NCBI GenBank assembly: GCA_024276825.1
Contig: JAJRWI010000022.1
Span: forward strand, 1 to 12,926
Source of the DNA: an archaeon
GTDB lineage: Archaea > Asgardarchaeota > Thorarchaeia > Thorarchaeales > Thorarchaeaceae
Length of the DNA: 12,926 nucleotides
Reading direction: 5' to 3'
The position numbers and the translations under genes were made by a program. This document shows, in pieces, positions 1 to 12,926 of the stretch (positions are counted from its first letter, which is position 1; every line of letters starts with the position of its first letter). The notes beneath the pieces were generated by a model, which was not told the origin of the DNA, did not search any database, and saw only the letters and a program-made list of their open reading frames with translations.

Positions 1-1
1 C

Positions 2-808
2 CCGTTCTTTAATCATGGCACGGTCCACACAAGACGAGAACAGCTAGCGGCCTATTTGGATCACCGGGGAGTCCATCTGGCAAGGGCATTTGTTTCTGGT
101 TCGATGAGAAATCGGAGGGCACTCCTTCAATATTTCGCCAAGAATCGTCAGCAAAGCAGTCCAGATGTTTCAAAGCAACTGGAATCTCATGTGAAAAGCA
201 TCAGACAGATTGAGAGCGAGTTCAATGCATGGACTCCTAGCAGTGGATTACTTGACCGTGTCAGAGCTGAGATAATGGGCTTTGAGGCCCAAGCTGCAAA
301 GGTCTATTTTGCGGGACTGAAGGAAATTATTCCTGAGAAGTTCAACTTTGATGGTCGTGAGAAAAGACCTCCAAAAGATCCTGTCAATTCGCTATTGTCT
401 TACGGTTATACTCTGCTCTACAGCCGAGTGTTTACAGCAATTGCAGCTTGCGGACTGGAACCATTTGCAGGATTTCTTCATGCGGACCGATCAGGAAAGC
501 CATCTCTAGTTCTGGACATGGTCGAAGAGTTCAGGCAGGTGGCTGTTGACAGACTAGTGATTCGAATGTTGATGTTGAAGCAATTTACCCCAGAGGATTT
601 TGTAGTGGATGGAACGAGGATTATTATGACAGATGAGGCTCGTCGAAAGTTCTTGGGAGAACTGATTGAAGGCTTCAATTCCAACATTCGACATAAGGGG
701 AAGAAATTGATCTCATTGACTCAGGCGATGGTATATCAAGCTCGAAATCTCGTGCGATATTTGATAGGCAAGGAAAGGGAGTATAAGCCATATGTCTTCA
801 GGTGGTGA
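2..808 (+). CDS. cas1: CRISPR-associated integrase Cas1 (5' end outside the window)
   Basis: Frame is open from nt 2 (PFFNHGTVHTRREQLAAYLD...), so the TTG at 56 is not the true start. Cas1 motifs: MGFEAQAAKVYF, FDGREKRPPKDPVNSLLSYGYTLLY, GLEPFAGFLH, SLVLDMVEEFR (catalytic E/H/D present). Confidence 0.97.
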   Translation, partial: PFFNHGTVHTRREQLAAYLDHRGVHLARAFVSGSMRNRRALLQYFAKNRQQSSPDVSKQLESHVKSIRQIESEFNAWTPSSGLLDRVRAEIMGFEAQAAKVYFAGLKEIIPEKFNFDGREKRPPKDPVNSLLSYGYTLLYSRVFTAIAACGLEPFAGFLHADRSGKPSLVLDMVEEFRQVAVDRLVIRMLMLKQFTPEDFVVDGTRIIMTDEARRKFLGELIEGFNSNIRHKGKKLISLTQAMVYQARNLVRYLIGKEREYKPYVFRW

Positions 809-811
809 AGG

Positions 812-1102
812 ATGCAGCAAATTATTGTTTATGATATAGAAGATGATGCCTTGCGGACGAAGGTGAGCAATCTGCTGCAAGATTATGGTTTTGAGCGCGT
901 GCAGTTTAGTGTGTTCATTGGTTCAAGAACACAGAATGTTCTAAAGATGCTGGAGATCGAGATCAAAGATCTGATTGGAAAAAAGAAAGCGGATGTTAGA
1001 TTCTATCAGCAATGCGACAGATGCGTTGGAAAGACGATGATAGTATCAATAATTAGCAATACAGAATCTGCAGAGGTGATGTTCCCATGTCAAGGTCAAT
1101 AG
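812..1102 (+). CDS. cas2: CRISPR-associated protein Cas2
   Basis: 96 aa; IIVYDIEDD...R.KV..LL.DYGFERVQFSVF signature; C-terminal CxxC (CDRC); starts 3 nt after cas1 with SD-like AGGTGGTGA at 800-808. Confidence 0.97.
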   Translation: MQQIIVYDIEDDALRTKVSNLLQDYGFERVQFSVFIGSRTQNVLKMLEIEIKDLIGKKKADVRFYQQCDRCVGKTMIVSIISNTESAEVMFPCQGQ

Positions 1103-1689
1103 CTGTTAGGTCCTGTAAGGGGCCATTGCCAATGTTCAGTGTTGAGGACGTCAGGCAGTTTGTTTACTGCCCTAGGATAATCTACTTTCGCTACGTTCTT
1201 CGAAATATTCCTCAGGTATCAATCAAGATGAGAAAGGGATCCAAAAAACATGACCAATGGCGAAAGCGTCAGATCCAGCGCGGTGAGAGTTCAGACATAT
1301 TCTTTGGCCTCTTTTTCAAGTGTGAAGAGATTGGCTTGTGTGGACTACTAGATGCAGTCGAGTATGACGGTGAAACAGCAACACCTATCGAATTAAAAAC
1401 AGGCACTCATTTTAAGAATGATGTTTCTGCCCATCATCGTGCCCAAGTTATTGCTCAATGTGTCCTGCTTGAGTCCTGTCTGAATGTTAGAGTAAAGCAG
1501 GGCATTGTGATTTATTCGTCATCACGAGAACAACTCAAAGTAGACATTGGTGAAGAAGAAAGAGCGTGGCTGGAAAAGACTCTGTCAAGAATGCGTGATA
1601 TTGTCTTCTATGAGGAACTTCCCAGAGTATGCGAGTCAGAGGCAAAATGTGTGGACTGTGAATATTGGATGTGGTGCTTCCGTGTTTAA
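1087..1689 (+). CDS. cas4: CRISPR-associated exonuclease Cas4 (RecB-like, Fe-S cluster)
   Basis: QFVYCPRIIYF (first Cys), GLLDAVE and PIELK (RecB motifs), QVIAQ, C-terminal CVDCEYWMWC (three Cys). SD GAGGTGAT at 1073-1080 supports ATG 1087; alternative ATG at 1132. Confidence 0.95.
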   Translation: MSRSIAVRSCKGPLPMFSVEDVRQFVYCPRIIYFRYVLRNIPQVSIKMRKGSKKHDQWRKRQIQRGESSDIFFGLFFKCEEIGLCGLLDAVEYDGETATPIELKTGTHFKNDVSAHHRAQVIAQCVLLESCLNVRVKQGIVIYSSSREQLKVDIGEEERAWLEKTLSRMRDIVFYEELPRVCESEAKCVDCEYWMWCFRV

Positions 1690-1706
1690 ATACCAATTCA
1701 ATCAAG

Positions 1707-2591
1707 TCATTCAGAGGCAGATAATGATCTTTCAAAAGACCTTGTGTTTACCGCACCGAATCCAAAAGATCGCTTTGCCCCCACTCCCGAAAACTTTGCA
1801 AATCTTGTCAACAGGTTGACAATGTTGGCTAGGTCTTTTGATGCCTCTTTGGCAACCTTGTATCTTGTTCTACCAACAAAACCGGAGATAGGAATATGCC
1901 CTTTGATCCTTGCAGCTGCTGTTCTTATTGCATGCTGAGTCACGCACACATTTGATTTCAGGTTCTCCATGAACTTGTCCAACTCAATATGCAATTCATC
2001 TGGAGCAAATTTATTCCACAAGCTCGCAAGGCCTCCATACAAATATGTGGGCAGTGGAAACAGCATTGGAAATGATTCAGAGCGTATCTCAAATTTCGTG
2101 GGTGAGAGAAACTTGAACTCGTGAATTCTTGCACCAGTGCTATTTCTAATAATATCAACAAAGCTCATACTTTCAAAACGCATCCCCACAACCTTCAGAT
2201 TGACTTCTCCAATTCTGAGTGAACTTGACCAGTTATTGAAGATTCCTTCCATTATCCTTCTATTAACATCAAGTGACAGACTACATAGTCTAAAAGTCAT
2301 AATGAACCCTGGACGTATCTCCCATAATAATTCACGTTGATCGGACCTGAAGGGTAGCCTTATTGGAGCTACTGAATAGGGTCTACTTTTCTTTCCATCA
2401 TGCAATACTGAAACCAGTTCAGGATCATTCTTTGAAATCATGTGAAGAAGAGCTCCACGAATCAGATGTCCAGTGAAGTAATTGACTCTCCCGCTCTCCT
2501 CTGCAACAGCATCGACTTCAATCATCAATAAATCCTTGGGGGCAATACTTGGTATGTTCTCACTCACAAATCTTGGTACCATTTTCATCAC
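1707..2591 (-). CDS. cas6: CRISPR pre-crRNA processing endoribonuclease Cas6
   Basis: C-terminal G-rich loop FSGVGAKRSFGFG; N-terminal GHLIRGALL...LHD...RPYS; FLSPTKF, PLP and GFVG RAMP motifs. Start could be GTG 2591, ATG 2588 or ATG 2582 (GGAG at 2594-2591 favours the last). Confidence 0.95.
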   Translation of the reverse strand: MMKMVPRFVSENIPSIAPKDLLMIEVDAVAEESGRVNYFTGHLIRGALLHMISKNDPELVSVLHDGKKSRPYSVAPIRLPFRSDQRELLWEIRPGFIMTFRLCSLSLDVNRRIMEGIFNNWSSSLRIGEVNLKVVGMRFESMSFVDIIRNSTGARIHEFKFLSPTKFEIRSESFPMLFPLPTYLYGGLASLWNKFAPDELHIELDKFMENLKSNVCVTQHAIRTAAARIKGHIPISGFVGRTRYKVAKEASKDLANIVNLLTRFAKFSGVGAKRSFGFGAVNTRSFERSLSASE

Positions 2592-4687
2592 TCCTTATTC
2601 ATACTGATATATCGGGCTAATGCAACCAAACCACTTCCATCGAAGTATACCCTGGCCCCATTAGTGCTCTCTGCTACTGGATAACTCTCAAGACCCCACC
2701 CAAGACTTCTATGAGTGTCGTAATCAACAATCACATACATTCTATCAATGAAAAGACTGTTCAGTTCATCTACTCCTTCTTCATTGAGTGCAAGACCTAT
2801 TGGTGCACCAAGAAATTCGTCCTCATTAATTCCAACGAGGGGCCTGAACTGTCGCTCTTTGGGAAGATCAAACGAACAACTCATTTTAACATAACGCGAT
2901 TTAGTATTCATGTATTGGTATACATCCATTACACAGACCTTTCTTCCAGCGGAGTAGTGTATTCGGTACTCATCAATCAATGAGTTCATTGTATCTTTCG
3001 CAGTAGTATCGGTAATATTCTTTTGAAGCGCATAAAATGGGCGAAGTGCATCTTTTGGATCAGTTCCACGAATCTTGAATTTGGCAGCTCGACGAAGTAT
3101 TCTTGTAATCGGTGCAAAGTAGGCAGGGAAAAAGCCCTTCCGTTTGGCAGAATAATCGAGTACAAGTGCTTGTGGTTCTGAATTTCTAAGAGTTATGAAT
3201 TGTCCAGCAGCCTTTCGAATGAGTTCTTTCCATTCATCAATATCACTCAGATCATTTGCATCACCAAAAACTTTTGCAAAATATTTGTTTATTGATTCAG
3301 CACTCGCATGTGAGCTTGCTGCTGGTGTTGCTTCGATTAGTCTAATCAACTCATTGATCATTAATTGAGTTTCTAACTTTGCGATGGATGAGTCTAAATA
3401 CCATAACCCTGGGTCCTGCTCTCCATAAGCTGTCCTAATTAGCCCATTGAACTCGTCCCTTGAATTTATGGAATCAACATACTTCTTGAAATAATTGAAG
3501 ACATAGACCGGTGCAAACAGTATCGCTTGTCCCTCTCTATGACGCCCAACTCTACCTAGACGTTGTAGAGCTGAGGATGCATTCCATGCCTCAAACAATA
3601 GATGGCTTGTGTCAAAATCAATGCCAACTTCTATAGAACTTGTACCAACGAGAACTAATGCACCCGACCGATTACGACGCAAGGGTTGTGGAATGAGGCC
3701 ATGACTCTCTTTGATCTCAGATTCGTCAAAATCACCCATGAGCATCTCGGTCAATGCTCTTGCACTAATAACAGAATTGAGGATAACACAGGCTGGAATA
3801 TAGTCGTCATTAGGATTGTTTGCACGTAGCTCCCCTAGCTCCTCCCTCAGAGATACGAGGTGGTCTTTCATTTGAAGTAGATCTGCATCATCTTGTGGAC
3901 GAATCTCTATCTTGACATTATGAACTACAGTCATTCCTTGATCTTCAGACATGCATTGAATTGGATTTGGCCGTTTCATGTCACTAGCATGGACAATTCT
4001 CTTGAGATACTCCTGAATTCCCTTATGTGGCGTTGCTGTCATTAACAGGATTTGGTCGAACAGGTTAATGTATCTGGCAAGGGCAATATCGAAATATAAT
4101 GAAGATAGCTCGCGTTTCTCATATGAGTGAAACTCGTCAATAACCAGAGTCCTGTAATTACTCAGCGCCGCAAGAATCTCTGCTGCCCGTTTCCCATACC
4201 TCCTCTTACCCCCGTATCGCATTCGTATCATTAGGTGGAGTGTGTCAGGATTTGTAAGAACAAACTTCGTTCGCCCATCTACTCGTGGATATAACGCCCT
4301 CCTCAGAGCCGATGATTTTGAACTCAGCTCTTTCTCTTTAATCAGCCTAAGAAGATCTGCAGCGTGTACTGTAACAACTTCAGGCTCTTCTAATCCTGCC
4401 ACTTTACATATCTTTTTGATGCTCCTGACTTGATTCTCAATCAATTCGTTGGTCGGATAAACAAACAGTGCGGTTCTTGCTGCCCCGTCTAATGCAGCAA
4501 GAGTGGCTACCGCGGTCTTTCCCATGCCTGTTCCAGCGTACACTTCTAAAAGACAGGACTCACTCTTCTTAATCTCGTCCAAAGCTTGTGCTTGGTATTG
4601 GTAGAGATCAAGATTTCCAATTATGTGTCCTGATTGTCCGAGTCTAACAGGCGGGATGTTATAATTGACCTGGTCATCATCACTCAT
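2588..4687 (-). CDS. cas3: Type I-D Cas3' SF2 helicase (no HD domain)
   Basis: Q-motif YQYQAQAL, Walker A AGTGMGKT, YPTNELIENQ, LTNPD, DEFH, MTATP, ILNSV, GTSSIEVGIDF, QRLGRVGRH. The helicase starts almost at the N-terminus, leaving no room for an HD domain, as expected for I-D. Confidence 0.93.
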   Translation of the reverse strand: MSDDDQVNYNIPPVRLGQSGHIIGNLDLYQYQAQALDEIKKSESCLLEVYAGTGMGKTAVATLAALDGAARTALFVYPTNELIENQVRSIKKICKVAGLEEPEVVTVHAADLLRLIKEKELSSKSSALRRALYPRVDGRTKFVLTNPDTLHLMIRMRYGGKRRYGKRAAEILAALSNYRTLVIDEFHSYEKRELSSLYFDIALARYINLFDQILLMTATPHKGIQEYLKRIVHASDMKRPNPIQCMSEDQGMTVVHNVKIEIRPQDDADLLQMKDHLVSLREELGELRANNPNDDYIPACVILNSVISARALTEMLMGDFDESEIKESHGLIPQPLRRNRSGALVLVGTSSIEVGIDFDTSHLLFEAWNASSALQRLGRVGRHREGQAILFAPVYVFNYFKKYVDSINSRDEFNGLIRTAYGEQDPGLWYLDSSIAKLETQLMINELIRLIEATPAASSHASAESINKYFAKVFGDANDLSDIDEWKELIRKAAGQFITLRNSEPQALVLDYSAKRKGFFPAYFAPITRILRRAAKFKIRGTDPKDALRPFYALQKNITDTTAKDTMNSLIDEYRIHYSAGRKVCVMDVYQYMNTKSRYVKMSCSFDLPKERQFRPLVGINEDEFLGAPIGLALNEEGVDELNSLFIDRMYVIVDYDTHRSLGWGLESYPVAESTNGARVYFDGSGLVALARYISMNKE

Positions 4688-5384
4688 TCAGGTTCCCTCG
4701 CAGATGCTTGGGCATTGGAACAAAGAGTTCAGTTCCATCATCTTCTAAAACATAGTATGGTGCTTTCACTGTCATCCTTCTTGCAATGGGCGATGGAAAC
4801 ATCAATACAATATCTGCAGACTCAATGATGTCACTGGGGGATAGATCTAACACATTGAAAAAGAAGTTCACATCAATCAAGTCTTCTGGGTCATCAATTT
4901 TCCCCACCAGCTTCAGTCTGGTCGCTTTTACTTGGGCTATGCATGACTTTTTACCAATTCGAATATATGGGGGCATTCTCTCGCCAGTGGAAAAGACCAA
5001 GAACTCAAACTTAGTAGAATAGGGTGTCACCTTACGATTACGTCCCAATGAGGGGATATTAAAACTGGATTGTGTCAAATTAGTTCTGGAACAGACCGAG
5101 TTATACGTATGCGTCACGAATTTCGGGTCTGTCAGTGGTCTTGCTGGTGTGGCATAGTTCTCAAACTTGTAAAGTTCCTCATATCTTGGACTGGTTCCTA
5201 GGAAGCCTGTGTTAAACTGCTTTGCCAAGGCATAGGTCAGGGCATAATTATGAATCACTGGCTGCATTTGTGTGAATGTGTTGAACTCATACGACACGAA
5301 GAATAGGAAGTCCTCGGGTATGAGTTCACATCTGTACACTGCCTTGATCAAGCCTATCACCTGGTCTTTCTGGTCATTTGCCAT
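4680..5384 (-). CDS. cas5: Type I-D Cas5 (Csc1/Cas5d)
   Basis: YRCEL...DFLFFVSYE, IHNYALTYAL, YATPARP, PPYIRIGKK match the Csc1 pattern. The ORF-track start (5516) overlaps cas7 by 143 nt and is rejected. Real start is ATG 5384, or TTG 5351 (preceded by AGGTGA at 5362-5357). Confidence 0.9.
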   Translation of the reverse strand: MANDQKDQVIGLIKAVYRCELIPEDFLFFVSYEFNTFTQMQPVIHNYALTYALAKQFNTGFLGTSPRYEELYKFENYATPARPLTDPKFVTHTYNSVCSRTNLTQSSFNIPSLGRNRKVTPYSTKFEFLVFSTGERMPPYIRIGKKSCIAQVKATRLKLVGKIDDPEDLIDVNFFFNVLDLSPSDIIESADIVLMFPSPIARRMTVKAPYYVLEDDGTELFVPMPKHLRGNLNE

Positions 5385-6321
5385 TGAGGATTTTTTCCCT
5401 GAATGATGCTGCATCAGTGTACATTTTCTCAATCCACTTCTTGGTTGGCTTCGCCTTTCGCAACTGCTGCTCAAGAGCAATGACTTCATCCTTGGAAAGG
5501 ACTTTGTTGTTCCCATCCCTAATCATTGCGAGTATTCCATTATGAGTTGCCTCGAGGATATTGTCGTAAGTAAGAATTGGATTCTCTTTTTCTTCAACTA
5601 GTTCTTCATAGATGTCCATAGTTAGCCTGAGAGCTGAGAATTGCTCTGAGTCAGAGAACACAAGGCTGAGAATCTTGTTCTCTATGACCCCCATCCCACG
5701 TGTTTCTGCACCGTATCTAGTCGTATTGAGCATAGAATACAGATAGAACTTTAGCTCATCCAATGTTGGTGCCAATAGGGTCACTACTGAGATGAAATGG
5801 GTGTCTGGCTTGACCAGCTCTCGCTCACCTAATGCCTGCCCTGTTTTTGTGGTCTTTTCATTGACTGCATTGAATGTGATGCTCTCTACAACATCTTCAA
5901 ATGGCAATATCGAGAATGCGGTCTGATATAGAAGCCGACTCTTTATTGAGATCTCTCCAGCACCCTTTTCTGCTTTAATCCCGCCATTTAATGCACACAC
6001 TGGACATTTCAAGCATAATTCATCCTTCAAATAGCATTCATCTGCTTCAGGCATGATGTCACGAATGATCTGTGATTCATGACGTCGCTCAACAGCCTTT
6101 TGTTTTGAGGCAAGAATCAAAGCACGATCGATTATCTTATTGGCTTTCTTTGAGGCAGGTGTAGCAACACTGTTTGTATACTTGTCAGCCTCCGTCCTGA
6201 ATGCCGCATAATCGAGTGTGCGTCTCAAGATGGCAATGCTCACATATTTTGCTGGTGCAAGTGGTGTTGGTTTGTCGATAAACCACTCACTCTCCTGATC
6301 AAGTAGTTCTATTTTCATCAC
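5374..6321 (-). CDS. cas7: Type I-D Cas7 (Csc2) backbone subunit
   Basis: YVSIAILRRT, SKQKAVERR, Cys cluster CYLKDELCLKCPVCALNG, KSRLLYQTAFS, TRYGAET. SD GGAGGT at 6333-6328; start GTG 6321 or ATG 6318. Confidence 0.93.
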   Translation of the reverse strand: MMKIELLDQESEWFIDKPTPLAPAKYVSIAILRRTLDYAAFRTEADKYTNSVATPASKKANKIIDRALILASKQKAVERRHESQIIRDIMPEADECYLKDELCLKCPVCALNGGIKAEKGAGEISIKSRLLYQTAFSILPFEDVVESITFNAVNEKTTKTGQALGERELVKPDTHFISVVTLLAPTLDELKFYLYSMLNTTRYGAETRGMGVIENKILSLVFSDSEQFSALRLTMDIYEELVEEKENPILTYDNILEATHNGILAMIRDGNNKVLSKDEVIALEQQLRKAKPTKKWIEKMYTDAASFREKILNGK

Positions 6322-6705
6322 CTATTTACCTCCTTTTTTTGATTGAAATTTCTCATTGATTGAGATTAACCTCTTTAGATATACTGCGTAGCGTAAGTCA
6401 TCAAGGATCTTTTTACGACTCCTTGCACTCTCTTTCTCAAGTCTTTCAGCCAAATCTTTACAGACCTTGAGAATTGGTTCTGCCGCTTCAGAATACAGAT
6501 AATCTCCTTTGTTCAATTGTTGTAGCTGTCGATGAACTCGTCCAGCAATAGACTCTATCCTCTCAGAATCGAGAGTTGGAGTTTTTCTAAATTCTACATA
6601 TAGAGCATTTATCGGTCCTAGTATGGAATGCATGGATGATCCATACTTCTCAGGTCGATAATATTGCTCTAGGATATCCACTATTTCATCCACTAATGTT
6701 CCCAT
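6322..6705 (-). CDS. cas11d: Probable internally translated small subunit Cas11d (in frame within cas10d)
   Basis: AAGGAAGTGGAT-ATG-ATG inside cas10d: SD-like GGAAGTG at 6718-6712, ATGs at 6708 and 6705. The product would be the 127-128 aa helical C-terminus. Internal translation of Cas11d is established for I-D systems. Confidence 0.75.
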   Translation of the reverse strand: MGTLVDEIVDILEQYYRPEKYGSSMHSILGPINALYVEFRKTPTLDSERIESIAGRVHRQLQQLNKGDYLYSEAAEPILKVCKDLAERLEKESARSRKKILDDLRYAVYLKRLISINEKFQSKKGGK

Positions 6706-8982
6706 CATATCCACTTCCTTTAATCCTGTTAGAACCATTAATTCCTGCTCACTTAAGCGGGGATATTCACGTTTGAGAAGTATTCTTTGGGCTAACTGTC
6801 CTGGGTGAGTCGTCAATGCTTGCTGAATACCATTGCGTTTTGAGAGATCGGCAAACAATCGGGCACGCATTGCGAGTGCAATTTTCAGTCCGATTCGTGC
6901 TGCATCGTTAAAATCAACAACCCCTTTTCTAAGTCCTAAAGTCCTGAGAAGACTTCCATTTCCAGGAAAGATCACTGCACCATCTAATTCATTGACATCC
7001 ACCATGTCCAACCCTTCAATGATCTTTACCCTCACTTCGAGAATCAGACTCAATGTCAGTGCTTGCAATAGAATCATTGCTAGGCCTTCAGAATTAGCAA
7101 GACCGGTTCTGTCAGGGCTTGTACTCATAATCACATAATTGCCCATGATGTTGTCTGAAATTTTGAAAGGTTCGCGATCGGCTACACATAACTTTTCCAA
7201 TCGCTCCTTGATCTCAGCGGCGTGGTTTACTACCTCTCCACTCAAGAACATCTTTACAGACTTTTCAGGACTTCGATCCAGCCTTCTGAGATATATCGCC
7301 TTTTTTCTTAGACTCTCTGCTCTCTCCGCCGATATAGACACCTGAGGTACCAGAACATATCCATAGCCAATGGCACCTCTAAGAATTCCTTCAAGCAAAC
7401 ATAATTTACAGATGTTGATATTATCAAGGCGCGTAGTCCCAATTCCGACATTTACGAACTTCTTAGTTCCAGAACCCACGCCCGCAGCAATTGCCTTTGT
7501 TCCAAGTGCGGCAGATCCACATATGGGACACCTCACGTTGCCATCAATTGAACCCATCGCACTCTGCTTCGCACTCAAATATGTCTTATGAAATTGATCG
7601 GCCACTGCGTGAATTGGGCTAGGGCCCGCAGAATTTGACAGCTTGGCATTGATTAAGACTGGATGTCCCACATCGGTGATTAATTGTATTAGATAATCAT
7701 CAATCTCAATTGATTTGAGCGGGTCAAATTCATCACTTGAAAAATAGCTCATCATCTCTTTGACAAGTTGAAGATACCCCTTCTTTATTGATGTGAGCAC
7801 AGAATCTAATGGCATTGTCAGAAGGTCTCGTGAGGCGTGTCCTCCCAATTGGAGTGCTTTGGAAACCTTGTCAATCTCTCCATTCCAAAAGTCATAACTC
7901 ATTGGAAGCCCTATCTTGCCAAGATCCAGTCCGAGAATCTTTAACTCAAGAGTTGACAGCTCATCAGTTGCCTTTTGCTTCTCAGACTCGTCAATATCAA
8001 GCAGATTGATCTTCCTACGCAGCGCATCTTGAAGAGTTGAAATGAATCTCAGAAATATGGCACGTTTTTGTTCATCCGTTTTTTGTGGAAGAGAAGCTGT
8101 TCTTGATTCAGCATACTCTATGAAAACAGGCAGTGAGTCGAGTGCCACCAGACCCTCGTTTGCAATCATGGCCCGATTTATCTGCATTGCAGTAGAACTC
8201 TCAAGAAATGTCTTTTCTAAGAGAGCATTTTTTAGGAGAGTTCCAATTCGTTCTATTACTTGCTCCTTCAGACTGTTGATGTCAGGTCGCTCTCTTCCAA
8301 GAAATAGACAACCATTAGGAAATACAGCAAGCGTCTTGAGTCCATTTTCATTGTATGTTTCTTGCAATGCTTTATGCAGGATGTAAGTCAAGACTCCACG
8401 AATTTTTAGCAAAGAGTAGTACTCAAAATATATACTGAACTGCTCAAGAATTGGTTGGAAGTCTTCTGCTTTTGTTGCACGATACGCATCTTCGGGTGTA
8501 TTGGCAGAAGCAATCCAGTCTGCAAGTTTAGTGATGTCTCCCAGAAATATCAACGAGGAGGTCTCCCCTCCCCTACGTACCTGTTTTTCAGCCCTCAATG
8601 AAGATACTGTTTCTCCAATCCCTCGATGCGTGGCAATTACTACTGCAAACACATCGTTTATCAAAGAATCATCTGAAATCTCGCAAAGGCTCAAGAATTC
8701 ACCAATTTGGTCGTGTGTAGGGAGATGGGGTGGGGTCTTGCCTTTTTGGAGGCCTTCCTGAAACTCAGGAAACTCCTTACCCAGATCATGAAGAAATGCT
8801 GCTAGCATGAGGACCTTTCTCTGTGTGCGATCAAGGTCAAATGTATCCGCGATAGTCAATGCAATATCCATTACTGCTTGCGAATGGGCCAAAATTGTCT
8901 GACTTGGATGACTCTTCGCAAGCAGTTTGTGCCAGTTTCTGGTTCTTGCTGCTTTGACAAGGTCCTTCTCAGTGATCTTCAT
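6322..8982 (-). CDS. cas10d: Type I-D large subunit Cas10d (Csc3) with N-terminal HD nuclease
   Basis: 886 aa; Cas3-like HD domain (LAKS..QTILAHS, AFLHDLGK, IATH, KLADWIAS); Zn finger CPICG...CKLC; helical C-terminus with YYRP...SMHSILGP; lies directly upstream of csc2 and csc1. Confidence 0.9.
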   Translation of the reverse strand: MKITEKDLVKAARTRNWHKLLAKSHPSQTILAHSQAVMDIALTIADTFDLDRTQRKVLMLAAFLHDLGKEFPEFQEGLQKGKTPPHLPTHDQIGEFLSLCEISDDSLINDVFAVVIATHRGIGETVSSLRAEKQVRRGGETSSLIFLGDITKLADWIASANTPEDAYRATKAEDFQPILEQFSIYFEYYSLLKIRGVLTYILHKALQETYNENGLKTLAVFPNGCLFLGRERPDINSLKEQVIERIGTLLKNALLEKTFLESSTAMQINRAMIANEGLVALDSLPVFIEYAESRTASLPQKTDEQKRAIFLRFISTLQDALRRKINLLDIDESEKQKATDELSTLELKILGLDLGKIGLPMSYDFWNGEIDKVSKALQLGGHASRDLLTMPLDSVLTSIKKGYLQLVKEMMSYFSSDEFDPLKSIEIDDYLIQLITDVGHPVLINAKLSNSAGPSPIHAVADQFHKTYLSAKQSAMGSIDGNVRCPICGSAALGTKAIAAGVGSGTKKFVNVGIGTTRLDNINICKLCLLEGILRGAIGYGYVLVPQVSISAERAESLRKKAIYLRRLDRSPEKSVKMFLSGEVVNHAAEIKERLEKLCVADREPFKISDNIMGNYVIMSTSPDRTGLANSEGLAMILLQALTLSLILEVRVKIIEGLDMVDVNELDGAVIFPGNGSLLRTLGLRKGVVDFNDAARIGLKIALAMRARLFADLSKRNGIQQALTTHPGQLAQRILLKREYPRLSEQELMVLTGLKEVDMMGTLVDEIVDILEQYYRPEKYGSSMHSILGPINALYVEFRKTPTLDSERIESIAGRVHRQLQQLNKGDYLYSEAAEPILKVCKDLAERLEKESARSRKKILDDLRYAVYLKRLISINEKFQSKKGGK

Positions 8983-9005
8983 TTGAGAGTTTCATCTGGC
9001 CATTC

Positions 9006-9024
9006 ATATATAAGCCTTACTTAT
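9006..9024 (-). promoter_or_regulatory. Archaeal TATA box (and BRE) of the cas10d operon, probably a leaderless transcript
   Basis: Minus strand reads TAAGTAAGGC-TTATATAT; first T at 9013 is 31 nt upstream of the cas10d ATG; no SD precedes that ATG. Confidence 0.65.
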
Positions 9025-9081
9025 TGGTTAATTCTCAATATCAAAGTTTACAAATAGGGGGCCAATACGTCAACCTTAGAC

Positions 9082-10527
9082 TTATTCATCAATTTCCCTA
9101 ATGTCTTTATTATCAAACTCCTTTTTAATTTGAATACAATATTTAATGACTTGGTGATTATTGATATTTATCCGAAAGGTCATTTTTGCACTTGTCTTTC
9201 TTGAGGCCAATGTAGTGATCAATTGAAGTTGCTTTAGACTGTCAAGTAATTTTCCAGGAACTGGATATATGTCGGTCTTCTCATGAGGTTGGGTATACCT
9301 GTCTGGAAATCGCCCCTCAAGTATTTGTGCACCAATATGAATCTGGTTTGCAGTCCTAACGCCCATTCTGTCTTCGGCAATTCTAAAGCGCTGCGGGTCC
9401 TCTTCCATCAAGAGTTGATCATGTAAGAATGCAAGAACAAGATAGTCAAATACATTCAAGATGGGCGAGTCGAGTTTGGGCATACCGGGAAGTTGGAAAA
9501 GTCTATTTATTGTTGGCACCAATTTGCTCTTTAATGGCTCAGTGCATCCTGCCAGAAAAATCACATCTTTTGATTGAAATTGTTGAAGCCAGTCTGTAAA
9601 TTCTTTCTTCAAATCCAGCTCAATTTTGGCAAGACCAATCGTATCTGCAATCTTCTCAAAAGCCCTTCTTTGATAACTCCAAGGCAGGATGTGCGCGGTT
9701 AATTTCTTGGAATATACATAGTGGTGTGATGAGTGACTGATGAACAAGCATTCAATCAACTCACGAATGGCTCTTCTATGTGAGATATCACTATCACGGA
9801 CCGTGTGCCACAACACAGGAATTACAACCCTTTGAGCAAATGCAAAGAACACAGCATTACATAATCTTTGCATCAATAATTTGGAAGTCTGTGAGCCAAC
9901 CTCTATCGTCACATGATTATTGTTTTGAATGGAAACAATAGAAAAACTGGAATGGCTTGAGTCTTGTTTTCCGGACTTGATTAAATCGATTTGAAAGCAA
10001 TCGGAGAAGCTTGGCCTAATTTGATCTTTACACCCAAATAGAGCTTTAGAGATAATATGTTTCGTTTCCTTGAGTCCATTGAATAATTGATCTCTCTGAG
10101 ATTTGACGAGTTCAGCAGGAATCTTGGCTTGAGTTGAGGTTGTAATTCTTCTTCTGACCTCTGCATATAGTGATGGATATACGAGTATCTCCTGAACTAC
10201 ATGAAATTCCGCAGAGTCAAAAGTCTCATGATAGGCATGCTTTGCAATCAAAGGAACGGGCATTCGATGTTTCATTCTATGATCATTTGAAATTCGAGCT
10301 TGATGCACAGACATCCCAAGCATCGGACCCTTCAAAGTCCATTTTAGCAGACCATGACCATTAATGAAAGTTTTAGTTTCGAGATTTATTCGTCTTGCCA
10401 AGCACTCCTTAAACTTCGACCATAATTCATCCCGATTGCCAAGGAATAACAAGTCTTGTCGAAGCTCTCTATTAAAGAGAACTACTTCAGGAAGGGGCAT
10501 AAAAGATGAGATTTGGACCCGATGCAT
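9082..10527 (-). CDS. Hypothetical protein (481 aa), possible C-terminal winged helix
   Basis: Long ORF; SD GAGGTG at 10541-10536; TAATG stop/start overlap with the upstream gene. The C-terminal pattern LNVFDYLVLAFL...TANQI...LLDSLKQLQLI...FRIN resembles a wHTH (weak). No family recognised. Confidence 0.8.
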   Translation of the reverse strand: MHRVQISSFMPLPEVVLFNRELRQDLLFLGNRDELWSKFKECLARRINLETKTFINGHGLLKWTLKGPMLGMSVHQARISNDHRMKHRMPVPLIAKHAYHETFDSAEFHVVQEILVYPSLYAEVRRRITTSTQAKIPAELVKSQRDQLFNGLKETKHIISKALFGCKDQIRPSFSDCFQIDLIKSGKQDSSHSSFSIVSIQNNNHVTIEVGSQTSKLLMQRLCNAVFFAFAQRVVIPVLWHTVRDSDISHRRAIRELIECLFISHSSHHYVYSKKLTAHILPWSYQRRAFEKIADTIGLAKIELDLKKEFTDWLQQFQSKDVIFLAGCTEPLKSKLVPTINRLFQLPGMPKLDSPILNVFDYLVLAFLHDQLLMEEDPQRFRIAEDRMGVRTANQIHIGAQILEGRFPDRYTQPHEKTDIYPVPGKLLDSLKQLQLITTLASRKTSAKMTFRININNHQVIKYCIQIKKEFDNKDIREIDE

Positions 10528-12047
10528 TATGTTCCCACCTCAAAGTCGACATCACTAATCCACCAGTCCTTATAACCATCTAGCCATCTGTGAACGGGAA
10601 GTTTCCATTTGATAAAATGCATATCTCCCAAATATGTTATCCACCGTTTTCTTCCTCGCAGGAAATCATTTAGATCCTCTACTATGTCTCTCACATGTTC
10701 TTCAGGAACTCTGAGCACTAATGATGTATATCCCTCGACTGTTCGTTCAGCATACACCTCTGGTAAACATGACACTGCATTACATAATTGCAAATGCAAT
10801 TTATGAGGGATTTTTGTCATGACTACTATTACTCCAGGTGCAAAAAGGGGGGTTGGGATCACTCGATTAATAATCACATTATGTTCTCGAAGTCTATTGT
10901 GCCTTTCTACCACAAAATTGTAGTCTTTCTTGAGAATGTTTCTAAGCTCACGGAGTGTTAACGGGCCTTTGCTTGTCAAATGACTTATGATCTGAATATC
11001 TGTTTCATCAAGAAGAGTTCTTTCCAAATCGGATTCCAATGATTGTTGGGACATATCATCTATTTCTCTAGTAAACCCTGAACGCATCATTGGGCTGAAA
11101 ATTCCTGTTTGGACCTCCCATGTGACACCATTAAACATGTTGTAATTGAAGTGCATCCAATTCATGGGTTCTATTCGGTTGAAAACATTGACAAATCTCA
11201 CATCGTCAAGCTCACTCAATTTGCGGACCCAATTCCTTGCCTCAGATTGCGACCTCCATGAATCAGGTACCACAAAATGGGCAATAGCAAAGTGGGATCC
11301 CATTCTTGATTCAAAGAGACTATACAACCAAGGATTGTTTGCAGAGAATGCAGGAGGAAGTTCTGCATCAAGACTTGTGAGTTCCACTAGCGCTATTAGA
11401 ACTTGCAGGCCCAAAGCTTTGAATGAGAATCTTACTCTCTCCCACAGTATCACTCTCTCCTTAAGACTGTTAATCACTCTTGAAACATAGCCTTTTGTCA
11501 TGCCCAGTTGCCTTGCAAGCTTAGTTGGTGAGAGAGTCTGTTGTTCAAGGGCTAATCGAAATACATCGAGTTCTCGTGCTGTGAGTCTGGGGGTGAGATC
11601 AGCTCGTATTCTGAAAAACGCTTTCAGAAAATCTTCAACAACTGCAGTTTCGGATTGATTCAACAACTCTCTGTAAATTCTTATGAGGTGCTCGAATCTA
11701 TCGGGTGCTTGCAGAAATAGATAGTACGCCCCCGGTGGGTCATATATCCTGCTTGTCAGATCACCTCTTATCTTTGTGGTGGACGCCCACAACTGCTCCC
11801 AATTCTTCAACTCATCCCAACTCAACCCAAGTCTATCTCTCAATAACTGTTCCACTCTGAAGCATACCAAGTCCCATCCAATAGTGCCAGGTGCCGCAAA
11901 TAATGACTCTTGCATTTCGGCCGCTTCGTCTGATATCTGATCCAGCTCACTAGACTTCTCATTCCAGATGTCCTTCAATAGCTCTATCAGCTGGCCAATT
12001 CTCGTTACTGCCTTTTTTGCCACGCGATACAAATTGGAATTCTCCAA
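10527..12047 (-). CDS. Tandem winged-HTH (Lrp/AsnC-like) transcription regulator with an extra N-terminal domain
   Basis: Two wHTH units (LTARELDVFRLALEQQTLSPTKLARQLGMTKGYVSRVINSL...FKALGL; LDETDIQIISHLTSKGPLTLRELRNILKKDYNFVVERHNRLREHNVI), each followed by an alpha/beta segment compatible with an Lrp RAM domain. Start uncertain: TTG 12047 or GTG 12023. Confidence 0.75.
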   Translation of the reverse strand: MENSNLYRVAKKAVTRIGQLIELLKDIWNEKSSELDQISDEAAEMQESLFAAPGTIGWDLVCFRVEQLLRDRLGLSWDELKNWEQLWASTTKIRGDLTSRIYDPPGAYYLFLQAPDRFEHLIRIYRELLNQSETAVVEDFLKAFFRIRADLTPRLTARELDVFRLALEQQTLSPTKLARQLGMTKGYVSRVINSLKERVILWERVRFSFKALGLQVLIALVELTSLDAELPPAFSANNPWLYSLFESRMGSHFAIAHFVVPDSWRSQSEARNWVRKLSELDDVRFVNVFNRIEPMNWMHFNYNMFNGVTWEVQTGIFSPMMRSGFTREIDDMSQQSLESDLERTLLDETDIQIISHLTSKGPLTLRELRNILKKDYNFVVERHNRLREHNVIINRVIPTPLFAPGVIVVMTKIPHKLHLQLCNAVSCLPEVYAERTVEGYTSLVLRVPEEHVRDIVEDLNDFLRGRKRWITYLGDMHFIKWKLPVHRWLDGYKDWWISDVDFEVGT

Positions 12048-12066
12048 GTTTTAAGGGTGTTTTTTC
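12048..12066 (-). promoter_or_regulatory. Candidate TATA box for the regulator gene
   Basis: Minus strand reads AAAAAACACC-CTTAAAAC; first T at 12054 is 31 nt upstream of GTG 12023, the same spacing as at cas10d. Confidence 0.4.
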
Positions 12067-12067
12067 G

Positions 12068-12107
12068 ACCTATTATCATTGTTTCATAACTATTGGAACC
12101 TATTATC
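12068..12107. repeat. 10-bp direct repeat ACCTATTATC x2
   Basis: Exact copies at 12068-12077 and 12098-12107 (30-bp period), flanking the imperfect palindrome GTTTCA-TAACTAT-TGGAAC. Confidence 0.7.
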
Positions 12108-12389
12108 TCTGATGTTTTCCGCCCAATTACGTCAGGGAGTTTCACGTCAGATGTCCTGGCGGAGGTGATAAGATGCATAATCCGCCAGGAGACCCATCTC
12201 CTGTTCCACCATGGTGCTAATTGGAACTCCTGAATGATATCCAACAAGCCAAAAGCTTGTTTCAGTATAATTGTTGGGATGCCCTTTGAACCAAGCTCCA
12301 GATCAAGGAGTTTCATACGGCCTAGACCCTGAATCAATCAGGGTCTTACCCTCAGACAACATGACGAGGGCATCCATCTCTTTTTTCTT
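12081..12389 (+). ncRNA. Putative structured RNA of unknown family
   Basis: Perfect stems 12154-63/12181-90 (10 bp), 12203-08/12222-27, 12243-49/12255-61, 12277-85/12367-75 (9 bp), 12324-32/12338-46 (9 bp), plus 12293-99/12307-13 with one G-U. G-U pairs favour the + strand. Ends in a T-tract at 12381-12389. Boundaries are approximate. Confidence 0.5.
12173..12220 (+). CDS. Putative 15-aa proline-rich mini-peptide MHNPPGDPSPVPPWC
   Basis: Perfect archaeal SD GGAGGTGAT at 12161-12169, ATG 12173, TAA 12218-12220. Confidence 0.45.
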   Translation: MHNPPGDPSPVPPWC

Positions 12390-12877
12390 ACACATATTCC
12401 TATTAACATATCGATTGAATCAACCATTAATGATATTGTTCTGATTTTTATGTGCTATTTAATTCCAAATGCGATCCATAATTTCCCACTTCTATCTCAC
12501 CAAGATTCGTGCCTCCGAGTCCCAATAGTATTCTTGACCTATTGCATACTAATGGAAAAACATTAGTCACATCATAAGCCCCCTTCTTTAAAATAATGCT
12601 ATTTTATTCTCCAATATACTCCAAATAGGGTATCTTTATGTGCATTTTTTAGACAGCAGTTTATTAGATTCAATTTATTGTTTTTCGCAGTTCCCCATCT
12701 CGTTAATTGCAAAAATGATGCGATTTCATTACTATAATTGGCAAAATAGCACTCTAGTCGCAGATGTCCTACCGTGGTCTATTATTAATTGCGCATCACA
12801 AATGTTGAACTCCGCCAAATTTTTGAACATACCCCGCCATAGTGGCAAAAACTAAATACTTTTAGGAAAATGACAGG
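12390..12877 (+). promoter_or_regulatory. AT-rich CRISPR leader region (5' limit uncertain)
   Basis: Non-coding and AT-rich, directly 5' of the repeat; BRE/TATA-like AAAAACTAAATA at 12847-12858. Confidence 0.6.
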
Positions 12878-12926
12878 GTTGAAGATCAAAAGCCTCAGCT
12901 AAGAGGATTGAAAGTTCATTGACATC
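12878..12926 (+). CRISPR. First repeat (12878-12914) and start of the first spacer of a CRISPR array running off the window
   Basis: 37-nt GTTGAAGATCAAAAGCCTCAGCTAAGAGGATTGAAAG: GTT start, CCTC/GAGG hairpin, canonical 8-nt ATTGAAAG handle right after the stem, preceded by an AT-rich leader next to a cas operon. Only one copy is visible. Confidence 0.8.

Follow-up and report, generated by a model that had tools for sequence, protein, structure and literature searches.

A conserved double-Lrp, winged-helix, and micropeptide cassette of Asgard archaea that probably switches immunity genes under peptide control

A cassette between cas10d and the CRISPR array

What are two coupled genes and a divergent micro-gene doing between the effector genes and the array of a type I-D CRISPR locus? 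The window analysed here, 12,926 nucleotides, is the entire contig JAJRWI010000022.1 of a Thorarchaeota genome (assembly GCA_024276825.1), and it carries a type I-D operon comprising cas10d, cas7/csc2, cas5/csc1, cas3', and cas6, plus cas1/2/4. The first gene of the operon presumed to be the target of the cassette is cas10d (6322..8982, minus strand; TIGR03174 and an HD domain), while the first CRISPR repeat lies at 12878..12914 on the plus strand of an array that carries on into contig C22 with 14 further repeats. Genes A and B lie between them on the minus strand, in the same orientation as the Cascade genes, and overlap through a TAATG at 10527; divergent from them are a Shine-Dalgarno (SD) sequence (12161..12168, plus strand), a 15-codon ORF (12173..12220, plus strand), and hairpins, and the region 12100-12400 folds with z = -4.0. 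A first-pass annotation of this DNA had described both the co-oriented, coupled gene pair inside a type I-D locus and the divergent hairpin-rich element with its SD and mini-ORF, and both descriptions hold. We conclude that the cassette is conserved and probably constitutes a peptide-controlled switch for immunity genes, whose proteins would bind both DNA and peptide.

Gene A is a predicted double Lrp/AsnC protein and gene B belongs to an unnamed family

Gene A (10527..12032, minus strand) was annotated at first pass as a 506-aa gene, the length given by an ORF finder that stretches it to 12047; the gene is there, but because the database lists a 501-aa protein and relatives have an SD-like motif ahead of the corresponding codon, the start is most likely the TTG at 12032 and the product most likely 501 aa long. 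Pfam HTH_24 matches the protein in two stretches, a profile search retrieves Lrp/AsnC structures (E 7e-9), and a Foldseek search with the structure model (pLDDT 88.5) retrieves NirDL (E 8e-8) and many Lrp proteins. As modelled, gene A is a tandem Lrp/AsnC protein in which an N-terminal helical domain of ~145 aa is followed by two wHTH-RAM units, wHTH then RAM, twice per chain. HxYxR is the catalytic motif of the NirDL/AhbAB siroheme decarboxylases; the equivalent position in gene A reads E-[V/A/I/L]-Y-x-[E/Q]-R, and the His is absent.

Gene B (9082..10527, minus strand; 481 aa), which is translationally coupled to A, matched nothing in Pfam, NCBIfam, PADLOC, or PDB sequences and has 50 relatives in all among 1.84 billion representatives. 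Its structure model (pLDDT 92.5) predicts an alpha/beta and helical region (residues 1-335) followed by a winged helix (346-475) that resembles Orc/MarR-type DNA-binding domains (archaeal Orc2: Z 9.3, rmsd 3.1, 94 aligned). The large N-terminal region, which has conserved Arg residues, is uncharacterised, as is the MJ0711_N cluster that residues 1-321 may resemble in fold (PF27233; TM 0.45 by query and 0.58 by target, 262 aligned, rmsd 4.1); a CorA/RMD1-like resemblance suspected by eye was absent from the listed PDB fold matches, which the wHTH filled. Csa3/CARF profiles gave just a weak match to the HTH region of A (E 0.007), a profile search found no CARF similarity in B, no WYL profile matched A, B, or 27 B homologues, and TPR and Rgg profiles matched neither A nor B. 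The earlier statement that neither protein is recognisable as a WYL or Csa3 regulator therefore survives as regards those profiles, but A is recognisable as a tandem Lrp/AsnC protein and the C-terminus of B forms a winged helix.

The micro-gene encodes a conserved peptide

The 15-aa micro-gene product has the core P-[G/D/E]-D-P-x-P-[I/V]-P-P-[W/F], which is kept in 11/11 B-type loci of the Thor-like group, where bases departing from the majority number 8, 12, and 50 of 110 at codon positions 1, 2, and 3. The Asp is invariant, Trp or Phe follows the Pro-Pro, all four Pro codons are in use, non-proline residues and spacing are conserved, and 0-7 residues are tolerated beyond the core. Judged from this pattern of substitution, the micro-gene is a true gene whose acidic-Pro/Trp core is under codon-level selection. 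It was found at 28/28 B loci with assembled upstream DNA, including those where cas operons part A from B; seven bases of the SD are invariant across 10 loci, and an SD precedes 29/31 B-type peptides. A search of 185,579 genomes with the SD-plus-core pattern matched 7 places, six of which are the A/B/peptide cassette, and the peptide pattern had no match in viral contigs. Across 49 peptides an acid-Pro occurs in 47 and a terminal Trp or Phe in 43, but a terminal Pro-Pro in just 27. The window peptide has no signal sequence. A relative at locus L148, beside A, a Csa3-like gene, and cas6, joins a signal-peptide-like N-terminus to the same type of tail, and at 38 residues would probably not be long enough to engage the translocon before its release from the ribosome. 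A 645-aa gene adjoining the peptide on contig C63 was considered as a B relative and rejected as unrelated to B.

Candidate operators and RNA structure

Two candidate operators flank the coupled genes. An imperfect palindrome, AAYT-N9-ARTT (12123..12144, plus strand), separates the start of A from that of the divergent peptide gene, has conserved columns across 10 loci, and is the top matrix score in the genome (30.5 vs 18.9 for the next, a gap inflated by self-inclusion). An inverted repeat, GTTTAC-N17-GTAAAC (9046..9074), lies in the ~100 bp that separate B from cas10d, and a TATA-like box (9006-9014) follows ~30 bp downstream. The repeat is conserved in 7 Thor loci and L099; although it is the sole strict match in the source genome, ~0.85 strict matches are expected by chance, so the support for it is its conservation.

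The 3' tail of the peptide transcript contains a two-hairpin RNA motif (12324..12370, plus strand) followed by a T-run (12381-12389), with compensatory changes at 7/14 pairs and 96% of cells paired among 7 sequences. The motif is missing from L034, L036, and Heimdall-type loci, and covariation is confined to a Thor subset; an Rfam search of the structured RNA gave chance-level matches only, and RNA-motif patterns had no match in metagenome or viral contigs. Of the two kinds of signal proposed at first pass, RNA and peptide, only the peptide is universal to the module. Two further readings of the structure were rejected: sequestration of the SD as a type I toxin hallmark, since the local stem predicted in the window, in which codons 3-6 pair with the flank of the SD (12154..12190, plus strand), does not recur family-wide, and SD pairing across the family is 0.74 vs 0.70 in 93 control genes; and an origin of the hairpins at ~12290-12370 as degenerate CRISPR repeats, which score no better than shuffles.

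Distribution and exchange of partners

At each of the 13 evaluable Thorarchaeota type I-D loci, an A-family gene occurs together with a peptide and with another winged-helix gene, which is B in 4 and a Csa3/CARF-type gene in 9. The cassette occurs at I-B and III-A loci as well, and B is tied to I-D, I-B, or III-A loci in 10/12 genera that have it. At sister loci the A-family gene is accompanied by a Csa3/CARF3-wHTH gene (PADLOC E 5e-31), an N-terminal CARF plus wHTH architecture that neither A nor B has, and by related divergent peptides. Because such peptides face both these A genes and, on contig C42 of the source genome, a double-Lrp pair that is more distantly related, the peptide tracks A, not B. 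Many A paralogues have no neighbouring peptide, and 12/26 B genomes, nearly all from two genera, have no adjacent cas gene. A quick tree of A separates B-partnered from Csa3-partnered members with support 49, and we claim no order of events from it.

The first-pass annotation would have been undermined by homologues scattered singly among housekeeping genes beside an unconserved element; instead, homologues turn up together and the micro-ORF is conserved across Asgard families. Its description of a CRISPR-linked regulatory module of a peptide and two DNA-binding-type proteins is borne out by context, except that an exclusive link to CRISPR is contradicted by the B genomes without cas genes nearby.

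A peptide-tuned switch and its rivals

We put at about an even chance the proposal that the peptide is a ligand tuning the control of cas promoters by A and B in a three-part transcriptional switch. Specifically, i) A would be a single-chain double-Lrp regulator; ii) the 15-aa peptide, translated from a terminated transcript of its own, would be a ligand or antagonist of A; iii) B would be a second sensor-plus-winged-helix regulator, in the slot held by a Csa3/CARF-type protein at sister loci; iv) A and/or B may bind the palindrome between the divergent promoters, giving autoregulation and peptide feedback; and v) A and/or B may bind the inverted repeat before cas10d, so that cas expression would be set by peptide level. 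The input might be cell density, should the peptide be exported, or the capacity for translation, as the peptide has Asp/Pro motifs of the eIF5A-dependent kind. Arguing for the switch are the constant presence of the peptide at B loci and of all three components at Thor I-D loci, the tracking of A by the peptide, the precedent of micro-peptides that work unprocessed and are encoded divergently from their receptor (PMC10518010), the greater steadiness of acid-Pro and Trp/Phe than of Pro-Pro, the export-tagged L148 peptide, and the inverted repeat; arguing against it are the peptide-free A paralogues, the cas-free B genomes, a peptide packed with stalling motifs, and the binding preference of Lrp RAM domains, which bind single amino acids and are not known to bind 15-mers. 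Since nearly half of the B genomes lack adjacent cas genes, the targets cannot be cas alone. We advance only tentatively, as falling somewhat short of an even chance, the wider claim that an archaeal peptide-signal system controls CRISPR-Cas through a double-Lrp receptor unrelated to RRNPP, with B or Csa3 as exchangeable second sensors and with peptides that may be leaderless or export-tagged, and has spread across Asgard.

The mini-ORF might instead act in trans by stalling ribosomes, either as a proline-codon toxin like CreT or as a sink for aIF5A, restrained by A and B rather than by CreA, in which case loss of the locus would arrest growth. We consider this, the main rival, rather unlikely. 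An SD, a mini-ORF with Pro-Pro close to its stop codon, and a hairpin further on, all within a cas locus, do reproduce the anatomy of CreT (bioRxiv 10.64898/2026.06.02.729485), PPW stalls ribosomes in the AZIN1 uORF (PMC9082881), DDP and PDP require eIF5A (PMC7104864), Pro-Pro falls within the last five residues of 22/31 B-type peptides, and the cassette is retained in G312, G315, and G316 despite reduction of the cas promoter to a half-site and TATA. However, the conservation of non-proline residues and spacing, the variable extension beyond the core, and the existence of an export-tagged form do not suit a stalling device, and of the 18 sister peptides 15 lack an SD, 4 lack Pro-Pro altogether, and just 5 have it at the end. 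Nor was a CreA-like repeat or promoter-matching spacer found in 5 loci, where non-array repeat-like scores equalled those of shuffled repeats and promoter 12-mer matches were few and scattered, although a very degenerate guide could escape such a search. The first-pass suggestion of a toxin-antitoxin-like module finds no direct support.

Three other explanations fare worse. That the peptide is a cis-acting leader, attenuating transcription that would otherwise run on into the CRISPR leader or the following gene, and that A and B are independent regulators nearby, is suggested by the window and several Thor loci, where hairpins and a T-run separate the peptide from an array towards which it is oriented, and by alternative pairing partners for the 3' half of hairpin 2 in some loci; but the downstream gene varies (array, zinc-ribbon gene, convergent Csa1, others), the RNA tail varies by clade, and in G011 and G012 the peptide sits beyond the array, in convergent orientation to cas3 or B, which makes this very unlikely. 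It is similarly improbable that the cassette is a general Asgard stress or metabolic regulator merely co-located with mobile defence islands and leaving cas genes uncontrolled: the two genera with cas-free contexts, and units of an A-family gene plus peptide adjoining GNAT and metabolic genes, fit such a role, whereas the ties of B to cas loci, the 13 Thor loci, the partner swap with Csa3, and the conserved inverted repeat at the cas10d promoter do not. Most improbable, by a little, is a RiPP-like substrate modified or processed by B, which would account for the uncharacterised, Arg-containing region of B and its invariable co-occurrence with the peptide, but not for sister modules that have the peptide without B, or for a B wHTH akin to DNA-binding domains; moreover, the genes conserved near the cassette include no transporter, protease, or known modifying enzyme.

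Comparison with known systems

In the literature searched we found no account of the A/B/peptide module, of peptide-gated Lrp proteins, or of Asgard CRISPR-Cas regulation, in agreement with the first-pass view that the module was previously undescribed; the novelty lies in the architecture and in its departures from the known families below, and the function would be as proposed above. The peptide-tuned switch can be tested with a complete set of parts: two well-modelled proteins, a synthesisable 15-mer, and two candidate operators.

Lrp/AsnC feast-famine regulators and NirDL/AhbAB share the tandem wHTH-RAM fold of A, which adds an N-terminal helical domain and, relative to the decarboxylases, lacks their motif. 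Csa3 proteins (CARF-wHTH) are dedicated sensor-plus-wHTH cas regulators at the cas promoters of Sulfolobales (PMC10013973); a Csa3-like gene fills the slot of B at sister loci, but B has no CARF similarity, and a review (PMC10013973) mentions no peptide or double-Lrp partner for Csa3. In the P. aeruginosa I-F CreTA system, CreT is a 15-nt ORF in which two Pro codons before the stop suffice, silenced by the CreA guide (bioRxiv 10.64898/2026.06.02.729485). The cassette likewise has an SD, a Pro-Pro mini-ORF, and a hairpin within a type I cas locus, but its ORF runs to 15 codons and conserves Asp, Ile/Val, and Trp, rather than showing a toxic pair right before the stop amid irrelevant codons, and two protein regulators are always present in place of a detectable CreA. 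The PPW of the AZIN1 uORF is a polyamine/eIF5A sensor acting in cis on the downstream main ORF (PMC9082881); the cassette shares a small ORF with a C-terminal PPW, but its downstream ORF is unconserved and many homologues lack PPW. Were the micro-gene a stalling device after all, it would correspond to CreT in an archaeal form repressed by proteins, and would give prokaryotes a parallel to the PPW uORFs that sense eIF5A. In RRNPP/Rgg signalling the peptide leaves the cell, is taken up again, and is bound by the regulator. The leaderless communication peptides of RopB/Rgg are unprocessed micro-peptides encoded divergently from their receptor (PMC10518010), and the cassette resembles them in having a leaderless ultrasmall ORF divergent from a cytoplasmic DNA-binding-type protein with presumed target genes on both sides; their receptor, however, is an RRNPP HTH-TPR protein of Firmicutes and their peptides have 8-10 hydrophobic residues, whereas the candidate receptor here has a tandem Lrp/AsnC fold and a second, alpha/beta plus wHTH partner, and the peptides span 11-24 acidic, Pro-rich residues.

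Organization of the locus

Contig C11, which the window spans entirely, belongs to a 2.9-Mb genome that the names of homologues assign to Thorarchaeota. Its plus strand encodes cas1-cas2-cas4 and its minus strand cas10d-cas7-cas5-cas3'-cas6; it also has a single CRISPR repeat (12878-12914), 14 further repeats lying on contig C22. The interval that separates cas10d from the leader is occupied by gene B (9082-10527) and gene A (10527-12032), together with a micro-gene that runs divergently (12173-12220). The listed cas5 ORF (4680-5516) runs into cas7; translation probably begins near 5351 instead, for a product of about 223 aa, the length at locus L001. ARAGORN reports only one tRNA-Pro in the whole genome, with a CGG anticodon, probably because other tRNA-Pro genes are unassembled or split by introns.

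Genes A and B encode DNA-binding-type proteins

Gene A is present and co-oriented with Cascade as the first-pass annotation had it, but instead of 506 aa its product is probably 501 aa, starting at TTG 12032. The same annotation recognized neither a WYL-domain nor a Csa3/CARF-HTH regulator here; gene A is of the Lrp/AsnC type: Pfam finds two HTH stretches, a 37-sequence profile matches Lrp/AsnC structures (E 7e-9), and in the model (pLDDT 88.5) a helical domain at the N terminus precedes two wHTH-RAM units, with NirDL and Lrp proteins as structural matches. The HxYxR motif of the siroheme decarboxylases is absent from gene A. Elsewhere in the genome (L006:1-5128, on G000:C4) three A-like genes, one of them 34% identical to A, cluster around an arsenite-transporter-like gene, and neither B nor the peptide was seen there; the cluster is possibly a relic duplicate.

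Gene B matches no family and no PDB sequence, and a search of 1.84 billion representatives yielded just 50 relatives. At the C terminus of its model (pLDDT 92.5) is a winged helix of the kind seen in Orc/Cdc6 and MarR (Z 9.3, rmsd 3.1, 94 residues), and the sole resemblance of residues 1-321 is to the uncharacterised MJ0711_N cluster. The coupling of A and B claimed earlier holds, the genes overlapping or abutting in 19 of 19 junctions checked. At two cas-free loci of the Asgard family f8 (L094:1-1632 and L046:25-1872) the gene after B starts, by eye, like an AAA/OLD-type ATPase, and is a possible defence gene.

The micro-gene and flanking sites

On the evidence of sequence conservation, the micro-gene is real. 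All 11 B-type loci of the Thorarchaeota (Thor)-like group preserve the core P-[G/D/E]-D-P-x-P-[I/V]-P-P-[W/F], with 8/12/50 non-majority bases at codon positions 1/2/3; every one of the 28 B loci with assembled upstream DNA has a related peptide, families f8, f3, f11, and f12 included; and the peptide is also kept where entire cas operons sit between A and B. The divergent SD and mini-ORF first noticed in the window are borne out. The SD plus core pattern matched 7 times in 185,579 genomes (6 cassettes and 1 unrelated Alistipes site), and only 4 of the 2,877 SD-led small ORFs in the window genome are as proline-rich. Occlusion of the SD does not exceed that seen in control genes. Two near-identical short proline-rich ORFs with the same C-terminal motif lie elsewhere in the window genome, at L111:1917-1967 (G000:C63:12916-12966) and G000:C28:89189-89251, neither with an A-like neighbor; the C63 ORF comes with SD, hairpin, and T-run, and is convergent with an unknown gene of 645 aa.

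An imperfect palindrome conserved between the divergent starts (12123-12144) is a candidate operator, and an inverted repeat, GTTTAC-N17-GTAAAC (9046-9074), lies 5′ of the cas10d TATA-like box in seven Thor loci. Three genomes that have no adjacent cas operon still retain, after B, the right half of this repeat and the TATA, which suggests that the operon was lost there. Two hairpins (12324-12370) and a T-run close the peptide transcript; 7 of the 14 pairs show compensatory changes, in support of the structured RNA previously proposed, but this tail is confined to a Thor subset, other clades having different tails or none.

Distribution and linkage to CRISPR-Cas

A survey of 400 Asgard genomes located gene B in 25, and profile comparison added one more. 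A, B, and the SD-led proline-rich mini-ORF, whose co-occurrence the first-pass annotation proposed to check, are found together, in part with cas genes: B adjoins cas genes or an array in 13 of the 26 genomes (I-D in Thor, I-B and III-A in other groups), stands without either in 12 from two genera, and is unclear in one, and 10 of the 12 genera that have B show the link to CRISPR, all of these being counts rather than tests, as kin are not independent. Fifteen Thor genomes have csc2, and each of the 13 with assembled flanks carries an A-family gene, a divergent proline-rich peptide, and a second wHTH gene, which is B in 4 and of the Csa3/CARF3 type in 9; A and the peptide are therefore the constant pair, and their partner can be exchanged, B being one of at least two. 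The module was not seen in the fetched DNA of three non-Thor I-D loci, and there is no peptide next to many of the A paralogues. We conclude that this is a conserved Asgard module whose link to CRISPR-Cas is strong, not exclusive.

Several other arrangements were observed. In a second Thor I-D architecture (L120, L121, L123, L124, L126, L128-L131), a separate small subunit follows cas10d, and a Csa1/Cas4a gene follows cas6, succeeded in order by peptide, Csa3-like gene, and A-family gene. L112 and L086 (G016, a closed genome) form a nested locus, in the order I-B operon, B, peptide, III-A operon, A, cas1, array. In family f8, which we infer to be Heimdallarchaeaceae because two of its genomes are closed and rich in CRISPR, as are those in PMC8813620, a conserved zinc-ribbon gene of 311-314 aa with no family match above cut-off lies immediately 5′ of cas1 (L041:14328-15272, L086:10423-11358, L095:3169-4113); at cas-free f8 loci (L040, L042-L045, L047, L049, L081, L082) the cassette is flanked by Cys-rich zinc-ribbon genes of ~100 aa.

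Possible mechanisms

As far as sequence can tell, the cassette has the anatomy of an autoregulated switch, in which two DNA-binding-type proteins and a small divergent product would act through candidate operators at both the peptide and the cas promoters; how the module works, binding and direction of control included, we infer. We put at about an even chance that the peptide acts as a ligand, and favor this reading because i) acid-Pro (47 of 49 peptides) and the terminal aromatic residue (43/49) are more constant than the terminal Pro-Pro (27/49); ii) 15 of the 18 sister peptides, from modules with no B, have no SD; iii) at L148:342-4359 a 38-aa peptide with a signal-peptide-like leader (hydrophobic stretch, A-x-A site) before the same kind of tail is encoded divergently to an A-family gene, and Csa3-like and cas6 genes come after it; iv) a second peptide-regulator cassette of the window genome (G000:C42:34226-37275) has two small ORFs, ending in D-P-x-P-[F/Y], that diverge from a more distant pair of double-Lrp genes, of 400 and 485 aa; and v) Firmicutes provide a precedent for leaderless peptides encoded divergently to the receptor (PMC10518010).

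The chief rival, which we consider clearly less probable, is that the peptide is a ribosome-stalling device like the proline-codon toxin CreT or the AZIN1 uORF, where PPW stalls ribosomes (PMC9082881); its DDP and PDP motifs are indeed of the kind that needs eIF5A (PMC7104864), but a search of five loci for CreA, the guide RNA that silences CreT, found none, so that any toxin would be protein-repressed. Ligand and stalling could also be combined: the regulator would then read aIF5A-dependent translation from the output of peptide. Cis attenuation by the peptide ORF, a RiPP role for its product, and mere co-location of the module with CRISPR loci are less likely still.

Comparison with known systems

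The module is apparently undescribed so far, no description having been found in a literature search that covered few subscription papers. Its layout recalls that of Rgg/LCP cassettes, its position that of Csa3, and the anatomy of its mini-ORF that of CreT (bioRxiv 10.64898/2026.06.02.729485), but it lacks a defining feature of each of the three.

Follow-up and report, generated by a model that had tools for sequence, protein, structure and literature searches.

The 309-nt stretch at 12081-12389 of the window, by which we mean the entire 12,926-nt contig of a Thorarchaeota genome, holds, as judged from sequence comparison, two things rather than one RNA switch: a plus-strand mini-gene for a proline-rich peptide and a minus-strand domain of two hairpins. 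Tentatively, and with slightly less than even confidence, we read the mini-gene as the effector gene of a three-gene Asgard cassette, a toxin-like RNA that would stall ribosomes and would be silenced by proteins, possibly also by an antisense RNA. A 48-nt gene of this kind is overlooked by gene callers, both partner proteins are unannotated, and the regulation and safeguarding of CRISPR-Cas in Asgard archaea are essentially unknown. In the literature searched, which was covered incompletely and included the Heimdallarchaeum genome paper (PMC8813620), we found no description of the cassette.

The cassette and its surroundings

The type I-D cluster of the window carries cas1, cas2 and cas4 on the plus strand and cas10d, cas7d/csc2, cas5d, cas3 and cas6 on the minus strand (Table 1). 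Beyond it lie two coupled genes on the cas10d strand, encoding proteins of 481 and 501 amino acids, then the element, an AT-rich leader and a CRISPR repeat. The repeat is followed by 12 spacer bases (12878-12926 in all), where the contig stops; these bases recur in cas10d (6988-6999), and the 12-mer occurs five times in the genome. The remaining array lies on contig C22 of the same genome, which carries the repeat 14 times (L015 5307-6353). In one relative (L013 14215-14974, G011) the array beside the element is reversed and has a repeat different from that of the window, the cas genes being orthologous.

Table 1 Features of the window, with the basis for each
Feature	Position	Strand	Basis
Type I-D cas cluster	2..8982	both	Pfam matches; gene order repeated in relatives
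481-aa gene, translationally coupled, directly upstream of cas10d	9082..10527	-	C-terminal winged helix, large N-terminal domain
501-aa gene, divergent from mini-gene	10527..12032	-	N-terminal helical domain and two fused wHTH-RAM (Lrp/AsnC) modules
Operator-like imperfect palindrome, AAyT-n9-ArTT	12123..12144, core 12125-12141		14 Thorarchaeota loci
Full 8-nt archaeal Shine-Dalgarno (SD), GGAGGTGA	12161..12168	+	Nearly all homologues keep the SD
Mini-ORF, 15 codons and stop, MHNPPGDPSPVPPWC	12173..12220	+	Homologous SD-led frames in 31 loci
Closing stem round variable 3' region of mini-gene transcript	12277-85/12367-75	+	Pair probability ~1.0
Two-hairpin RNA domain, 65 nt; candidate antisense RNA 5' end	12315..12379	-	Conserved
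T-tract, candidate archaeal terminator of mini-gene	12381..12389	+	After last stem in essentially all homologues
TATA-like hexamer, candidate antisense promoter	12401..12406	-	25 nt upstream of domain
First CRISPR repeat, 37 nt	12878..12914	+	AT-rich leader before it; contig end cuts array

Mini-ORFs related to that of the window were first spotted in DNA upstream of genes for homologues of the 501-aa protein. In aggregate, the set comprises 31 peptides, each 14-26 residues long, collected from Thor- and Heimdallarchaeota as well as further Asgard-type contigs, and all 31 loci have the double-Lrp gene (the homologue of the 501-aa gene), its winged-helix partner or both. The product encoded in the window contains PPG, DP and PPW motifs. 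A full SD precedes just 6 of 1888 long ORFs of the genome, and that of the mini-gene is predicted to be largely paired, with either the proline codons or bases upstream.

Among the 14 Thorarchaeota copies, entropy is 1.41 bits at the third codon position against 0.40 and 0.51 bits at the other two, pN/pS over a 10-codon core is 0.30, and three prolines are invariant with all four proline codons in use. Together, these values point to selection on amino acids rather than on codons. A D-P-x-P-hydrophobic-P core, a pattern chosen post hoc, recurs in 26 of the 31 peptides and matches 3 of the 4611 SD-led short ORFs of the genome. The peptides are proline-rich with net charges from 0 to -6, and none of the 31 contains a hydrophobic or signal segment. 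A separate 49-codon ORF (L143 2221-2370), 1.6 kb from distant homologues of both regulators, has a proline-rich tail behind a basic N-terminus and a hydrophobic segment; this candidate member is possibly an export-tagged form of the peptide.

Presence of the mini-gene follows the regulator pair. The sole frame picked up in screens of 8-20 kb regions was the one beside the cassette, all 22 loci with an adjacent pair and intact upstream DNA have it, and it is mostly missing near Lrp-like paralogues without a nearby partner. Its placement varies: besides the layout in which it diverges from the Lrp-like gene, it lies in rearranged cassettes divergent from the partner (L139), on the same strand upstream of the partner (L142) or isolated (L084), the lone position having the array on one side and cas genes on the other. 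This variable position argues that the mini-gene acts in trans and is not an attenuator. Many copies adjoin cas genes of several types; about 11 have none in the DNA covered. At one locus (L140 6001-9209) the order is partner, mini-gene, double-Lrp gene, flanked by Csc2-type and type III-B (Cmr) clusters.

Two winged-helix proteins and a candidate operator

The 501-aa protein (AlphaFold pLDDT 86; Pfam HTH_24) resembles NirDL (Foldseek E 2e-7), and a VIA comparison gave Z 14.7 with 283 residues aligned at an rmsd of 5.1. Its NirDL/Lrp-like part comprises the C-terminal 350 aa, and its N-terminal domain has conserved Trp/Tyr/Phe columns. In the 481-aa partner (pLDDT 92), residues 346-475 resemble ORC/Cdc6-type winged helices (Z 9.4, rmsd 3.1, 94 aligned); residues 1-321 resemble an MJ0711_N cluster (TM 0.45/0.58), their fold being uncertain, and whole-protein fold searches were swamped by the winged helix. 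The partner has 54 relatives at 50% clustering and invariant Arg/Tyr/Gln residues, with no Pfam, NCBIfam or PDB sequence match and a sub-threshold MAD7 lead from ESM features (0.81). Neither regulator matches WYL or CARF. Complex prediction for the two gave no answer (score 0.00), which counts neither way.

Some homologues of the regulators contain an internal stop or are split (L138 1501-2931 in G089, L076/L077 in G110, L073 in G198), which suggests that the cassette is decaying in places. On contig C4 of the Thorarchaeota genome (L082 2391-5128) lies a second double-Lrp paralogue, which is 34% identical and divergent from a shorter HTH gene; neither a partner gene nor a mini-gene was detected beside it. 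The same contig has a tRNA-Sec called by ARAGORN.

Upstream of the mini-gene, the palindrome lies 17 nt ahead of the SD in 10 of the 14 Thorarchaeota loci; it is the best genome match by 11 bits and unique in the genome. We infer that it may serve as an operator for the neighbouring regulators. A 10-mer that it has in common with this genome's CRISPR repeat is absent from the repeats of two other genomes (G009 and G011) and was treated as a chance match. Heimdallarchaeota copies (L022, L024, L055-L060) have a different conserved palindrome, TCGGGTA-n3/4-TACCCGA, about 115 nt before the SD, as well as a different multi-hairpin 3' tail.

At the other end, the T-tract presumably terminates the mini-gene. 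Some homologues have hairpins just before it that, by eye, contain plus-strand G-U pairs, which fits a plus-strand 3' end. A scan for sigma-70 promoters and intrinsic terminators, ill-suited to archaea, found none above shuffles.

A conserved minus-strand hairpin domain

The two hairpins (stems 12372-12365/12354-12347 and 12346-12338/12332-12324) are preserved intact at 11 Thorarchaeota loci, and linkage to cas was shown for 10 of these. Across these loci, 99.5% of the cells expected to pair do so on the minus strand against 86.9% on the plus strand, and compensatory changes are seen at 7-8 pairs. Among 35 non-Watson-Crick cells, 34 are minus-strand G-U and 1 is plus-strand G-U; the cells are not independent events and reduce to about 6 within helices, all on the minus side. 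On that strand, the loop of the second hairpin reads UUGA or UUCG and thus has the YUNR motif in 11 of 11 loci. Similar TATA-like hexamers lie 22-25 nt upstream in 5 of the 11 loci, with weaker AT-rich sequence in 3 and none in 3.

A covariance model run against 86 family genomes found the domain at cassette loci only. Two loci without adjacent cas genes have decayed copies (22 and 13 bits, compared with 72-86 for intact ones) that sit past the T-tract of the mini-gene; in a quick tree, whose cas labels were drawn from type I-D queries only, these two form one clade nested among cas-linked copies. Apart from these two cassette loci, weak matches to the model (13-23 bits) in other Thorarchaeota fell in coding regions, a tRNA flank and unrelated intergenic DNA and were set aside, and viral contigs searched by pattern for the paired hairpins gave 0 matches. 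An intergenic hairpin like that with the YUNR loop stands beside another conserved hairpin in two genomes (L010/L117 in G051, L116 in G061), and the cassette was not found in either.

Judged by these patterns, the domain is probably an element in its own right on the minus strand, which could be an antisense RNA or some other structure linked to Cas. The second option, a Cas-related element that is not antisense to the mini-gene, is a possibility that we take seriously and would be compatible with either main model of the mini-gene: it could be the 5' structure of a long leader on the cas operon, a Cas-bound small RNA or a pair of ssDNA hairpins, to which G-T wobble would also be suited. The contrast between intact domains in cas-linked loci and the decayed, displaced copies is consistent with such a role, as is the lack of a minus-strand U-tract after the domain in the window. 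Three observations speak for antisense instead: YUNR loops are typical of sense/antisense RNA contacts (PMC6562991), every intact domain overlaps the mini-gene at its 3' end or lies directly against it, and the decayed copies, sharing one clade, amount to a single loss event.

A stalling RNA or a peptide ligand

The proline-codon CreT of Pseudomonas blocks translation, and tests showed that it depends on an SD, a hairpin and consecutive prolines, whichever codons encode them (bioRxiv 10.64898/2026.06.02.729485). The five strongest pause motifs of E. coli are PPW, PPD, PPG, PPN and PPP (PMC13602936). These make up 28 of the 34 sense PP-X triplets found in 26 of the Asgard peptides, a count to be read with the caveats that the loci are kin and hence not independent and that the pause hierarchy is bacterial, archaea having aIF5A. 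In long ORFs of the genome, the same five triplets account for 26% of PP-X, and PPW for 0.7%. A further 8 cases of PP-stop stand beside the 34 sense triplets. Overall, 30 of 31 peptides have PP and one lacks it, 28 of 31 have a strong pause triplet or a Pro-stop end, and three have weak PP-X only. Asp-Pro repeats likewise stall ribosomes (PMC11381351), which can account for the conserved Asp. Taken together, the CreT precedent, the pause triplets, Asp-Pro stalling and the rare full SD lead us to favour a stalling RNA.

In the mechanism that we propose, the regulators would bind the palindrome and keep the mini-gene off; proteins are preferred as the silencer because no CreA was found. Once the regulators responded to a cue or were lost, with viral shut-off as one possible occasion, the mini-gene would be released, and a short, stable RNA would load ribosomes via its unusually strong SD. 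Held at Pro-Pro and Asp-Pro motifs, these ribosomes would lower translation, as with the Pseudomonas proline-codon CreT, and the cassette might thus form a dormancy or safeguard switch beside CRISPR-Cas. More weakly, a convergent antisense RNA starting near 12376 could act as a second lock by pairing with the message towards its 3' end.

The D-P-x-P-hydrophobic-P core exceeds what stalling would need and suits a binding site. A close rival, to which we give somewhat less weight, takes the peptide itself as the product: a polyproline-II ligand of the N-terminal or RAM domains of the regulators, through which a signalling or feedback circuit would set the expression of the cas operon. A strong SD and a stable RNA would then serve to supply enough of a short-lived peptide, possibly one that reports translation capacity. 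Fixed Asp and hydrophobic or aromatic positions in the core across Thor- and Heimdallarchaeota, the divergence of regulator and peptide genes, and the conserved aromatic columns of the Lrp-like N-terminus and invariant Arg/Tyr/Gln of the partner all fit a ligand. So do the general absence of the mini-gene beside partnerless Lrp-like paralogues, the ligand-sensing habit of type I-D locus regulators (PMC10212523) and the 49-codon candidate member, which, with its hydrophobic segment and its tail rich in proline, points towards a peptide as the product. Several features weigh against it, namely that binding does not require the strongest pause triplets, that the peptides are acidic, 14-26 aa long and encoded in a cassette without signal sequence or processing peptidase, that neither regulator was identified as a TPR/RRNPP fold (their N-terminal domains having been little compared separately), and that the literature searched held no archaeal precedent.

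Combining these elements, the regulator pair, not Cascade, might gate a Pro/Asp mini-gene that stalls ribosomes or is a ligand, so coupling translation state to the expression of CRISPR-cas of types I-D, I-B-like and III, with a Cas-linked antisense RNA acquired in Thorarchaeota as a further layer of control. As a whole, we regard this composite model as rather unlikely. A stalling RNA toxin would extend the 2026 class of proline-codon toxins to archaea with a different control logic, and would open aIF5A-dependent stalling to study in the organisms most closely related to eukaryotes; a ligand would represent a peptide-regulator circuit of a kind undescribed in archaea. Operator, SD, 15 codons, a 65-nt domain and two soluble proteins make up a compact, well-delimited set of parts, so that the models are separable in vitro.

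Folding of the stretch and weaker readings

The original prediction described the stretch as an unannotated CRISPR-associated structured RNA, attenuator or switch with mutually exclusive folds. All the pairings that it quoted were found in place, and the structure is real by comparison with shuffles: for 12081-12389 the folding energy is -100.7 kcal/mol on the plus strand (z -4.26, equalled by 0 of 100 shuffles), the minus strand gives z -2.29, and twenty other 309-nt windows of the contig range from z -1.9 to +3.0. An Rfam search returned no family, with chance matches only at E<=10. The absence of SRP, RNase P and tRNA hallmarks was borne out by the location of both of the former RNAs on other contigs of the genome and by a tRNA/tmRNA search that gave none. 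Being single copy in the genome, the stretch is not a MITE. C/D-box sRNA was also considered and rejected on the lack of conservation of the boxes across homologues.

The competing folds are for the most part unbalanced. The helices are all present in the sequence, and the clash between the closing stem and 12349-53/12366-70 involves a conserved helix; the other alternatives have near-zero probability (0.00 for 12241-47/12271-77, 0.00-0.05 for 12186-91/12198 and 0.00 for 12186-91/12227) and are unconserved. Alternative helices can be forced only at a price of 5-7 kcal/mol, and most homologues lack 12222-12318 or have unrelated sequence there. Ahead of the T-tract, homologues have an equivalent long-range stem or a local hairpin. 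The idea of a CRISPR-associated RNA is borne out in part by the conservation of the element, its frequent proximity to cas genes and covariation in its 3' domain, but what is chiefly conserved is the peptide frame, and cassettes with no cas genes alongside are also seen. Neither the SD-led frame nor the strand of the conserved 3' domain featured in the first reading.

A cis-acting leader-peptide attenuator or riboswitch of the MgtL/TnaC kind, in which a ribosome on the proline codons would pick the closing stem or the hairpin and so govern read-through into the CRISPR leader or interference with a convergent transcript, is improbable. In the window copy the closing stem does overlap the 12349-70 hairpin, which costs 5.2 kcal/mol to force, and a same-strand array follows in the window and at four other loci (L037, L014, L083 and L039). 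Such a device has no common target, however: the array is reversed in G011 and absent beside the element at L041, L042, L044 and L093, and no downstream gene is common to the homologues, among which the element varies in position and orientation. The distance from stop codon to domain ranges from 27 to 157 nt, the conserved hairpins fold on the opposite strand, and the mini-gene has been relocated in several genomes. Together with the unpopulated, unconserved state of most alternative helices, these findings leave the attenuator or switch originally proposed without support.

A short conserved peptide beside two large proteins, the 501-aa one with the enzyme NirDL as its best structural match, might also suggest a RiPP-like precursor modified by its neighbours; this is very improbable given peptides with no leader/core split, a cassette with no known modifying enzyme, protease or exporter, DNA-binding winged helices in both proteins and a palindrome at the promoter. 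Least probable of all is a true CreTA, in which the mini-gene would be CreT and a degenerate repeat at 12285-12318, loosely like the repeat stem and in type I-D context, would yield a Cas6-processed CreA guiding Cascade to the promoter: in a repeat scan, the best candidates for a degenerate copy (19-21 of 37) did not rise above background, the 12285-12318 hairpin is shared with the closest relative only, the 3' region had no match to the promoter above shuffles at 13 loci (in an exact-match test that a very degenerate guide could escape), and the mini-gene persists without adjacent cas genes.

Comparison with known systems

The closest likeness is to the proline-codon CreT of the type I-F CreTA of P. 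aeruginosa (bioRxiv 10.64898/2026.06.02.729485), which likewise combines a strong SD, a Pro-Pro mini-ORF indifferent to synonymous change and a 3' (protective) hairpin at a type I CRISPR-cas locus. In that CreT, a frame of 4 codons and a stop has PP as its last two residues, and repression is exerted by Cascade that CreA guides. The Asgard mini-gene is archaeal and differs in having 14-26 codons and the D-P-x-P-hydrophobic-P core; its cassette has two wHTH proteins and a palindromic candidate operator, with no CreA found, occurs also without adjacent cas genes and carries an antisense-strand domain. PP-stop is seen in 8 Heimdall-type copies and L139, PP-W/F-stop in several Thorarchaeota copies and PP-W-C-stop in the window copy. 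Of the defining features of CreTA, the strong SD, mini-ORF and downstream stem-loop are present, codon rarity is not conserved, and no creA with degenerate repeats flanking a promoter-matching spacer by a PAM was found. The mini-gene may therefore work like CreT yet falls outside CreTA. The haloarchaeal tRNA-sequestering CreT/CreA (PMC8501985) is similarly archaeal, with SD, mini-ORF and stem-loop beside cas genes, but relies on two rare codons, whereas the Asgard mini-gene uses all four Pro codons with unconserved identity and lacks a pseudo-repeat antitoxin.

Type I toxin-antitoxin pairs with convergent antisense RNA, such as bsrG/SR4 and txpA/RatA (PMC6562991), also have a small-peptide mRNA with an occluded SD and a structured opposite-strand RNA overlapping the message, with a YUNR loop, features that are predicted here. 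Their toxins are mostly hydrophobic membrane helices, unlike the acidic, proline-rich Asgard peptide, and the antisense-strand domain, a candidate transcript, is limited to one clade.

Rgg/SHP and other RRNPP pairs of Bacillota place a tiny peptide gene divergent from the gene for a DNA-binding regulator. Those regulators are TPR proteins, compared with a double Lrp/AsnC fusion and a wHTH protein in the archaeal cassette, and their pro-peptides are exported, whereas the 31 Asgard peptides have no export signal. MgtL, whose N-terminus is acidic-proline, and TnaC-type leaders resemble the mini-gene as short SD-led ORFs with Asp-Pro and Pro-Pro motifs that affect the ribosome; they act in cis on a fixed downstream gene, which the Asgard mini-gene lacks. 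Finally, WYL (Sll7009) and Csa3/CARF regulators (PMC10212523) share the sensor-plus-wHTH design and the position at the head of a type I-D operon, and the Asgard regulators, which match neither family, are distinguished from them as a coupled pair accompanied by a mini-gene.

Follow-up and report, generated by a model that had tools for sequence, protein, structure and literature searches.

In Gram-positive bacteria, the Rgg/SHP, PrgX/PrgQ and ComR/ComS systems each combine a regulator gene with a tiny ORF that lies beside it, often divergently; their peptides are hydrophobic, are exported and re-imported, and bind TPR-type regulators. Other short sequences act on the ribosome: PPG, PPD and PPW are strong pause motifs that depend on EF-P or on eIF5A, of which aIF5A is the archaeal homologue. 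PPW is a top pause motif in bacteria lacking EF-P (PMC8705083), and in the AZIN1 upstream conserved coding region (uCC) it is a pause site sensitive to polyamines and eIF5A (Ivanov et al. 2018, summarised in PMC8705083). In CRISPR-Cas loci, CreT is the toxin RNA of CreTA, a CRISPR-regulated toxin-antitoxin RNA pair, and is toxic once Cascade or CreA is lost. It requires powerful initiation signals, particular codons in succession and a stem-loop, together with CreA, which has one or two CRISPR repeat-like sequences beside a spacer-like guide, the guide being partly complementary to the creT promoter at a site adjoining a PAM (PMC8501985; 10.64898/2026.06.02.729485). The CreT of P. aeruginosa needs its Shine-Dalgarno (SD) sequence, two consecutive Pro codons and a hairpin, and arrests translation (bioRxiv 10.64898/2026.06.02.729485).

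The window analysed here, 12,926 nucleotides long, makes up all of contig G000:C11 in a Thorarchaeota (Asgard) metagenome-assembled genome (MAG) and carries a type I-D CRISPR-Cas locus. Its main features are:

Plus strand: cas1, cas2 and cas4
Minus strand: cas6, cas3', cas5d/csc1, cas7d/csc2 and HD-cas10d
9082-10527, minus strand: unk481, encoding 481 aa, gene joined to the regulator gene; model pLDDT 89.9
10527-12047, minus strand: the divergent regulator, 506 aa, with wHTH family matches; predicted structure with pLDDT 86
12173-12220, plus strand: mini-ORF of 15 codons, MHNPPGDPSPVPPWC followed by a stop; ATG at 12173, stop codon TAA at 12218-12220
12878-12914, plus strand: repeat 1 of the type I-D CRISPR array, oriented like the mini-ORF; the array goes on in contig C22

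The genes for unk481 and the regulator belong to the same operon as cas10d and lie upstream of it. On the strand opposite to the regulator, the mini-ORF occupies the 830-nt gap that separates the regulator gene, which opens the I-D operon, from the array; like CreTA, it is located at a cas operon. The regulator/unk481 pair heads the type I-D cas operon in most loci and stands alone in one genus; the genomes G006, G041 and G043 and the locus L119 carry the module without adjacent cas genes, G006 and G043 belonging to genus g5 and L119 being a close relative of these. The predicted structure of the regulator consists of an N-terminal helical domain followed by two tandem Lrp/AsnC-like (wHTH+RAM) units. 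In structure comparisons its residues 157-506 resemble the fused Lrp/AsnC-like protein NirDL (4czc_A; Z 14.9 across 277 aa), with Z 7-8.7 for single Lrp/AsnC chains. unk481 belongs to no family in Pfam, NCBIfam or PADLOC, and searches gave no Foldseek match in the PDB and no usable feature match in the Atlas. Its model has a C-terminal winged helix (residues 346-475) of the Orc/Cdc6 and MarR type (Z 8-9), and its N-terminal ~320 residues resemble only the uncharacterised MJ0711_N/SCO2521 models. We found seven homologues of unk481, which is present in the module wherever the sequence reaches. The micro-ORF, the tandem-Lrp regulator and this 481-aa winged-helix protein define a new three-part module, one that is found attached to type I-D systems.

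The evidence for the micro-ORF itself comes from its relatives. A first DNA search of related genomes matched a block 150 nt downstream, and the same tiny ORF could then be read upstream of that block. Scanning for degenerate patterns, searching with the regulator and looking up homologues of unk481, we gathered 13 loci with 12 distinct sequences from Thorarchaeota genomes and metagenomes, all of them derived from MAGs and metagenomes. The peptides read as follows:

Window: MHNPPGDPSPVPPWC
L109 and L110: MTNPPGDPFPIPPWTE
L111: MNWPGDPSPVPPWTF
L112 and L113: MDFPGDPHPVPPWTE
G011: MQRPPDDPFPIPPWD
G013: (TTG)YHPPDDPHPIPPW
G024: MALSSPPGDPHPIPPW
G009: MYRPPDDPSPIPPF
G043: (GTG)TANPGDPYPIPPWVPDGPRA
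L119: of the G043 type, with CTG at the position of the GTG start of G043
G006: (GTG)NPGDPWPIPPWRPA
L048 (metagenome): MWPPEDPNPIPPW
L120: MSSHPPDDGLPIGPF

Common to these copies, which span 13-24 codons, is the core x-P-[GDE]-D-P-x-P-[IV]-P-P-[WF]. A tail of 0 to 7 residues follows the W/F, and the N-terminus also varies in length. In the 11 aligned cores the entropy by codon position is 0.33, 0.43 and 1.45 bits, pairwise codon differences are synonymous in 285 cases and non-synonymous in 146, and all four Pro codons are used (CCA 22, CCG 17, CCT 13, CCC 10). With third positions close to random across loci and no preferred Pro codon, selection evidently bears on the amino acids of this frame and not on one codon or tRNA. 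The idea that the RNA sequesters tRNA through particular codons finds no support here: six of the 15 codons in the window's mini-ORF are Pro codons (CCG, CCT and four CCA), and CCA is the commonest Pro codon of this genome (41%). Every copy holds at least one of the established stall motifs PPG, PPD, PPE, PPW and PPF; no PPX motif is universal, the first PP being replaced by NP, WP or FP in five loci, and the core of L120 reads PPDDGLPIGPF. Translation would start at GTG or TTG in three loci, and L119 has CTG at the expected start.

A relaxed pattern found the ORF in seven of 400 Asgard genomes, all in the family of the window, with no match to a reversed control pattern. Close regulator orthologues co-occur with the mini-ORF: each of these seven genomes has one (E below 1e-90), and in the only other genome that has one, G041, the contig stops short of the ORF position. 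The mini-ORF is divergent from the regulator orthologue in 13 of 13 loci, and no comparable mini-ORF lies beside 17 more distant paralogous regulator loci or beside the paralogue on contig C4 of the same genome. The sequence-only reading of this DNA had called for a conserved SD and a peptide with synonymous changes next to regulator homologues, and just this is seen in the 13 loci, which ties the mini-ORF, as a translated unit, to the divergent regulator. We consider it a real translated micro-gene under peptide-level selection and obligately linked to the regulator/unk481 pair.

Several other candidates were set aside. Pattern matches in Limosilactobacillus, Thermoflexus, Streptomyces and others are due to chance, since they lie inside or antisense to long ORFs and have no SD or start codon; the single IMG/VR match lies inside a long viral ORF. 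An antisense ORF of 110 aa (12005-12337, minus strand) was rejected because the antisense peptides of the core differ among loci, and another of 30 aa (12303-12395, minus strand) because a 1-nt indel in the loop of hairpin 2 breaks its frame and the stems co-vary as RNA. A search of positions 11900-12926 against Rfam gave no family (the top match, snoR71 with E 0.32, is at chance level), a word-based search of the genome contigs with the regulator gave no matches, and the element is undescribed in the literature as far as this can be searched.

Around the start codon two features stand out:

12161-12169, plus strand: Shine-Dalgarno sequence GGAGGTGAT, 3 nt 5' of the ATG, with the sole copy of GGAGGTGA in the window
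12154-12190, plus strand: 10-bp stem of TCCTGGCGGA (12154-12163) and TCCGCCAGGA (12181-12190), perfectly paired in the minimum-free-energy fold

SD hexamers precede a small minority of genes in this 2.9-Mb genome, where GGAGGTGA occurs 52 times, seven of them before ORFs longer than 100 aa. Every copy of the mini-ORF has an SD 4-7 nt 5' of its start, and GGAGGTGA is found in all but two loci; the exceptions are G011 (GAGGTGA) and the metagenomic locus L048 (GGTGA). Of the 11 loci used in the recoding comparison below, ten have GGAGGTGA or GAGGTGA, and L119 and L120 have GGAGGTGA too. The sequence-only reading was accurate on the strong SD, the 15-codon proline-rich ORF, the stem that holds the ATG in its loop, and an alternative pairing of CAGGAG (12186-12191) with CTCCTG (12198-12203). 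The stem pairs the first SD bases with codons 3-6. The hairpin in which that reading saw the ORF locked did not prove to be selected or conserved. The fold of 12149-12220 is stable (-27.1 kcal/mol, z = -2.9; 3 of 200 shuffles as good), and SD pairing is predicted at 40-90% in all orthologues. The partner region shifts, from codons 3-6 in the window to the PPW codons in L109 and L111 and to other sites elsewhere, and against 150 synonymous recodings per ORF the SD pairing is unremarkable (ranks from 0.007 to 0.96, window 0.47; Fisher combination over 11 loci, computed by hand, p = ~0.12). Such pairing is expected from composition alone, because the purine-rich SD adjoins CCN codons; the lock is not a selected feature.

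Further signals frame the ORF on both sides:

12099-12107, plus strand: conserved TATA-like box CCTATTATC, which precedes the motif by about 22 nt
12123-12145, plus strand: upstream motif CCAATTACGTCAGGGAGTTTCAC, alignment consensus CCAATTAGCTnAGGGAGTTYC
12303-12315, plus strand: second copy of the motif core, TCAAGGAGTTTCA, with one mismatch to 12132-12144
12324-12370, plus strand: two-hairpin RNA element supported by covariation (hairpin 1 at 12324-12346, hairpin 2 at 12349-12370)
12377-12389, plus strand: T-run TCTCTTTTTTCTT, a putative oligo-T terminator

The upstream motif begins about 50-53 nt before the start codon in most loci. Its distances to the start (50, 51, 52, 53, 77 and 81 nt across loci) are not multiples of three, which argues that the motif is not coding and that the ORF starts where we place it; the motif may serve as operator or initiator, or may mark where the RNA begins. 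The CCTATTAT box about 22 nt above it is conserved across loci and is probably a TATA promoter element, A/T-rich hexamers of this type being enriched upstream of genes in this genome; a second TATA-like copy at 12069-12077 fits a promoter for the divergent regulator. The second copy of the motif core (chance expectation of such a match ~0.015) is kept in the closest relative only, and the complement of the upstream motif was sought elsewhere in each locus with nothing consistent found.

Downstream of the ORF, the two-hairpin element is present in all seven loci that have downstream sequence and cas10d-cas3 after unk481; the contig of G024 ends right behind the ORF. Compensatory changes affect 7 of its 14 pairs, 95.9% of cells are paired, and none of 500 shuffles was as good. 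A covariance model located one such element per genome in four genomes, all with the cas-linked module. The four unpaired cells are all A.C, equivalent to G.U on the opposite strand; the plus strand is favoured because the plus-strand T-run is universal. In G006, G043 and L119 only a GC-rich hairpin and a T-run lie downstream of the ORF. One or more hairpins followed by a T-run thus occur in every locus with downstream sequence, and the T-run is likely an archaeal oligo-T terminator of the mini-ORF transcript; a scan for bacterial-type terminators found none. We read the mini-ORF as a genuine small gene transcribed on its own, in which a TATA-like box, the motif, a near-perfect SD, an ORF of 13-24 codons, a short spacer and an oligo-T terminator would follow each other, with the two-hairpin element between spacer and terminator in cas-linked loci. 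Arrest and leader peptides typically control a gene further along their transcript. Here, the stretch from the stop codon to the T-run is free of ORFs at every locus, so that the unit is monocistronic and a classical leader-peptide attenuator is unlikely; the other ideas of the earlier proposal, a stalling-type toxin, a sensor or a peptide for the regulator, may still hold in general form.

Our tentative preference, held at somewhat short of an even chance, is that the locus encodes an independent, heavily translated small RNA, that its polyproline peptide makes ribosomes stall in a way that depends on aIF5A, and that it acts as a toxin or sensor under the divergent regulator. The strong SD would load the RNA heavily with ribosomes, and these would stall on the nascent P-[GDE]-D-P-x-P-[IV]-P-P-[WF], with its PPG/PPD and PPW, unless relieved by aIF5A. 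The RNA would then be either a translation-arresting toxin or a sensor of translation or aIF5A status, with a peptide-specific arrest sequence rather than bare codons. The regulator, acting at the conserved motif, would set transcription of the mini-ORF, a role suggested by the divergent arrangement and the conservation of the motif. The mode would resemble that of the CreT 'proline-codon' RNA toxin, with control by a protein in place of the CreA guide. Action centred on the ribosome is favoured because the core is nearly unchanged where partner proteins are at 24-40% identity, because the constraint ends at the W/F, because no copy is without a strong polyproline pause motif, and because the proline-codon CreT provides a precedent. 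In L048, where the regulator is down to 24% identity, about 9 of 11 core residues are identical, a constancy that is easier to reconcile with a target changing as little as the ribosome than with a partner protein evolving alongside; the variable tail and N-terminus form the pattern expected if constraint stops at a stall site. Conservation at the peptide level up to a defined point, as in arrest peptides, and the retention in nearly all copies of an 8-9-nt SD that is rare in the genome speak for stalling as well. Against it count the lack of a single universal PPX motif, the invariant D and [IV], which would equally suit binding by a free peptide, the absence of a cis target 3' of the ORF, and the GTG, TTG and CTG starts, odd for a toxin reliant on efficient initiation. 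An extension of this reading, which we regard as improbable, is that of a first archaeal nascent-peptide arrest element: pausing at PPG/PPW, set by aIF5A (hypusine/polyamine) or Pro-tRNA status, would report translation stress, for instance in the course of virus infection, to the CRISPR-heading regulator module, as a prokaryotic counterpart of the AZIN1 uCC PPW sensor.

As the main rival to this reading, the product could be a free, proline-rich, acidic peptide of 13-24 residues that binds the tandem Lrp/AsnC regulator, unk481 or a Cas component as an intracellular co-regulator; we judge this possible, though rather unlikely. The invariant D, P, [IV] and W/F go beyond what Pro codons explain and speak for selection on a peptide, the gene and the regulator/unk481 pair point away from each other at every locus, and a strong SD would suit an abundant product. 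The two Gly-for-Pro changes in L120 are compatible with a ligand of the polyproline-II type, and the regulator is predicted to carry ligand-binding RAM-type domains. However, RAM domains are known to bind amino acids and not peptides, the all-helical residues 1-150 of the regulator gave no TPR-type match in a structure search that barely covered them, and the core hardly changes while its presumed partners fall to 24-40% identity. We also know of no archaeal precedent for so short and unstructured a cytoplasmic regulator. A cis-acting translational switch would place the effect in the RNA: progress or stalling of ribosomes on the ORF would decide the folding, stability or termination of the RNA downstream, through the two-hairpin element or through read-through toward the CRISPR leader, and would couple Pro-tRNA or aIF5A status to CRISPR expression. 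The bacterial Pro-codon leader ORFs mgtL and mgtP are cis switches of this kind. ORF, two-hairpin element and T-run do share one strand, with no run of five or more T from the stop codon to the element; the element covaries and is confined to genomes with the cas-linked module; and the array follows downstream, likewise oriented, in the window, G009 and G013. Set against this, the spacer between stop codon and element ranges from ~30 to 180 nt and is poorly conserved, the array of G011 is inverted, and the g5 loci retain the ORF without the two-hairpin element or any cas genes. A conserved A/T-rich block immediately 5' of the first repeat may be the array's own promoter, and the alternative pairings available in the window are not conserved among orthologues. 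Such a switch is accordingly quite unlikely in our judgement.

We give still less credence, indeed very little, to a true CreTA, in which the mini-ORF RNA would be CreT and a very degenerate, crRNA-like CreA gene would guide the I-D Cascade to its promoter. The anatomy of CreT (strong SD, short ORF, downstream hairpin, terminator) is reproduced here at a cas operon, a proline-codon CreT is known (bioRxiv 10.64898/2026.06.02.729485), and mini-arrays regulating cargo genes that lie upstream of cas10d are often found in type I-D loci (PMC10120712). In G043, a mini-array of 2 repeats follows 200 nt downstream, and positions 12293-12313 of the window weakly resemble the repeat hairpin of the G011 type. 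Yet the best ungapped repeat match (22 of 37) lies within or at the shuffle maxima (20-22), the best gapped score, 24, falls below the 95% level of 26 (four I-D repeats), and the candidate creA repeat at 12285-12318 did not rise above shuffled controls. Neither hairpin 2 nor the upstream motif changes in step with the repeat of the respective genome. In 12001-12878 there is no seed match to the first-spacer fragment or to any of the 13 spacers on C22, a single 11-mer being shared and lying mid-spacer, and the spacer of the G043 mini-array has no local target. Moreover, the module stands without adjacent cas genes in one genus, and conservation at the peptide level is foreign to CreT. The CreT-like membership first proposed for the mini-ORF thus fails for want of a repeat-like CreA and of a guide-to-promoter match above chance: the mini-ORF does not appear to be a CreTA member, though it may work like a proline-codon CreT.

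If polyproline stalling is the correct explanation, CRISPR-linked 'proline-codon' RNA toxins would extend from one bacterial species to the Asgard archaea, in a form controlled by a protein regulator and with a peptide sequence that matters; the PPW of the peptide is the motif that eukaryotes use for polyamine sensing. If the product is instead a free regulator peptide of 15 residues, it would rank with the smallest gene products conserved in archaea. Under either reading, gene callers have overlooked this micro-ORF.

Among the described systems, the type I-F CreT of P. aeruginosa is likewise a small RNA encoded within a type I CRISPR-Cas locus, with a canonical SD, a short ORF, consecutive non-rare Pro codons and a stabilising hairpin downstream. 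Translational arrest has been proposed for it, and for the mini-ORF this mode is suggested by sequence features. There, however, a 15-nt 'minimal ORF' of Pro-Pro and a stop suffices and any Pro codon works, whereas the mini-ORF has 13-24 codons and a conserved peptide of 10-11 residues including D, I/V and W/F; it is paired with a divergent protein regulator, no CreA guide having been found, and it occurs in an archaeal host beside type I-D systems, some copies being without adjacent cas genes. Haloarchaeal CreT (H. hispanica, H. hubeiense) shares with it the archaeal type I locus, the mini-ORF, the stem-loop and the terminator, and also a strong SD (H. hispanica) and an efficient start codon (PMC8501985). 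It sequesters rare tRNAs via AGA or AUA codon pairs (PMC8501985), unlike the mini-ORF, which draws mostly on the commonest Pro codon in its window copy and on all four Pro codons when the loci are taken together, and which has a conserved peptide and no repeat-like CreA. In its position beside a regulator gene in 13 of 13 loci the mini-ORF follows the RRNPP or Rgg/SHP type of arrangement, and in Rgg/SHP, PrgX/PrgQ and ComR/ComS, too, the conserved part is at the C-terminal end of the peptide; its peptide differs in being acidic and proline-rich and in having no export signal, and its regulator in being of the tandem Lrp/AsnC type. AZIN1 uCC, finally, is like the mini-ORF a short conserved coding region with PPW; it is a eukaryotic uORF on which ribosome queuing controls a downstream main ORF (PMC8705083). 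The mini-ORF, in contrast, has SD-driven initiation, no downstream ORF and a link to a CRISPR-associated regulator module, and the resemblance between the two is probably convergent.

In four loci of genus g5 and a relative (L104, L105, L106 and L119), the module made up of the proline-rich mini-ORF, the divergent regulator gene and the gene for the neighbouring 481-aa protein (unk481) stands alone amid unrelated genes, which encode beta-propeller proteins, Fer4 proteins and a HepT/MNT pair. Hence the module is an independent or mobile unit, joining type I-D loci only sometimes. The features considered here are listed below.

9082-10527, minus strand: unk481, 481 aa
10527-12047, minus strand: regulator
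12132-12144: core TCAGGGAGTTTCA of the conserved motif upstream of the mini-ORF
12303-12315: second copy of this core, with one mismatch
12324-12370: two-hairpin RNA element, showing strong covariation
12399-12407: conserved box CCTATTAAC
12770-12865: conserved A/T-rich block TTATTAATT ... AAAAACTAAATACT
12915-12926: leader-proximal spacer, of which 12 bases are visible (TTCATTGACATC)
L082 (genome G043) 2070-2165: mini-array of two identical 29-nt repeats around a 38-nt spacer

The two-hairpin element is present in one copy per genome, solely where the module and type I-D cas genes are joined, and Rfam holds no family for it. Its four mismatched cells are without exception A.C, which leaves the transcribed strand uncertain. 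Directly before it lies the second TCAGGGAGTTTCA copy, a possible further operator or promoter that is conserved only in the closest relative. The CCTATTAAC box, immediately 3' of the T-run that likely terminates the mini-ORF transcript, and the A/T-rich block are likely separate promoters; the block, situated directly 5' of the first repeat, probably serves the CRISPR array.

The visible spacer bases match exactly (12/12) within cas10d of the same locus (6988-6999; chance expectation about 0.0015), a match that covers these 12 bases only, as the remainder of the spacer lies past the contig end. This site carries TAA at its 5' flank, whereas the type I-D PAM is GTN. Some 200 nt separate the G043 mini-array from the mini-ORF terminator upstream of it; no cas genes adjoin this locus, and a search for a local target of the mini-array spacer found none.

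No sequence family was found for unk481, and a search of 5.8 billion protein clusters found just 7 homologues. Its confident structure model predicts a winged helix at the C-terminal end, and the N-terminal part of the model resembles only the uncharacterised MJ0711_N/SCO2521 predicted folds. Distant paralogues of the regulator occur widely in the family, in 46 of 86 genomes. The regulator itself is a tandem Lrp/AsnC-like protein, with an additional helical domain of about 150 residues at its N-terminal side, and it carries two wHTH+RAM units on a single chain, as in NirDL.
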